A DNA stretch of 64,000 nucleotides. Source: Planctomycetota bacterium (lineage in GTDB: Bacteria; Planctomycetota; MHYJ01; WSZJ01). The stretch's first letter is position 1, and the number at the start of each line of letters is the position of its first letter. The position numbers were made by a program, and so were the translations under genes. Shown here one piece after another: positions 1-64,000 of this stretch. The notes beneath the pieces are model-generated. The model worked only from the letters and a program-made list of their open reading frames with translations, was not told the DNA's origin and ran no database searches. The DNA lies in NCBI GenBank assembly GCA_038060895.1, contig JBBTCT010000012.1, forward strand, positions 62,200-126,199, written 5' to 3'.

Positions 1-893
1 CCGGCCTGGTAGACCGGGCCATCGGGGGCAACGAGCGCCATGATGTCCGCGCGACCGCCGTAGGCCGCGAGCGGGAGGCCGCCGCCGACGATCTTGCCCA
101 GCGTTGTCAGGTCGGGCCGGACGCCGAAGAGCGCCTGCGCGCCGCCGATGCCGACGCGGAATCCGGTGATGACCTCGTCGAAGACGAGGAGTGCTCCCCA
201 GCTGTCGCAGAGCCGGCGAAGGCCGGGCAGGAAATTGGGCTCGGGTGGGACGACGCCCATGTTGCCCGCGACCGGTTCGATGACGACGGCCGCGATGCGC
301 TTCCCGCGTCTGCGGAACAGCGTCTCCACGCTCTTCAGGCTGTTGTACTGCGCCGTGAGCGTCAGCGCCGCGACCGCGCTCGGCACGCCGGCGCTCGCCG
401 GGATCCCGAGCGTCGCGAGCCCGCTCCCGCCCTTCGAAAGAAACCCGTCTGCATGCCCGTGATACCCGCCCTCGAACTTCACGATCAGGTCGCGCTTCGT
501 GAACCCTCGCGCCACGCGCACCGCGCTCATCACCGCTTCCGTCCCGCTCGACACCAGCCGCAGCTTCTGCATCGAAGGCATCGAAAGCCGGATTTCTTCC
601 GCGAGTTCCGTCTCCGCCGCCGTCGGTGCGCCGAACGTCGAGCCGTTCGCGGCCGCGCGCGCGATTGCACGGACGACCTTCGGGTGCGCGTGCCCCAGGA
701 TCAGCGGGCCCCACGACCCCACGAAGTCCACGTAGCGGTTGCCGTCCGCGTCCCAGACGTGCGGGCCGCGGCCGCGGGCGAGGAAGCGGGGCGTTCCGCC
801 GACGGAACGGAAGGCGCGCACCGGCGAATTCACGCCTCCGGGAAGCATGCGGCGGGCGAGGGCGAAGAGGGCGACGCTGGTCTTCGTTTTCAT
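1..893 (-). CDS. hemL: glutamate-1-semialdehyde 2,1-aminomutase (5' part; runs off window start)
   Basis: Absent from the ORF track. Manual translation from ATG 893 gives [61 protein letters not shown] and [10 protein letters not shown], the GSA-AT motifs. Confidence 0.95.
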
Positions 894-949
894 CGGGCGC
901 GGAGTCTAGGCCGGGCTTCGAGCGGAGTCGAGAATCCCGATCTCCCGCT

Positions 950-1927
950 TCAACGCACGATCGCCGCAACCAGGAGGAAGTAGATGAGAATGCTCAGGAT
1001 GTCCTGAATGACGGTCGCGAAGGGACCCGAGCCGTACGCGGGGTCGCGGCCGGCTTTCGCGAGTCCCCACGGGAGGAGGAGTCCGACCGACGCTGCGACG
1101 GTGCTGGCGCACGCGAGGCTCAGGGAAACGGCGGCGGCAAGCCGGAGATCTTTCCACAGCATCGCCACGAGGCCGAAGGCCAGGCCGCCGAGGACCGCCC
1201 CGATGATGGCGCCGGACATGATTTCGCCCATGAGCAGGCGGCGGAGCCCGATTCGCGAAAGCGACAACCCGCGCACCGCAATCGCCTCGGCCTGCGTCCC
1301 GATCGCATCCGCGAGGTAGACGATCGCGGGGACGAAAAAGGCGATGACGACGCGCGTATCCAGGGTTTTCTCAAAGCGCGACATCACGAAGGTCGCCAGG
1401 ACGCTCCCGGCGAAACCGACGAGAAGCCACGGCAGGCGGTGCCAGACTTGCCGGGTCGGAGGCTCTTCCAGCGCATCCCTGGCATGCATGACTTCCCTGT
1501 TGATGCCGGCGAGCCTGTGCAGGTCTTCCGCGTGCTCGCGGTAGAGAATCTCCATCAGCGTGCCGGCGGGCACGACTCCGGCGAGACGGCCGTCAGGTTC
1601 GAGAACGGGAGTCGAAGCCAGGCCGTGGCGAAGAGCGGCGTGGGCCAGGCGCTCCTGGTCGGTGCCACGCCCCGCCTTGGGGATGTCGCGGGTCATGAGG
1701 TCGGAGATTCGGGTCCCTGCCCGGGCAGAGAGAAGGGTGTGCATCGGCACGACACCCTCAAGCAGGTCGCCGGTGCTGACGACGTAAACGGCGTCGGCCA
1801 GTTCCCACGAGCCTCCTGCCAGCCGATGCGCAACGGCGAGGGCGTCTTCGGTCCCGGCCGCCCTGGGGACGGAAGTCACCATGTGGGACTCGGCGCGTTC
1901 CCGGCGCAAAACGTGATTCGGGGTCAA
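950..1927 (-). CDS. mgtE: MgtE-family magnesium transporter (CBS pair + MgtE membrane domain)
   Basis: CBS pair, then RLPWLL, FFVPAIV, GTQA, DPAYGSGPFATVIQD. Start uncertain (TTG 1927 or a downstream ATG). Confidence 0.85.
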   Translation of the reverse strand: MTPNHVLRRERAESHMVTSVPRAAGTEDALAVAHRLAGGSWELADAVYVVSTGDLLEGVVPMHTLLSARAGTRISDLMTRDIPKAGRGTDQERLAHAALRHGLASTPVLEPDGRLAGVVPAGTLMEILYREHAEDLHRLAGINREVMHARDALEEPPTRQVWHRLPWLLVGFAGSVLATFVMSRFEKTLDTRVVIAFFVPAIVYLADAIGTQAEAIAVRGLSLSRIGLRRLLMGEIMSGAIIGAVLGGLAFGLVAMLWKDLRLAAAVSLSLACASTVAASVGLLLPWGLAKAGRDPAYGSGPFATVIQDILSILIYFLLVAAIVR

Positions 1928-2055
1928 GGGTCGGCTCCCAGAGAGGAAAGTGGAAAGCAGAGTATCCGCGCGGATACGGCAGGGACGTGAAGGATTCGCT
2001 TCCTCGCGGATTCCCCCCGGGCGCGCGCGGCACGTCCGTTGCGTTCCGGCACTTC

Positions 2056-4185
2056 ATGCGAAACCACACCCTCATCCTGTTGGCTGCCGTTGCCGCCTCC
2101 CTCCTCTTCCCGCGCACCGCCCATTCCTGATGGGTCTACACGGAGCGACCCGGGGAGGTCGAGTTGCGCGAGACGCACGCGAAGATGTCGATCCGGGAGG
2201 ACGTTGCGGAGAAGAGGCTCCGGATGAAGTTTCACAACACGGGGAGCGGGGCGAACACGGAAGCGACGTTCTTCATGGAGCTGGAGCCGGACCAGCGGGT
2301 GGAGAGCTTTTCGGTGACGATCGACGGGAAAACGGCCGAGGGAGAGATCCTGGACGCGGAAAAAGCGCGCAAAATCTACGAGGGAATCGTCGCGAAGCAG
2401 AAGGACCCGGCGCTTCTCGAGTATTACGGAGCGCGTCTCCTGCGTGTACGCATCTTTCCTGTCCCTGCGAACGCGGACTTCGAGGTCGAGATCAGGACGA
2501 TCGAAGCGCTGCGGTCCCAGGGCGGCCTGGTGCGCGTGAACACGCTCAACGCGGTTCCGGCTTCGTTCCGCAAGCCGCTGAAAACGATGACGGTCGAAGC
2601 GACGATCGAGTCTTCGAAGCCGCTGAAGGCGGTTTTCTCGCCGACGCACGACATCGTGGCCGCGCGCACGGGGCCGCGCGCGATGAAGCTGACCTACTCG
2701 CGGCAGGACTACTTTCCCGCGGGGCCGTTCGTCTTCTATTACCAGGCGAGCGAGGAAGCGTTCGGCGCGGCGGTGCTGGCGTTCGAGGAGCCTGGCGAGG
2801 ATGGCGCGTTCATGATCACGATCGCGCCTCCCGCCGACGGAACGGCCGGCGAGCGCCTTCCGCGCGACATCGTCTTCGCGCTCGACACGTCGGGGAGCAT
2901 GCTGCAGGGCGACAAGATCGGGCAGGTGCGCAAAGCCCTCGCGGCCTTCGTCGAGACGCTGACCGACAAGGACCGCTTCAATATCATCACGTTCTCCACG
3001 GAAGCCCGGGCCTGGCGCGAATCCCTGGTGACGGCGACTGCGGAAGCAAAAGCGGCCGGCGTCTCGGCGGCCAACTCGCTCAACGCGCGCGGCGGAGCGG
3101 CGATCGAGGACGCGCTCAAGCTGGCGCTCGCGCAATCGTTCCGGCCTGACGCGACGAAGATCGTGGTCTTCCTGACAGACGGCACGCCGACCATCGGCGA
3201 GCGGGACGACGAAGCGCTCCTGAAGATCGCCCGCGGGCGCGGCGTCCGCGTCTTCGCCTTCGGCGCGGGATTCGACCTGAACACTCGCCTCCTTGACCGC
3301 CTCGCGATCGAGAACGGAGGCGACCGGCAGTACATCCATCCCAACGAGAATGCAACCGAGGTCCTTGCCAGCTTCGCAAAACGAATCGATGCGCCGCTTC
3401 TGGCCGACCCCGTTCTGAAATTTGCGGGCGTCGAAGGAAGCGCGGAAGTGACCGACGTGCAGCCGAAGAAGCTCCCCGATATTTTCCAGGGTGGCTCGGT
3501 CGTGGTCACAGGACGCTTCAAGGGAAAAGGGGCGCGTCGGATCGAGCTGAGCGGAACGGCGGGTCGGGAGACCCGGTCCGTGTCCTACACGCTCGATTTC
3601 GCTTCCGAACCGCGAAACGACTTCGTGCCGCGCCTGTGGGCGATCCAGCGGATCGACTTCCTGCTCGACGAAATCCGGACAAGGGGCGCTTCGAAGGAAC
3701 TTGCCGAGGAGATCGTGCGTCTCTCGAAGAGATACGGGGTCGTCACGCCGTACACGGCGGGGCTGATCACGGAGGATGTTCCGGTGACGGCGGCGGGGAT
3801 CGAGAGGCGTGTGGGGCAGTCGGCCGGCGCGAACTACAACGGGCAGCAGGAGTGGGAGCTGGGGCGCAACCAGCAGGAGTGGCGTGGAGCGTACAACCAG
3901 GAGCGGCAGCAGCTGGCCGCCAACGGAGCGCTGGGCCGCGGGAACGACGCGAACGCGCAGGCCGAGCTGATGAACCGGCAGCGCAACGTGGGCAACCGGG
4001 CGTTCTACAACCGGGGCGGGGCGTGGCAGGAGAGCGGCTACGAGGCGCAGGTCGCGCGGACGCTGAAGTTCGGGACGGAGGAGTACTTCGAATTCCTGAG
4101 AAACAACGACGGCGCAGGCGCTGTGCTCGCGCTCGGTCGCAACATTACGTTCAGGCTCGGGTCCGAATGGATCCGGGTCGAGTGA
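2056..4185 (+). CDS. secreted VIT + vWA domain protein with in-frame TGA at codon 25 (candidate selenoprotein or recoded gene)
   Basis: ATG 2056 reads MRNHTLILLAAVAASLLFPRTAHS*WVYTERPGEVELRETHAK in the same frame as ORF 2164-4185. VIT-like region (KDPALLEY, RIFPVPAN) and MIDAS DTSGS are present. Confidence 0.75.
2128..2167 (+). promoter_or_regulatory. in-frame UGA with downstream SECIS-like hairpin
   Basis: TGA 2128-2130. Stem CGACC (2146-2150)/GGTCG (2157-2161) with loop CGGGGA about 21 nt after the UGA. A competing GGGTC/GACCC hairpin lies directly after the UGA. Confidence 0.45.
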
Positions 4186-4196
4186 GGAGAAGAGTC

Positions 4197-5303
4197 ATGA
4201 AAAGGTTCCTGGCAGTGGCACTGGCGCTCGCGGCGGCCATCCCGGCGCGCGCCGAAGAGAAGGTCAAGCTCGGCGAAGTCGACGTCGTTTTCTGCATCGA
4301 CAGGTCCGGCAGCATGGACCAGGTGATCGACACGGCAAAACAGAAGATCTGGGGGATCGTCAACGACATCGCGAAAGTCCGGCCGACGCCAGTGCTCCGC
4401 ATCGGGCTCATCGGTTACGGCTCGGGCAACACCGATTTCCGCTTCTTCGACCTGACCGATGACCTCGACACCGTCTATTCCAATCTCATGACGTTCAGGA
4501 CGGACATGGGCGGCGACGAATGGGTCGGCGCTGTGATCCAGAAGGCGACGAAAGAAATGAAGTGGAGCAAGAACAAGGAGGCGCTTCGCATGATCTTCGC
4601 CGTCGGAAACGAGACGGCGATGCAGGGGCGCGAGGATCTGCTCTATCCGAAGACGGTTCCCGAAGCGATCAAGGCTGACATCGTCGTGAACGCCATCTAC
4701 TGCGGACAACCGAATGCCGACGAAGAGCGGACATGGCGCGAGGTCGCGAAGCTCGCCGACGGCTCTTACACGGTCATCGACATCACCGGCGGCGCGATCA
4801 CGATCGCAACGCCGATGGACGAGGAGATGTCGAAGCTCAACGAGGCGCTCAACAAGACGTACATCGCCTACGGCCACAAGGGCAAAGACGGGCTCAGACA
4901 GCAGGAAGAACAGGACAGAAACTCCTCGGATAACGGCGGCGCTTCCAATGGCGCCCAGCGTGCCGAGGCGAAGTCATCCGGGGTCTACAACAACTCGAGC
5001 TGGGACATGGTGGATGCGTGCAAGGGCAAAGACTTCAAGATCGAGGACGTCAAGGACGAAGACCTGCCCGAGAACATGCGGAAGATGACGCTCGACGAGA
5101 AAAAGGCCTACATCGCCACCATGAAGGCCGAGCGCGAGAAGATCCAGAAGGAAGTCCAGGCGAAGGCGGTCGAGCGGCAGAAGTACATCGACGCCGAGAT
5201 CAAGAGCAAGGGGCTGACGCAGGACAAGGCGTTCGACGAGGCCGTGCGCAAGATGGTGCGGGAGCAGGCGGAGAAGAAGGGGTTTGAAGTGGGTAAGGAG
5301 TAA
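4197..5303 (+). CDS. secreted vWA-domain protein (paralog 1)
   Basis: GAGGAG RBS, signal peptide MKRFLAVALALAAAIPARA, MIDAS DRSGS, coiled-coil C-terminus. Confidence 0.85.
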   Translation: MKRFLAVALALAAAIPARAEEKVKLGEVDVVFCIDRSGSMDQVIDTAKQKIWGIVNDIAKVRPTPVLRIGLIGYGSGNTDFRFFDLTDDLDTVYSNLMTFRTDMGGDEWVGAVIQKATKEMKWSKNKEALRMIFAVGNETAMQGREDLLYPKTVPEAIKADIVVNAIYCGQPNADEERTWREVAKLADGSYTVIDITGGAITIATPMDEEMSKLNEALNKTYIAYGHKGKDGLRQQEEQDRNSSDNGGASNGAQRAEAKSSGVYNNSSWDMVDACKGKDFKIEDVKDEDLPENMRKMTLDEKKAYIATMKAEREKIQKEVQAKAVERQKYIDAEIKSKGLTQDKAFDEAVRKMVREQAEKKGFEVGKE

Positions 5304-5337
5304 GGGCAGTGGGTAGGTGGTAGTCGGTAGTGGGCAG
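5304..5337. repeat. degenerate heptamer tandem repeat (GGTAGTG-like)
   Basis: GGCAGTG GGTAGGT GGTAGTC GGTAGTG GGCAG; same family as the reverse complement of 10725-10760. Confidence 0.6.
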
Positions 5338-5344
5338 CACACTT

Positions 5345-5379
5345 CGGGCGCGGGTTTTCTACCGCGCCCGTTTTTGTTT
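5345..5379 (+). terminator. rho-independent terminator
   Basis: CGGGCGCGG...CCGCGCCCG stem followed by TTTTTGTTT. Confidence 0.8.
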
Positions 5380-5388
5380 GATCCCGGT

Positions 5389-5415
5389 GGAACTCTCATC
5401 GGCGAACGTGCGTCT
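5389..5415 (+). promoter_or_regulatory. putative ECF sigma promoter for the second vWA gene
   Basis: GGAACT-N16-CGTCT matches the general ECF -35 AAC / -10 CGT pattern. Confidence 0.45.
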
Positions 5416-5476
5416 CAGTTGCAGACGCGACGTGGTGACGCCGCGCAAAACTTCCGACGTCCAGAGGAGAATTGCC

Positions 5477-6589
5477 ATGAAGACGAAGATGTTTGCAGCC
5501 ATCGCCCTTGCGCTCGCGGCCGGACTTCCGGCCCGTGCCGAAGAGGAAAAGAAACCTGGCGAGGTCGACGTGGTCATCTGCATCGACCGCTCCGGAAGCA
5601 TGCAGCAGGTCATCGACACGGCCAAGCAGAAGGTCTGGTCGATCGTCAACGACATCGCCAAGGTCCGGCCGACGCCCGTGCTGCGGATCGGCCTCGTTGG
5701 GTACGGCTCCGGCGACCGCGAGTTCCGCTTCTTCGACCTCACCGACGACCTCGACACCGTTTACAAGAACCTCATGACCTTCAAGACGGACATGGGCGGC
5801 GACGAGTGGGTCGGCGCCACGGTCCGCAAGGCCACGAAGGACATGACGTGGAGCAAGAACAAGGAAGCGCTTCGGGTGATCTTCATGGTCGGCAACGAGA
5901 CCGCGCACCAGGGAACGGAAGAGAACATGTACACGAAGACGGTCCCGGAGGCGATCAAGGCGGACATCATCGTGAACGCGATCTACTGCGGGAAGCCGAA
6001 CGCGGATGAGGAGCGGACGTGGCGCGAGGTGGCGAAGCTCGCCGACGGCTCCTTCACGACGATCGACATCTCCGGCGGCGCAGTCGCGATCGCGACGCCG
6101 ATGGACGCCGACATGGCGAAGATGAACGAGGAGCTGAACAAGACCTACGTCGCGTTCGGCGAACGCGGCCGAGAGAAGAAGGACAACCAGAAGGCGCAGG
6201 ACGCTGCGGCGGGCGAAGCGGGCGGTGGCGGCGTGGTCGCCGAGCGCGCGGCCGCGAAGGCCTCGGGCGCCTACAACAACAGCGGCTGGGACCTCGTGGA
6301 CGCGTCGAAGAACAAGGACTTCAAGCTCGAGGACGTGAAGGACGAAAACCTTCCCGAGGAGATGCGCAAGATGTCCCTCGAGGAGAAGAAGGCTCACGTC
6401 GCGAAGATGGCCGCCGAGCGCGAGAAGATCCAGAAGGAGCTGCAGGCCAAGGCCGCCGAGCGCGCGAAGTTCATCGAGGACGAAATGAAAAAGCAGGGCC
6501 TGAACCAGGACAAGGCGTTCGACGAAGCCATGCGCAAGATGATCCGCGAGCAGGCGGCGAAGAAGGGGATGGAGATCGGTAAGGAGTAG
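5477..6589 (+). CDS. secreted vWA-domain protein (paralog 2, tandem duplicate)
   Basis: GAGGAG RBS, signal peptide, MIDAS DRSGS, long stretches identical to 4197-5303. Confidence 0.85.
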   Translation: MKTKMFAAIALALAAGLPARAEEEKKPGEVDVVICIDRSGSMQQVIDTAKQKVWSIVNDIAKVRPTPVLRIGLVGYGSGDREFRFFDLTDDLDTVYKNLMTFKTDMGGDEWVGATVRKATKDMTWSKNKEALRVIFMVGNETAHQGTEENMYTKTVPEAIKADIIVNAIYCGKPNADEERTWREVAKLADGSFTTIDISGGAVAIATPMDADMAKMNEELNKTYVAFGERGREKKDNQKAQDAAAGEAGGGGVVAERAAAKASGAYNNSGWDLVDASKNKDFKLEDVKDENLPEEMRKMSLEEKKAHVAKMAAEREKIQKELQAKAAERAKFIEDEMKKQGLNQDKAFDEAMRKMIREQAAKKGMEIGKE

Positions 6590-6619
6590 GAACCGTCGGA
6601 AGTCGAGAAAACCAGGAAT

Positions 6620-6656
6620 CGGGCGCGGAGATTATCCTCCGCGCCCGCCTTGTTTT
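6620..6656 (+). terminator. rho-independent terminator
   Basis: CGGGCGCGGAG/CTCCGCGCCCG stem plus TTGTTTT; stem related to the one at 5345. Confidence 0.7.
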
Positions 6657-6671
6657 CGGACCGCCGCGCGT

Positions 6672-7322
6672 TCAATGTGTGACGGCGGCCCTCCGCGGGC
6701 CCTTGCGTCCCGTCTCCCTGCGCAGCAGCCGGAACGCTGCGTTCCGCGGAATGCGCTTCCATCCCCGGAGGTTCCGCCCCACGCCCGAAATCCGGGGGTG
6801 CGTCATGAGGCAGACGACCTCATCTGCCAGCGGTTGCAGAAGCTCGACGGCCCGGTCGGTCCCGGCCATCGCGACGGCAACGAGCCGCACCGCGCCGCGG
6901 TCACGCAGACTGGTCAAGGCAGCCCGCATACGGGCGCCTGAAGAGACGACGTCCGCGACGACGATGACGACCCTCCCCAGCACTTCGGGAAGAGCGCACC
7001 CGGGCAGGAACTGGACCCGCTGCGCCAGCATGTAGGACAGGCACTGGACGATCCGGCCGGCGAATTCTTGCTCCGCCCCGTCGTCCGCGCTTCCGGAATC
7101 GAGCACGATCTCGCCGGTCTCAGCGACGGCACCGCGATAGCCGCCAGAGACAAGGCTCTCGGCCTGGACGATGTCGAACCCGCCGCCGAGCCACTGCGCG
7201 ATGGCTTGGGCAATCGGGACGCCCCCCGGCGTAAGCCCGAGAACGATCGGATGCTCCGCCCGGTATTTCGCCAGCCGGACGCCGAGGGCACGGCCGATTT
7301 CTTCGACGTGGCGGGTGTCCAT
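6672..7322 (-). CDS. type I phosphoribosyltransferase-family protein with degenerate PRPP loop
   Basis: PIVLGLTPGGVPIA and GRVVIVVADVVSSGARM (canonical VDDGIATG), ADEVVCL. Confidence 0.7.
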   Translation of the reverse strand: MDTRHVEEIGRALGVRLAKYRAEHPIVLGLTPGGVPIAQAIAQWLGGGFDIVQAESLVSGGYRGAVAETGEIVLDSGSADDGAEQEFAGRIVQCLSYMLAQRVQFLPGCALPEVLGRVVIVVADVVSSGARMRAALTSLRDRGAVRLVAVAMAGTDRAVELLQPLADEVVCLMTHPRISGVGRNLRGWKRIPRNAAFRLLRRETGRKGPRRAAVTH

Positions 7323-7367
7323 GAGGGATGCCTTTCGAAAAGCGAGGGAAGCGGGCGCAACGTTCTT

Positions 7368-7384
7368 TGCAAGCCTGATGCCGA
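7368..7384 (-). promoter_or_regulatory. sigma54 -24/-12 promoter
   Basis: Minus strand reads TCGGCATCAGGCTTGCA (GG-N10-GC), about 45 nt upstream of ATG 7322. Confidence 0.55.
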
Positions 7385-7647
7385 GTGCATCGCCGGAGGC
7401 AAGCCCGGAACCTGCGTGAAATTCCCCGCGTGCCGGGCGGATTCTCCCGCCGGGAAAGTCATGGTGCACCACGAGCGTTTGCTTCTTGCGAAGACCCTGC
7501 AAAGGTCTGCCGAATTCGGACGCGTCATTTCAGCCGCGACCCTGCGCTGGATTTGCCGCCTGTTGACCCGAAGTTCATGCAAGCCGAACAGTCGTGTCGC
7601 AGACTTCCCTCGAAACGAATCGGAGACCCCACGTGGGCAACAGACTC

Positions 7648-9534
7648 ATGGAAGAAGAACTGGCCGTGTCCACATCGCATCCTGAACCCGCCGAGATCGC
7701 CACCCTCCTCAACGACCTCGAGCGGACCCGACTGGAACTGGTCGACCTGGAAATCCGTGAGAAGAACCTAGTCGAGGAAGTGCATCCCGCCCACCGGCGC
7801 TCGGCCAGGAACCTGCTTCACTATCTCGGGTTCCGTCGCCGGGACGCCCGACACTTCCAGCCGCGGCTGGCCGAACTCGGGCTGTCGTCGCTGGGGAGGG
7901 CGGAAGCGCACGTCCTGGCGACGATCGACGCGGTCCTTGCAAACCTGCACCGGCTCGCCGGCTCCGTGTCGTGCCCCTCGGCACCGCCTTCGACGCCCGT
8001 CGGGTACCGGGAAGGGACAGCCCTTCTGGAATTGCACGCGGATCAACTCTTCGGCCCCTGCGCCGGGCGCACGGTGCGGATCATGGTGACGATGCCCTCG
8101 GAAGCGGCGGAGGACTACCCTCTTGTGCGCGACCTGGTCGCGGGCGGGATGGACGTCATGCGGATCAATTGCGCGCACGATGGACCGAGGGAATGGGAAC
8201 GGATGGTGGTCCATCTTCACCGCGCGCGTCGCGAACTCGGTCGCGTTTGCCGCATCCTCATGGACCTGGGCGGCCCGAAACTGCGCACGGGGTCGATCGC
8301 GCGTGGGCCTGAGGTTCTCAAGTGGCGCCCGCAGCGCGATGTCTTCGGGCGCGTGACCATGCCCGCGCGCGTATGGCTCACCTCCCAGGAAGCACCCGCG
8401 CCCCCCCTGCCGGGCACGGACGCGACGCTTCCGGTACCGGCCGATTGGCTCAAGACCCTCAAGAAGGGCAACCGGGTGACCTTCAAGGACGCGCGTGGCG
8501 CGAGCCGCGCCCTGAGAATCGTGTCGGAGGTCGGCGAAGGCCGCTGGGCGGAATGCGGTGAGACGGCCTACGTGGTGTCGGGCACCCAGCTGAAAATCGC
8601 GAGCGGGAAGCGCGGCGGCGAAGCGGCGGTTGGCCGCCTCCCGGCAGTTGAGCAGGCGCTTCAACTCCGCCGTGGCGACACCCTGGTCGTCACCCGGCGG
8701 GATGACCCGGGGCTGCCTGCCGAACGCGACGCGCGCGGCGTGCTGGTCAGCCCGGCGACGATCTCCTGCACTCTTCCCGAGGTCTTCGCCGACGTGCGGC
8801 CCGGGGAACGGATCTGGTTCGACGACGGGCGGATCGGAGGCATCGTGAGATTCGTGAACTCCGACCAGATGCACGTCGAGATCGTCCAGGCGCGCCTGCG
8901 CGGCGAGACGCTGAAAGCGGACAAGGGGATCAACCTGCCCGACAGCACGCTCCGCCTGCCCTCCCTCACGGCACGCGATATCGAGGACCTCCCGTTCGTC
9001 GCCCGCCGCGCGGACATGGTGGGCTATTCCTTCGTTCGGGAACCGTCGGACGTGGCGACCCTTCAGGAGCACCTCGCGAAAGCCGGCGGCGAGAATCTCG
9101 GCCTCGTCCTCAAGATCGAGACCCGCGCGGCCTTCGAGAAACTCCCCCACCTGCTCCTTGCCGCCATGCGCAGTCCCAGCGTCGCCGTCATGATCGCCCG
9201 CGGCGACCTCGCCGTGGAAATGGGGTACGAGCGGCTGGCGGAGGTGCAGGAAGAGATCCTCTGGATCTGCGAGGCCGCGCACGTCCCCGTCATCTGGGCG
9301 ACGCAGGTCCTTGAGTCGCTCGCAAAGGACGGCGTCCCCTCACGTGCCGAGATCACCGACGCCGCCATGGGGGAGCGCGCCGAGTGCGTCATGCTCAACA
9401 AGGGCGCCCACGTGCTCGAGGCGCTTCGCGTCCTCAACGACATCCTCCTGCGCATGCAGGGGCACCTGAACAAGAAGAGCCCGGTGCTGCGTCAGCTCCG
9501 GCTTGCCCGGGACGTCCTGGCGACAAAGGAATGA
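7648..9534 (+). CDS. pyk: pyruvate kinase (long form with N-terminal extension and insertion, no C-terminal allosteric domain)
   Basis: RINCAHD, DLGGPKLRTG, KGINLP, LKIET, IARGDL, WATQVLES, PSRAEITD, CVMLNKG. Confidence 0.88.
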   Translation: MEEELAVSTSHPEPAEIATLLNDLERTRLELVDLEIREKNLVEEVHPAHRRSARNLLHYLGFRRRDARHFQPRLAELGLSSLGRAEAHVLATIDAVLANLHRLAGSVSCPSAPPSTPVGYREGTALLELHADQLFGPCAGRTVRIMVTMPSEAAEDYPLVRDLVAGGMDVMRINCAHDGPREWERMVVHLHRARRELGRVCRILMDLGGPKLRTGSIARGPEVLKWRPQRDVFGRVTMPARVWLTSQEAPAPPLPGTDATLPVPADWLKTLKKGNRVTFKDARGASRALRIVSEVGEGRWAECGETAYVVSGTQLKIASGKRGGEAAVGRLPAVEQALQLRRGDTLVVTRRDDPGLPAERDARGVLVSPATISCTLPEVFADVRPGERIWFDDGRIGGIVRFVNSDQMHVEIVQARLRGETLKADKGINLPDSTLRLPSLTARDIEDLPFVARRADMVGYSFVREPSDVATLQEHLAKAGGENLGLVLKIETRAAFEKLPHLLLAAMRSPSVAVMIARGDLAVEMGYERLAEVQEEILWICEAAHVPVIWATQVLESLAKDGVPSRAEITDAAMGERAECVMLNKGAHVLEALRVLNDILLRMQGHLNKKSPVLRQLRLARDVLATKE

Positions 9535-9625
9535 CGCCCATGAGCGGACGCGAGGAGTTCCTCCAGGAACGGCTGGTCGGAAGAGGCGGCGGTACGCGAC
9601 GAAAGCACGCTTGCGGCAGGCAGGG

Positions 9626-10687
9626 CTATTCCTTCACCTGGTAGTCGTAAACCTGCGCCCACTCCTTCAGCGCTTTTGCCTGTGCGTCGGTCATCCGGAC
9701 CGTCTCGCCGATCCGCTTCTGCATCTCCATCGACAGCGCCAGCTTCGCCGCGATGTCGTCGTAAGGCTCCCCCGCCTGCTTCTTCAGCGCCGCTTCCTTC
9801 GCGATCGCCTCGTAGGAGCGCATGTAGTCGTCGATGGCCGGCGAGAGCGACGTCATCTGGTTCCCGTCGAACCCGAGCGACTTCGCCATGTTGTTCGAGA
9901 TGTTCGTCTTGCAGGCCGCCCGCGGGCCGGCGCCGTTCCAGACGCCCTGGTACGGGGCGTTCGGCGGCGGGAGGTTCAGGGAAGCGATGTACGCCCGCTG
10001 TTCCTCGCTGCCGATCTGCCCGAGACCCCCGAACATCTCGAACTGGAGGTCGCGAAGCGCGGCGGCGCGCTCGAGCGGCGACATGGCCTCGCGCCCCGCC
10101 ATGTACGCGTCCCAGTCCTCGCGTGATCCTGCGAGGACCTTGTCGAACGCGGCGCGCTGCTGCTCCGACATCGGGAACGGAGACGAGTCGAGCATGGACT
10201 GCGCGAACATCGGGTACCAGTCCGGCGACATCGCCGCTTCCTGGATCGGAATTCCCAGGTCGTCCGCCACCAGCCCGATCAGCGCGAGCAGCGGCCCGAA
10301 GTACTTGTCGCCCTTGATCGGCGTTCCGGAAGCGTCGGCGTCCTTCCTGGCCTGCGCGATGAGCGAAGCCAGTTCCTTCCACTTCGCGGCGCGGTCCGGG
10401 CGCGACCTTGAACCACCGCCCGCCAGTTTCTTCGCCTCGGCAAGCTGCAACTTCAATTCCGCAACCTCGGCGCGCAGCTTTTCCGACTCGGCGCGCGCGG
10501 AGGCAATCTCGTTGGAAGCGGCCTCTCTGGTGCCTTCGCCCGAAGTGCTCGCGCCTTTTTCCCCGGCCCTTTCTCGAGTGCCTGCCCCGCCGTCGGCGCT
10601 CCCGCCGTCCCGGGACAGGAGCAGCTTGAACGCGATCCCGGCGAGGAGAGCGCCGGCGAGGAATCCGATGAGGAGGCCGCGAGCCAT
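9626..10687 (-). CDS. hypothetical membrane-anchored protein with coiled coil
   Basis: N-terminal TM helix, low-complexity linker, coiled coil, coding-like composition. Confidence 0.7.
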   Translation of the reverse strand: MARGLLIGFLAGALLAGIAFKLLLSRDGGSADGGAGTRERAGEKGASTSGEGTREAASNEIASARAESEKLRAEVAELKLQLAEAKKLAGGGSRSRPDRAAKWKELASLIAQARKDADASGTPIKGDKYFGPLLALIGLVADDLGIPIQEAAMSPDWYPMFAQSMLDSSPFPMSEQQRAAFDKVLAGSREDWDAYMAGREAMSPLERAAALRDLQFEMFGGLGQIGSEEQRAYIASLNLPPPNAPYQGVWNGAGPRAACKTNISNNMAKSLGFDGNQMTSLSPAIDDYMRSYEAIAKEAALKKQAGEPYDDIAAKLALSMEMQKRIGETVRMTDAQAKALKEWAQVYDYQVKE

Positions 10688-10724
10688 GCGCGGATTCTAT
10701 CCGCGAGTCGCTTTCGATGCCGTT

Positions 10725-10760
10725 CCTACCCACTACCTCCTGCCGACTCCCCACTGCCTT
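10725..10760. repeat. degenerate heptamer tandem repeat (CCACTAC-like)
   Basis: CCTAC CCACTAC CTCCTGC CGACTCC CCACTGC in a divergent intergenic region. Confidence 0.55.
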
Positions 10761-10809
10761 AGCACTTTCCTTACTCCCGCTCACAGGCGATCCGTAGAAT
10801 GCCCCGCCA

Positions 10810-11907
10810 ATGACCCGGAAGAACATTTTCTACTACGTGAGCGGCCACGGCTTCGGACACGCGACCCGCTCCTGTGTCGTGATGAACGCCCTCCACGCGA
10901 TCGACCCCACGGTTTTCTTCCACATCCGCTCGAACGCCCCGCGCTGGCTCTTCGCCAAGAATGTGGTAGCGCCGTTCGAGTACTGCTTCGTCGAGGTCGA
11001 CGTCGGCGTCGTGCAGCGGACGATCTTCAACATCGACAAGATGCGGACGCTGAGGAACTGCGAAGAGGCTCTCGAGCGCGGGCCGAAGGTGCTGAAGCAG
11101 GAGTTGAAGTTCGCGCAGGCGAACCCGCCCGCGCTGATCATCTCGGACATCGCGCCGATGGCGTTTGACGTCGCGCACAAGATCGGCGTCCCCTCGGTGG
11201 CGATCGCGAACTTTTCATGGGACTGGATCTACGAGGGGTACCTGGGGGAGATGAAGCCGTTCCGGGGGATTATCGACGCGACGCGCGAGTCGTACGCGAA
11301 GGCTGATCTGCTGCTGAAGCTGCCGCTCTGCGGCGAGTTCCCGGCGTTCCGGAAGACGAAGGCGATTCCGTTCATCGCGCGCAAGTCAACCGCGGACAAG
11401 GCCGAGGTATTCGACACGCTGGGGATCCCGAAGACGAAGCAGAAGGTGATCCTGCTGGCGTTCGGCGGCGTCGACGGCGCGGGGTTCATGATCGACGGGA
11501 TCGAGCGCAACCCGCAATACCTCTTCGTGATCCCGACCGACCAGGCCCTGCCGCGGCTGGCGAATGCCGTCAAGGTCCCTGAGATCGTCCACGTACGCTT
11601 CCAGGACCTCGTCAAGTCGTGCGACCTGGTCGTTTCGAAGCCCGGCTACGGGATCGTCAGCGAATGCGTCGCGAACCGGACACCGTTCCTCTACACGAGC
11701 CGCGACGATTTCGTCGAGTACGACGTGATGGTCAAGGGCATGAAAAAGTGCCTCCCGACGGCGTTCATCCCGAGGATGTACCTCGTCATGGGCGACTGGG
11801 ACGTGCACCTCGAAGGGTTCATCGGGGCGAAGCACGAGTGGAAGGACGTCGCCACGGACGGGGGTGAAGTTGCGGCTGGAGTGCTGAAGAAGTACCTGAA
11901 GGGGTGA
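10810..11907 (+). CDS. GT-B fold glycosyltransferase-like protein (similar to the N-terminal domain of plant L-arabinokinase)
   Basis: YYVSGHGFGHATRS, NFSWDWIY, VSKPGYGIVSEC. Confidence 0.75.
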   Translation: MTRKNIFYYVSGHGFGHATRSCVVMNALHAIDPTVFFHIRSNAPRWLFAKNVVAPFEYCFVEVDVGVVQRTIFNIDKMRTLRNCEEALERGPKVLKQELKFAQANPPALIISDIAPMAFDVAHKIGVPSVAIANFSWDWIYEGYLGEMKPFRGIIDATRESYAKADLLLKLPLCGEFPAFRKTKAIPFIARKSTADKAEVFDTLGIPKTKQKVILLAFGGVDGAGFMIDGIERNPQYLFVIPTDQALPRLANAVKVPEIVHVRFQDLVKSCDLVVSKPGYGIVSECVANRTPFLYTSRDDFVEYDVMVKGMKKCLPTAFIPRMYLVMGDWDVHLEGFIGAKHEWKDVATDGGEVAAGVLKKYLKG

Positions 11908-11930
11908 TGGGCAAGGTGCCGGGGTTACCG

Positions 11931-11996
11931 GTCGAGGGTTCAAGGTCGAAAGTCGAAGGTCAAGGCCGTGTCACGAGGGCCGTTTCCTTCGACCTC
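11931..11996. repeat. heptamer tandem repeat (GTCGAAG-like) with partial inverted copy
   Basis: GTCGAGG GTTCAAG GTCGAAA GTCGAAG GTCAAGG ... CCTTCGACC. Confidence 0.55.
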
Positions 11997-12037
11997 GGAG
12001 CCGCAGAACCGACCCGGCAATTTCACGCACAATCCTC

Positions 12038-12065
12038 TTGACTCAGATTCACCCCGTCCTAAGAT
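12038..12065 (+). promoter_or_regulatory. sigma70-type promoter
   Basis: TTGACT-N16-TAAGAT upstream of the small lipoprotein gene. Confidence 0.55.
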
Positions 12066-12143
12066 GACTAGCCGTAACTTGAACGCCGGGCATCCCGCCC
12101 GGGCATCAAGAGGGGGGCCTAAGGCCCAGCTTGGAGGAATCAG

Positions 12144-12326
12144 ATGTTTAAGAAGCTTCTCCTTGTCGCATTGCTGATCTCGGGCGCGGCCCTCGTCGGC
12201 TGCACGTTCGATGGCGAGCACAACAAGCATCACTGGTGGGCATTCCGGCAGGACGTCCACGAGATGCACCGCTTCATCGACCGGCACTTCCTGAACTACG
12301 ACGAACGGGATCCCGCCCGGTACTAG
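12144..12326 (+). CDS. small His-rich lipoprotein (60 aa)
   Basis: GGAGG RBS, lipobox LVGC, own promoter and terminator. Confidence 0.85.
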   Translation: MFKKLLLVALLISGAALVGCTFDGEHNKHHWWAFRQDVHEMHRFIDRHFLNYDERDPARY

Positions 12327-12348
12327 TCGTTCCGCAGGTCGCAGACCC

Positions 12349-12380
12349 AAGCCGCCTCGCTCTCGAGCGAGGCGGCTTTT
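12349..12380 (+). terminator. rho-independent terminator (possibly bidirectional)
   Basis: AAGCCGCCTCGCTC...GAGCGAGGCGGCTTTT between convergent genes. Confidence 0.85.
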
Positions 12381-12392
12381 GTCGTTTGGTGA

Positions 12393-12917
12393 CTAGGACT
12401 TTGAAGTGAGAAGGCGCGGCAGGAAAAGCCTTCGGCAGGCGGCGAGGAACTCAAGCGTCTCCGGGCGACGGAAGTCCGGGTAGGTCCAGTGCAGGAGCTG
12501 GAAAGCGCCGTCGCGGTAGACGACGGTGATTTCGGCCCAGATCCCTTCCCCGATCCAGACGCGGTGACCGGCTCTCTTGGTGGACGCGAGCGTCAGGCTG
12601 TGCTCGCTCAGCAGTCCGGGGTCGATATTTACCGGGCGATCCACCTTAGCGCCCGCCTTCCAGGTTTCCTCGAGCGCGACCGAGCGCTGCTTCAGCGAGG
12701 CCAGCCGGTCCACACCGACGAGCCGCTCGAAGGCCAGGAACTGGCGCAGCAGCCCCTTCCCCATCTCCGCTTCGTAATAGTCCGTTTCCGTCCAGGGCCG
12801 CGCGGCGCTGGCCAGGGCTATCGGACCCCAATCGGCTTCGAGGGAAGCGCGAACGTTGGCGAGGAGGGGCTCGGAGGTGGCGAGGAGACCGGTGAAGAGC
12901 ACGGCGACGGGGGGCAT
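12393..12917 (-). CDS. DUF4416 family protein
   Basis: TDYYEAEMG, VNIDPG, LASTK, HRVWIGEGIWAE, WTYPDF. Confidence 0.8.
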   Translation of the reverse strand: MPPVAVLFTGLLATSEPLLANVRASLEADWGPIALASAARPWTETDYYEAEMGKGLLRQFLAFERLVGVDRLASLKQRSVALEETWKAGAKVDRPVNIDPGLLSEHSLTLASTKRAGHRVWIGEGIWAEITVVYRDGAFQLLHWTYPDFRRPETLEFLAACRRLFLPRLLTSKS

Positions 12918-12926
12918 GCCGCCACT

Positions 12927-13187
12927 CTAGCCGAGTTCCGCGAGGAACCGCTTTACGGCCTCGCTCATCACGGCGCCTTCGTCGTACGCTCCGTTCTGGA
13001 TGCGGCGGCGGAGGTCGGCGACGCGATCGCCCCGGATGTCTGGGGCGGCGCGGAGCTGGTCGCGGAGGCGTGCCTGCGGAGAGATGGACAAGTGATCCGC
13101 GGGCAGTTCTGAAGGGGCGACCGGGTAGAGATCGCGAGCGCGAGCGGGTCGAATGGGGAACGAAGGATCGACCCTGTTGATTTCCAT
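12927..13187 (-). CDS. flgM: anti-sigma-28 factor FlgM-like protein
   Basis: 86 aa with LSISPQA and PDIRGDRVADLRRRIQNGAY; sigma28 promoter upstream. Confidence 0.75.
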   Translation of the reverse strand: MEINRVDPSFPIRPARARDLYPVAPSELPADHLSISPQARLRDQLRAAPDIRGDRVADLRRRIQNGAYDEGAVMSEAVKRFLAELG

Positions 13188-13222
13188 GGAGTGGGGTTCC
13201 TTGGAAGGAGAGGGTAATAGAG

Positions 13223-13250
13223 AGATCGGCTGGAAAGTGAGAATGCTTGA
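13223..13250 (-). promoter_or_regulatory. sigma28 (FliA) promoter of flgM
   Basis: Minus strand reads TCAAG-N15-GCCGATCT. Confidence 0.7.
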
Positions 13251-13253
13251 GCC

Positions 13254-13288
13254 TATTTCAAATTGAAATACTATTTCATTTTGAAATT
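13254..13288. promoter_or_regulatory. tandem palindromic operator, 2 x TATTTCA-N3-TGAAAT
   Basis: TATTTCAAATTGAAATA (13254-13270) and TATTTCATTTTGAAATT (13272-13288), 18-bp period, AT-rich patch in GC-rich DNA. Confidence 0.65.
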
Positions 13289-13344
13289 CTGCCCCCCGAA
13301 TCGCCTTTCCCGACTCCCCCGCTTACCTCGTATACTCCGCTCCC

Positions 13345-15345
13345 ATGCATCGCTTCCTGGCCCTGCTCGCCGCTTTGCTGCCGCTTCCGGTCACGGCGGA
13401 TGACCTCCTGATCCTTCGCAACCAGCACGAAATCACGGGCACCATCGTGCAGGACGATGGCGACACCATCGTCATCCAAACGGGCGGCGCCGAAGGTCGC
13501 CTGTCCTGCCGATATGAAGATCTCGCTTTCATCAACGGGCTCGCGGCCCCTCGCGTCCGCGAGCTTCGCCTGGAGGTCCGCAGGGCGGAGGCGACCTTTG
13601 CGAAGCGAGGGATTGCGGCGCCGATCGCGCTTGCGATTCGAGGCCGGGACAGCGCGCGGTTTTCGGACGATCAGCGCGCTTCGAAATCTCCGCCTCCGCC
13701 GCTGGCGGCACTGGCCGCGTTCGGCCTGGCCGCGCGGGACGTTGCCGCAGGAGAGGCCGTTGCCGCCTGGCGCGCCGCGCGCCGCCACGCAGCCGCCGAT
13801 CTCGCTTCCGGAGAACTCGCTCTTCTCGTCCCCGCCGACGAAAGCCCTGACCCGTTCGCCCCCTTCTGGATCGCCGCCGGCGCCCGCCCGCCGGCCTATG
13901 CCGTGACGCGCGAATTCGGCGCGGCCGCGCTCGACGCCGCCGCTCCTGCAGCCCAGGCCGCAGCCCGGCGTCTCGCCGGCTCATGGTCCGACGCCGAGCT
14001 CGCCCTCGAGGCCGCGCGCACCGGCACCGCCGCCGCCGTCGCCCTCGACGCTCTTCTCGACCCGCCCGGCCTCTCGCCCGACCAGGGTGAAGGCGCGCTC
14101 GCGCTCACGGGGCTCGGCGATGTCCCGGCGTCGCCCGACACGCCGCCGTTCCTCGCCGCGTGGCGCGTTTTCGCGCAGCGAGACGGCGCCCGCTTCGCCA
14201 TCACCGCGAAACTCGCCGGAGGGTGGCGACTCGCATTCCAAGTCCTCGACGACCCGCCTGCCTCGACCGAGCAGATCCTCCACCCCGAAAAGTACTTCGT
14301 CGATCGCGACCCGCCCGCCCGGGTCCAGCTCGCGGACCTCCCGCTCCCGCGCGGGGCCGAGTCGTTCGGGTTCGTGGCGCGCGGGACGATGGGGGAAGCC
14401 ATGATGGTTGAGTCGTTCCGGCGCGCCGGAGGCCCGGGTGGCGCGGGGTTGGACGAGCAGCCCGCCCGTCGCGCCGCCGCCGGATGGGACGGCGATGCAT
14501 GGATCGTCTACGCGTCCAGGGACGGCACCCTCGCCCTCGTCTGGCTTTCCACCTGGGATACCCCCGAGGACGCGCGCGAATTCGCGGAGGCTGCCGCGGC
14601 CGCCGGCGTCCTGCGCAGGGGAAGGGGAAAGTCCGCCACCGACGGCACTCGCATCCGCTTCGAGTCCGCCGGCGCGCGCGGAGTCGCGGAGTGGAAAGAC
14701 AGGGACTGCGTCGTCGTCGAAGGATTGCCGACCGACGAAGCCGCGGCTGCGCTCGCCGAATCGGCGTGGGCGGGGCGATCCGTCAGGGAAGAACCCTCCG
14801 CGCCGCTGGTCCTCGCTCCCAGGGAGGCCGTCGCCGCCGCGCTCGCGACCTCGGATGCCCTCGCAAAGGGATGGGTATCGGACCCGCCGAATGCCGTGCC
14901 TCTCGGCGGCCGCATCGACCAGGACCCGAACTCGGGCGCCCGCACCTTCCGCGCGGCAGGCGCTTTCACGCTCGAAATCCCTGACGGTTGGGAAGCGCGG
15001 GCCGAGCCCTCCGCGCTCGTCCTGACCCCCGCTTCCGGTCTCCTCGTGACCGCGACTTTCCACCGCCTCGCGGCCGAAGCCCCCCCCGCCCTCGTTTTCG
15101 CCCGCGCGCGCGCACTCGCAAGTCCCCGGGGCGACGCCCCGTTCCTGCCCTACCCGTCCCGGACCGCCGACGGCCGCGCCTGGTGCCAGTTCGTCATCCC
15201 TCACGCTGAACGGCGCACGCACCACGCATGGACGGTCGCAGGGAAAAATGCGATCCGGCTGGAAGCCGTCGCGCCTGCCGCCGGCGCAACGGACGACCTG
15301 AAAAAGGAACTGCAGGCGATGCTCGCAACCGTGAGGTTTGAATAG
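13345..15345 (+). CDS. secreted, catalytically degenerate paralog of the downstream metallopeptidase-like protein
   Basis: Signal peptide; shares PPASTEQILHPEKY, AAGWDGD and STWDTPEDAREF with the next gene but lacks HExxH. Confidence 0.7.
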   Translation: MHRFLALLAALLPLPVTADDLLILRNQHEITGTIVQDDGDTIVIQTGGAEGRLSCRYEDLAFINGLAAPRVRELRLEVRRAEATFAKRGIAAPIALAIRGRDSARFSDDQRASKSPPPPLAALAAFGLAARDVAAGEAVAAWRAARRHAAADLASGELALLVPADESPDPFAPFWIAAGARPPAYAVTREFGAAALDAAAPAAQAAARRLAGSWSDAELALEAARTGTAAAVALDALLDPPGLSPDQGEGALALTGLGDVPASPDTPPFLAAWRVFAQRDGARFAITAKLAGGWRLAFQVLDDPPASTEQILHPEKYFVDRDPPARVQLADLPLPRGAESFGFVARGTMGEAMMVESFRRAGGPGGAGLDEQPARRAAAGWDGDAWIVYASRDGTLALVWLSTWDTPEDAREFAEAAAAAGVLRRGRGKSATDGTRIRFESAGARGVAEWKDRDCVVVEGLPTDEAAAALAESAWAGRSVREEPSAPLVLAPREAVAAALATSDALAKGWVSDPPNAVPLGGRIDQDPNSGARTFRAAGAFTLEIPDGWEARAEPSALVLTPASGLLVTATFHRLAAEAPPALVFARARALASPRGDAPFLPYPSRTADGRAWCQFVIPHAERRTHHAWTVAGKNAIRLEAVAPAAGATDDLKKELQAMLATVRFE

Positions 15346-15429
15346 CACCTCGAACTCACGCGTTCCATTCCCCGCCCGTACACTTCCCGTCCTGAAATCC
15401 CGTTCCTATCACCACCCCAGGAGTCACTC

Positions 15430-17196
15430 ATGAAGCCGATGCTGTTGCTCGCCGCTCTTCTCCTCCCCCTGGCCGCGCTCGCGCAGGACGATGAGAAGAA
15501 ACCCCTCGATTCCAAGGCCGTGAAGAAGCTGCAGAAGATCGTCGAGGAGGGGCGCGGGCTGAAGTTCAAAAAGGCGGTCAAGGTGCAGGTGCAGGACGAG
15601 GATGATCTGAAGGCGATGGTCGAGAAGAGCTTCGACGAAGAATGGCCGAGGGAGAAAGCCGAGAAGGCGGCGGCGGGCTACAAGAAACTCGGGCTCATCC
15701 CGCAAGACATGGAACTGCGCAGCTTCATGGTCGAGTTGCTCGCCGACTCGATTGGCGGATACTACGACCCGAAGACCAAGCAGCTCTTCCTCATCCGCCG
15801 CAAAGCAGGCGGGAACGACAAGATGAACGAGATGACGAAGCAGATGTACGGGACCGACTGGGACACCATGGCCACCATCCACGAGCTGACGCACGCGCTT
15901 CAGGACCAGCACTACGACCTCCAGACGATTCCGACCGACATGGAGGGCGAGGACGACATGACGAAGGCGATGCAGTGCTTGTTTGAGGGCGAAGCGAACT
16001 ACGTCATGTACGAGCATGTGCTCGGCAACCGCGGGATGAACCTGCGGAGCATGCCCAGTCTCAAGATGTTCCTGGCGGGTGGCGCGCAGGGCTCGGACAA
16101 GATGAATGCGGCGCCCGAATTCCTGAAGCGCGGGCTGGTGTTCCCCTACATGGAGGGGATGGTGTTCGTGCACGCGGTGATGATCAAGGGGGAGGAGTGG
16201 TCGAAGGTTGAGGAGATGTACAACAAGCTGCCGTTGTCCACGGAGCAGATCCTCCACCCGGAGAAGTTCATCGACGGCGACTGGCCGCAGCGGGTGCGCC
16301 TTCCCGACCTGGCGAAATCGCTCGGCAAGGGCTGGGAGCTGGTCGACGAGAACACCCTGGGCGAGCTGAATTTCCAGATCATGCTGGGAGAATTCATCAG
16401 CCGGAAGAAATCCCCGAAGACGATTGCGAAGTCGGCCGCTGGCTGGGATGGGGACAGGTACGCGGTCTACCGCAAGGGCGAAGCGGTGGCGATGGCTCTC
16501 TTCAGCACCTGGGACTCGGAAGAGGACGCGCAGGAGTTCGTGAAGTCGGCGAAAAGGGTATTGAACAAGAAACTCGGCGCAGAGGGCACGGACGACGGCG
16601 AGGACCTGACGCGCTGGGACGGCGGCACGGTGCTCGAGCGCAAGGGAAGCGACGTTCTCTGGATGGAGACCGCGAGCAAAGGCTGCGACAAGGCGCGCTC
16701 GGCGGTCTGGGAGGGCGTCGAGAAGAAGGAGGTTTCCAAGGTCGAACGCAAGAAACCCGCGGAGGTCGAGGCGAAAGAGGCTGCGCTCGCCGAGAACGAG
16801 CTCTACCGCCTGACAAAGGCTCCGAAAACCGCGTGGAAGGTCCAGGAAGACGGAACGGACGTCACGATCACCTGGAAAGGCATGGACGGCGCCGCGTCAT
16901 TTCACGCCGTCTCGAAGAAAGGCCGGGACGCCGAGGAGGCGCTTCAGGAGGCGGTCGACAGCGCCAAGGCCGAGCTGGAGAACGGGAAGCAGCGCTCGTG
17001 GAGCATCGAGGGGCTTGAATCTCCTGCCGGCGGCGTGGTCGGCACGAGCGAAGACCTGGGCGAAATCAAGATGGGGATCATCGTCCTGGACGCCGGAAAG
17101 CGCTGGGTCGTCGCGCGCCTCGCGTGCGGGGAGAAGGACTGGGAGAAAGCGTCGAAGGAGTTCGAAAAAATCGTGAGGGGGTTCGAGGGAAAGTAA
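15430..17196 (+). CDS. secreted gluzincin-type Zn metallopeptidase-like protein (LpqM-like)
   Basis: Signal peptide, GYYDP, IHELTHALQDQHY, downstream EGEA, FPYMEG, STEQILHPEK. Confidence 0.8.
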   Translation: MKPMLLLAALLLPLAALAQDDEKKPLDSKAVKKLQKIVEEGRGLKFKKAVKVQVQDEDDLKAMVEKSFDEEWPREKAEKAAAGYKKLGLIPQDMELRSFMVELLADSIGGYYDPKTKQLFLIRRKAGGNDKMNEMTKQMYGTDWDTMATIHELTHALQDQHYDLQTIPTDMEGEDDMTKAMQCLFEGEANYVMYEHVLGNRGMNLRSMPSLKMFLAGGAQGSDKMNAAPEFLKRGLVFPYMEGMVFVHAVMIKGEEWSKVEEMYNKLPLSTEQILHPEKFIDGDWPQRVRLPDLAKSLGKGWELVDENTLGELNFQIMLGEFISRKKSPKTIAKSAAGWDGDRYAVYRKGEAVAMALFSTWDSEEDAQEFVKSAKRVLNKKLGAEGTDDGEDLTRWDGGTVLERKGSDVLWMETASKGCDKARSAVWEGVEKKEVSKVERKKPAEVEAKEAALAENELYRLTKAPKTAWKVQEDGTDVTITWKGMDGAASFHAVSKKGRDAEEALQEAVDSAKAELENGKQRSWSIEGLESPAGGVVGTSEDLGEIKMGIIVLDAGKRWVVARLACGEKDWEKASKEFEKIVRGFEGK

Positions 17197-17246
17197 GGGT
17201 TGGCTGGCGTTGGCTTCGCAGGCCGAGCGCCGGCAGACCGCGCCCG

Positions 17247-17978
17247 CTACTTCTGTTCCTCAGCCGCCGGACGCATGTGCTCCGCGGTCAGCGCGCGGTT
17301 CCTTTGCATCAGGAACGCGATGAGGAAGATCACGGTCGTCAGCGCGAATCCAGCGGCGACGCTCATGAGGATCAGTCGCTGATTCTGGAGCGCGCGCACC
17401 TGGTCCTTGAGCACCCGGACCTTGAGCTCGACCTGGTCGACCTTGATCTTGATGCCGCCGTCAGGCGCGGGAGCGTGCGCGGGCGCAGTGGCGGGCGCGG
17501 CCTTTTCAGCAGGCTTATCGGCCGCCCGGGCGGCAGGGGCCTGGAAGGGCGCCATCGTGTGCCCGAACGCCTGCGGCGGCGCGGGGGCTTTTTCCATCTC
17601 GATCGCAGCGGCCTTCGGCGCCGCAGCCGCACTCACCGCCGGCGCCGCCGTCCCGCCCTTCCCCTCCGCCTTTCCGCCCTTGACGTCTTCTGCCTCGTCC
17701 AGCTCGAACGAGACCTGGATTTTCCCGAAGCGGACGCTGTCTCCCGGCTTGAGCTTGCCGACCTTTGTTTCGGCGTCATTAATGCGCGTGCCGTTGCGGC
17801 TCTCGAGGTCGTACAAAGTCCACGCTCCGTCTGCCAGCTCGACCTTCGCGTGGGTGGAAGAGACGCTGCCGTCGTCGAGCGAAACCTGGTTGCGGCGCGA
17901 CCTGCCGACCATCGCGACGCCGGTGAAGGAGAAAATCTCTATGTTGCCGTTCTCGTGGCGCCGGACGAAGCGAGGCAC
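17247..17978 (-). CDS. FHA domain protein with C-terminal TM anchor
   Basis: VGRS, SVSSTHA, DLESRNGTRIN, LKPGD; Ala/Pro linker, coiled coil, TM helix. Confidence 0.85.
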   Translation of the reverse strand: MPRFVRRHENGNIEIFSFTGVAMVGRSRRNQVSLDDGSVSSTHAKVELADGAWTLYDLESRNGTRINDAETKVGKLKPGDSVRFGKIQVSFELDEAEDVKGGKAEGKGGTAAPAVSAAAAPKAAAIEMEKAPAPPQAFGHTMAPFQAPAARAADKPAEKAAPATAPAHAPAPDGGIKIKVDQVELKVRVLKDQVRALQNQRLILMSVAAGFALTTVIFLIAFLMQRNRALTAEHMRPAAEEQK

Positions 17979-18112
17979 GTTGAACTCCTGTTAGTTGGAC
18001 GGACTAGGATATCAGATGAGGACATCGGCGGGCACCAGCTGGAGTTCCCGTGAACAAACGGTAACTTGAAAGCGTTAAAACCTATGGAGGGGATAAAAGG
18101 AGCCCCCCGACC

Positions 18113-19216
18113 ATGCGCGTTCTCGCACTGCTGTTCGCAGTTGCTCCTGCGCTCTTCGCGCAGACGCCTCCCGTTGAACCTTCGACCGCGATCGAGCCCG
18201 CCGCGCCGGTCGCCTCCGTCGCGCCAGACAAATCGGATGAAGTCCCCGGCGACGAACTCTCCCGGGAAGGCAAGAAGGGCGCTTCCGCCGGCCTCAACTG
18301 GCTCCTCCAGGCGCAGAACGAGGACGGCTCGTGGGGTGAGGATGCGAAGTGCGAGGCCGAGGTCGCCTGCACGGCCATGGCGGGGCTCGCGCTCCTCAGC
18401 TCCGGCGAAACGGGACGCGACGGAAAGCACCGCGCCGCCGTCGCGCGGGCGGTCAAATGGATCACGAAGCGCGCCCTTGCTTCCGGTCGCCAGATGCGCG
18501 GCGCTCCCTCGTCCATCGAGACTTACCTGGGCGAACACATCGGCGACTACCTGGCGTGCGCGTTCCTGGCAGAGGCGCTGGGCATGGTCCCCGAGGCCGC
18601 GACCGACGAGTCCACCGGAGCGGCGCTTCGCAAACTCGTCCGCCGCGTCCAGTCCTGGCAGCGGGAGGACGGCTCGTGGAACGACGGCGTGGAACCGCTC
18701 ACGACGACGGCCATCGCGTACGTCGCCCTCCGCGCTGCCCACAACGCCGGCGTCACCGTCGAGGACGCGTCGCTCGAGCGCGTCGTCAAGTACGTCGAGT
18801 CGCGCATCGACACGAACAAAAAGGTCGTCGTCGATCCCGTCCACGGCGACCGCCCGCGCTTCACCGGCACCGCTGGCTCGCTCCGGGTCCTCCTCGGAGT
18901 GGGGCACGACCAGACTCCCGAGGGGCGGGTCGCTTCCGGCATTCTCGTGAAGCTGCCGTTCGGGCGCGACTACGGCGACGAGGTCAGCGGCGAGGACTTC
19001 TTCGGCGGCGTCCTCGCGGCGCACGCGATGATCCACGAGGACGGAAAAGCGTGGCGGGGCGTGTTTGCAAAGATCCAGAAGGTGCTCACTTCGTGCCAGA
19101 ACCTCGACGGTTCCTGGACCGGACACCACTGCATCTCGGCTCGGACCTTCTGCACCGCCTCCGCGGTCACGACCCTGCTGACGCCGCTGCGGTTCCTGCC
19201 GATGATCCAGATGTAG
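18113..19216 (+). CDS. secreted prenyltransferase/squalene-cyclase repeat protein
   Basis: QW-like repeats WLLQAQNEDGSW, QREDGSW, CQNLDGSW; signal peptide. Confidence 0.8.
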   Translation: MRVLALLFAVAPALFAQTPPVEPSTAIEPAAPVASVAPDKSDEVPGDELSREGKKGASAGLNWLLQAQNEDGSWGEDAKCEAEVACTAMAGLALLSSGETGRDGKHRAAVARAVKWITKRALASGRQMRGAPSSIETYLGEHIGDYLACAFLAEALGMVPEAATDESTGAALRKLVRRVQSWQREDGSWNDGVEPLTTTAIAYVALRAAHNAGVTVEDASLERVVKYVESRIDTNKKVVVDPVHGDRPRFTGTAGSLRVLLGVGHDQTPEGRVASGILVKLPFGRDYGDEVSGEDFFGGVLAAHAMIHEDGKAWRGVFAKIQKVLTSCQNLDGSWTGHHCISARTFCTASAVTTLLTPLRFLPMIQM

Positions 19217-19233
19217 GTTAAAGTGCGGGCCGA

Positions 19234-20241
19234 ATGCGCCGTCTCCCCCTCGCTGCCTTCGCCGTCCTGCTCGCGGCCTGTTCCTCGGATCCCCCTCCCC
19301 CGCGGCCCACGCGCAACGTGGCCGCGCTCGAAATCGCGATCCGGCACGCCTCCGACTGGCTCGCGCGGCAGCAGCGCCCGGACGGAAGCTGGGCGAGCGG
19401 GACGTACGGCTTCATGAAGAGCGGACAGTCGATGACGCCCTTCGTGGGGCGGACGATGAGGCTGGCGGACCGGCCGGTGGAAGCGGAGCGGGCGGTGAAG
19501 TGGATCCGGGCGCACGCGGGGCCGGACGGGTCGCTGGGAAATGAAGGAGAGACGGCGGATTACCCGTCATACGCGACGGCGCTGGCCCTGGGACTGGACG
19601 CGACGATCCCGGGGGCGCGGCGCTACCTTGTTTCCTGCCAGGTGACGAAAGCCGATCACACCGAGCGCGGCGGATTCGCCTTCGGCGCGCGGGCCGCGGA
19701 ACTCGCAGACGCGCCGCACACCGCGGAGATCTCGCGCACGGCCTGGGTGGCGGAAGCGCTGGGCGCGTTCCCGGGGGCGCCTGCGGCGATCGATTTCGTC
19801 ACGAGGTGCCAGTCGGCGGACGGAGGTTTTTATTTCACGCCGGCCGGCGACGGCAACAAGGCCGGCCCCGGCCGTAGTTACGGAAGCGCCACCTGCGACG
19901 GGATCCGCGCCCTGCGGCGCTTCGGCGTCGCCGCGGACGACGAGCGCATCCAGCGGGGGCTGGCCTGGCTGGAGGCCCACGAAGCGTACGACCGCAACCC
20001 GGGATTCACCGGCGAAGGGCGGCACTGGGAGACTGGAATCTGGTACTACTACCTTGCTGCCCTCGCCACGGTCCACGCCGACCTCGGCGGCCCGCAGGGC
20101 TGGCGCGACCGGCTCGCCGCCGAACTCCTGAAACGGCAGCGCGAGGACGGGTCATTCGCGAATGGCAACGCCACGATGCGCGAAGACGACCCCCTGATTG
20201 CGACGGCTCTGGCGCTCGAGGCCCTGGTGAAGTGCCGCTGA
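19234..20241 (+). CDS. lipoprotein with prenyltransferase/squalene-cyclase repeats
   Basis: Lipobox LAAC; QQRPDGSW, CQSADGGFYF, SYGSAT, QREDGSF. Confidence 0.8.
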   Translation: MRRLPLAAFAVLLAACSSDPPPPRPTRNVAALEIAIRHASDWLARQQRPDGSWASGTYGFMKSGQSMTPFVGRTMRLADRPVEAERAVKWIRAHAGPDGSLGNEGETADYPSYATALALGLDATIPGARRYLVSCQVTKADHTERGGFAFGARAAELADAPHTAEISRTAWVAEALGAFPGAPAAIDFVTRCQSADGGFYFTPAGDGNKAGPGRSYGSATCDGIRALRRFGVAADDERIQRGLAWLEAHEAYDRNPGFTGEGRHWETGIWYYYLAALATVHADLGGPQGWRDRLAAELLKRQREDGSFANGNATMREDDPLIATALALEALVKCR

Positions 20242-20248
20242 GAAGTGT

Positions 20249-21040
20249 TCAGGCTTTCTTCGCTTCGTTCCAGAGCGCATCCATCTCCTCGAGCGTTGCG
20301 GTCTCCGGCTGCTTCCCCTTCTCCCGTAGCTTCGCCTCGACGTAGCGGAACCGCTTCACGAACTTCTCGTTCGTCCTGCGCAGCGCGCCCTCCGGATCGA
20401 CGCTCAGCTGCCGGGCGACATTGGCCAGCGTGAAGAGGATGTCGCCCAGTTCGTCTTCGACCCGGGCCGGATCGCCGCCTTTCGCCGCCTCCTTGAATTC
20501 GCCGACTTCCTCGTCGAGTTTCGCCAGGACACCGGAGAGGTCGGGCCACTCGAAGCCGACGCGGGCGGCCTTGGAGGAGAGGCGGAACGCCTTCGCCAGC
20601 GCGGGCAGCCCGTCGGGGACTCCGTCGAGGACGCTGGCTTTCTTCTTTTCGCGCTCAAGGGATTTCAGTCGCTCCCAGTTGCGGAGGGCTTCTTCGGGCG
20701 AAGCGACTTTCTCGTTCCCGAAGACCCAGGGGTGGCGGCGGGTGAGCTTGTCGGCGATGCCGTCGATGACGCCTGAGAGATCGAAGGCGCCCCGGCGGTG
20801 GAACAGTTCAGAGAGGAAGACGATCTGGTAGAGCAGGTCGCCGAGCTCTTCCTTCAGGTTCGGCGCGTCGCACGCGTCGAGCGCCGCGAGGGCCTCATGG
20901 GTTTCCTCGAGGAGGAACGCGCGAAGCGTGTCGGCCGTCTGGGCGCGGTCCCAGGGGCAGCCGCCGTCGCCGAGGAGGGATCGCATCACGTCGATGAGGC
21001 GGCGCAGGGAAACCGCCGGATCGCGGGGAAGAGGAGTCAC
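20249..21040 (-). CDS. mazG: nucleoside triphosphate pyrophosphohydrolase MazG
   Basis: GCPWDRAQT, EELGDLLYQIVF, KLTRRHP, DELGDILF, KFVKRF. Confidence 0.95.
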   Translation of the reverse strand: MTPLPRDPAVSLRRLIDVMRSLLGDGGCPWDRAQTADTLRAFLLEETHEALAALDACDAPNLKEELGDLLYQIVFLSELFHRRGAFDLSGVIDGIADKLTRRHPWVFGNEKVASPEEALRNWERLKSLEREKKKASVLDGVPDGLPALAKAFRLSSKAARVGFEWPDLSGVLAKLDEEVGEFKEAAKGGDPARVEDELGDILFTLANVARQLSVDPEGALRRTNEKFVKRFRYVEAKLREKGKQPETATLEEMDALWNEAKKA

Positions 21041-23511
21041 CGCTTCTCGACTTTGACGCGCCTGCAGCCGATCGCGTCTTCTTTCCCGTCCCCTGCATAC
21101 ACCTTTACCAGATAGTCCCCCTCCGGAATCTCCGCGGGCACCTTCACCTCGGTCTTGAAGTTGCCGCCCTTCATCTCCACCTCGACCCGCAGCGCGACCG
21201 CCTCATTCATCCGCTTCCAGTTCCGCTTCATCGCTTCCTCGGCCCCTTCTGCCTTGGCGTCGATTTTCTCCACCGGCTCGATCGATTTCAGCCGCGCCGC
21301 CTCCAGCGTCACGATCGCGGTCCCGTCGCCCAGTTCGCAACTGCCCTCGACCTCCAGGACGACGCCGGGTTTCGACTCCTTCGCGCATTCGACCTTCATT
21401 TTGCCGGGCCAGGGAATGCGCGTGGCCGGATCTCCGAAGAGGTTATAGGCCAGGCTTCCGTCCAGGCGGTAGCGCTCCTGGGCGTCGAGTCCGCCGACCG
21501 CGCCGGCGGCCATGCCGTCGATGAAGAGTCGCATCGCATCGCCTTCGGCGGGCTTGAGGCACCGGCGCTTGGCGGCGAGCACGCCCTGGCCGATCGTCGG
21601 CGCCCGCTTCGCAAACATCACGGTCATGAGTTCCTTCGCGAAGATTATGTCGGCGTACGGGTGGGAGATGGCGGAGGAACCAATCGCGGCGACGGGGCCG
21701 CCGGGATTGCGCACGAGCGCCTCGCAGAGGCAGTCTTCCTTTTCGTCGAAGGAGCCTGTGAGGCAGGCGAAGAGAAAGGCCATCGGCAGGCCGTTTTTCG
21801 AGTCGAAGTTTTTCGCCAGCCCGACGTCCAGGATCGGGTAGCGCTTGCCGTCCCACTTCAGCGACTGGAGACCGTGCTCCCAGCCGTGGCCGCTGTAGGC
21901 GAAGACCATGCAGCCGTCGTTGACGCGCTGCGTCAAAAAAGCGTTGTAGTCGCGCGGCGGGTAGGTGAAGGGCAGGTCGAGTTCCAGCGTCGATTGCACG
22001 CGGAACGCGTACGAGTCAGGAACCAGGTCCCCCGCAATCTTCATCCCGCCCGACTTCAGCATGTTGTCCATCCCGTCCCCGAATCCGGCTGTCCCGAGCA
22101 CGAGATGCACGTTCCGCCGCCACTCGCCGGGCGCCGAGTCCTCGAAGCGCTTCACTTTCGCCAGCAGCGCCCCCGCTTCCTCTGCAGTCCGCGCCGGCCA
22201 TCGACCGACCGCGAGGTCGGGGAGTTCGTCGTCGTCCACGCGCGCGTACCAGCCGTCGGTTGCCGTCCAGCCCGCGCCGAGGGCGTCGCGCGCGCCGGCC
22301 GGGATCCCGGTGTGACTGCCGCGCTCCGCGTCGCCGGCCAGCAGCACGAATTTCAGCTTCGGCTCGGGCCACGCGGTCGCGGCGTGCCGGATGAAGCGGG
22401 CGATCGCGTCATGAGCGGGGAGATCCCCACCCCCGGCCGCAATCGCTTCCTCGACGCTGACGAACTCCGCGGACAATCCCTGTTCGCGGCGCCTGTTGAC
22501 GAGCGGCGCGAGGGATTCGCGGAAAGCCGCGGGCGCGATGACGATCCACTCGACGCCTTTTTCAGGATCGCGCGCTGCGGTGACACACGTCACCGCCTTG
22601 GGACGAATGAGGGCTCCCTTTGCGGCCGCGAAGACCGGTCCGTCGACCGCCAGCGCGTCGCCCTGGTCCTTCAGGCGCTTCTTGAGAAGCATCGAGAATA
22701 CGTACTCGAGCCGAACGCCCTTGAGGTCGCGCAGATACGCGGCCTGGGTGAGCTCGCCGATCCACGACGCCTGCGCAGAATCGATGACGCGCGGGCCGTC
22801 GATCTCGATCCAATCGAGGTAGAGCGGCCCCTCGCCCATCGGGCCGCTGGCGATGACGCGGGGAGAAGGACCGTCCTTTGTGCGGAACTCAAGTGTCTGC
22901 GGCTTGCCGCCGGAGACCGCTTCAACCCGGAACTCTGCTGTATGGGCCGCTCCGCCTTCCCAGTTTGCGTCCGCCAACTTGTGACCGTTCCACCAGAGCT
23001 CCACCGCGTGGGGAACTTTCGGCGTCCTCATCGGCTGGAAACGGACCCTCACGGTTACGGTTTTGCGCCATTCGCTCCAGGGGATCTCCAGCTTCGCGCC
23101 GTCCGTGACCGGCATCCAAAACCATCCGTCTCCGCCCCCGTCCATCAGCCTCATCGTCACCGACTCGAGACGGTCAAAAACCAGGTTTTTCTCGAGCCGC
23201 TCCACCGACCGAGGCACACGGGTACGGGGCGAATCCTGGTGTGAGAGGATCGTGCCTCCGTACAGCCCGCCACCTTCCGGGACCAGGCGAACGACTCCCG
23301 CATGCGGCACCGGCAGGATGACGAGATCTCCTTCGATGCTCCACGGAAGCTCTTCTCCGTCCTGCGTCGCGAGCATGGTCTCGTGGCCTTGGTGCCCGAA
23401 GGGAATGTCCTTGAGCGGGATAGCGGCGACGCCAGCACGGTCGAATGTCGCCTCAACGGGGTCAGCGAAGACGGCCGTCGAGAGGCTCAAGGCGAGCAGG
23501 ATGCGTTTCAT
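21037..23511 (-). CDS. secreted C25 (gingipain-family) cysteine peptidase
   Basis: FVLLAGD, ATDGWY, PDLAVGRWP, catalytic YSGHG and FACLTG, YNLFGDP; ATG 23511 begins a signal peptide. Confidence 0.85.
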   Translation of the reverse strand: MKRILLALSLSTAVFADPVEATFDRAGVAAIPLKDIPFGHQGHETMLATQDGEELPWSIEGDLVILPVPHAGVVRLVPEGGGLYGGTILSHQDSPRTRVPRSVERLEKNLVFDRLESVTMRLMDGGGDGWFWMPVTDGAKLEIPWSEWRKTVTVRVRFQPMRTPKVPHAVELWWNGHKLADANWEGGAAHTAEFRVEAVSGGKPQTLEFRTKDGPSPRVIASGPMGEGPLYLDWIEIDGPRVIDSAQASWIGELTQAAYLRDLKGVRLEYVFSMLLKKRLKDQGDALAVDGPVFAAAKGALIRPKAVTCVTAARDPEKGVEWIVIAPAAFRESLAPLVNRRREQGLSAEFVSVEEAIAAGGGDLPAHDAIARFIRHAATAWPEPKLKFVLLAGDAERGSHTGIPAGARDALGAGWTATDGWYARVDDDELPDLAVGRWPARTAEEAGALLAKVKRFEDSAPGEWRRNVHLVLGTAGFGDGMDNMLKSGGMKIAGDLVPDSYAFRVQSTLELDLPFTYPPRDYNAFLTQRVNDGCMVFAYSGHGWEHGLQSLKWDGKRYPILDVGLAKNFDSKNGLPMAFLFACLTGSFDEKEDCLCEALVRNPGGPVAAIGSSAISHPYADIIFAKELMTVMFAKRAPTIGQGVLAAKRRCLKPAEGDAMRLFIDGMAAGAVGGLDAQERYRLDGSLAYNLFGDPATRIPWPGKMKVECAKESKPGVVLEVEGSCELGDGTAIVTLEAARLKSIEPVEKIDAKAEGAEEAMKRNWKRMNEAVALRVEVEMKGGNFKTEVKVPAEIPEGDYLVKVYAGDGKEDAIGCRRVKVEKR

Positions 23512-23568
23512 TGAGAAGATGATACGGAAGCGCGACGTCGGCGTCAGTGAACAGTGCAAGATTGAGCT

Positions 23569-24432
23569 TCAGCGCGTGACCTTGAGATTGTCGAACGTCG
23601 CTTCCGACGTCCAGCAGCCGAACCCGATGCGTCCTGCGTCGGCGGGCACGTTCGCTTCGCCGACAAATGTGCCGTCGATCCAGACCTTGACCTGCGAGCC
23701 GTTTACTTCGAGTTTCGCGTGCACCGCCTTTCCCGCCACGGTCGGGACTTGCCAATTCGCGACGGCGGTGTTCTTCCAGTCCGGGTTCGCGTAGACGCCG
23801 GCGATACCCGGCGTGAGCCAGAGCGCCGCCGCGTTTGACGCGTCCTCGCTGTGGAACATGATGGCGGCCCAGCTGCCGCAGGTCACATCGGCCTCGATCG
23901 TGAACTCGCCATCGAATGTCGGCGCGAGCAGGATCATGTCCCCGCCCATCGGGGTGGGCTTCACCTTCAACACTCCGCCAGCAACCTCCCACACGCTCGC
24001 CCCGGTCGGCGCCCAGCCTCCGAGCTTTCCGTCCGAGAAATCGCAGGTGAGGTCTCTCCCCGGCCGTCGGAATCGCGCACCCTTCAGGTCCGCAGCCGGG
24101 ATCTCGAGAACCCCGTAGCCGGTGTCGATCTCGAAGTCGGGCATGTCCGTCGTCCACCCCTCCACGACGCCCTCCGAAGTCACCACGCGGTCCGCTTCCT
24201 CCCTTTTCACGACACCGATCGAGAGCGACCAGGTGTCGTCGAAGGAAACTGTTTTCTTCCCGCCCTTCACTTTGAGCGTGACCTCGCGCGGCGCCCTGAG
24301 CATTCCCTTGATGACCGAACCGTTCTGAAGCCGCAGCTCGCAGGTCTCGCCGTCGGGCCTTTTCTCGGGCCCATCGGAGAAGCAGACGGAAGCGAAGACC
24401 AGCAGAACTGCGGCGATGGCGAACCGAGGCAT
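23569..24432 (-). CDS. secreted protein with C-terminal concanavalin/DUF1080-like beta-sandwich
   Basis: Signal peptide; WEVAGGVL, FTIEADV, VKVWIDG, GRIGF, FDNLKV. Confidence 0.65.
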   Translation of the reverse strand: MPRFAIAAVLLVFASVCFSDGPEKRPDGETCELRLQNGSVIKGMLRAPREVTLKVKGGKKTVSFDDTWSLSIGVVKREEADRVVTSEGVVEGWTTDMPDFEIDTGYGVLEIPAADLKGARFRRPGRDLTCDFSDGKLGGWAPTGASVWEVAGGVLKVKPTPMGGDMILLAPTFDGEFTIEADVTCGSWAAIMFHSEDASNAAALWLTPGIAGVYANPDWKNTAVANWQVPTVAGKAVHAKLEVNGSQVKVWIDGTFVGEANVPADAGRIGFGCWTSEATFDNLKVTR

Positions 24433-24591
24433 GGGAACAGGCTCCGAATCAGGACAATCCCTGTTCTCCTTGGACGCCGCGCATGCTTCATGGTTCCACA
24501 CGCGTTTCTGCCAGCCTCTGCCAGCCTATTTCTAAACCTGCCGGAACTCGCGTGTTATCCTTTCCAGGTCCCTCCACGCGGAGAAATCGAC

Positions 24592-25809
24592 GTGGCTACG
24601 AAGGAAGAAGTCGAGCTCGCGGTCAAGGCCATCAAGGCCGGCTTCCTCACCAAGGAACAGCTCGGCCCGGCCATGATGCGCCAGGACGCGTTGGCCAAGG
24701 CCGGGACTCCGGCCAGGCTCTTCAATATTCTCGTCGAACTGAAGGCGATGACGCCGCAGCAGTACCAGCTTCTCGTTGGCGAAGTCGGCGGCCCGGCGAC
24801 GAAGTCGATGCCGGCCGACCCGGTCCCCGGGTTCAAGATCACGGGGAAACTCGGCACCGGCGGCATGGCGCTCGTCTACCGCGCAACCGACACGATGGAA
24901 GGCGACCAGGTCGCGCTCAAGGTCATGAAACCCGCGCACATGGCCAACCCGCGCTTCGTGGCGCAATTCCACCGCGAAGCGGACCTGCTGGAGAAATACG
25001 ATCACCCGCACCTCGTAAAGGGATTCCAGCACGGCAAGGTGAACGGAATCGAGTACTTCGCGATGGAGATGGTGGACGGGCCGTCGATGCGCGAGATCGT
25101 CGAAAAAGAAGGGCCGCTGACGGAAGACCGCGCGCTGAAGTACACGATCCAGGTGGCGGAAGCGGTGCAGTACACGCACAAGCAGGGGATCGTGCACCGC
25201 GACATCAAGCCGGAAAACATCCTGCTCGACCCGGAGGACAACGTGAAGCTGATCGACCTGGGCTTCGCGAAGCCGATCGGCTCGCAGGAAGAGCCGGAAG
25301 GCACGACGTCCGGAACGCCGCAGTACATGTCGCCGGAGCAGGCGCAGGGGCAGGCGTCGATCGACGTCCGCAGCGACCTCTACTCGCTCGGCGCAACTCT
25401 CTACCACATGGTGCTCGGGGACGTGCCCTTCAAGGGCGGCGACAATATGGAAGTCATGGCCGCCCAGGTCCTGAACGAGCTTCAGTCCAGTGAAACGAAG
25501 GGCGGCAAGATCTCGAAGATGATGCACTACTTCCTCGAGCGCGCGATGGCGAAGGACAAGGAAATCCGCTACCAGACGCCAAAGGAGATGATCGACGACA
25601 TGAAAGCGCAGTGGGAGGGGATGAAGTCGCTCGAGTTCAACCCCGACGCCGTCGAGCGGCGCAATATCGATCCGGACCGCGAGGCCAAGCCGCCGCCCCG
25701 CGGAACAACCCGACCGCCCCAGGCCAAGGGCAACACCTCGATCTCCGACCGCCTGCGCCGCAACAACCCCCCCACGGGGCGCTTCGGCCGGCCTTTCCGC
25801 AAGGACTAG
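24592..25809 (+). CDS. Hanks-type Ser/Thr protein kinase (cytoplasmic)
   Basis: LGTGGMALVY, VALK, HRDIKPEN, DLG, GTPQYMSPEQ, SDLYSLG; GTG start after GGAG. Confidence 0.9.
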   Translation: MATKEEVELAVKAIKAGFLTKEQLGPAMMRQDALAKAGTPARLFNILVELKAMTPQQYQLLVGEVGGPATKSMPADPVPGFKITGKLGTGGMALVYRATDTMEGDQVALKVMKPAHMANPRFVAQFHREADLLEKYDHPHLVKGFQHGKVNGIEYFAMEMVDGPSMREIVEKEGPLTEDRALKYTIQVAEAVQYTHKQGIVHRDIKPENILLDPEDNVKLIDLGFAKPIGSQEEPEGTTSGTPQYMSPEQAQGQASIDVRSDLYSLGATLYHMVLGDVPFKGGDNMEVMAAQVLNELQSSETKGGKISKMMHYFLERAMAKDKEIRYQTPKEMIDDMKAQWEGMKSLEFNPDAVERRNIDPDREAKPPPRGTTRPPQAKGNTSISDRLRRNNPPTGRFGRPFRKD

Positions 25810-25817
25810 CCCGCGTC

Positions 25818-26486
25818 ATGCCCGATAAACCCCTCACCGAGCGTCGCGCGTTCGACGCGCGCGTAGAGAATCCCTGGAACGACGAGCAGGTGTCGCAGGA
25901 CACCGGCTTCTTCGGCCTTCGCAAGGGCAAGAAGAAGATGGAGAAACTCGTCGAGAGCGTCTCCAAGGCGCTGACAGCGGCGGGCCTCGAGGCGCCGTGG
26001 TGGCCGGAGGTGAAAGGCGCGAAGCCGGCGGCGCACATCCGGATCGACCGGATGGGGGTGTTGAAGGACCTGAAGCACTACGCGGCGGAGCTGGAGGGAA
26101 CGGATGTCGCGGAAGTGATGAAGGGCAAGGGGGTGCCTACGCAGTTCCCGAATCTGCTGCGCCATCGCGAAAAGAACGCGTACTACTGGCCGGTGGATTT
26201 CGTGGAGCCGATGTGGATCAACGTTGACGGCGAGGAATCGGTGCCGGTCGGCTCGAGCGGAGGGCTGCTGAAGGAACTCGACAAGGTGAACGAGATGCTG
26301 AAGGTCGAGAAAACGTTCCGGATGCAGAAGATGGTGGATTACATGGATGCGGATGAGCGGGAGATCGCGAAGATCGAGACGTACATGGATGTGAGCGGGA
26401 AGTTCTGGCTGAAGTTCGGGTTTCTTGTGATGCGCAAGCTGGCGCAGAAAAGCGTCGAGACGAATCTGCCGATTGTATTCGGGTAA
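25818..26486 (+). CDS. hypothetical protein
   Basis: Coding-like ORF starting 8 nt after the kinase stop. Confidence 0.7.
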   Translation: MPDKPLTERRAFDARVENPWNDEQVSQDTGFFGLRKGKKKMEKLVESVSKALTAAGLEAPWWPEVKGAKPAAHIRIDRMGVLKDLKHYAAELEGTDVAEVMKGKGVPTQFPNLLRHREKNAYYWPVDFVEPMWINVDGEESVPVGSSGGLLKELDKVNEMLKVEKTFRMQKMVDYMDADEREIAKIETYMDVSGKFWLKFGFLVMRKLAQKSVETNLPIVFG

Positions 26487-26749
26487 CGAGTTGCGGGTTG
26501 GGAGTTGCGAGCGGTTGAGGGGTTTGGAGTTGCGAGTTCCGGAAGTTGTGTTCCGGGTTCCGAGTTCCGCGTGGGGTTTGGAGTTGTCGGTTCGGGGATT
26601 TCAGCGAGCGAGGACGCGCGCGGGGCGACAACTCGAAACACACAACCCCGAACCCCACCCGGAACGCGGAACTCCGAACCCGGAACACAACTTCCGGAAC
26701 TCCAAACTCGAAACACCCCGACAACCCGAAACCAGCAACCCGCAACTCA
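26487..26749. repeat. about 260-bp imperfect inverted repeat built from heptamers (CGAGTTG/CGGGTTC family)
   Basis: Arms 26534-26572 and 26664-26702 are near-perfect reverse complements; outer GAGTTGCGGGTTG/CAACCCGCAACTC; fills the gap between convergent genes. Confidence 0.9.
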
Positions 26750-27781
26750 GCGCTGTTCGCGCGACTCGAGCAGTTTCTTACCGATAGCTTTCACTTCGAG
26801 CACTTTGAGAAGTCGCGCGATCATCTCTTCCGCAACCGCCGGCGCGCCCGCCCCCCCGCTGATCACCGTAATCCGCCCTCCCGCCATCGTCTCGTGCCCT
26901 CCCGCCGTCCCTCGCTTCCCAACCACCCGCTGCGCAATCGCCCCGGCGTTCAGCCCGCCTTCGGTCGTCCGCAGCGAGAACACCACCTGCCCGTTGTGGT
27001 ACCCGCAGACGATGCTCCAGTGCACTTCCTCCAGCCGCAGCAGCATGTCCGCGATCTCCGGGATCATGTCCGGGTTGTGCACCGCCCCCACCGGACACGC
27101 CGCGACGCTCCCGTAAAGCGTCGTCGCCCCAATCCCGCGGTGCCACACCTCAAAATAGTCCACCGCGATCCGCGCCCGCTCGATCCCGCCGACCAGCTCC
27201 AGGTCCGCAATCGGGAACAACTCCATGTACGCATCCACGTCCGCCTTCGACGCTTCACGCCCCAGCTCCTGCGTCTCCGTCCGGATCGCGTAGAACATCA
27301 GCGTCGCCAGCGGCCCCGGGATCTCGACCTCCGCCTGCGTCAGGTACTCCACCACCATCGTGCAAGTCGCGCCGTAGTTGGTCCTCACGTCGATGAACGG
27401 CACCGCTTTGGTCGCCTTCCGGATCCCGTGATGGTCGATCACCGCGTCGGGAACGCGGTCGTGCGGAAGCGAGTTGTTCCCGCCTCGCGGCTGCGTATCG
27501 ACGAGAACCACGCGCGGATACTCGGAAAACTCGATCTGGTCGACGTGCCGGAGCCGCAGCCCCAGTTTTTCTATCAGCGCTTTATTGGAAGCGCGCCCGA
27601 TGACGCCGCCGTACGCGACCGTGGCCTTGACCCCCGCCACCCGCTCGAACAGGTGCCGCAGCCCCCACGCGCTCGCAAAACAGTCCGGGTCCGGGTTGTC
27701 GTGCATCAGGATCAGCACCGGCCCCGGCGACAGCGCGTCCATCAATTTGCGCAGGCGCGAGTCGGCGGTGCGGACAGGCAA
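26747..27781 (-). CDS. DHH/DHHA1 family phosphoesterase
   Basis: HDNPDPD, VDT, IDHH, AGGHETMAGG; TTG 27781 after GGAG. Confidence 0.85.
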   Translation of the reverse strand: MPVRTADSRLRKLMDALSPGPVLILMHDNPDPDCFASAWGLRHLFERVAGVKATVAYGGVIGRASNKALIEKLGLRLRHVDQIEFSEYPRVVLVDTQPRGGNNSLPHDRVPDAVIDHHGIRKATKAVPFIDVRTNYGATCTMVVEYLTQAEVEIPGPLATLMFYAIRTETQELGREASKADVDAYMELFPIADLELVGGIERARIAVDYFEVWHRGIGATTLYGSVAACPVGAVHNPDMIPEIADMLLRLEEVHWSIVCGYHNGQVVFSLRTTEGGLNAGAIAQRVVGKRGTAGGHETMAGGRITVISGGAGAPAVAEEMIARLLKVLEVKAIGKKLLESREQR

Positions 27782-27924
27782 GGTGAGGGCTCCCCGGGGG
27801 TGAGGCGAAATTCTATGCTCGGCGGGGGGAAGAAGGGAACAACAGGCTGCGTCCGTGCGGCGGAGACTCCAACCCGGCATTTCTGCGTGACCCCCTTTCC
27901 CGCCCGCGCTATCCTCGTTCCCTG

Positions 27925-28812
27925 ATGTCCCTCAAACCCAGCTGGCTCAAGGTCAAGGCCCCCGGCGGCGAGACGCACGCGCGGCTGAAGAAGCTGCTGC
28001 GGGAGAACGACCTGCACACCGTGTGCGAGGAAGCCAACTGCCCGAACATCGGGGAGTGCTGGGGAAGCGGGACGGCGACGTTTATGCTGCTGGGAAGCGT
28101 GTGCACGCGGGGCTGCAAATTCTGCAACGTGCAGACGGGCAATCCCAAGGGCCTGATCGACGAGCGGGAGCCCGAGAAAACGGCGGCGGCGATCGCTTCG
28201 CTCGGCCTCGAGTACATCGTCATGACCATGGTCAACCGGGACGACCTGCCGGACCAGGGCGCTGGGCATGTGGCGCGCACAATCCGGCTGATCAAAATCG
28301 CGGCGCCGGCGCTTCTCCTCGAAACGCTCGTCGGCGACTTCCGCGGCGACCTTTCCTGCGTCGAGGCCGTCGTCGATTCCTCGCCTCACGTGTTCGCGCA
28401 CAACATCGAGACCACCGAGCCGCTTCAGCGCCGCGTCCGCGACCCGCGTGCCGGGTACGCGCAGTCGCTGGCCGTGCTCGAGCACGCGAAAAAGCTCGCG
28501 CCGGAACGTTTCACCAAGTCGTCGATCATGATGGGCCTCGGGGAAACGGATGCGGACCTGGAAAAGTGTTTCCGCGACCTGCGCGGGGTCGGCGTCGATT
28601 TCCTGACGCTCGGCCAGTATCTCCAGCCGTCGGCCGCGCACCTCCCCGTCGAGAAGTTCGTGACGCCGATGGAGTTCGACGAGTGGCGCGAGCGCGCGCT
28701 CTCGGCCGGGTTCAAGTACGTCGCCAGCGGGCCATTGGTCCGCTCGAGCTACAAGGCCGGTGAGTTCTACCTGTCGAGCCTGATTCGCGAAGGCTCGGGA
28801 GAAAAGAAATGA
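27925..28812 (+). CDS. lipA: lipoyl synthase
   Basis: CEEANCPNIGEC, CTRGCKFC, GQYLQP, LVRSSY. Confidence 0.97.
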   Translation: MSLKPSWLKVKAPGGETHARLKKLLRENDLHTVCEEANCPNIGECWGSGTATFMLLGSVCTRGCKFCNVQTGNPKGLIDEREPEKTAAAIASLGLEYIVMTMVNRDDLPDQGAGHVARTIRLIKIAAPALLLETLVGDFRGDLSCVEAVVDSSPHVFAHNIETTEPLQRRVRDPRAGYAQSLAVLEHAKKLAPERFTKSSIMMGLGETDADLEKCFRDLRGVGVDFLTLGQYLQPSAAHLPVEKFVTPMEFDEWRERALSAGFKYVASGPLVRSSYKAGEFYLSSLIREGSGEKK

Positions 28813-29921
28813 CCACGGAGATGCTCCAGGTGATCCGCACTGACGGGACCGTCGCTGGAAAAGCCGAGCCGCCGCTTCCCGAAGAATTGCTCCGGCGCTT
28901 TTACCGCACGATGGTCCAGGTCCGCGCGCTCGACGAAAAAGGGATGCTGCTTCAGCGCACGGGGCGCATCGGATTTTACGTTCCGAGCGGGGGGCAGGAA
29001 GCGGCGCAGGTCGGCGCGGCGGCGGCGCTGGAGGCGCAGGACTGGATCTTCCCGACGTACCGGGACCCGGGGATGGCGATCTGGAAGGGCGCGAGCCTGA
29101 CGGAGATGCTGGCGCACGAGTTCGGCTTCGCGACGGACCGCTGCAAAGGGCGGCAGATGCCGAACCACTACGCGTTCAAGGAGCTGAACTACGTGTCGAT
29201 CAGCTCGCCGATCGCGACGCAGCTCCCGCAGGCCGAGGGGTGCGCGATGGCGATCAAGATCAAGGGCACGAGCGAAGTCGTGCTCGGCTGCATGGGAGAC
29301 GGAGGGACGAGCGAGGGCGATTTCCACGTCGCGATGAATTTCGCGGGCGTCTACAAGTCCCCGATCGTTTTCTACTGCCAGAACAACCAGTGGGCGATCA
29401 GCGTCCCGCTGAAGGGCCAGACCGCGAGCGAGACGATTGCGATCAAGGCGAAGGCGTACGGCTTCCCCGGCGTGCAGTGCGACGGGAACGACGTCCTGGC
29501 GGTGTACAAGGCGGTCAAGGACGCGGTGGACCGCGCGCGGAGCGGTGGCGGGCCGAGTTTCGTCGAAGCGCTGACTTACCGCATGGGCCCGCACAGCTCG
29601 AGCGACGACCCGAAGCGGTATCGCCCGGCAGCGGAAGAAGAAGAGTGGAAAAGGAAGGACCCGATCGACCGCTTCCGGAAGTACCTGCAGAAGCAGGGGA
29701 TCTGGACGGAGGCGTTCGAGAAAGAGACCTGGGACAGGGCGCGCGAGGCGGTGAACGAGGCGGTGAAGGAAGTCGAGAAGGCCGGACCGCCGGCGGTGCA
29801 CACGATGTTCGAAGAGGTGTACAAGGAGATGCCCGCGGAGCTGGCGGAACAGCGGGATGGGTTGATCGAGTATTTGAAGACAGGCGAGATCAAGGACAGC
29901 GGCGAGGCGTTTCCGCTGTAA
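28809..29921 (+). CDS. pdhA: 2-oxoacid (pyruvate or branched-chain) dehydrogenase E1 alpha, copy 1
   Basis: GRQMPNH, GDGGTSEGDFH, NNQWAIS, YRMGPHSSSDDP. Confidence 0.9.
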   Translation: MTTEMLQVIRTDGTVAGKAEPPLPEELLRRFYRTMVQVRALDEKGMLLQRTGRIGFYVPSGGQEAAQVGAAAALEAQDWIFPTYRDPGMAIWKGASLTEMLAHEFGFATDRCKGRQMPNHYAFKELNYVSISSPIATQLPQAEGCAMAIKIKGTSEVVLGCMGDGGTSEGDFHVAMNFAGVYKSPIVFYCQNNQWAISVPLKGQTASETIAIKAKAYGFPGVQCDGNDVLAVYKAVKDAVDRARSGGGPSFVEALTYRMGPHSSSDDPKRYRPAAEEEEWKRKDPIDRFRKYLQKQGIWTEAFEKETWDRAREAVNEAVKEVEKAGPPAVHTMFEEVYKEMPAELAEQRDGLIEYLKTGEIKDSGEAFPL

Positions 29922-29931
29922 GTCGCTGTGA

Positions 29932-29991
29932 CCCTTAACCTTAACCTTCCGTTCCGCTCGAAGAACGACAGGTTAAGGGTAAGGTTAAGGG
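29932..29991. repeat. inverted repeat of CCTTAA hexamers
   Basis: CCCTTAACCTTAACCT...AGGTTAAGGGTAAGGTTAAGGG between E1a and E1b. Confidence 0.8.
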
Positions 29992-30019
29992 AAAGACTCT
30001 CACTCTACTGAGGTTTCGC

Positions 30020-30997
30020 ATGGCCACGCTGACCCTGCTTCAGGCCGTCAACGACTGCTTGAAGACCGAAATGCGCCGCGACGCCAATGTCGTCGTCCTT
30101 GGCGAAGACGTCGGCATCAACGGCGGCGTCTTCCGCGCGACCGAAGGCCTCCAGGCCGAGTTCGGCGGCGACCGCGTGATCGACACCCCGCTCGCCGAAT
30201 CGGGCATCATCGGCGCGGCCATCGGCATGGCGCTTTACGGCCTCCGCCCCGTCCCCGAGATCCAGTTCATGGACTTCATCTATCCCGCCTTCGACCAGAT
30301 CGTCAGCGAAGCCGCGAAACTCCGCTACCGCTCCGGCGGCCAGTTCCCCTGCCCCATGGTCATCCGCACCCCTTACGGCGGCGGCATCAAGGGCGGCCAC
30401 TACCACTCCCAGTCCAGCGAAGCCTACTTCTGCCACACCCCCGGCCTCCAGGTCGTGGTTCCATCGACGCCTTACGACACCAAGGGCCTGCTCGCGTCGT
30501 GCATCCGCGGCGAGGACCCGGTGCTTTTCCTGGAGCCGAAGCGCGTCTATCGCAGCGTGAAGGGCGAGGTTCCCGAGGGCGAGTACACGGTGCCGATCGG
30601 CAAGCTCGCGATTCCGCGGGAAGGCACGCAGGTCACGATCGTCGCATGGGGTTCGATGACGCACATCGCGCTCGAAGCGGCGGAGAAGGCGCAGACGGAG
30701 AAGGGCATTTCGTGCGAAGTCCTCGACCTGCGCTCGCTGGTGCCGCTGGACAAGCAGGCGCTTCTTGCAAGCGTGAAGAAAACCGGAAGAGTTGTCGTGA
30801 TCGGTGAAGCGCCCCGGACAGGCGGCTACGCGGGCGAGATCAGCGCGATCATCGCGGAAGAAGCGATTGAGTACATGGAAGCTCCGATCGTGCGGGTCAC
30901 GGGATTCGACACGCCGTTTCCGTACACCCTGGAGCATGCGTACATGCCGAATGCAGGGAGAGTGCTGAAGGCGATCGAGACGGTGGTCAACTTCTAG
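30020..30997 (+). CDS. pdhB: 2-oxoacid dehydrogenase E1 beta
   Basis: GEDVG, GGVFRAT, DTPLAE, EIQFMDF, YHSQS. Confidence 0.93.
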   Translation: MATLTLLQAVNDCLKTEMRRDANVVVLGEDVGINGGVFRATEGLQAEFGGDRVIDTPLAESGIIGAAIGMALYGLRPVPEIQFMDFIYPAFDQIVSEAAKLRYRSGGQFPCPMVIRTPYGGGIKGGHYHSQSSEAYFCHTPGLQVVVPSTPYDTKGLLASCIRGEDPVLFLEPKRVYRSVKGEVPEGEYTVPIGKLAIPREGTQVTIVAWGSMTHIALEAAEKAQTEKGISCEVLDLRSLVPLDKQALLASVKKTGRVVVIGEAPRTGGYAGEISAIIAEEAIEYMEAPIVRVTGFDTPFPYTLEHAYMPNAGRVLKAIETVVNF

Positions 30998-31006
30998 GCT
31001 TGGTCG

Positions 31007-31122
31007 TATCCGCGCGTTATCCGCCGGTATCAGCTTTTATCAGCGAAAGTCTTTCTTTTTTTCCGAAAAAAAGAACAGCCTTTCGCGGATAAGAGCTGAT
31101 GAAGGCTTATAACGCGCGGATA
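31007..31122. repeat. 116-bp inverted repeat with about 10-nt periodic units (ATCCGC/ATCAGC)
   Basis: TATCCGCGCGTTAT/ATAACGCGCGGATA, ATCAGCTTTTATCAGCGAAAG/CTTTCGCGGATAAGAGCTGAT, inner TTCTTTTTTTC/GAAAAAAAGAA. Confidence 0.85.
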
Positions 31123-31154
31123 AGGCTCCCTTAACAGGACTGAGACGAGGAAAC

Positions 31155-32453
31155 ATGGACTTCAAGCTCCCCGACATCGGCGAAGGCATTCACGAAGGCG
31201 AAGTCGTCAAGTGGCTCGTCAAGGAAGGCGACGCCGTCAAGGAAGACCAGCCGATCGTGCAGGTCATGACCGACAAGGCGACCGTCGAGATCCCTTCTCC
31301 CACCACGGGTCGGATCGGGAAGATCATGGCGGCCGAGGGGAAAGTTGCGCTCGTCGGAAGCGTGCTCGTCACCATCGAGACCGGAGTCGCCGTGGCGGGC
31401 AAGCCTGCGGCCACAAAGGTCGCTCCCGCCAATGGTCCCGGTCATGCAGCTGCGGGGGGCGGCCCTCCGAAGATCGGCACCGACACCATGATCACGCGAG
31501 AAGTCGTCCGCGCCGCCGTCGAAGCGCAGGCCGCGGTGATCGCGCCGGTCGCGCGCAGGGTGAACGGCAAAGTCCTTGCCGCTCCCGCCACGCGCAAGCT
31601 GGCCCGCGAAATGGGCGTCGATCTCGGCACCGTTTCAGGCTCCGGTCCCAACGGCCGCGTCACGAAGGACGACCTCAAGACCTTCGTCAGCGCACCGACG
31701 AAAGTCATCTCAGCCCCGGCCGCCGCCTTCGCGCCGATGGCCATCGCTTCCTCGGCAGGCGACGAACGCGTCCCCCTCCGCGGCCTCCGCAAAATCATCG
31801 CGGAAGCCATGCACCGCTCGAAGTCCACCGCCGCCCATTACACCTACGTCGAGGAGGTGGACGTCACGGAGCTCGTCAACTTCCGCGCTTCCGCCAAGAA
31901 AGCCGCCGAACAGCGCGGCGCGCGGCTGACCTACTTGCCGTTCATCATCAAGGCGGTCGTCGCGGGGCTTAAGGAATCCCCCTACGTCAACGCGTCGCTC
32001 GACGACGCTGCCGGCGAGATCGTGCTCAAGAAGTCCTACAACATCGGCGTCGCCGCCGCGACCGACGAGGGGCTCATGGTCCCGGTCGTGAAAGACGCGG
32101 ACAAGAAGTCGCTCCTCACGATTGCGAAGGAGCTCGACGACCTCGCCAACCGCACCCGGGCCAAGCGCGCGACGCGCGACGAGCTGCGCGGGTCGACGTT
32201 CACGATCACGTCGCTCGGGTCGCTCGGCGGACTCTTCGCCACACCGATCATTAACTTCCCCGAAGTCGCGATCATGGGGGTGCACAAGATCGTGAAGCGC
32301 CCCTGGGTGATCGACGACAAGATCGTCATCCGGGACATCATGCTGCTCTCGCTGTCGCTCGACCACCGCGTGGTCGACGGCGCGGTCGGCGCGCAGTTCA
32401 TGAACCGCGTCGTCGAGATTCTGCAGGATCCGAAGCTCCTGCTGCTCGAGTAG
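31155..32453 (+). CDS. pdhC: dihydrolipoamide acyltransferase E2
   Basis: Lipoyl TDKAT, E3-binding AAPATRKLARE, catalytic DHRVVDG. Confidence 0.93.
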   Translation: MDFKLPDIGEGIHEGEVVKWLVKEGDAVKEDQPIVQVMTDKATVEIPSPTTGRIGKIMAAEGKVALVGSVLVTIETGVAVAGKPAATKVAPANGPGHAAAGGGPPKIGTDTMITREVVRAAVEAQAAVIAPVARRVNGKVLAAPATRKLAREMGVDLGTVSGSGPNGRVTKDDLKTFVSAPTKVISAPAAAFAPMAIASSAGDERVPLRGLRKIIAEAMHRSKSTAAHYTYVEEVDVTELVNFRASAKKAAEQRGARLTYLPFIIKAVVAGLKESPYVNASLDDAAGEIVLKKSYNIGVAAATDEGLMVPVVKDADKKSLLTIAKELDDLANRTRAKRATRDELRGSTFTITSLGSLGGLFATPIINFPEVAIMGVHKIVKRPWVIDDKIVIRDIMLLSLSLDHRVVDGAVGAQFMNRVVEILQDPKLLLLE

Positions 32454-32456
32454 CGG

Positions 32457-33608
32457 ATGGCCGTGATCACGAAAAATCCGGGCGCGACCGCGAAGCCGCC
32501 GGCCGGCGAGCCCGCGATGCTGCAGATCCTGCGCGAGGACGGAAGCGCGAACGAGGCGCTCGATCCGAAGCTGCCGGCCGCGGAGCTGAAGACGCTGTAC
32601 CGCTTCATGCTCCAGCTGCGCATCTTCGACACGCGCATGCTGCTGCTGCAGCGGAGCGGCCGCATCGGGTTTTACGGGACGGCGACGGGGCAGGAAGCGA
32701 GCACGATCGGGACGGCGTACCCGCTGAAGGACGAGGACTGGATTTTCCCGGCGCTGCGCGAGGGCGGGACGCTGGCGCTTCGCAGGTACCCGATCCGCCT
32801 GATGGTGGCGCAGCTGATCGGGAACGCGATCGACGCGTGCAAGGGGCGGCAGATGCCGTGCCATTACACGGACACGGAGCGCCATTACGTCGCGATGTCC
32901 TCGGTGATCGCGACGCAGTTCCCGCAGGCGGTGGGCGCGGCAATGGCGGCGAAGATCAGGGGGGACAAGGTCGTCGTGATGGGCTACATCGGCGACGGCG
33001 GGACGAGCGCCGCGGACTTCCACGTCGCCATGAATTTCGCGGGTGTTTACAAGCCGCCGGTCGTCCTCGTCTGCCAGAACAACCACTGGGCGATTTCGGT
33101 GCCCCTGTGCGCGCAGACGGCGAGCGAGACGATCGCGCAGAAGGCGGTCGCGTACGGCATGGAAGGGGTCCGCGTCGACGGGAACGACATCCTGGCCGTG
33201 GTGACCGCTTCACGGAAGGCGATCGAAAAGGCGCGTGCCGGCAAGGGACCGACGTTCCTGGAATGCGTCACTTACCGGAGGCTGGGTCACTCTTCTTCCG
33301 ACGACCCCACCCGGTACCGCGACGCCGCCGAGGTCAAGGCCTGGGAGGAGAAGGACCCGATCGAACGCTTCAGGAAATACCTCTCAAATAAAAACATCTG
33401 GACCGACGCCTGGCAGAAGCAGCTCGAAACGGAAATCAACGGCGAAATCACGGCCGGCGTGCGCGAAGGAGAGGCCGCCGGCCCGCCGCCGGTTTCCACG
33501 ATGTTCGACGACGTCTTCAAGGAAGTCCCGCCGGTTCTCGAAGAACAGCGGCAGGATCTGCTGCGGCAGGATGAGGCGAAGAAGGGGGATGGGGCGTTCC
33601 CTCTGTAG
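32457..33608 (+). CDS. pdhA: 2-oxoacid dehydrogenase E1 alpha, copy 2
   Basis: GRQMPCH, GDGGTSAADFH, NNHWAIS, GHSSSDDP. Confidence 0.88.
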   Translation: MAVITKNPGATAKPPAGEPAMLQILREDGSANEALDPKLPAAELKTLYRFMLQLRIFDTRMLLLQRSGRIGFYGTATGQEASTIGTAYPLKDEDWIFPALREGGTLALRRYPIRLMVAQLIGNAIDACKGRQMPCHYTDTERHYVAMSSVIATQFPQAVGAAMAAKIRGDKVVVMGYIGDGGTSAADFHVAMNFAGVYKPPVVLVCQNNHWAISVPLCAQTASETIAQKAVAYGMEGVRVDGNDILAVVTASRKAIEKARAGKGPTFLECVTYRRLGHSSSDDPTRYRDAAEVKAWEEKDPIERFRKYLSNKNIWTDAWQKQLETEINGEITAGVREGEAAGPPPVSTMFDDVFKEVPPVLEEQRQDLLRQDEAKKGDGAFPL

Positions 33609-33628
33609 GCCGTGGCTAGAATGTCGAG

Positions 33629-34465
33629 GTGCTCAGCCTCCTCCTGGCCCTCGCCCTCTTCGCCGGCTTCTTCGCGCTCGGCTCCTGGGTCGGAATCCGC
33701 CGGGCGAAAGCCGCGCCCTGGTGCGTGGGGGCGGCAGTAATCCTGATCTTCCTGAGGATCTTCTGGCGACTCTACCCGCAGTTCGAATATCCGCTCTTCC
33801 CTTTCGACTGGTACGTCGACGTGCGGCCATGGTGGGTGTTCGCGCCGGCGCAGTTCGCGGTCGGAGTCGGGGCGGCGAAGATGTCGACGAAGGGCGCGCG
33901 GGTGGGTGTGGGGATGCTGGGACTGCTTCTCTGGGTCGTGTCGGGGCAGCGGATGTTCCTGTCGTACATGCTGCCGCAGGACGAGATGAAGGGCCTGCCG
34001 GACGACAAGGGGGTGGTGCGGCAGACGACGGACTACACGTGCGGGTCGGCGGCGGCGGCGACGGTGCTGACACAGATGGGAGTGCCGTCGACCGAACGGG
34101 AGATGGCGGGCTTGTGCGGGACGAACGCGTTCACGGGGACGGATGAATTCGGGGTGGCGAAGGGGTTGCGGGCGAAGTTGCCGGGGCGAAGAGTGCGCGT
34201 CGAAGGCGGGGACTGGGAGGATCTGAAGAAGGCGCCGATGCCGGCGGCGGTGACGATCCGGTTTGTGCCGTGGATCGACCATTGGGTGGTGGTGCTGGAA
34301 GTGCAGGAGGGAGGGGTGATCGTGGGGGACCCGGTGGGGGGAAGGAAGGCGATGGGGAAGGACATCTTCGTGAGGAAATGGAGGGGGGTGATGGTTACCG
34401 TGGAAGACGACAACAACGAAGGGAAAAACGAAAAACAAAAAACGAAAAACGAAAAGGACCGCTGA
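33629..34465 (+). CDS. membrane protein with C39-family cysteine peptidase domain
   Basis: About four TM helices, then QTTDYTCG, DHWVVV, VGDP. Confidence 0.8.
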   Translation: MLSLLLALALFAGFFALGSWVGIRRAKAAPWCVGAAVILIFLRIFWRLYPQFEYPLFPFDWYVDVRPWWVFAPAQFAVGVGAAKMSTKGARVGVGMLGLLLWVVSGQRMFLSYMLPQDEMKGLPDDKGVVRQTTDYTCGSAAAATVLTQMGVPSTEREMAGLCGTNAFTGTDEFGVAKGLRAKLPGRRVRVEGGDWEDLKKAPMPAAVTIRFVPWIDHWVVVLEVQEGGVIVGDPVGGRKAMGKDIFVRKWRGVMVTVEDDNNEGKNEKQKTKNEKDR

Positions 34466-34540
34466 ACACAGGCTTCGGCCGCAGGGTGGCTGCACTTTTC
34501 GTTTTTTGTTTTTCGTTTTTCGTTTTTCGTTTCGTTGTTG
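34411..34540. repeat. inverted repeat of AAAAACG/CGTTTTT heptamers overlapping the 3' end of the C39 gene
   Basis: CAACAACGAA..(AAAAACG)n ... (CGTTTTT)n..TTCGTTGTTG. Confidence 0.85.
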
Positions 34541-34589
34541 CCGTTTGTCGCAGCAGCCATCTCCGCCCGCTAGAATCCCCACCTTCACC

Positions 34590-37500
34590 ATGAGTCTCCC
34601 CCCCGATGACCGCGCTCTGGTCGGCACCGTGGTCCGTGACCGATATGAAGTCCTTCGCCTCCTCGGCCAGGGCGGCATGGGCTCCGTCTATGCGGTCAAG
34701 GACCGCCAGTCCGGCGCCGAACGCGCGCTGAAAGTCCTCGGCACCACGCAGGGCGGCCTCCGCATCGCCCAGCACCGCTTCAAGCGCGAATTCAGCACCA
34801 TCTCGCGCGTGTCCCACCCCGGGATTGTCGCCGTGTACGACTTCGGCGAACTCAACGGCGTGCTCTTCTATGTGATGGAACTCCTCACCAACGCCACTAT
34901 CGCCGAGCGGATCCCGAAGCCTCCCGAACTGCCCGACCGCGCGAAGATCACCGCCTCTCTCAAGATGATGTCGGAGGTGATCGACGCGCTGGCGTACGTT
35001 CACCAGCACCACCTCATCCACCGCGACCTCAAACCTTCGAACCTGATCTTCGGCGCCGATGGGAAGCCGCGTATCACGGACTTCGGGCTCGCGAAGGATT
35101 TCGACAACGCGATCACGCTCACGGAGTCGGGGTCAATCCTGGGCACGCTGTCGCACATGGCGCCGGAGCAGCTCCAGGGCCGCAAGATCGACCATCGCGC
35201 GGACCTCTACGCGACCGGGATCATCCTCTACCAGCTCGTCTGCGGGCGGCTTCCCTTCTCCGAGACCAACCCTCTCGCCCTGATGCGCCAGCAGGTCACC
35301 CAGGCGCCGCTCGCGCCGTCGAAGCACAACCCGGCGGTGCCGCGCGAGCTGGACGACGTGATCATGAAGCTGCTCGCGCGTGATCCTGTCGACCGATACC
35401 CGAACGCGAACCTTCTCGCGGCGGACGTCGCCGCCGTCATCAAGGGCGACAAGCCGGCAGCTTCTGCTGCGGGCGCCCAATCCACCGACCAGCGCACCAC
35501 GATCGCGACGGCGGCGGGGTACGTCGGGCGGCAGGAGGATCTCCAGAAGATGCAGAGCGTGCTCGAGCAGGCCGGGGCCGGAGAAGGCGGGACGGCGGTG
35601 ATCCTGGGCGAAGCGGGGATCGGCAAGACGCGCTTCGTCGAGGAGTTCTGCGCGCGGGCCCTGATGTACGGCGTGACGTTCCTGAAGGGTCGCGCGGACC
35701 GGCGGGCCGGCGTCTTTTACCGGCCGTTCATCGAGATGATCGAGGCGTACAGCGCGCGGATCGGGCAGTACGACGCCGATCTCGAGGTCGCGCTGTTCTC
35801 GGACATCGGCCGGGTCCTGTCGCGGCTGGTGCCGCGGCTCCTCGAAAGAAAGAGCATCGCCGAGGCCCCGGAACCCAGCGCGCTCGAGCCCGGAGAGAAC
35901 AAAGTCCGCCTCTTCGACGCCGTCACGCGGTTTTTCCTGCGCATCGCACAGCAGGAAACGCTGGTGCTCTTCTTCGACGACTTCCAGCAGGTTGACGAAC
36001 TCTCCCTGGAGCTGTTCCAGTACCTCGGCCGCAACGCCCGCACCGCCCGGCTCGTGCTCGTCGCCGCATGCCGCGGCGAGGACCTCGCGCCGCGCGGCGG
36101 AAAGGCGCACCCGGTGGACGCGACCCTTACGGCGCTGAAGCGCGAAGGGGTGAAGTGCGAGACGATCACGCTGAAGCGGCTGTCCGAGGCGGACACGGCG
36201 CGGCTCGCGGCTGCGCTCGCGCCGGGCGTGGAGCTGTCGAAGCTGTTCGTGGAGAGGCTGCACGGGCGGACGGCGGGCGTCCCCTACTTCGTGGAGGAAC
36301 TCCTCCGCTGGCTGCGTGAACAGGGCGCGCTGGAAAAGGGGCAGTGGCCCGAGGAAGTCCCCGAGACCGTGGAGGCGGTGCTGCGCGAGCGGCTCGAGGG
36401 GATCGACGAGAAGGTGCTCGGCGCGCTGCGCGGCGCCGCCGTCGTCGGCGAGGAATTCGAATTCGAGGTCCTTCTGCGCGCGACAGGCGAGGACGAGGGA
36501 GCTCTTCTCGAGGCCATCGACTCCGGGGTCCGCGCCAAAGTCCTCAAGGAACGCCCCGGCGAGCGCTACGCGTTCGTGCACCCGCTTCTACGCATGATGC
36601 TGTACTCGAAGATGCTGCCGCGGCGGCGGAAGCTGCTTCACAGCGCGATCGCAAAGGCGCTCGAGGAGCGCAGCGGTGACACGGGCACGCGAGAGGCGGC
36701 CGAGGCGCTGGCGTACCACTGGACGAATGCAGGCGACCGCGAGAAGGCAACGGGGTACGCGATCGAGGCGGCGCGCAAGGCGTTCGGCGTGTACGCGAAT
36801 GAGGCGGCGCGCGGGCACGCCGAGGCGGCGGTGCGCGGGCTGGAGGACAAGAGCGACCCCGCAACCATGCAGCGGATGTACGACACGCTGGACCTGCTCT
36901 ACGACATCCTGATGGTCTCGGGCTCGAGCGTGGACGGGACCGCCGCGGCCAATCGAATGGTCCTCATCGCCGGGCAACTCGCCGATCCCGAGCGCCGCGC
37001 GAAGGCCCACTACAAGCTCGCGCGCGCCGAGCAGCAGGCCGGGCACTACCAGGCGACGATTGCACACCTCGGGGAAGCGCTTCGCGAGACGCAGTCCCCC
37101 GCGCTTCGCGTCATCTCAATGGGCGTCCTCGCGTTCACGCTCGCGGAAAAACTCGGGAAGCCGCACGAAGGCCTGGCGATGGCCGAGGAGGCCGTGAAGC
37201 TCTCCGAGGGAATCACCGACAATGTCGCGCGCTTCCAGGCCATGAATTCCCTCGGCGTCGCGCGCCTGCGCGGCGGGCAGCTCGCGGCGGCGGCGGACCA
37301 GATGCGCAAGAACGTGGAGTTCGCGCGCGAGAAGGGGATGAAGCTGCAGGAGTGCGGCGCGCTGAACAACCTGTCGGTCGCGTTCGAGTCGATGAACCGG
37401 CACGACGAACAGCTGGTGACGCTGAAAGAAGCGCTGGACCGCGCGCGGCAGATCGGGTTCCTGGCGGGCGAATGCCTGTACCTCGTCGGCCTCGCGAGCG

Positions 37501-40500
37501 TGCTCTCCGACGCGGAGTCGCCGGACGCGGAGCCGCTGGCCCGGCAGGCGCGGGAACTATCGAAGCGCGCGGGGTTCCTGTCCTCGTACCAGAGCGCGTG
37601 CAATCTCCTGGCGCGGCTGGCGTCGAAGCGGGCGGAGTTCGAGGAGTGCCGGAAGATCCTCTCCGAAATCCTCGCGGACAAGGAGACGAACATCGGCGTC
37701 CTGGTGGACTCCCAGCTCGCGGACACGGATGCCGCCATTCGCCTGGGGAAAGGCGAAGAGGGAATGGCGGGGCTCGCCGCCCTCGCCGCGCGGCTGAAGG
37801 ACCTGCCGCCGTCGACGTGGGTCATCGGATTCCAGGTCGACCGCGCGGGAATCCTGATCCAGGCGGGCCACCTGCTCGACGCAAAGTACTTCGACGAGGC
37901 CGCCGCCGTCCTCGACGCCGTCGCGGCTCCGCTGGCAACGATCGACGCTCCCGGGATGGCGAATTACTTCCGCTTCTGCCTCGGCCGCGTCGCCGCAGCG
38001 CGCGGCGACGGCGCGAAATCCGAAGAGCATTTCCGGGCGTGCATTCCTTTCCTCCTTTCCCAGCCCTCCCAGGTCAGCCGGGCGACGACGCGGGCGTGGC
38101 TCGCCGTTTCCCAGGAGGCGATGGGCCGGCTGCCGCAGGCGAGGGAGCTTTGGGTGCAAGCCGAAGAGGACATGCTGCGCGCCGGACTCCAGCCGCTCTG
38201 GCAAAGCTACATCCGGGCGCTTCCCCGGATGGCCGCGCTGGCCGCTTCAGAAGCGAGCGAAGCGCGGACCGAGGTCCGGCCTGCGCCGCCGTCGGGGCTT
38301 CTGCTGGACATCCCGCCGTTCGTGGGGCGGGAAGCGGAGATGGAGTGGCTGCGCGAGCGGATGAAGGAAACGCTCGAGAAGAAATCGGGCGGGCTCGTCG
38401 TCTTCCGGGGCCCGACGGGGATCGGGAAAACTCGGCTGCTGCGCGAATTCGGCGCGGTCGCCGCGCGCGACGGCATCGCGGTGCTGACGGGCGTGGCGCG
38501 CGAGGAGAACCGGGCGGTCGCCCACGGCCCGTGGATCCCGATTGCGAGGCAGGCGCTCGAACTTCTCCCCGAAAACCGCGTCGCCCCCGACCTTGCGGCC
38601 GCTCTTCGCGCCGGAGTCCCGGAGCTGGCCGATCTCCCGCGGCTGGCCCGCATTGCCCCGGGGGAAGTTCGCGTCCCGAAAGGAGAACTGACTCCCGAAA
38701 TCGAGCGCCTGCGGGTTCACGACGCCATCGCACGGCTGGTGGAGGGCGTGGCGGCCGGCGCCGGAAAGGACAAGCCGGGGCTGGTCCTCATCCTCGACGA
38801 TGCCAGCGCGGCCGACGAGTCTTCCCTCGACCTGCTCGCCTTCCTCGCCCGCTCCGTCCGCCGCCACCCCGTGCTCTTCCTCGCCAACTTCAACACGGAG
38901 GACGCCGGCGAGGCCCATCCGCTCTCGCGCCGCCTCGCCGCCCTGGTTCGCGACCGGGAAGCGGTCCTTCGCGAGCTCGATCCGCTGCGTGCCTCCGACA
39001 TCGTCACGCTCGTCACCGCCCTGGTCGGCCAGCGTCGCGACGCCGCCGACCTGGCCGCCGTCGTCGCGGAAAAATCGGGAGGCAACCCGCTCTTCGCGCG
39101 TGAACTCCTCCTCGCAATTTTCCGCGGCGGGCTCGTCGAGGAAAACGACGAGCGGTACAAGCTGAAGACGCAGTCGATCCGTCTTCCCGACACCATCGCG
39201 GGACTCCTCCGCCACCAGCTCGAGGGTCTCAACCCCGACGTCCTGCGCGTCCTCTCAGGCGCCTCCGTCATCGGGCGCGAGTTCGACTTCGAGACGCTCA
39301 TGGACATCTCCTCGGCGCAGGAAAAGCAGCTCGTCGATTGGCTCGAAGGCCTCGTCAAGATCGGCATCCTCGAGTCCGTCCCGGAAGACCCCCTCGGCCG
39401 CGACCTGTACCGCTTCCAGGCACCCCAGATGCGCGAAGTCATCTACAGCGGCGTCCCGAAAGTCGAACGCGAGGTCCTCCACCGGCGCGTCGCCGAGTCG
39501 CTCGAACGCGCGAGCCTCGCCCGCAAGGGCGTGAGCGCGGGCGAACTGGCGCACCACTTCGTGCTGGGCGGCGGCGGCCGGAAGGCGCGCGACTATTCGC
39601 TGGAGGCCGGCATCAAGGCGTCCAAGGTGTGCGCCAACGGCGAGGCCAAGTCGCACCTCGAGAACGCCTTGAGGGTCATGAAGTCCGACGCGGCGCTCCA
39701 GGATCGCGGCAAGTCCTTCGACGCGCTCAGCGAACTCGCGCAGGTCCAGATGCGTGTCGGTGAAAACGCCGAGGCACGGCGCCTTTGCGACGAAGCGGTC
39801 GCCGTCGCCGAGACGCCGGTCCAGCGCGCCCGCCTCGGCCGGGCGCTGGCGCAGGCGATGCACCGCGCCGGCGACCTCAAGGAGGCCGCGCGCATCTGCG
39901 ACGAGACCCTCCGCCGTCTCGCCCTCGACCTCTCCGGCAAGGGCGCCCAGGATTTCCGCACGTCGCTTCCCCGCCCCGCTGACATTCCCCAGGACGCCGC
40001 GGAGCATGCCGCGGGGCTCCTCGGGACACTGTCGTTCGAGCACAGCTACCTCGGCAACCGGGTGCTGTCGCAGGAACTCTGCGTCCTGTCACGCCAGTAC
40101 GCGGAGCGCACCCAGAAGCCGGAAGCCATCGCCAACGCCCTCAAGACCGAAGCGTTCGTGCTGCAGGACGACGGCAAGCACGAGCAGGCACGGGCCGCCT
40201 ACGAACAGGCGCTTCGCCTCCAGCGCGCCCAGGGGAACAGGTGGGCCGAAGCGGCGCTTCTGAACAATCTTGCCGGCGTGGACACCTCCTCCGGCCACGT
40301 CCGGGAAGGGCTCGACCGGTACATCGCTTCCGCCCGGCTTTTCGCCGAGGTCGGCGACCTAGTAGAGCACGGCCGCCAGCTCACCAACATCGGCCGCGCG
40401 CAGCTCGACCTGGGCGACTGGAAGGACGCCGAGGTCACCCTCGTGCAGGCGCTCGACCTCAACGTCCGCCTGCGCGAGCGCCGCTCGATGTGCTTCGTCC

Positions 40501-41135
40501 ACTCCGACCTCGCCCGCCTCTACCTCGACCGCGACGAGCGCGAAAAGGCCCGCGGCCACGCCCAGAAAGCCCTCGAGCTCGCCGAGGACCTCGGCTACAT
40601 CGCCCTCCAGCTCGGCGCCCTTCACCTCCTCAGCGCCGTCGCGATCCGTGCCGGCAATTTCGCCGGGTCCCGCGAGTTCACGCGCCGGGCCCTCGCGCTC
40701 GCCCGCGAAAGGCAGATCCCCGGATCCGTCGTCGTCGCTTCCATCGACGCCCTCGAAACCGAAGCGGGCGCCGGCGAGCTGGCGGAAGCGGCGCGCCTGC
40801 TCCAGGAAGCGCGCGCCGCGGCGGGCGCCGAGAGCGGCCCCGCGCTCGACCGCGCCGAGGGAGTCCTTGCGGAGGCGAAGGGCGACTTCGGTCCCGCCGC
40901 GAGCGCCTACTCCCGGTCTCTCGCGAGCGTCGAGAAAGGCGAGAATCCGTTCGCAAGCGCGGCCGCCCGCCTCGATGTCGCAAGGGCCCTCGATTCCATG
41001 CTCAAGCGCGACAACGGCATGAACGCCGCGGAAGCGCGCGCAGCGCTGGAATCCGCGTTGCCGATCTTCGTGAGGCTCGGAGCGAAGTGGCATGAAGCCT
41101 GCGCGAAAGGCCTCCTGGCCGGCCTTCCCGCGTGA
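34590..41135 (+). CDS. 2181-aa Ser/Thr kinase - STAND ATPase - TPR - STAND ATPase - TPR protein
   Basis: Kinase HRDLKPSN, DFG, APEQ. Walker A GEAGIGKT with LFFDD; second Walker A GPTGIGKT with LILDD; GVPYF and GNPLF motifs; two TPR blocks. Confidence 0.9.
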   Translation: MSLPPDDRALVGTVVRDRYEVLRLLGQGGMGSVYAVKDRQSGAERALKVLGTTQGGLRIAQHRFKREFSTISRVSHPGIVAVYDFGELNGVLFYVMELLTNATIAERIPKPPELPDRAKITASLKMMSEVIDALAYVHQHHLIHRDLKPSNLIFGADGKPRITDFGLAKDFDNAITLTESGSILGTLSHMAPEQLQGRKIDHRADLYATGIILYQLVCGRLPFSETNPLALMRQQVTQAPLAPSKHNPAVPRELDDVIMKLLARDPVDRYPNANLLAADVAAVIKGDKPAASAAGAQSTDQRTTIATAAGYVGRQEDLQKMQSVLEQAGAGEGGTAVILGEAGIGKTRFVEEFCARALMYGVTFLKGRADRRAGVFYRPFIEMIEAYSARIGQYDADLEVALFSDIGRVLSRLVPRLLERKSIAEAPEPSALEPGENKVRLFDAVTRFFLRIAQQETLVLFFDDFQQVDELSLELFQYLGRNARTARLVLVAACRGEDLAPRGGKAHPVDATLTALKREGVKCETITLKRLSEADTARLAAALAPGVELSKLFVERLHGRTAGVPYFVEELLRWLREQGALEKGQWPEEVPETVEAVLRERLEGIDEKVLGALRGAAVVGEEFEFEVLLRATGEDEGALLEAIDSGVRAKVLKERPGERYAFVHPLLRMMLYSKMLPRRRKLLHSAIAKALEERSGDTGTREAAEALAYHWTNAGDREKATGYAIEAARKAFGVYANEAARGHAEAAVRGLEDKSDPATMQRMYDTLDLLYDILMVSGSSVDGTAAANRMVLIAGQLADPERRAKAHYKLARAEQQAGHYQATIAHLGEALRETQSPALRVISMGVLAFTLAEKLGKPHEGLAMAEEAVKLSEGITDNVARFQAMNSLGVARLRGGQLAAAADQMRKNVEFAREKGMKLQECGALNNLSVAFESMNRHDEQLVTLKEALDRARQIGFLAGECLYLVGLASVLSDAESPDAEPLARQARELSKRAGFLSSYQSACNLLARLASKRAEFEECRKILSEILADKETNIGVLVDSQLADTDAAIRLGKGEEGMAGLAALAARLKDLPPSTWVIGFQVDRAGILIQAGHLLDAKYFDEAAAVLDAVAAPLATIDAPGMANYFRFCLGRVAAARGDGAKSEEHFRACIPFLLSQPSQVSRATTRAWLAVSQEAMGRLPQARELWVQAEEDMLRAGLQPLWQSYIRALPRMAALAASEASEARTEVRPAPPSGLLLDIPPFVGREAEMEWLRERMKETLEKKSGGLVVFRGPTGIGKTRLLREFGAVAARDGIAVLTGVAREENRAVAHGPWIPIARQALELLPENRVAPDLAAALRAGVPELADLPRLARIAPGEVRVPKGELTPEIERLRVHDAIARLVEGVAAGAGKDKPGLVLILDDASAADESSLDLLAFLARSVRRHPVLFLANFNTEDAGEAHPLSRRLAALVRDREAVLRELDPLRASDIVTLVTALVGQRRDAADLAAVVAEKSGGNPLFARELLLAIFRGGLVEENDERYKLKTQSIRLPDTIAGLLRHQLEGLNPDVLRVLSGASVIGREFDFETLMDISSAQEKQLVDWLEGLVKIGILESVPEDPLGRDLYRFQAPQMREVIYSGVPKVEREVLHRRVAESLERASLARKGVSAGELAHHFVLGGGGRKARDYSLEAGIKASKVCANGEAKSHLENALRVMKSDAALQDRGKSFDALSELAQVQMRVGENAEARRLCDEAVAVAETPVQRARLGRALAQAMHRAGDLKEAARICDETLRRLALDLSGKGAQDFRTSLPRPADIPQDAAEHAAGLLGTLSFEHSYLGNRVLSQELCVLSRQYAERTQKPEAIANALKTEAFVLQDDGKHEQARAAYEQALRLQRAQGNRWAEAALLNNLAGVDTSSGHVREGLDRYIASARLFAEVGDLVEHGRQLTNIGRAQLDLGDWKDAEVTLVQALDLNVRLRERRSMCFVHSDLARLYLDRDEREKARGHAQKALELAEDLGYIALQLGALHLLSAVAIRAGNFAGSREFTRRALALARERQIPGSVVVASIDALETEAGAGELAEAARLLQEARAAAGAESGPALDRAEGVLAEAKGDFGPAASAYSRSLASVEKGENPFASAAARLDVARALDSMLKRDNGMNAAEARAALESALPIFVRLGAKWHEACAKGLLAGLPA

Positions 41136-41242
41136 CCCGCCCCCTCGCCACACCCCAACTTTTCCCATAAGATTGGAGCTGGGGCTGGAGTTGGAGTTGG
41201 CCTTTTCCACGCCGTTCCCCCCTACCCACCCGGAGACTTCCC

Positions 41243-42637
41243 ATGCGCAAGACCGACACCCTGGTCATCGGCTCCGGCCCCGGCGGCTATGTCGCCGCGA
41301 TCCGCCTGGCCCAGCTCGGAAAGCCGACCACGATCGTCGAGCGCGAAGACCTGGGCGGCGTCTGCCTGAACTGGGGGTGCATTCCCTCGAAAGCTCTCAT
41401 CCATATGTCCACGGAGTACGAGCGTGCGCTTCACGGCTCCGCCATCGGCATCGAGACCACGGGGGTGAGGGCGGATCTCAAGAAGTTCCAGGTCTTCAAG
41501 AAGGGCGTCGTGGACAAGCTCACCGGCGGCGTCGGGATGCTGCTCAAGGGGTACAAGGTCGATGTCGTGAAGGGCCAGGCGAAGTTCACGGGGCCGAATA
41601 CGGTGGAAGTCGTCGGCAAGAAAGAGACTGACACCGTCGAGTTCAAGAACTGCATCATCGGCACGGGCGCAAGGCCGATCGAGATCCCCGGCTTTGCCTA
41701 CGACGGCAAGAACGTGATCGGCGCCAAGGGAGCGCTCGAGCTCGACGTCCTGCCGCCGCGCCTCGTCGTCATCGGGGGCGGCGTCATCGGCCTCGAGCTC
41801 GGGACGGCGTACGCAAAACTGGGCTCGAAGGTGACGGTCGTCGAGGCCCTGGACCAGCTCCTCCCCGGGCAGGATCCGTCGCTCGTGAAGATCGTCGAGA
41901 AGGGGCTGAAGAAGCGCGGCGTCGAGTGGATGCTGAAGGCGAAGGCGAAGGGCTACAAGGCGGCGGCCGGCGGCCTGGAAGTCGAAGTAGAGACGGAAAA
42001 GGGCCCGGCGAGTATCGCGTGCGACAAGATTCTCGTCGCCGTCGGGTTCCGTCCGATCACGGACATCCTCGACCTCCCGAAGGCGGGCGTGAAAACCAGC
42101 GAGCGCGGTTTCATCGCGACGGACAAGTTCTGCCGCACGAATGTCGCTCACATCTACGCGATCGGCGACGTGAGCGGCCCGCCCTTCCTCGCCCACAAAG
42201 CCTCGAAGGAAGGCATCGTCGCAGCGGAGGTCATCGCGGGGCACAAGAGCGAAAAGGACTTCATCGTTCCCGGCGCCATCTTCACCGACCCGGAAATCGC
42301 GACGGTCGGCATGACAGAAGCGGAGGCCGAGAAGGCCGGCATCCAGGTCAAGGTTGGCAAGTTCGCGTTCATCGCGAACGGCCGTGCTCTGTCGATGAAC
42401 GAGACCGACGGCTTCGTCAAGGTGGTGAGCGACGCGAAGAACGACATCCTGCTGGGCGTGCAGCTGGTCGGGGTGGAGGCCTCGAACCTGATCGGCGAAG
42501 CGACGCTGGCGATCGAGATGAGTGCGAGCGCGGAGGATCTTGCGCTGACGGTTCACGCGCACCCGACGCTGTCGGAGGTCATCATGGAAGCGGCGGAAGG
42601 GGTCTATGGCCGATCGATTCACGGCGTGAACAGGTAG
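41243..42637 (+). CDS. lpdA: dihydrolipoyl dehydrogenase E3
   Basis: GSGPGGY, GGVCLNWGCIPSK, GGGVIGLE, HAHPTLSE. Confidence 0.96.
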   Translation: MRKTDTLVIGSGPGGYVAAIRLAQLGKPTTIVEREDLGGVCLNWGCIPSKALIHMSTEYERALHGSAIGIETTGVRADLKKFQVFKKGVVDKLTGGVGMLLKGYKVDVVKGQAKFTGPNTVEVVGKKETDTVEFKNCIIGTGARPIEIPGFAYDGKNVIGAKGALELDVLPPRLVVIGGGVIGLELGTAYAKLGSKVTVVEALDQLLPGQDPSLVKIVEKGLKKRGVEWMLKAKAKGYKAAAGGLEVEVETEKGPASIACDKILVAVGFRPITDILDLPKAGVKTSERGFIATDKFCRTNVAHIYAIGDVSGPPFLAHKASKEGIVAAEVIAGHKSEKDFIVPGAIFTDPEIATVGMTEAEAEKAGIQVKVGKFAFIANGRALSMNETDGFVKVVSDAKNDILLGVQLVGVEASNLIGEATLAIEMSASAEDLALTVHAHPTLSEVIMEAAEGVYGRSIHGVNR

Positions 42638-42641
42638 CCCC

Positions 42642-43628
42642 CTACGCCCTGAAACTCGCCGGCCGCACCGAGTGATGCTTCGCGTACTCCATCCACAAAA
42701 CCCAGTACGCCAGGTTCAGCGGCTGGTCCGGCCGCGCGCTTTTCCACGACGCCAGCACCGACCGCGACATCAGCGCGAACCGCTCCCCTGCGGTCGCGCC
42801 CGGCGGCACCTGCACCGGAAAAGCGTGCTGCGCAAAACGGGTCGACAACAGCCCGACCACCTTTTCCGGGAACACCGTCTGCAGGAGAAGGCTCGGGAAC
42901 ACGGTCGAGCGACCAATCCCCTTGAACGCGAACTCCCCCTGCATCGCCCCGTCCACCCGTGCTTCAAGCGGCTCGTCCGACCAGAGTAGTTTCTCCAGGC
43001 ACTCCGCTAGATGCGGCGTCGATGCGACCTTTCGTCGCTGCGCCCCGAACAGTCCCAGCGGCCACCGCATCGTCGCCCGGTGCGTCTCCTCCGAGAGAAA
43101 ACCCAGGACGTTTTCCCCCGTCACCCGGTCGAGCCGCTTCTGGCTCGTCAGCCAGGGGTACTTCGCCCGCAGTTCCTTCGTCCGCTGCGCCCACCATTTG
43201 TGCCACTCGTGGACCCGCGGATTGTCCCCCCACCGCTGGATCAGGCGCTCAAACTGCGGCTCCGCCCTTTCCTCCACCTCGCGGCGGTTTTCCTCAAACA
43301 ACTGAATCCCGCCGTGGGCGATCGCAAAGATCACGCACGGCTCCCCCTCCATCGCCACCGGGTGGTGCACCGACCCACCCTTGTGACAGTGGTAGTCGCC
43401 CTTCCGATACGTCCCCGCGTTGTCGCGGTATCCCCCCGCCAGCACGAGAACCTCTTCGTCGCCGACATGCCGGTGCTGCGGATACCCGCACCCCGCGTCC
43501 ATCCGGATCAGGGCCGTCAAATCGCCCGTCATCTTGTCGGTGCGCAGAAAGTGAATGCTCACGCCGGGGTAGCGGGTTTTTTTCCAATCCGCAGTCTGCA
43601 GGTCGAAGGCGACAGGAACGCGGGTCAT
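42642..43628 (-). CDS. ChrR-like cupin domain fused to an unknown C-terminal domain
   Basis: YPQHRHVGDEEVLVLAG and GSVHHP cupin (about 110 aa), then about 215 aa of helical sequence. Confidence 0.65.
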   Translation of the reverse strand: MTRVPVAFDLQTADWKKTRYPGVSIHFLRTDKMTGDLTALIRMDAGCGYPQHRHVGDEEVLVLAGGYRDNAGTYRKGDYHCHKGGSVHHPVAMEGEPCVIFAIAHGGIQLFEENRREVEERAEPQFERLIQRWGDNPRVHEWHKWWAQRTKELRAKYPWLTSQKRLDRVTGENVLGFLSEETHRATMRWPLGLFGAQRRKVASTPHLAECLEKLLWSDEPLEARVDGAMQGEFAFKGIGRSTVFPSLLLQTVFPEKVVGLLSTRFAQHAFPVQVPPGATAGERFALMSRSVLASWKSARPDQPLNLAYWVLWMEYAKHHSVRPASFRA

Positions 43629-43665
43629 TGGGTCTCCGGTGAAGCGGCGATCGGGAAAGTGTTAC

Positions 43666-44247
43666 CTACGGCCGCGCCAATGTCCAGCCTGCCGCCCGCA
43701 TGCCGTCGTCCGTTGCGGCGGGCCACGCGGGAGGCGCTTCGCCCCCGTCTCGCGCCCACACTCGCCCGTCCTCGCGCGTGATGAAAACACGGCGCCCGGA
43801 TGCGCCGGGCTCTGCGGGGGAGGCGGCGAAGGCGTACCCGTTCTCCGCCTTGAAAGCGCGGAACCAGTAGCCGGAATGCGGCGAGCGCGGAAGGGCCGCG
43901 GACATTCGGGGGCCCTGCGGAAGCGGTGACGCGTCCGCGGCGGCGATCGCGCCGCTCGTCATCGCCACGGGCTTTCCATTTTTCGCGAGCGCCCGGTGGA
44001 ACCCCGACCAGTCCGCGGTCCACCAGTCCGCCGCGCCGTTGCCGTCCGCGTCGCCGTCGCGCCAGAGCCGTTCCAGCGTGGCCACGGAGTCGAGGACGCG
44101 AAGCGCCTCGCGTTCGTTCCCGTCCACCGGATTCACGGCGCCGGAGAGGAATATCTGCAGCACGCCCGCGCCGATGCCCAGCGCCGCGACGAGAATCGCC
44201 GCCGCCAGCAGCGGGCTCCCGCGCTTCTTTACTCCGCCTTCTTCCAT
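43666..44247 (-). CDS. membrane-anchored DUF2950-like/pilin-like protein (paralog 2)
   Basis: TM helix, NEREAL, DADGNGAADWW, GYWFRA, SGRRVF. Confidence 0.65.
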   Translation of the reverse strand: MEEGGVKKRGSPLLAAAILVAALGIGAGVLQIFLSGAVNPVDGNEREALRVLDSVATLERLWRDGDADGNGAADWWTADWSGFHRALAKNGKPVAMTSGAIAAADASPLPQGPRMSAALPRSPHSGYWFRAFKAENGYAFAASPAEPGASGRRVFITREDGRVWARDGGEAPPAWPAATDDGMRAAGWTLARP

Positions 44248-44843
44248 CCATCCGCCTCCGGCCCGCGCGCAGGCCACTCCGCGGGGCCTTCAGGCGCGGC
44301 CTCCGCGGCATCCTTCGCCCACACCGTCCCATCCACACCCACAAGGAAGACGCGCTTCCCGGATTCCCCCGCCTTCACCGGGAACGCGACGAACGCGAAG
44401 CCGCGGAGGTTTTCCCAGGCGTTGGAGTCTTCGTCCGGTCCGTCGGAAGCGAAGCCCTTGAGCGCCCGCATCCAGTAGCCATTCCAGGCTTTCGGCGGCA
44501 GGTCCGCGGTCAGCCGCGGGCGCGTGCCGGAGCCGGGAGGCAAGGGGGCCCTGTCCGCCGACGCGATGACCGGGTCGAGGAACGCCGATGCTTCTCCGTT
44601 CGGCTGCGCCACGCGATAGAGGCCGGAGAGATCGCCGGTCCAGAAGTCCGGGACGCCATTCCCGTCGCCGTCGTTGCGGCGGAAGTCGAGCTCGGCGGTG
44701 TGGACCCTGCGGAGTGCGTCGATGGCGGCGGCTTCGTTGGCAGCGAAGAGTGCCCCGCGTCCGATGGAGGGAAGTTTCCACAGAAGCCACGCGCCTGCGA
44801 TCACGGCGGCAATGGCCATTCCCCACCGACCCTGTTTGTTCAT
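44229..44843 (-). CDS. membrane-anchored DUF2950-like/pilin-like protein (paralog 1)
   Basis: TM helix, NEAAAI, DGDGNGVPDFWTGD, GYWMRA, SGKRVF. Confidence 0.7.
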   Translation of the reverse strand: MNKQGRWGMAIAAVIAGAWLLWKLPSIGRGALFAANEAAAIDALRRVHTAELDFRRNDGDGNGVPDFWTGDLSGLYRVAQPNGEASAFLDPVIASADRAPLPPGSGTRPRLTADLPPKAWNGYWMRALKGFASDGPDEDSNAWENLRGFAFVAFPVKAGESGKRVFLVGVDGTVWAKDAAEAAPEGPAEWPARGPEADGWKKAE

Positions 44844-45205
44844 GGGCGCGCCTCCCGGACGCGTTCGAGAAGGGCATCGACGATCCGGTCTGAAAGTCCC
44901 AGCGGCTCCGTGACGCGCCAGGCGACGGCGGCGTGCCGTTTCGCGGCTTCCGCCGCGAGGCGCGGGATGTCGAGCGTCGAATGCCTTCCGGGCCCGAGGA
45001 AGAATTGCGCCAGCGTGATGTCGGTCGCGCCGGCCGCGACGGAAGCGTCGAACGCTTCGCCAATCGTCGGCGGCGCGAGTTCCATGTGGCTCCCTTTCAC
45101 AAGGTCGAAGCCCCCGCGTGCGCGGATGCGCTCCGCGACCTGCTCGAGAAGCGCGTTGGCTTCGGGCAGCTTTGATCCGTGATCCACGAGGATGAGCGCC
45201 TTCAA
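44840..45205 (-). CDS. single-domain CbiX/SirB-like chelatase
   Basis: ILVDHGS, HMELAPPTI, FFLGPGRH, DIP, TEPLG. Confidence 0.85.
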   Translation of the reverse strand: MKALILVDHGSKLPEANALLEQVAERIRARGGFDLVKGSHMELAPPTIGEAFDASVAAGATDITLAQFFLGPGRHSTLDIPRLAAEAAKRHAAVAWRVTEPLGLSDRIVDALLERVREARP

Positions 45206-45846
45206 GCGCTGGGGCTCCCCGCGGGAACGTCGCGCGTCATGCGGAAACCAAACACGCCGCCGAACACGGGTGCAATGCCCGTCGCAACGTCTTCCGGCGT
45301 CGCGGACACGCCGAGTTCGGCCAGAGAGGTCATGACATCAGGGTCGAGCCCGCAGGGGCGGAAGCGATGGAAGGCCGCGAGATCGGGGGCAACGTTGAAG
45401 GCAAAGCCATGGTAAGCGACCCAGCGGCGGACGGCGACGCCGATGCTGGCGATCTTCCGTTCGCCGACCCAGACGCCGGTGAGTTTCTCCTTGCGGCCGC
45501 CCTGCAAGCCGAGGGTGGCGAGAAAACGGATCAGGGCTTCTTCGATGTCCCTCAGGTGCCGGTGCACGTCATGGTCCGTGACGGGAACGATCGGGTAACC
45601 GACGACCTGCCCGGGTCCATGCCAGGTCAATCCGCCGCCGCGTTCGGTTTCAGAAACGGGAAGGCCGGAGGCCCGTGCTTCATCGAAATCACCGCCGCGC
45701 CCGACGGTGACGACGTCGGGATGTTCGATAAGCCAGAGGATCGGCGAGGCGGTCCCGGCGGCGACTGCGTCCACGCGCTCGCGCTGCAGCGTGCGCGCTT
45801 CGTCGTAGGGAACGCGGCCAAGCCAGGACCAGGGAAGCTCACGCAT
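45202..45846 (-). CDS. lipB: lipoyl(octanoyl) transferase
   Basis: EHPDVVTVGR, RGGGLTWHGPGQ, KIASIG, HGFAFN, PCG. Confidence 0.93.
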   Translation of the reverse strand: MRELPWSWLGRVPYDEARTLQRERVDAVAAGTASPILWLIEHPDVVTVGRGGDFDEARASGLPVSETERGGGLTWHGPGQVVGYPIVPVTDHDVHRHLRDIEEALIRFLATLGLQGGRKEKLTGVWVGERKIASIGVAVRRWVAYHGFAFNVAPDLAAFHRFRPCGLDPDVMTSLAELGVSATPEDVATGIAPVFGGVFGFRMTRDVPAGSPSA

Positions 45847-45888
45847 GGCCGCATTCTATCCTCGTGCCTGAAACCTGCACCCTGGGGC

Positions 45889-47070
45889 CTATTCCACCCG
45901 GCCCAGATCCTCGACCAGGCGGAGGGCTACCTTCCCCACTTTTTCAAATCCCTCCACCCTCAGCGTTTCCGGTGCATCCGCCGCTGTATGCAGCCGCTTC
46001 GCCAGCCAGGAGTGGGTCAGCAGCGTTGCGCAGGCCAGACGCTCCCTCGTGAACGATGCGTGATCGGTCATCAGCCCGATCGAGGGCGGGAATGAGCCGA
46101 CCGAAACGCCCACTCCCTTTCCGGCCGCGACCACTGCGTCGCTCATCGACACGCCGCCCGACTCGGGCCCGCGCGCCGGCACGACCCAGACGGCTCCCGC
46201 ATAGCCGACGCCGTCGAAGTTGAGCACGCGGAGCCGCTTCTCTTGACGCAGTGCGTCAATGTGGCGCTTCACCCACGCCTGCGAGCCCGTCATCCCGAAT
46301 TCCTCGCCGGAGACCGCGAGGAAAATGGCGCGCGCCCTCCTCGACGCGGGAAGGCTCTTCCAGATCCTCGCCATCTCCACCACCGCCCCGACCCCGCTGG
46401 CGTTGTCCATGGCGCCGGGGGACTTGTTGTGCGTGCGCAGGAGGTAGAGCGGGAGCGACAGAAGCAGCACGAGGACGCCGGCGACCGCGATCACTTCGAT
46501 CGGAAGGTCGGGGTTCAGAAGCAACCGGGCGAGCGCGGCGCCGAGGAAACAAAAGGCCGCGGTCCGCGCCCATCTGAAGAGCGCGATGCGGCCCCCGAGC
46601 GAAAGTGACTGCGATTTCGAGTCGTAGTGGGCCATGAAGACGAACTGCGGGCTTCCGGCAGGACCGTCTGCAGTCGCAATGAGGTTCGAGGACCGGATCC
46701 AGCCCTTGCGGGGAGGGTCAGAAGCGCCGCAATCGCGAATCGTCGCGTCGAATGTGCGACGGATGAGCCAGGGGAGCAGGATCGCGAGCACGCCCAGGTA
46801 AGCCAGCCCGCCCCAGGCGAGCCGAACGTCCTTCCAGAGCCCGAGCCCGATCGCCGCCAGCCCGAGATGAGTCAGGAACAGGGAGATTCGCAGCATGCTG
46901 TCCGCGGCGGGGCGGAATTCGAAATTCTCCTCTTCGACTGCCCACCCCGCGCCTGCGAGCGCTTCGCGCACCTCACCCGCCACCACTCGCTCCTCCGTGG
47001 TCCCGCACAGCCTCGGCCTCGAAATCGAGGAAGCGAAGTTCAGCGCGCGGCGGGCGTCGAAGGCGCTCAT
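45889..47070 (-). CDS. M28 family membrane metallopeptidase
   Basis: AHYDS, GAMDNASG, GEEFG, NFDG, TDHASF, LHTAAD; TM inserts. Confidence 0.85.
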   Translation of the reverse strand: MSAFDARRALNFASSISRPRLCGTTEERVVAGEVREALAGAGWAVEEENFEFRPAADSMLRISLFLTHLGLAAIGLGLWKDVRLAWGGLAYLGVLAILLPWLIRRTFDATIRDCGASDPPRKGWIRSSNLIATADGPAGSPQFVFMAHYDSKSQSLSLGGRIALFRWARTAAFCFLGAALARLLLNPDLPIEVIAVAGVLVLLLSLPLYLLRTHNKSPGAMDNASGVGAVVEMARIWKSLPASRRARAIFLAVSGEEFGMTGSQAWVKRHIDALRQEKRLRVLNFDGVGYAGAVWVVPARGPESGGVSMSDAVVAAGKGVGVSVGSFPPSIGLMTDHASFTRERLACATLLTHSWLAKRLHTAADAPETLRVEGFEKVGKVALRLVEDLGRVE

Positions 47071-47101
47071 TCGGCGCAAACTTTACGCGGGCTGCGCGCC
47101 G

Positions 47102-48355
47102 TCATGCTTCTTTTTCCGCAGCCACGGCTTTCACTTCCACCCGGGCTTCGACTTCCCGCGGTGGGCGCTTCCCCACCCCGAACAGTTTCACGATGGCGAG
47201 GTGAGCGACGGCGGACGCGCCGGCGATGCCCGCGATCGTGAACCATGTAGCGCCCGGATGCGCCGGGAATCGCTGGAGAAGCTGGCCGGAGATGTAGGGC
47301 CCGAAGACCTGGCCGGAATTCTGGGTGAACATGTAGGCGCCGAGGTAGCGGCCGCGCTGGGAGAGGGGGGCGAGTTCGGTGGCGAGGGAAGCGCCGGCGG
47401 GGGCGCAGAGGACTTCGCCGCAGGTGACGACGGCGATGGCGACGGCGAAGTGCCAGGGCTGGGTGCAAAAGGTGTAGGAGCCGTAACCGGCGCCGTAGAG
47501 GAGGCAGCCTGTCACGAGGGCGGGAACGAGACCGACCCGGCCCATCCACCGGGTGGCGGGAATCTGGAGAATAGCGACGCCGGTGCCGTTGACGGCGAGG
47601 ATCCAGGCGATTGTCTTGTCGGGGATGTGGGCGAACTGGGAGGCGTACATCGAGGTGCCGGCGACGAGCTGGGACCAGACGACGGACAGGAGGATGGCGG
47701 CGCCGGCGAGGAGGAGGAAAGGGTGATTTGCGAGGGCGGCGGTCCAGGGCGGGCCGGGTTCCGCGGAGCGTGGGGCGCGCGGGGGCTCACGCAGAAAGAT
47801 GGAGAACAGGAGGAGCGACAGGGCGAAGACGCCGGCGGTGATGCCAAAGGTGACAACGTACGACTCAGTCACGAGAGCGTTCAGGATCATGCCGAGCGCC
47901 CAGCCGGCGTTGATGCCCATTCGCACGAACCCGAACGACTCCGCTCTCATGCGGCCGGTCGAGACGTCGGCGACGTAGGCCTGCGAGCTGGGCTCGAAGA
48001 GCTGGCCGGTGAAATTTGAAGCGATGTAAGTCGCCGCAAGCTGCCAGAAAGGCGCGCCTGTGGAGATCTGCCAGGCGATCCCCGCGGAGGTCAGCGCGCG
48101 GCCTGCGAGCGCGCCCTGCATGACGATCTTCCGCCCCAGACGGTCGGCAAGTTCGCCGCCGAAAAAGCGGGCGAGCGCGCCGCCGAGCCCCGAGATCGCG
48201 AATGCGGCGCCCACATCCCCCATGGGGATTTTGAGATGACCCGCGCAGTAGATTGCGAAGAACGGGAATGAGAAGGCGAATCCGGTCGCCGTGATGATGC
48301 GCCCGAAGAACAGCAGCCAGAGGTCGGGCGGGTAGCGGCGAAGGGGGTTGGACAT
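47102..48355 (-). CDS. MFS transporter
   Basis: Motif A GELADRLGRK, about 12 TM helices. Confidence 0.9.
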   Translation of the reverse strand: MSNPLRRYPPDLWLLFFGRIITATGFAFSFPFFAIYCAGHLKIPMGDVGAAFAISGLGGALARFFGGELADRLGRKIVMQGALAGRALTSAGIAWQISTGAPFWQLAATYIASNFTGQLFEPSSQAYVADVSTGRMRAESFGFVRMGINAGWALGMILNALVTESYVVTFGITAGVFALSLLLFSIFLREPPRAPRSAEPGPPWTAALANHPFLLLAGAAILLSVVWSQLVAGTSMYASQFAHIPDKTIAWILAVNGTGVAILQIPATRWMGRVGLVPALVTGCLLYGAGYGSYTFCTQPWHFAVAIAVVTCGEVLCAPAGASLATELAPLSQRGRYLGAYMFTQNSGQVFGPYISGQLLQRFPAHPGATWFTIAGIAGASAVAHLAIVKLFGVGKRPPREVEARVEVKAVAAEKEA

Positions 48356-48470
48356 TTGAGAAGTGGGGCATGATACAGGCTGGCGGAGGCTGAGCGGATC
48401 CGCGGCTATCGATCAGATTGAAGCGGGCTTATGCACAACCGCAAGTTGATAGCCGCCGCCAGCCTCTCCC

Positions 48471-49715
48471 TCAAATCACCATTCTCTCCGGATCTTCCCG
48501 CTTCTCGTTTTTCAGCAGCGGTTCCAGCGCGAGCGCCCTCAGGTCAATCGTCGCTTTGCGTTGCAGAATCAGGTCGGCCACGATCCGCCCGGTCGCAGGC
48601 GCGTGCATCACTCCGTGCCCGCTGAAGCCGGTCGCGTGGATCAGGCCCTTCACGCGCGGATCAGGAGACAGGATCGCCTTTTCGTCCGGGCTCACCTCGT
48701 AGTACCCGCAGCTGACGTGGTCGAGACCCGCCTTTTCACCCAACATCGGAATCCAATCCGCCATCTTCAGCAGTACCTCGAATCCGTAGTCGTTCTCGCC
48801 GATCCCGAACCCCGCTTCAATGTCGTCGTTCAATTTCGTCGTATCGATATCCGGAACCGGAAAGCGGTCCCAGCCGTCCGGCTTCCTCGGTTTCAGATCC
48901 CAACCCATCATCAGCCCGTTCATCTCCGGGCGGCCGTAGACTTCGAGGTCGAGAACCGTCAGCGGCCATTTCGACACGCCGTGGCCGTAGATCTGGTTCG
49001 TGAAGTAGAGATACCGCTTCACGGGCGTCACCGGGATCGGACATCCGGCCATCTTCGCGAGGTTGTTCGCCCAGGGTCCCGCGGCGTTCACGACGGTAGT
49101 GCACCCGATCCGGTGCTGGCCGCCCACGATGACAGCCGTCACCCCGCCGCCGGCGACCTCAATGGCCGTGACGGGCGAATACTGGAGAAGCGTCGCCCCC
49201 TTCGTCACCGCCGCGTCCAGGTACGTCGAAGCGACGAGATCCGGCTTCAGGAATCCGTCATGCGGGCACCACGAGGCGCCCTTCAGCTCCGGGTGGTCGA
49301 TCCACGGGAATTTCTCGCGCACCTGTGCCGCGGTGAGCATCGCGACGTCGGGCACTCCGTGGGCGAGCTGGAATGCGACGCGCGATGAAGCGGCGTCGGC
49401 GGCGTCCTGTTCGCTCCACAGGAAGAGGTAACCGTTCTGCGAGAAGACTTCCTCGCAGGCGAACTGCTTCGAGAATTCCCGGTACTCGCGTCCTGAGAGA
49501 AGCGACATTTCGATGTTCGAGAGCGAGGAGAACTGGTGCCGGAACGCGGCGGCGCTTCGGGCGGTCGATCCACCGGCGCGCGGTCCGGCGTCCAGGACGG
49601 CGACGCGGAGCTTCGAGTCGCGGACGAGATTCCAGGCGGAGGAAGCGCCGCTGATGCCGGCGCCGACGATGACGACATCGACTTCCTTCGGGTAGACGCG
49701 ATTGATGCCGGACAT
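48471..49715 (-). CDS. FAD-dependent oxidoreductase (DAO/sarcosine oxidase beta family)
   Basis: VVIVGAGISG, STARSAA, VVNAAGPW, ATGFSGHGVMHAP. Confidence 0.88.
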   Translation of the reverse strand: MSGINRVYPKEVDVVIVGAGISGASSAWNLVRDSKLRVAVLDAGPRAGGSTARSAAAFRHQFSSLSNIEMSLLSGREYREFSKQFACEEVFSQNGYLFLWSEQDAADAASSRVAFQLAHGVPDVAMLTAAQVREKFPWIDHPELKGASWCPHDGFLKPDLVASTYLDAAVTKGATLLQYSPVTAIEVAGGGVTAVIVGGQHRIGCTTVVNAAGPWANNLAKMAGCPIPVTPVKRYLYFTNQIYGHGVSKWPLTVLDLEVYGRPEMNGLMMGWDLKPRKPDGWDRFPVPDIDTTKLNDDIEAGFGIGENDYGFEVLLKMADWIPMLGEKAGLDHVSCGYYEVSPDEKAILSPDPRVKGLIHATGFSGHGVMHAPATGRIVADLILQRKATIDLRALALEPLLKNEKREDPERMVI

Positions 49716-49761
49716 GGCCGGATTGTAGGGGGCGCCCGCGCGAGGCGCGAACGTTGGAGCG

Positions 49762-50307
49762 TTACTTCCGCGGTTTCCACTCCACTTCCGGAACACCGGC
49801 GGCGTGGTTCACGTAGCGGGCTGCGACGAAGAGCGCATCGGCGAGCCGGTTGATGTAGACGACGGCATCGATGCACGGCGGGTGAGTTTTCTTGAGGGTG
49901 ACGACGGCGCGCTCGGCGCGGCGTGAAATGGTGCGGGCGAGGTGAAGAGCCGCGCCGGCGGGCGAGCCGCCGGGAAGGATGAAGTTTCTGAGCGCGGGGA
50001 GGTGACTCTCCATGGTGTCGATCCACTTTTCGAGGGCAGGGACGCGGGCCGGATCGACGCGCATGCGGCCTGGTGCGTCCTGGCGCGGGTCGGCGAGGTC
50101 GGCGCCGAGGGCGAAGAGGTCGTTCTGGATCAGGGTGATTTCAGCATCCGTTTCGGGGGGTAGACCGGCAGAGCGAACGACGCCGAGTGCGGCGTTGAGT
50201 TCATCGACGATGCCGTAAGCGTCGATGCGCGGGTCGTCCTTGGGGACGCGCGCGCCGCCGATGAGGCCGGTGGTACCGGTATCCCCGGTGCGTGTGTAGA
50301 TCTTCAT
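49762..50307 (-). CDS. PduO-type cob(I)alamin adenosyltransferase
   Basis: KIYTRTGDTGTTGL, YGIVDELN, FILPGG, RRAER, NRLAD. Confidence 0.92.
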   Translation of the reverse strand: MKIYTRTGDTGTTGLIGGARVPKDDPRIDAYGIVDELNAALGVVRSAGLPPETDAEITLIQNDLFALGADLADPRQDAPGRMRVDPARVPALEKWIDTMESHLPALRNFILPGGSPAGAALHLARTISRRAERAVVTLKKTHPPCIDAVVYINRLADALFVAARYVNHAAGVPEVEWKPRK

Positions 50308-50424
50308 CGAAGCAGGACTCCGAAGTGGAAGCTGAGAGAGTGTATGGGGCGGTGATAACGGAGCAAAGGGTGGAGGGTCAAGGGCCCTCGTCCTTGCCGT
50401 TGCTTTCGAATGATTTCGCGACGG

Positions 50425-50444
50425 GTGTCCGTATTTTCGGACAC
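50425..50444. promoter_or_regulatory. palindromic upstream activator site (putative bEBP enhancer)
   Basis: GTGTCCG-N6-CGGACAC, about 65 nt upstream of the sigma54 box. Confidence 0.5.
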
Positions 50445-50507
50445 TGCGCGACCCGCGCTGAATTTCATAACTCCTTACATAATCAAATCTTACGAATTCT
50501 CATGGTC

Positions 50508-50522
50508 TGGCACACGCCTTGC
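50508..50522 (+). promoter_or_regulatory. sigma54 -24/-12 promoter
   Basis: TGGCAC-ACGCC-TTGC, canonical spacing. Confidence 0.75.
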
Positions 50523-50582
50523 GATACTCCCTTCCGTCTTCCAAACAACAAACGCAACAACAACGAACTAAAGGAGACTCAG

Positions 50583-51161
50583 ATGAAAACGCTCATCGCA
50601 ATCTTCAGCACCGCCGCCCTGATGTTCAGCATCGGATCCAGCGAAGCCAGCGCCGAAAACTTCTTCAAGAAGGTCAGCAGGGGAATCAAGAAGGCCCACG
50701 AACGCCACGTCGACATCCTGGAGGACGCCCACGATCGTCACGTCGACATCCTCCGCCACGGCGCCCGGATCTACGCCGGTCAGCGCGGCTACGGCGCCGG
50801 TTGCGGGCGCTACGAGACGGTCGAGGTCCAGAACTGGGTTCCCGGATACGAGACGATCGAGTACGTCGAAGTCCACGAGCCCGGCCACTACGAGTTCCGC
50901 CGTGTCACCGAGATCGTCACGCCGGCCCGTTGCGAAAGGTTCTACGTCGCCCCGGTCTTCCGGATCGAACGTGATCACTGCGGCAACCAGGTCAGGATCA
51001 TGGTGAAGGCCGGTTACTGGACGACCCGCGAGATCCCCGCGGTGACCTGCACGAAGACGGTGAAGTTCTGGGTCGAAGGCGAGTGCAAGCGGGTGGCGAA
51101 GCGGGTTTGCGTCCCCGGGCACTACGAAACGAAGTGCGTGCGGGTGTGGGTGTGCGACTAA
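50583..51161 (+). CDS. secreted His/Cys-rich protein with WVPG/PGHY beta-hairpin repeats
   Basis: AAGGAG RBS, signal peptide, AH(E/D)RHVDIL x2, WVPGYE/EPGHYE/VPGHYE, 8 Cys. Confidence 0.85.
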   Translation: MKTLIAIFSTAALMFSIGSSEASAENFFKKVSRGIKKAHERHVDILEDAHDRHVDILRHGARIYAGQRGYGAGCGRYETVEVQNWVPGYETIEYVEVHEPGHYEFRRVTEIVTPARCERFYVAPVFRIERDHCGNQVRIMVKAGYWTTREIPAVTCTKTVKFWVEGECKRVAKRVCVPGHYETKCVRVWVCD

Positions 51162-51187
51162 GAAAGTACGACGCTCGCTGAACAACG

Positions 51188-51223
51188 GAAGGGAGGCCGA
51201 TGAGGCCTCCCTTCTTACGTTTT
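51188..51223 (+). terminator. rho-independent terminator
   Basis: GAAGGGAGGCC/GGCCTCCCTTC stem with T-rich tail. Confidence 0.75.
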
Positions 51224-51354
51224 GGGAGCCAACAGCAGGGGCTTGGGAAGTGGCGGGTTTGGGATGGGGCAAGAGCCAGGGCGAATCCCGGGCTGCCTCA
51301 TCCCCAGCCCAAGCCCCCCCGTCACAATCCCGCTTTCCCCGATCCCCTGCCGTC

Positions 51355-52860
51355 CTAGGCAGTCTTACTTCTATCCGCCAGCCTGAACACCTCCATCACC
51401 TCTTCCGCTGTCGCCGCCGTCATCAGCTTCTCCCTCAGGTAGTCACTGAGCAGCAGCGACGATATTTTCTCCAGGATGTGCAGGTGCGCGCCCTCATCGT
51501 GCGGCGGCGAGAGAATCAGGAAAACGAGGTTGACCGGCTTCCCGTCAATCGACTGGAAGTCCAGCCCCTTCGAAGCGCGCCCAAGCGCCGCGGCCGGCCG
51601 CACCAATCCTTCGACTCGTCCGTGCGGGATCGCCACGCCCATGCCGAGACCCGTGGAGGCAAGCGCCTCACGTTTGAGCACGGCGGGAAGGGCCTTCGCC
51701 GGATCGACGTCGTTCCGCGCCCTGGCGACGCCGAGAGCCAGTTGGCGGATGATGGACTCTTTCGTGCCGGGGAGCAGGTCGAGACAGACGGCCTCCGGCG
51801 CCACGATTTCCGAAAGGCGATAGTCCTTCACCTGTTCAAACTCGTCGCGAATCGTGCCCACTAATTCTTCCAGCACGTCCTCCATCGTTACGATTCCCGC
51901 GAATTGCCCGTCTTTCTCCACCGTCGCCAGGTGCGGGCCGCCCATCAGGAATCTCTTCAGCAGCTCTTCCACCGGCATTTCCGGCGTCACGCGCAGGACC
52001 GGCCGCGAGACCGCTTTCAGGTCAACGCTTCCGCTTCTCGCGATGGCCAGAGCGATGTCCTTGACGTGCACCTCTTTCTCGATGCGCGGTGCTGTGAGGG
52101 GATAGCGGGAGTGAAGGGTGTGCTCGATGACGTCGAGGTTTTCCTTCCAGGGTTTCGAAGGGTCCAGGAGGGCGGTTTTCGCGGCGGGGAGCATGACGTC
52201 CTCGACCTTCAGGGTTCCGAAGTCGAGCACGTTCTCCATCATGAGGAGGCGCGAAAGGGTGAACATTCCCTGGTCGTGAGACACGCCGAGGATCATCTTG
52301 AGTTCAGTTTCCGAGTGCGCCAGTTCGTGCGCGGAGCCCTGGGGAATTCCGAAGAGGCGGAGAACGAGGTTGGTGGCGCCGTTCAGGACCCACATGGCGG
52401 GATAGCACAGCGCGTGGAAGACGCGAAGGGGGCGGGCTATGGCAAGGGCGGCGGTTTCGGCGTTGCGGATGGCGAACAGTTTCGGGGCCTGCTCACCGAT
52501 GATGATGTGCAACGCCGTCAGCAAGGTGAACCCACCGGCGAACGCGACGGTGTGTATCACGGCTTCGCTGACCACACCGATTTTCTGGAGCAACGGCGCG
52601 AGGATGCGGGCGAATGCGGGTTCGCCGACCCATCCCAGGCCAAGAGAGGCCACCGTGATGCCGAGCTGGCACGTTGAGAGGTAGGCGTCGATCTTCGAGA
52701 GAATGGCCAGCGCGCTGCCCGCGGCGGCGCTGCCGGCTTCGGACAGTTCGCGGAGGCGAGTGGCGCGCACCTTCACGAGCGCGAACTCGGCGAGCACGAA
52801 GAATCCGTTGAGACCGATGAGAGCGGCGGCGATGCCGAGGTAGACGAGTTGAGAGGTCAT
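51355..52860 (-). CDS. CNNM/HlyC-CorC (DUF21 + CBS) protein fused to a PTS EIIA-2 domain
   Basis: NGFFVLAEFA, QLGIT, GEQAPK, HSRYP, GIVTMEDVLEELVG; C-terminal REALASTGLGMGVAIPHGR. Confidence 0.88.
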   Translation of the reverse strand: MTSQLVYLGIAAALIGLNGFFVLAEFALVKVRATRLRELSEAGSAAAGSALAILSKIDAYLSTCQLGITVASLGLGWVGEPAFARILAPLLQKIGVVSEAVIHTVAFAGGFTLLTALHIIIGEQAPKLFAIRNAETAALAIARPLRVFHALCYPAMWVLNGATNLVLRLFGIPQGSAHELAHSETELKMILGVSHDQGMFTLSRLLMMENVLDFGTLKVEDVMLPAAKTALLDPSKPWKENLDVIEHTLHSRYPLTAPRIEKEVHVKDIALAIARSGSVDLKAVSRPVLRVTPEMPVEELLKRFLMGGPHLATVEKDGQFAGIVTMEDVLEELVGTIRDEFEQVKDYRLSEIVAPEAVCLDLLPGTKESIIRQLALGVARARNDVDPAKALPAVLKREALASTGLGMGVAIPHGRVEGLVRPAAALGRASKGLDFQSIDGKPVNLVFLILSPPHDEGAHLHILEKISSLLLSDYLREKLMTAATAEEVMEVFRLADRSKTA

Positions 52861-52908
52861 TTTGAGGTGACCACAGGTTACCCGCTGTTTCGCGAACCCG
52901 CCCGGCCC

Positions 52909-54120
52909 TTACTCGTGTAAATCTTCGGGCGCAAGCACCCAGATCTTGCCTTCCCTGAATGAGATTTCCACCGGCGCGCCTTTTTTCATGATATCCACGA
53001 TCTCCTGCGCAGGTCGCTCGATGGCTTTGAACGTGTACCGCGCGGAGCGCCGGGCGGAACGCGGGTCGATCACGAGCGGCACACTCAGGGCGCGCGACAG
53101 CTCGTCGGACAGATCCCGGAGCGACACGTTCTCGCCACCGACGTTGACGAGCTTCTTCCAGAATTCCTTTTCGGCCTCGATCCGCCCCTTGCGCTCGTCC
53201 TCCCTCGACACCGCCTCCTTCTTCTCGACCTCCTCCTGCTCCTTCGACAGCACGATCACGGAGTCCTTCGTCACCGTAAACGTGTAAGACACCGGCTCCA
53301 GCGCCCTTCGAAGAAACGTGTCGAGAGACTCCCCTTCCAGGGGCGCCAGCGCAGGAAGAGCCGGCGGCCGCTCGGCCGGCCGCATGACGTAGTTCACTTC
53401 CGTCACCTGCGACAGGAACGAGAGAAGCGCCGGAATGTCCCCCGCCGGAATTCCCCTGGCAACGATCGCCGTGTCCCGCAACTTTTTCGCAAGCTCGGGC
53501 TCCCTCACCACGCCTGCGTTGCGGTCCTTCAGAACGGATTCCCTCGCCGCCCAGAGTTCCTTCAGGTCGAACCACGATGGCGGCGCATAGGACATCAGCT
53601 TGTCCAGCGGCATGATCCAGATCTCCCCGGACGCCGTCACGACCCACGCCAGATTCCCCGACTTTGTTATCAGTTCGAGCGCCGCCAGCGCCTCAATCTG
53701 CTCCGCCACGATCGTCTCAGAGGCCGATTCCGCCGCCGGATCCAGCTTCGCTTCCAGCCCGTACCGCTGCGACAGGTCGGCCAGGGCCTGGAGTAGCGGC
53801 AATCCGTCCCACTCGACGTCGACCTTTGTTGTCCGCCACTTCGCGATCGCCTTTTCCCGGACGGCCACGTACTCGCCCAGCGGAGTTTCCGGTGCGTTCG
53901 GGTCGAGCTGCGCCCCTTTCTCCAGGTCGGTTGTCTTGACGAGGCCCGCCTTGGACTTCTGGAAATCGCGCAGGCCGGTCCTGGATTTGGAAGCGCCGCC
54001 ATCCGCGGTTTCAGTCGCCTCGGGGTCGACGTCTTTCTTGCCGAAGCGGGCCTTGAGAATGACAAAGATGACGACGCCGAGAACGGCGCCGAGGAGGAGA
54101 AGAGGGAGGATGCGTTTCAT
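52909..54120 (-). CDS. hypothetical TM-anchored protein with repeated STN/secretin-N-like domains
   Basis: N-terminal TM helix; three VxVxxxxxxLxxxLxxLS-type segments; no barrel domain. Confidence 0.6.
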   Translation of the reverse strand: MKRILPLLLLGAVLGVVIFVILKARFGKKDVDPEATETADGGASKSRTGLRDFQKSKAGLVKTTDLEKGAQLDPNAPETPLGEYVAVREKAIAKWRTTKVDVEWDGLPLLQALADLSQRYGLEAKLDPAAESASETIVAEQIEALAALELITKSGNLAWVVTASGEIWIMPLDKLMSYAPPSWFDLKELWAARESVLKDRNAGVVREPELAKKLRDTAIVARGIPAGDIPALLSFLSQVTEVNYVMRPAERPPALPALAPLEGESLDTFLRRALEPVSYTFTVTKDSVIVLSKEQEEVEKKEAVSREDERKGRIEAEKEFWKKLVNVGGENVSLRDLSDELSRALSVPLVIDPRSARRSARYTFKAIERPAQEIVDIMKKGAPVEISFREGKIWVLAPEDLHE

Positions 54121-54199
54121 GCGGTGGGGGGCCCCATGTTAAACGACCGGAAGCGCGCATCGATGGAGCGGAACCTCTCTTCTCATCAGTCCGTATTCC

Positions 54200-54312
54200 T
54201 GAGCGCGCGGGGGATCCCGCGGGCCGGGCGGAGTCGGCCAGCGGACGCGAAGCGACTCAATTCTCCATTGCCGGCCGACGCAGCCTGAGCCGCGGGATCC
54301 TCCGCGCGCTCA
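54200..54312. repeat. 113-bp GC-rich inverted repeat (about 43-bp arms)
   Basis: TGAGCGCGCGGGGGATCCCGCGG pairs with CCGCGGGATCCTCCGCGCGCTCA; inner GTCGGCC/GGCCGAC. Confidence 0.8.
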
Positions 54313-55572
54313 CTCGCGCCTTTTCCAGAAAAACACGACCGAATCCTTCTGGAACGCCAATTGGAGCAATTCCCATCCCTGGCCGCCGCGTCGATTGACG
54401 ATGTCGAGGAATGTCTTCCGGGCGCGTCCGGCGATGAGGGCGAGGGCGTCGGCATCGGCGGGCGGCCGGTCTGGGGCGCAGAGCTGCTCGACCGTTTTCA
54501 CGCTCGCCTCGTAGACCCAGCGGCCGCCGGTATGGGCGAGGGGGCGGTCCATGATCTTGGTGTCGGTCGCCTGCGAGGGATCGCCGGGGATGCCCGAACG
54601 CCTGTCGGCGGGGTGGCCGACGAGGCGGGCGGTGGAGGGCGCCTTTTTCTTCGGTCCGGGCGAGGGCTCCGGGATCACCTGCGGCTGCTTCATGAGGTGC
54701 TGCTTATCCTCCGCAATCCAGGAGCCCGCCGAAGGCGACGGCGGCTTCGGCGCGACGTCCGCACCCATCGGAACCCAGCCTCCTCCAGGGGATGGCGCCG
54801 TCGCCGGCGGTTTCAGGTCACCGGGCACCGGCGTTTTAGGGTCGCTGATCTGCGGCGGCTGCCACCCAACCTCGCGGAACTTCTGCGACTTGTCGGGTTC
54901 CATCTGCTCCCATCCCGGTGGAAGAAGCTCGGTCTCGACTTCGCCCCGCGTTGCCCGATCCCCGGGCGCACCTTTCAACCGGTGCGCCGGCAGGTCGTGC
55001 GTCGAAATCGGTGAAATCTGCCCGACCGCCGCCTTCGCGGCCGCCACGCTCGGCCTCGGCGCGCCCTTCTTCTGAACTTCAAGCCAGGTCCACTTGCCGT
55101 CGCCGCGAAGAGACTCCAGCTGCTCCTTGATTGTCCGCAGGTGGCAGTCCTCGTCCGCGGCCAGCGCCGTCCAGTAGTCGCGCTCCTTCTGCGCTTTCGC
55201 CTTCGCCGCGAGCCCCAGGAACATCGTGTAGTTCGCGCGCTCGTTTTCCATCGCCGCGGCCAGCGCTTCCTGCTCGTTGAAATACGTGTTTGTCGAACGC
55301 TCCCAGGTGTCCTTTTTGTCCGAGAGTCCCGGGTCCGATTTCTCGTAGTCCGTCGAGGCGTAATCCACCCATGCTCCGGACGTATTGAGCGCGGCCTGCG
55401 CGCGGTCCATTTCCTCGAAGTGGTGCATTTCCCACGAAGCGAGCCGGCCGAAGAGGTCGCGGGCCTGCTTGTTGGACGCCTTGGAGCACGCGCCGGAGTA
55501 GGTGTGGAAGAGCGACTCGGCCCGTGCGCGGGCTTCTTCGATGGCCTTGAGGGTCTCTGGTGCGGTGGGCAT
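54310..55572 (-). CDS. rubrerythrin/ferritin-like domain + Pro-rich linker + small C-terminal DUF4177-like domain
   Basis: LASWEMHH and LAADEDCH ExxH helices; C-terminal GGQGWELLQ...FFWKR. Confidence 0.65.
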   Translation of the reverse strand: MPTAPETLKAIEEARARAESLFHTYSGACSKASNKQARDLFGRLASWEMHHFEEMDRAQAALNTSGAWVDYASTDYEKSDPGLSDKKDTWERSTNTYFNEQEALAAAMENERANYTMFLGLAAKAKAQKERDYWTALAADEDCHLRTIKEQLESLRGDGKWTWLEVQKKGAPRPSVAAAKAAVGQISPISTHDLPAHRLKGAPGDRATRGEVETELLPPGWEQMEPDKSQKFREVGWQPPQISDPKTPVPGDLKPPATAPSPGGGWVPMGADVAPKPPSPSAGSWIAEDKQHLMKQPQVIPEPSPGPKKKAPSTARLVGHPADRRSGIPGDPSQATDTKIMDRPLAHTGGRWVYEASVKTVEQLCAPDRPPADADALALIAGRARKTFLDIVNRRGGQGWELLQLAFQKDSVVFFWKRRE

Positions 55573-55636
55573 GCCGGGTAGGGGGGCTATTAAACGTCCG
55601 GGTGGTGGGGGGGGTCAAGGCGAGCCGCCCGGCGAC

Positions 55637-58396
55637 CTACTTTCGAGGAATGCGATACACGCGCACTTCGCCACCTGGCATGACCAGCGCAAACTCATTT
55701 GGCTTTGGCCCCGGAACCGCGGCAACCGGTCGACCGCCCAGGACCGGGAAGACCGCTTTTTCGTAGACCCTTCCTTCGCTCGTGTCGAAAACCCGCGCTT
55801 CCTTTTCGCCGGCGGCGATCAAGGTGCCGTCGCGGGTGAACGTCAGGAGGGGCTCGGCGAGGTCCTCAGCGAAGCGGCGGACGTGAGAGAGATCGGGGCC
55901 GTCGAAAACGAGCGCGCCACCCGCTTCAAAGGCCGCAGCAATCATGGAGCGGTCGGGGAGCGATGCCGCGGAGAGAGCCAGGATGTTTGAAGGGAGATCA
56001 ACGGTGGCGACGGCGCCGTCGCGGCCGAGGCGGGCCAGGCGCGGGCCGAGGGCGGCGAAGAGGTTCAGGCGCTGGGCGACGCTCGGGATCGGGGCGAAGG
56101 TGCGAAGCGATTCGCCCTCGGGAAGCGCTTCCTCGAGTTGTGGAAGCGGGTAGATCGCGGAGATGGCCCCCTGCTGGGTGTAGGCCCAGGCGACGAGTCG
56201 GTCGAGATGTTCGCGGACGACCCAGACGGTGCCGAGGTCGGCGACGGCGGCGCCGAGGACTTCATCGGGGAACCACGGCGGGGTGCCGGCGGGGGTGACG
56301 TGGGGGATGGCGTCGTTGCGGGGGAAGTTCATGAGTTCGAGGCGCGGCCCTGGCGATCCCGCGAACAGCACCGGCCGGGTCGCGTCCAGCCCCGGCTCGA
56401 GGATGTGCGGGTAATTGAACGCCGGCATCCATGTGAGTGTCTGCACCGTCTCGCTCCATGGGGTCCGCGCCAGGACGGCGCCGCCTCCGCCGAAACCGGC
56501 GACGTAAAGGAGGTCACGCCTGGCGGAGGCGGTTTCCCAGAGGATGTCGCCCGGCAGCTGGATCTGGTAGGCGAGGATGGGCGTCCACTCCGTCTCGCGC
56601 GGCTTCGGTGGAAGCAGGACGGTTGCCGCTCTGCGGCGGCGCGGAAAACGGTCGATGTCGCGGGCCAGGAGGCGGTCGTCGGGGGCGGTGCGCGCGACGG
56701 CTCGGAGAAGCTCCTGCGCATCGGAGGCATCCGCCGACGGCAGAAGCCGGCCGGCCACGACGCGAGCGGCGTCGGCAGCGCGAGAGCGGATCGAGCGGTC
56801 GGGGTAAACGGCGGAGGCGGCGGCCAGCGAACGGGCAAGAAGGATGGCGCGCGACGAAGGGAGACTCTCGCGAAGAAAGCGACCGAGGAGCTGGCGCATG
56901 GCGTCGTGGCGCCCGAGCCCGCCGAGGAGCTCGAAGCGCGCCTCGAGACACGGCCCCGCCTGGTGAGACCACGGCCACGTCGATTCGAAGAGCGCCAGCG
57001 CTTCATCGTCGGCCGAGAGCTTCCCGACGAGCAGCTTGCCGGCCGCCAGGGCGTCCCCCCGATCCTGGTGTTTTTTCACGGCCTTGCGCCACATGGCCGC
57101 CGCGTCTTCGGGCCGCTCGATTTTTGCGAAGAGATCACCGGCGGTTTCGTGGTGACCCTCCTCGTCGTAAATCGAGATGGCCTCCAGGAGGAGACCGCCC
57201 TTTTCGAGGCAGGCCGCCGCCTGCATCGGCTGCTTCAGCTTTTCGCGATAGAGGACCGCCGCTTCCCGGTAGTGCCGCCCTTCCGTCAGCGCGTCCGCCG
57301 CCGCGCGGAAATCGCCGAGGAGTTCAGCGAAGATATACGCGGCGCGCCGGTGGCGGCCGAGGCGAAGCTCCCGGACTGCGAGTTCCCTGTACCGGGCCAC
57401 GAGTTCCTGTTGAGTCTTCCAGTCCATCGACCAGGAGTCGGCCGGGCGGCCGCCGCCGAGGCGGGAAAGGGAGAAGTCGACGTTGCGTGGGCCGAGCGAG
57501 GAACCGGGGACGGCGATCCCGCGCGCTCCTTCGCCCCCGAAAGGGATAGCGAACTTGAGGCCGGCGTCGGGGTCGGTCGCGAGGAGGTGCATGAGACGGC
57601 GGATTTCCTTTTCGCGCGCCTTCTGGATTTCCGCGGCCCATTTCTGCAGCTTGTCGGCGGACCAGTTGCGGAGGCGGTCCACCCAATTCGACTCGGCGCC
57701 CTTGGCGCCTCGCTCATGACGGGGCCCGGTCTCCGCTCCTTTTGCCAACCTGTCGATGGCTTCGGCCAGCTTGCGGCTCATCCAGCTTGCGGCTTGACCC
57801 AGCGCGCCGGGTTCACCCGGAGCGGGAGGGAGCTCGCCCGGCTTGCGCGACCCGATGTCCCCTCGCCCCTCGGCCATGATCCGCTCCAGCCGCGGCGGGT
57901 CCTCGGGCTCGACCGCGAGCAGACGCGGCGCCGGAGGAACGCCCGGGCGCGCTTTCGACCAGTCCGACGGCCGCTCCTCCGGCGGCGCGAGAAGATCAGC
58001 GACGCGGCGCGCGCTCCCCTCCCCGAACGCGACGAGGCCGACGCCTGGATGAAGAGCCATCGCTTCGCCTGGCAATTTCCCGGCTTCTGCTTCCGAAATC
58101 GGCGTCTCGAGCCGCGCACGGCAGGGCAGCCACAGTTTGCCCCCGAGGCAGGCCCACGGCTCGGCGCGCGGACTGGTCTGCGGCCGGCGACCGGCGGGAA
58201 GCGTCACGAGCGCGCCGCAGGGACGGAGATCGCCGGGATCTCGAGGGACGAGGCGAAGCGTCGCTTTCTCGAGCGGTACGTCCCACGATCCCATCTCGTC
58301 GAGCCACGCGTCGGGCCCTGCTCCGGGCACGAACCAGCCGGAGGCCTCGCGTTCGGAAGCGTCGGCCGGAAGGATCGCGAGAGGGAATCGGATCAA
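55637..58396 (-). CDS. MoxR-vWA-beta-propeller system component (bpX3-like, TPR + propeller)
   Basis: RLMHLLATDPDAGLKFAIP, HRRAAYIFAELLGD, TPR-like helices, beta-rich C-terminus; TTGA overlap with the upstream stop. Confidence 0.75.
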   Translation of the reverse strand: MIRFPLAILPADASEREASGWFVPGAGPDAWLDEMGSWDVPLEKATLRLVPRDPGDLRPCGALVTLPAGRRPQTSPRAEPWACLGGKLWLPCRARLETPISEAEAGKLPGEAMALHPGVGLVAFGEGSARRVADLLAPPEERPSDWSKARPGVPPAPRLLAVEPEDPPRLERIMAEGRGDIGSRKPGELPPAPGEPGALGQAASWMSRKLAEAIDRLAKGAETGPRHERGAKGAESNWVDRLRNWSADKLQKWAAEIQKAREKEIRRLMHLLATDPDAGLKFAIPFGGEGARGIAVPGSSLGPRNVDFSLSRLGGGRPADSWSMDWKTQQELVARYRELAVRELRLGRHRRAAYIFAELLGDFRAAADALTEGRHYREAAVLYREKLKQPMQAAACLEKGGLLLEAISIYDEEGHHETAGDLFAKIERPEDAAAMWRKAVKKHQDRGDALAAGKLLVGKLSADDEALALFESTWPWSHQAGPCLEARFELLGGLGRHDAMRQLLGRFLRESLPSSRAILLARSLAAASAVYPDRSIRSRAADAARVVAGRLLPSADASDAQELLRAVARTAPDDRLLARDIDRFPRRRRAATVLLPPKPRETEWTPILAYQIQLPGDILWETASARRDLLYVAGFGGGGAVLARTPWSETVQTLTWMPAFNYPHILEPGLDATRPVLFAGSPGPRLELMNFPRNDAIPHVTPAGTPPWFPDEVLGAAVADLGTVWVVREHLDRLVAWAYTQQGAISAIYPLPQLEEALPEGESLRTFAPIPSVAQRLNLFAALGPRLARLGRDGAVATVDLPSNILALSAASLPDRSMIAAAFEAGGALVFDGPDLSHVRRFAEDLAEPLLTFTRDGTLIAAGEKEARVFDTSEGRVYEKAVFPVLGGRPVAAVPGPKPNEFALVMPGGEVRVYRIPRK

Positions 58397-61119
58397 CCGA
58401 GTTCCTCCACGAATCGCGCGATCGCGGAGAACACCGGCGCCGGTTCCGAATTCGCGCGGTCCCCGGTGAAATACCGCGGGCCGCACAGTTTTCCTTCCGA
58501 AGTCCACCCCGCGAGCGCGCCCTCGTCCGTCAGCACGAGCGCCACCTCCGGCAACCGGTTGTCGCCGCTTCTCAGGTGAAGCAGCCCGCGCGTGTCGGTC
58601 CAGGCGCGGCTCCCGTTGTTCCAGGAGGCGACCTTGAGGCCGTACCGTGCGCCTCGTGGCGGGGACGAATTGCAGAACGGAACGCCGATCAAGGCGCCGG
58701 TCCCGGCGCGCGCCCGCAGGGACATGCCCTTGCCATCGGGCAGGAGCGCAATCTCACGGGCCGGCCCGGCGGACGGGATGAGAACGAGGTGCCCCGCTTC
58801 CACACCGATCGCTGCAAACTTGTGACGGACGCTTCGGCGCGAAAGCGCGGCGACGGCGGGTTCCAGGGCGAGCAGGGGGTCGCCGTAAACCTCGGAAGCG
58901 GCGTTCTTCTCGAGGTTGAGAACGACGTGACGGCGGGAAGCCGCGCCCGCGCCGCGCAGCGCAACCCGGTGGCCGTCCCGGGAAACACCGGCGACGGCGC
59001 CTGCCGCCGTGAGTGCCGACTTCATGGAAATCGCTTCGCCGCCCGCGAGATTCACGACGCCTCCGCTGGCGGTCACGCCCCACGGCCCGTCTACGCTTCG
59101 CCGGTCGAAGACTTCCAGGAACCCCGCGCTGAGCGGCGCTTTCGGGACACGCGTGATCGCCGCCGAGCGCCCGTCGAACGCGACGCAGGCCCAGCCGCCG
59201 TTGTCGAAGAAATAACGGCCATGGCCCCACGAAGCGCCGTGCTCGATCGGGAAGACTTCGCGCAATTCGCCGGAACGGATGTCGAAGACGTCGAGCTTGC
59301 GGGAGTACGCGAGAACGAGAGCCTCCTGGTGCCGGAATACCGCCGCGGGCGGGTAGCCGGTCGCCGCCAGCCGCGCGACGGTGCAGCGCCCGGTTGCGAG
59401 CTCGGCCGTGACGAGATGAAGCGCGGCCCGGCTTGATCCGAGGAGCGCGAAGGCGAGCCCTTCGTCCTCGACCGCGATCCAGTGAAGAACGCCGCGCGGA
59501 AGCGCCGCGGTGAGCTGGCGTGCGGCGGTGTCCTTGTGCGCCCAGTGCATGAGCCGGCCGTCGCGGGTCATGGAAACGACACCGAGCTCCGCGTGAGGCG
59601 CGGCGCGCCGAGGCTCGACCTCGTGCGGCAGCAGGAACGGGAACGGTTCGACCGCGAGAATCACCGGCTGCGCCACGTCGCGCTCCGGCCCCACGAGAGG
59701 CACGCCGCGCAGTTCCGGCCGCGGGGGCGCGAGGATCGCATCCAGCGAAAGCGCCGCTTCCTTCAGCAGCCTGCGGCCTCGCCGGGTCACCGACCACATC
59801 CGGTACTTGCCGTCCGCTCCGACGGTGGCCACGTCGAGCGTGCGATCGTCGAGCTTCGACAAGGCCGAGGGGAAGCCCGGATCGTGAAGGACGTCTTCGT
59901 GCGTCACCAGAATCGCGTCCAGTGGCCCGTCAATCGCCGCGGTGCGGTCGAGGAACCTGGCCAGCGCTTCCGCCGGGACAGGGTCGGGCTGAAGCGTCTC
60001 GAGGAGCGAGACGAGGCCGTCGCGCGAAGTCAGGTCGACCGCTTCGATTCCGCCTTCCGACGCCCGGAATGCGGAGATGCTTGTGAAGCGGTCGGCGGTT
60101 GCGGCGAGGGCGAGCGAGACGGCGGCGCCGAAAACGCGAGGGACGCCCCACATGCGGATGCCGGCATCGACCAGGATCGCGCGGCGGCCCGGGAGATTTC
60201 GTGGCGGCTGTTCCCGCCGGAGGTAGAGCGCCTCATTCAGCGCGATCCGCGTTGCCAGCGTCAGCTCGTCGTGCGCAAGTTCGCTGACCAGCAGCCGGTC
60301 GAGCGGGCCGCGGTTCGCAATGTCCGAAACGCCCCCCAGCGGCAGCTCCTCCGGGTCCGAAACGCGCCGCGGAACGTGGACGGCGGCCATCAGGTCCGCC
60401 GCGAGCCGCGCGATCCCGGAGAGCTCCCGGTCCTCGCGCAAATCCGCGATCAGCCGCCTCACCTCCTCCGCCGCCACTTCGTCCGGCACGGGCGCCGCCG
60501 AGGGAAGCCGCTCTAGCCCCGTCCGCATCCGCAGTTCGATCGACTCGTTCGACACCCTGGCGAGTCCCTGCCGCAGCACGGCGAGGTCCTGGAGGAAACG
60601 GAACACGAGCCATTTCGAGATCGTTTCAGCCTCGCGCGTGTCCGGAAGCGCTCCCTCCGAAACGGCCCTCAGGATCGCTTCCCCTTCCTCCACCGAACCC
60701 CGTCCTTCGGCGCCGTCGAAGACCATCGCCGCGATCAGGGCTTTCGCGTCAGCGCCGGTGCGCAGCTCGATGCGGAGGCGGTTGACGCGGTCCAGCGAGT
60801 CGAGCACGTCCTTCAGCCACGCCGGGGGAAAACGCCCGTCGAGCGAGCCGACTTTTTCCAGTGTCGCGACGTGCGCCTCGATGGCCGGCCGTCCCGCTTC
60901 TTTCCACAAGGGCCGGCACGCGGAGATCAGGAGGACAAGCGCCCCGAACGGAGGCAGCCCGCCGGGCGCCAGTTTCCCGAGCGCGTAGGCGACCTCTTCA
61001 CGGAAAGCAATCGTGGACCCGTCCGCCCACACGGCCACCCGCGCGTTGTCTGTCCACTTCCAGAAGGCCAGCGACGGCGGCGTCAGGTAGGCGCGGGCCA
61101 GCGAATGAGGGTCACGCAT
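58393..61119 (-). CDS. MoxR-vWA-beta-propeller system component (bpX0/vWA/bpX1-like)
   Basis: FWKW..VWADGSTIAFREE, LGGVSDIANRGPLDRLLVSELA, NEALYLRRE, degenerate vWA ILVDAGIRMWG, beta-propeller C-terminus. Confidence 0.78.
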   Translation of the reverse strand: MRDPHSLARAYLTPPSLAFWKWTDNARVAVWADGSTIAFREEVAYALGKLAPGGLPPFGALVLLISACRPLWKEAGRPAIEAHVATLEKVGSLDGRFPPAWLKDVLDSLDRVNRLRIELRTGADAKALIAAMVFDGAEGRGSVEEGEAILRAVSEGALPDTREAETISKWLVFRFLQDLAVLRQGLARVSNESIELRMRTGLERLPSAAPVPDEVAAEEVRRLIADLREDRELSGIARLAADLMAAVHVPRRVSDPEELPLGGVSDIANRGPLDRLLVSELAHDELTLATRIALNEALYLRREQPPRNLPGRRAILVDAGIRMWGVPRVFGAAVSLALAATADRFTSISAFRASEGGIEAVDLTSRDGLVSLLETLQPDPVPAEALARFLDRTAAIDGPLDAILVTHEDVLHDPGFPSALSKLDDRTLDVATVGADGKYRMWSVTRRGRRLLKEAALSLDAILAPPRPELRGVPLVGPERDVAQPVILAVEPFPFLLPHEVEPRRAAPHAELGVVSMTRDGRLMHWAHKDTAARQLTAALPRGVLHWIAVEDEGLAFALLGSSRAALHLVTAELATGRCTVARLAATGYPPAAVFRHQEALVLAYSRKLDVFDIRSGELREVFPIEHGASWGHGRYFFDNGGWACVAFDGRSAAITRVPKAPLSAGFLEVFDRRSVDGPWGVTASGGVVNLAGGEAISMKSALTAAGAVAGVSRDGHRVALRGAGAASRRHVVLNLEKNAASEVYGDPLLALEPAVAALSRRSVRHKFAAIGVEAGHLVLIPSAGPAREIALLPDGKGMSLRARAGTGALIGVPFCNSSPPRGARYGLKVASWNNGSRAWTDTRGLLHLRSGDNRLPEVALVLTDEGALAGWTSEGKLCGPRYFTGDRANSEPAPVFSAIARFVEELG

Positions 61120-61831
61120 GGCCGGCCGTCGCCCGCGCGGCCGACCGGCTGGCGCGCACGAAGGCGGCTGCCGGGACGCGCTCGAAGGAGCCATCGGTGT
61201 TGAAGAGGGCGAGGTCGCCGTCGGCGAGGGCGAGGCGCTCGCGCCAGGCGGCGGCGCCGGCGGCGGGGAGAAGGGCCCACCCGCAGGGGACGGCAATGCC
61301 TCCGTCCTCGGAGCAGGGGACGCCTGCGAGGGCGGGAAGGGGCTCTCCGCGCACCAGGGCTTCCCCGGCGGATGCGGCGAACGCGAGCGGACGGAGGCGG
61401 GCGTTGGAGGAAGCCTGGGCCCACCGGATGAAGGCTTCGAGGGAAAGGCGCAGCAGGTTTGCGGGGCGCTCCTCGACGGACCGCTCGAGGCGCGGCTTGA
61501 CGCGCTGCGTCAATTCCGCCGGGAGCGACCCGGCCTGGGGCGCGGCCAGCGCCCACGCCGCGGCGGCCACCCACGGCCCCTCGGGCAGCTTCCCCCCCGG
61601 CACGCGCTTCCCCGGCTCGCGCAGCACGCCTCCGGGCAGCACGTCGTACCGGTCCGCGCCGGGCAGCCGCCGCAGCTCCAGCGCCAGCTCTTCCCCGCCA
61701 TCCGGCCCTTTCAGCCAGAGATCCGCGCCCCTTTCGCACGCCTCGATCCCGCTCCTCAACCGCAACACGGCCGCTCCGCCGGCGCGAGAGGCGTCAAGCC
61801 GTACGGCCCAGGAACACGAAGGCTGCGTCAA
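61112..61831 (-). CDS. MoxR-vWA-beta-propeller system component (bpX2-like)
   Basis: TTG after GGAG; LRLRSGIE..LWLKG, RLRPLAFAAS..ALVRGEPLP, FVRASRSAARAT. Confidence 0.72.
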   Translation of the reverse strand: MTQPSCSWAVRLDASRAGGAAVLRLRSGIEACERGADLWLKGPDGGEELALELRRLPGADRYDVLPGGVLREPGKRVPGGKLPEGPWVAAAAWALAAPQAGSLPAELTQRVKPRLERSVEERPANLLRLSLEAFIRWAQASSNARLRPLAFAASAGEALVRGEPLPALAGVPCSEDGGIAVPCGWALLPAAGAAAWRERLALADGDLALFNTDGSFERVPAAAFVRASRSAARATAGHA

Positions 61832-61850
61832 TCGACCGCTCCTGCCGGGT

Positions 61851-62990
61851 TCAGCGACCGGCCTTTGCCCAAAGGGCATCCACCTTCTCGCCCAGGAACC
61901 CGCGGGCCGACGCATCGCCGACCCACTGGACGCGAGCCGCGAGCGCCGCCAGCCGGTCGCGCGCCGCGGCGCGGTCGGAAGCGGCCAGCTGCGCGTCCGA
62001 AAGACGTTTTTCCACCGCTTCCAGATCCCGCGCCAGGGCCTCCGGGTCGGGCGCCGCGCCGCCGCGCGCCCTCGGGTGCGCGTCGGGCTCCTCTCCCGCC
62101 TTCCCGATCGCCTCCGCCACCTGGGCCGCCAGGACTTCGCGCTGCTCCTCGGTATCCCAGATATGCCGGAACACCCAGAGGTCGCTCACGACCGCCTTCT
62201 GCCGTCCGCAGAGAATCGCGCTCGCGGCCACGAGACGCTGCAGCTTTACGGCCCGGCGGTCGCTGATCGCGATCCCCGCCTTGCGCAGGCGCGCGACGAG
62301 GTCGATATGGGCCGCGCGGACCGCCGAGAGGTCCACCTGGGGCAGAAGCGCATGGAGCCGGTGAATCTCGCCGACGCCCACGCTCGCCCGGTCCATCTCG
62401 ATCTGCAGGTCGAGCTTCCACCCCGCCTCGAGAACCTCGCCCAGCCGCTCCCCCGGCACGTTGTCGCACCGCACTCGCATCAGGAAGCGGTCGAAGAGGG
62501 CGCCCAGCGAATCGTCTTCCGGTAGCCTGTTGGAAGCGCCGACGACCATCATCACCGGCAGCGGGCGCGACTCGCGCCCGCGGCGGAACATGCGCTCGTT
62601 CAGCGCCGTGAGGAGCGAGTTCAGGATCGCGGAGTTCGCATTCAGCAGCTCGTCGAGAAACACGAAGTCCGCTTCGGGCATCATCCCCTCGGTATTCGTG
62701 CTCAGCTCGCCTTCGCGCAGCTTACGGATATCGAACGGTCCGAACAGTTCGTTCGGCTCGGTGAAGCGCGTCAGCAGGTACTCGAACGTCTTCCCATCAA
62801 GCCGCCGGCCGAGCTCGTGCACAAGCGCCGACTTTGCGGTCCCGGGCGGCCCGAGCAGGAACAGGTTTTCTCCCGCGACCAGGCACACGCCCATCAGGTC
62901 CACGATCTCGTCCTTCCCGATGAAGACCTTTTTCATCGGCTCGAGGACGTCGCCCACCAGTTTTTTCCCCACGCTCACGTTGTCGCTCAC
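61851..62990 (-). CDS. MoxR/RavA-family AAA+ ATPase
   Basis: GPPGTAKS, YLLTRFTEPNELFGP, FLDEL, ASNRLP, ALFDRF, SDRR; GTGA overlap. Confidence 0.92.
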   Translation of the reverse strand: MSDNVSVGKKLVGDVLEPMKKVFIGKDEIVDLMGVCLVAGENLFLLGPPGTAKSALVHELGRRLDGKTFEYLLTRFTEPNELFGPFDIRKLREGELSTNTEGMMPEADFVFLDELLNANSAILNSLLTALNERMFRRGRESRPLPVMMVVGASNRLPEDDSLGALFDRFLMRVRCDNVPGERLGEVLEAGWKLDLQIEMDRASVGVGEIHRLHALLPQVDLSAVRAAHIDLVARLRKAGIAISDRRAVKLQRLVAASAILCGRQKAVVSDLWVFRHIWDTEEQREVLAAQVAEAIGKAGEEPDAHPRARGGAAPDPEALARDLEAVEKRLSDAQLAASDRAAARDRLAALAARVQWVGDASARGFLGEKVDALWAKAGR

Positions 62991-63619
62991 GCCGTCGCCT
63001 CCACCGCCCGCGCCACTTCGCTGCACAGCTCCGGGTGCGCTCCCAGCGCTTCGCGCACCGCTTCACGCACTCGCGGGTCCGCGAGCCGCGACAGGTCGCG
63101 CCTCTCGAGAATGCGGTCCGCGTACATCCGGAGCAACGCGGGATGCTCCCCCGCAATTCCAGGTGCGACGCCCTCGATCCCGCGCACGCCGACCGACGAC
63201 AGCGGCCAGGCACGACACAGCGCCAGCAGCGATTCGACAAGCGGGTCGCCTTCCGAAACTCCGCGCGCAAGGCCGACGAGGTCTGGGAGCACGTGAAGCG
63301 CGAGATCGGCGGACCAGGCGGCCGCGGCAGCGTCATGCGTCGCGGGCGCAGGCGTGGCCACCAGTTTTTTCACGACCTCCGCGTCCAGCTCGCGGAACAG
63401 GAGCGCCTGCGAAGCGCCGTAGACCACCCCCGCGGCCCAGAGCGCCGCCGACTCCTGAAGCACCGGCGCATTCGGCGGAGCTTCGCTTCGCGCGTCCCCG
63501 TCCATCGCCCGAAGCACCCCGAGCGCCTCAGCCAGTTCCTGTGGCGCCACCGGCCTCGGCAGGGCGACCCTGGCACGGCCCTGCTCGCGGAGAGAGTTCA
63601 GGAAAGCGGGAAGCGACAT
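62987..63619 (-). CDS. MoxR-vWA-beta-propeller system component (bpX4-like)
   Basis: FLNSLREQG, SADLALHVLPD, WPLSSVG, LLRMYADRI; first gene of the operon. Confidence 0.75.
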   Translation of the reverse strand: MSLPAFLNSLREQGRARVALPRPVAPQELAEALGVLRAMDGDARSEAPPNAPVLQESAALWAAGVVYGASQALLFRELDAEVVKKLVATPAPATHDAAAAAWSADLALHVLPDLVGLARGVSEGDPLVESLLALCRAWPLSSVGVRGIEGVAPGIAGEHPALLRMYADRILERRDLSRLADPRVREAVREALGAHPELCSEVARAVEATA

Positions 63620-63722
63620 GGCTGAATCGTAGCAGATTCGGGGAGCGGACGGACGGGCGTGCGGCCCGCAATGGACGCGGGAATTCGAACTTTCGGCGCG
63701 CCGGCAACGATGAACTCTCGTC

Positions 63723-63751
63723 TTGCCGTTGCCTGCCGACTTCACTAGGAT
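63723..63751 (+). promoter_or_regulatory. sigma70-type promoter of tRNA-Pro
   Basis: TTGCCG-N17-TAGGAT ending 12 nt before the tRNA. Confidence 0.55.
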
Positions 63752-63763
63752 CACCGCCGTAAA

Positions 63764-63841
63764 CGGGGCGTGGCGCAGCCTGGCTAGCGCGCTTGCTTGG
63801 GGTGCAAGAGGTCGCAGGTTCAAATCCTGTCGCCCCGACCA
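63764..63841 (+). tRNA. tRNA-Pro(GGG)
   Basis: Acceptor CGGGGCG/CGCCCCG, anticodon arm CTTGC-TTGGGGT-GCAAG, T-loop GGTTCAAATCC, encoded CCA. Confidence 0.96.
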
Positions 63842-63913
63842 TACTTAAGTTTAGCTGAAGCCTGTACTTAGGGCTACCTTCGCGACGTGCGAAGAGCGGC
63901 ATAACCGAGGCGC

Positions 63914-63936
63914 TTTGCGTATCACTGATACGCAAA
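63914..63936. other. perfect 23-bp palindrome downstream of the tRNA
   Basis: TTTGCGTATCA-C-TGATACGCAAA. Confidence 0.6.
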
Positions 63937-64000
63937 AGCTTCGGAGGCCGCCCGCATGGAGCGCACAGACCCCCCCGGTTTACGCCGTCAACCCCGCCCG

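Follow-up and report, generated by a model that had tools for sequence, protein, structure and literature searches.

The stretch of DNA analysed here, called the window in what follows, comprises 64,000 nucleotides of a Planctomycetota contig, and all the features described below lie on its forward strand. The gene of interest occupies positions 2056-4185. Read directly from the sequence, its frame is opened by an ATG at 2056-2058, which starts a predicted signal peptide of 24 codons (2056..2127, MRNHTLILLAAVAASLLFPRTAHS, in which -3 is A and -1 is S), and meets an in-frame TGA at 2128-2130. When this TGA is read as U, the translation becomes MRNHTLILLAAVAASLLFPRTAHS-U-WVYTERPGEVEL... and the next in-frame stop is encountered only at the TGA 4183-4185. 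This latter codon is taken as the true gene stop: orthologs terminate at the equivalent position, by TGA, TAG or TAA. The chain in between (2131..4182) is ITIH-like according to Pfam, an AlphaFold2 model and a Foldseek match; it contains a VIT region (2164-2496) and a vWA domain (2866-3354), behind which lies a C-terminal helical and beta region. Eleven bases downstream of the gene, and in the same orientation, begins a partner gene (4197..5303) for a secreted vWA protein of 368 aa. Behind it we see in the sequence a terminator-like G+C hairpin with a T run (5346..5376), then a tandem paralog of the partner (5477..6589), 74% identical to it and also provided with a signal peptide.

Pfam places VIT (PF08487) at residues 37-147, with 75.3 bits for a gathering cut-off of 26.5, and VWA (PF00092) at residues 271-433, with 76.1 bits for a cut-off of 23.8. 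The preliminary description of this DNA, made from the sequence, had reported the signal peptide from ATG 2056, its A-H-S end, the in-frame TGA and the open VIT-vWA frame that follows. The sequence and Pfam confirm these observations, the cleavage site at A-H-S being assessed by the -3/-1 rule alone. It had also attributed signal peptides to the two neighbouring vWA genes, and both (4197-5303 and 5477-6589) indeed begin with a signal-peptide-like sequence ending ARA|EE. The AlphaFold2 model of the VIT-vWA protein has a pLDDT of 90.3 and a pTM of 0.90, and its best match among solved structures by Foldseek is ITIH1 (6fpy; E 1.5e-33, TM 0.46/0.52, 20% identity). The profile of the marine proteobacterial sortase target protein (TIGR03788) gave 208 bits, below its cut-off of 551.65. 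The MIDAS motif of the vWA domain (DxSxS … T … D) is incomplete in the window's copy, where DxSxS and the Asp are present and an Ala (GCG, 3097-3099) replaces the Thr; this Thr is kept in 114 of 115 aligned relatives, and the MIDAS of the orthologs is complete. The mature chain encoded in the window contains no Cys, and orthologs contain 0-3 Cys at non-conserved positions. In the window protein and its orthologs, neither a UxxC/CxxU motif nor a conserved resolving Cys was found in the mature chain, which suggests that the Sec is not one half of an ordinary redox pair.

The TGA is found at the same codon in nine loci whose proteins are 51-100% identical: seven species genomes (the organism's own, G002, G006, G009, G052, G054 and G055) and two metagenome contigs (L135 and L143). 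In the census of the class it is carried by seven of the eight orthologs. A phylum-wide sample of 401 genomes, in which only two candidates were scored per genome, gave no further ortholog, which is a weak result. The flags “1 TGA” raised on VIT-vWA matches in G022 and G034 were rejected, as they correspond to ordinary stop codons at gene ends. Besides, a genome-wide regular-expression scan for a signal peptide followed by TGA and an open frame returned seven matches, of which the window's gene alone looks real; the others were rejected by eye as Arg/Ser-rich off-frame noise.

Outside the TGA forms, the aligned position is frequently a Cys, again placed after a small-x-small (A-x-A-type) site: this is the case in 29/115 rows of alignment A2 by our own count. 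It is also the case in the near-orthologs P0025 and P0026, and in a paralog of the same genome (G000, contig C24, 35% identity) and its relatives. The preliminary description had stated, as unverified, that related planctomycete VIT proteins have Cys there; this proved correct, and the comparison of homologs that it proposed thus yields both a TGA at the same codon in nine loci and Cys in sister lineages. On a tree of 34 rows, Cys occupies the outgroup and the basal lineage, and a single clade of 25 rows (SH-aLRT 100) contains all seven DNA-verified Sec rows. The remainder of this clade is made of 15 rows whose gene calls start past the TGA (P0003, P0005, P0008-P0012, P0016, P0018-P0022, P0024 and P0030) and of three nested replacements, by Gln, Gly and Ile. 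The tree suggests that Sec arose once, from an ancestral N-terminal Cys widespread in the family, with Gln, Gly or Ile taking its place later on. Since these three lineages exchanged Sec for residues other than Cys, the remainder of the protein can evidently do without Sec at residue 25, and an essential catalytic role becomes harder to defend.

The organism has the means to decode UGA as Sec. Its genome encodes a tRNA-Sec (71.7 bits, anticodon TCA) as well as selA (541 bits), selB (344 bits, C-terminal part included) and selD (364 bits), all over their curated cut-offs, so that the search for the Sec machinery proposed beforehand came out positive on every component. In this genome selD and fdhA both have a TGA at their canonical Sec sites. 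SelA is above cut-off in 47 of the 56 class genomes and six of the seven TGA-form genomes; it was not found in the remaining one, G052, which is 87% complete.

The RNA signal is less clear-cut. Bacterial SECIS elements have been described by a loop of 3-9 nt with a G in its first two positions, a stem of 4-16 bp, a distance of 16-37 nt after the UGA and an MFE of -7.5 kcal/mol or lower (PMC13188914). The candidate apical hairpin lies at 2146..2161, within an extended structure of ~2131-2177, and fits the loop pattern; it consists of CGACC (2146-2150), the loop CGGGGA (2151-2156) and GGTCG (2157-2161), and 20 nt separate the UGA from the loop. The preliminary description had singled out this very hairpin as SECIS-like: it is present and so placed, but it belongs to the window's lineage only (two of the nine loci) and is weak alone, its contiguous 5-bp stem reaching -5.9 kcal/mol in a strict contiguous-stem scan, short of the published threshold. 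With its lower stem it reaches -17.1 kcal/mol, but out of 70 in-frame positions taken at random in this gene, 7 do as well. The seven other loci have a different and stronger hairpin a few bases downstream, which we term ancestral (CCGGGGCUC-GUC-GAGCUCCGG in the orthologs); the two metagenome loci have the common stem, with the loop GUA in L135 and GUC in L143.

In a permissive scan, all seven genome loci have a hairpin within the SECIS constraints (-11.8 to -26.3 kcal/mol), but so have 174 of 490 (36%) random in-frame positions drawn from these G+C-rich genes. In the same scan the Gln ortholog has no hairpin within these constraints. Synonymous sites around the hairpin are not unusually conserved (57/156 runs are as conserved), and an Rfam scan of 2090-2240 returned no SECIS family, only two chance lncRNA matches. 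On the other hand, the loops GUC/GUG/GUA and CGGGGA match the loop pattern of the hairpins of the genome's selD (GGC) and fdhA (GGUCU), a likeness that the preliminary description had suggested looking for. A hairpin is thus correctly placed in all nine TGA loci, but the hairpin alone does not go beyond chance and is weak evidence for a SECIS.

This statistical weakness leaves room for a readthrough of the UGA that does not involve Sec, by a near-cognate Trp, Cys or Arg tRNA or by leaky termination, which would keep expression low; the replacement of Sec by unrelated residues in three lineages goes in the same direction. We nevertheless judge this improbable. The Sec system of the organism is complete and serves for its selD and fdhA, sister lineages have specifically Cys at this position, in the classic Sec/Cys pairing, and the hairpin accompanies all the TGA forms and is missing from the Gln form.

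Sec might also be inserted and then serve as a lipoprotein-type anchor, receiving a diacylglycerol and processed by signal peptidase II, in which case no free N-terminal selenol would exist. Bacterial lipoproteins are typified by a Cys right after the signal peptide, their lipobox consensus being L-[AS]-[GA]-C, and lipobox-like ends (…MAGC, …LWGC) do occur in other VIT-vWA paralogs of related genomes. However, in all nine TGA-form loci an in-frame Met and a hydrophobic core are followed by small residues at -3 and -1 that abut the TGA, with Ala at -3 and His, Phe, Glu or Asp at -2, and in the Cys forms position -2 is Arg, Gln, Asn or Glu. These sites fit the rule of signal peptidase I and depart from the lipobox, so that anchoring of this kind seems quite unlikely.

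The 24-codon frame could, alternatively, be a separate upstream ORF ending at the TGA, the VIT-vWA protein then starting at Met44 (2185-2187) and remaining cytoplasmic. Indeed Met44 is invariant in eight orthologs, and the public gene calls of the TGA forms, among those examined, all begin past the TGA (21/29 ortholog clusters). Yet the 18 codons directly 3' of the TGA, which separate it from Met44, are under purifying selection (median dN 0.215, dS 0.659, dN/dS 0.27 over 36 pairs), and this value implies that they are translated in this frame. In the model, predicted with confidence, they also make up the first two strands of the fold. The Pfam VIT match starts at residue 37, ahead of Met44, the signal-peptide features with their A-x-A-type site abut the TGA in 9/9 loci, and Cys-form and other full-length relatives run unbroken through this point. 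Two independent ORFs are therefore very improbable, and the gene calls rather reveal an annotation error: those of the TGA forms lose the signal peptide, and their products wrongly pass for cytoplasmic hypothetical or “VWA domain” proteins.

As for a nonsense mutation or an assembly error in a pseudogene, of which a single in-frame stop in one genome would have the look, its probability is negligible: the same TGA recurs in nine loci, even at 51% identity, the frame stays intact with a conserved protein over ~685 codons past the TGA, and contigs of three other runs from three studies (X2, X3 and X8) span 2128-2130 with no differing letter, which also settles the check at position 2130 proposed beforehand in favour of TGA rather than TGC, TGT or TGG. 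Of the runs sharing few words with the window (X10-X20), the analysis took in X11 alone; this RNA run gave a single contig, covering 2568-2700 only, and this is no proof of transcription.

With a conserved TGA, translated flanks, Cys homologs, a decoding machinery, a fold and a partner gene all observed, we are highly confident that 2056-4185 is a selenoprotein gene, intact rather than broken, and that its product is an exported VIT-vWA chain whose mature form starts with selenocysteine. Judging from the sequences, an adhesin-like secreted protein of uncultured groundwater Planctomycetota very probably has Sec as its first mature residue. Such a mature protein was the main interpretation of the preliminary description, which is supported; the three refutations that it had proposed (another codon in the reads, a genome lacking the Sec machinery, homologs with neither Cys or TGA nor a conserved hairpin) were tested and all failed.

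The mechanism is probably as follows. The ribosome would make the 24-residue Sec-pathway signal peptide and then reach the UGA at codon 25, where Sec would be inserted by SelB and tRNA-Sec, with the help of the hairpin beginning 16-20 nt downstream; translation would then proceed through the ITIH-like VIT-vWA protein. Because the UGA comes so early, a failed insertion should give only a signal peptide, and the selenium supply would gate the production of the protein at little cost. After export, signal peptidase I would most likely cleave between A-H-S and U, leaving an N-terminal Sec with a free amine and a selenol. By analogy with ITIH1, this residue may be placed at the end of the beta-sandwich, far from the metal site of the vWA domain. 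The reading we prefer, again by analogy, is that Sec serves as a covalent or coordinating attachment point, i.e. a diselenide or selenylsulfide tether or a ligand of soft metals, and that the binding would be performed by the vWA end together with the presumably co-transcribed secreted vWA partner. The partner gene lies directly downstream in the seven species loci (7/7) that have downstream DNA, and also in metagenome locus L135. None of the partner's Cys residues is invariant (71, 63 and 14 of 79), which weakens the idea of a fixed selenylsulfide link between the Sec protein and its partner.

A more specific version of the attachment is speculative, and we consider it rather unlikely: the N-terminal Sec would be deliberately exposed by signal peptidase as a 1,2-aminoselenol handle fixing covalently the base of the ITIH-like adhesin, a structural and non-redox use of selenocysteine. 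The handle might form a diselenide or selenylsulfide surviving the reducing conditions of anoxic groundwater or, alternatively, react with a glycan or protein partner, through a carbonyl or thioester of the latter, to give a ring adduct. If true, this would be a counterpart, based on selenium chemistry and located at the opposite terminus, of the covalent bond between mammalian ITIH heavy chains and glycan, and the wide occurrence of N-terminal Cys in the family would find an explanation too.

To our knowledge, the bacterial selenoproteins described so far are almost all redox enzymes whose Sec lies within an active-site motif, and we know of N-terminal selenocysteine otherwise only from synthetic ligation chemistry. 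Ours would be a new placement, an exported binding-type protein whose sole conserved chalcogen is a Sec brought to mature position 1 by signal-peptide cleavage. Our literature searches found no paper on a VIT/vWA selenoprotein or on a natural N-terminal Sec. No VIT/vWA family appears in the available part of the 2026 inventory of 119 prokaryotic selenoprotein families (PMC13188914), and the word “Willebrand” is absent from the main text of PMC4807772, whose supplementary Table S9 of planctomycete selenoprotein candidates might bear on novelty. The placement, too, is absent from that part of the published list of bacterial selenoproteins (PMC13188914), and the protein family would be a new one among selenoproteins. 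More generally, this raises the role of N-terminal Cys or Sec in these planctomycete surface proteins, whose family is very large and uncharacterised.

The genes of FdhA and SelD in the same genome likewise have an in-frame TGA and, after it, a short G+C hairpin whose G-led loop lies 18-19 nt on; these two are, however, cytoplasmic enzymes of established families, with Sec in a known active site. The thioredoxin-fold selenoproteins (DsbA-like, DsbG-like and thiol:disulfide interchange protein) are periplasmic. These three are listed as selenoproteins in Table 1 of PMC13188914. They would share with our protein Sec itself, export and the SelB/SECIS decoding route, but their UxxC lies inside the fold, whereas in the VIT-vWA protein Sec comes first, has no partner Cys and belongs to an adhesion or binding fold. 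Bacterial lipoproteins and Ntn hydrolases also acquire, by proteolytic processing, a functional Cys as mature residue 1; the VIT-vWA selenoprotein differs from them by a cleavage site that departs from the lipobox and by a fold that is not that of an Ntn hydrolase.

In Planctomycetota and neighbouring phyla, VIT-vWA paralogs of the Cys type (mature ends CFMRSP…, CRIIIRPP…, CWVHT…) have the same architecture and a chalcogen directly after an A-x-A-type site. They differ by Cys in place of Sec, and for most of them the 1.5 kb examined contains no partner gene next to them; the CFMRSP clade has, in addition, two Cys in the VIT region that are absent from the Sec clade. Finally, ITIH1 has the same order of domains (VIT region, vWA, C-terminal region), is likewise extracellular and has a vWA domain with a MIDAS motif. 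Its N-terminal region forms a beta-sandwich carrying the other two domains, vWFA included, and its covalent link is an ester of the C-terminal Asp to a glycan (PMC7170535). By contrast with the bacterial protein it is eukaryotic, its covalent link is C-terminal, and it has neither Sec nor a function for an N-terminal Cys; in place of bikunin and TSG-6, the bacterial protein has the gene of a secreted vWA partner.

The in-frame UGA at 2128–2130 very probably encodes selenocysteine (Sec). The core of the preliminary description, a selenoprotein with Sec as its first mature residue, is supported by a conserved and translated UGA, a Sec-decoding genome and the presence of Cys in relatives. In the source genome (5.4 Mb, 47 contigs, the window lying within contig JBBTCT010000012.1), translation from the ATG at 2056 gives MRNHTLILLAAVAASLLFPRTAHS, the TGA comes next, and the frame stays open past it until the TGA at 4183–4185; by Pfam, residues 37–147 form a VIT domain and residues 271–433 a VWA domain, each far over its gathering score. 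The signal peptide, the in-frame TGA and the open frame through both domains are thus confirmed, as are the signal-peptide-like starts, both ending ARA/EE, of the two neighbouring vWA genes on the same strand: the partner gene at 4197–5303 and a second one at 5477–6589, 74% identical to it. A terminator-like hairpin (5346–5376) separates these tandem copies, and an MgtE-type gene lies upstream of the VIT-vWA gene on the opposite strand. A 204-base contig of the metatranscriptome run X11 (labelled aquifer metagenome) matches 2568–2700 with zero differences, at most a hint that the VIT-vWA gene is transcribed.

When 41 related genomes, the own one among them, were searched in six frames, orthologs came up at 84, 65 and 58% identity, with one TGA inside each match; on translation its codon position is identical across them, directly behind a small-x-small motif (DAHS/U/WVYTERPG, DAFA/U/WIRTEQPG, HAEG/U/WVYTEGPG). 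Within the class, 8 of 56 genomes hold an ortholog (E <= 1e-145): in seven of them the codon is TGA, and in G047 it encodes Gln; two further TGA loci from a metagenome contig scan, L135 and L143, bring the TGA loci to nine. A phylum sample of 401 genomes, with only two candidates scored per genome, gave no additional ortholog. The 18 codons 3' of the TGA have a median dN of 0.215 and dS of 0.659 (36 pairs), and because dN/dS is 0.27 they are translated in this frame; no start codon lies between the TGA and these codons. The contigs of three further runs, belonging to three studies, one of them perhaps the study behind the source sample, cover 2128–2130 with zero differing letters and so agree on TGA. 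Judged from the sequences, this TGA is conserved and not an accident. The partner gene follows directly downstream in all seven species loci with downstream DNA (the Gln form included) and in L135. Its family exceeds the Sec clade (818 proteins at E <= 1e-20) and is highly conserved, the majority at 52% identity or more, with Cys residues that are not invariant.

The genome search that had been suggested for the Sec machinery recovered all of it: tRNA-Sec (71.7 bits against a cut-off of 47, called tRNA-SeC with anticodon TCA by ARAGORN), selA (541 bits), selB (344 bits, C-terminal part included) and selD (364 bits). On contig C2 of the same genome, selD itself (48628–49548, minus strand) carries a TGA at its canonical site (…SSCAGUASK…), with a hairpin loop GGC 18–19 nt downstream, and so does the formate dehydrogenase alpha subunit gene fdhA (208308–210185, plus strand; …CNRTUHAPS…), with a loop GGUCU 18–19 nt downstream. 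By its gene content the source organism is one that decodes UGA as selenocysteine. Over the class, 47 of 56 genomes have a selA above the cut-off. Of the 7 with the TGA form, 6 do; in the remaining one, G052, which is 87% complete, selA was not found.

The suggestion that related planctomycete VIT proteins have Cys at this position, unverified until now, proved correct. In the nearest paralog clade (33–37% identity, one copy in the own genome) a Cys aligns to the TGA and also follows an A-x-A-type site, e.g. AHA/CFIHSPLP. Among 29 ortholog-level clusters of the protein database, none with selenium in its name, the called start lies downstream of the TGA in 21; in the full-length ones the residue there is Cys (P0025, P0026), Ser, Asp, Gln, Ile or Gly, and P0028 is without the surrounding segment. 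In an alignment of 115 VIT-vWA proteins, 29 rows (manual count) have a Cys directly behind the predicted cleavage site, the majority of the others starting D/A/N-G-hydrophobic. Aligning homologs at position 25 thus gives TGA in nine loci and Cys in relatives. In a 34-row tree the outgroup and the basal lineage are Cys forms, while a 25-row clade (SH-aLRT 100) unites all seven DNA-verified Sec rows with the 15 truncated calls, and forms with Gln, Gly or Ile are nested inside it. This topology fits a single change from Cys to Sec and, after it, three or more losses of Sec; the Gln, Gly and Ile replacements imply that Sec is not needed for the remaining protein to work. Across phyla the mature starts of the alignment form few conserved classes (D/N/A-G-[FLIM]-I-[IV], C-F-M-R-S-P, C-R-I-I-I-R-P-P, U/C-W-V-x-T), and therefore the mature N-terminus of the VIT-vWA family seems to be a functional element itself.

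Lipoprotein-type processing before Sec is unlikely: Ala at -3 with His, Phe, Glu or Asp at -2 fits signal peptidase I and not the lipobox consensus. In the distant paralogs L146 (G022, contig C82) and L147 (G034, contig C6) the signal peptides end lipobox-like, …MAGC and …LWGC, and some family members are probably true lipoproteins, unlike the Sec clade. For the Sec clade, then, we infer SelB-dependent insertion at the codon 25 UGA, followed by export and cleavage directly before Sec; the cleaved mature chain would begin with selenocysteine.

An AlphaFold2 model of this mature chain, built with the 115 aligned relatives, reaches pLDDT 90.3 and pTM 0.90 and has a short first strand at residues 2–5. 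Its best solved structural match is human ITIH1 (6fpy, E 1.5e-33). In ITIH1 a large beta-sandwich, made up of the last strands together with the N-terminal region, carries the vWFA and hybrid domains, and self-association is Mg-dependent and runs through the MIDAS (PMC7170535). For ITIH-type VIT-vWA proteins a 6_3 knot involving the termini has been predicted with AlphaFold (preprint 10.1101/2023.06.16.545156). NCBIfam gave sub-threshold matches only, the best being TIGR03788 (208 bits versus 551.65). The MIDAS Thr, present in 114 of the 115 aligned relatives including the 84%-identical ortholog, is Ala in the window copy (GCG, 3097–3099); the metal site may be weakened in this strain, or the Ala may be an assembly variant. 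The mature protein of the window has zero Cys and its orthologs 0–3, at unconserved positions, so that there is neither a UxxC/CxxU motif nor a resolving Cys in cis. Sec would stand alone at a free end of the chain, and the ITIH1 analogy would put it opposite the MIDAS end; for these reasons an attachment or ligand role is favoured over catalysis, the candidates being soft-metal coordination and a tether of the diselenide or selenylsulfide type. Because the UGA comes early and a failed insertion would cost the signal peptide only, selenium supply could gate the production of the protein.

The SECIS-like hairpin stood up in part. It is present (CGACC 2146–2150, loop CGGGGA 2151–2156, GGTCG 2157–2161, 20 nt from UGA to loop), and its loop, like that of the common hairpin and those of the own selD and fdhA, fits the published pattern; we took this pattern and the -7.5 kcal/mol threshold from PMC13188914. 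However, it occurs only in the window and its closest relative. Seven of the nine TGA loci share instead a stem (C)CGGGGCUC-GUN-GAGCUCC(GG), seven bases downstream, with the loop at nt 31–33 counted from the U of UGA and its third base variable (C, G or A); a Leu-to-Glu change removed this stem in the window lineage. Comparison of 2131–2177 with L022, L023, L050, L052, L053, L135 and L143 indicates a swap of hairpins within one genus, the 5-bp stem being new in the window's lineage only. Taken as one contiguous stem, the window hairpin reaches -5.9 kcal/mol and fails the threshold. Allowing lower stems brings all 7 genome loci past it (-11.8 to -26.3), yet 174 of 490 random in-frame positions also qualify, and in the window gene 7 of 70 such positions are as stable as the hairpin. 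Neither scan, with contiguous or with lower stems, found a qualifying hairpin in the Gln ortholog; unusual synonymous-site conservation was looked for and not found, and Rfam gave no match. The hairpin is consistent with a SECIS, but as evidence it is weak, and the case for Sec does not rest on it.

The 2026 inventory of prokaryotic selenoproteins counts 119 families and subfamilies; its main text includes no VIT/vWA family, nor the terms 'von Willebrand' and 'vWA' (PMC13188914). Further full-text searches of the literature found nothing relevant on VIT/vWA selenoproteins, the planctomycete candidates of PMC4807772, given in a supplementary table only, lying outside this scope. Compared with the known selenoproteins, nothing is unusual in the decoding; the novelty lies in the protein family, in the class of fold and in the predicted place of Sec at the very start of a mature, exported chain.
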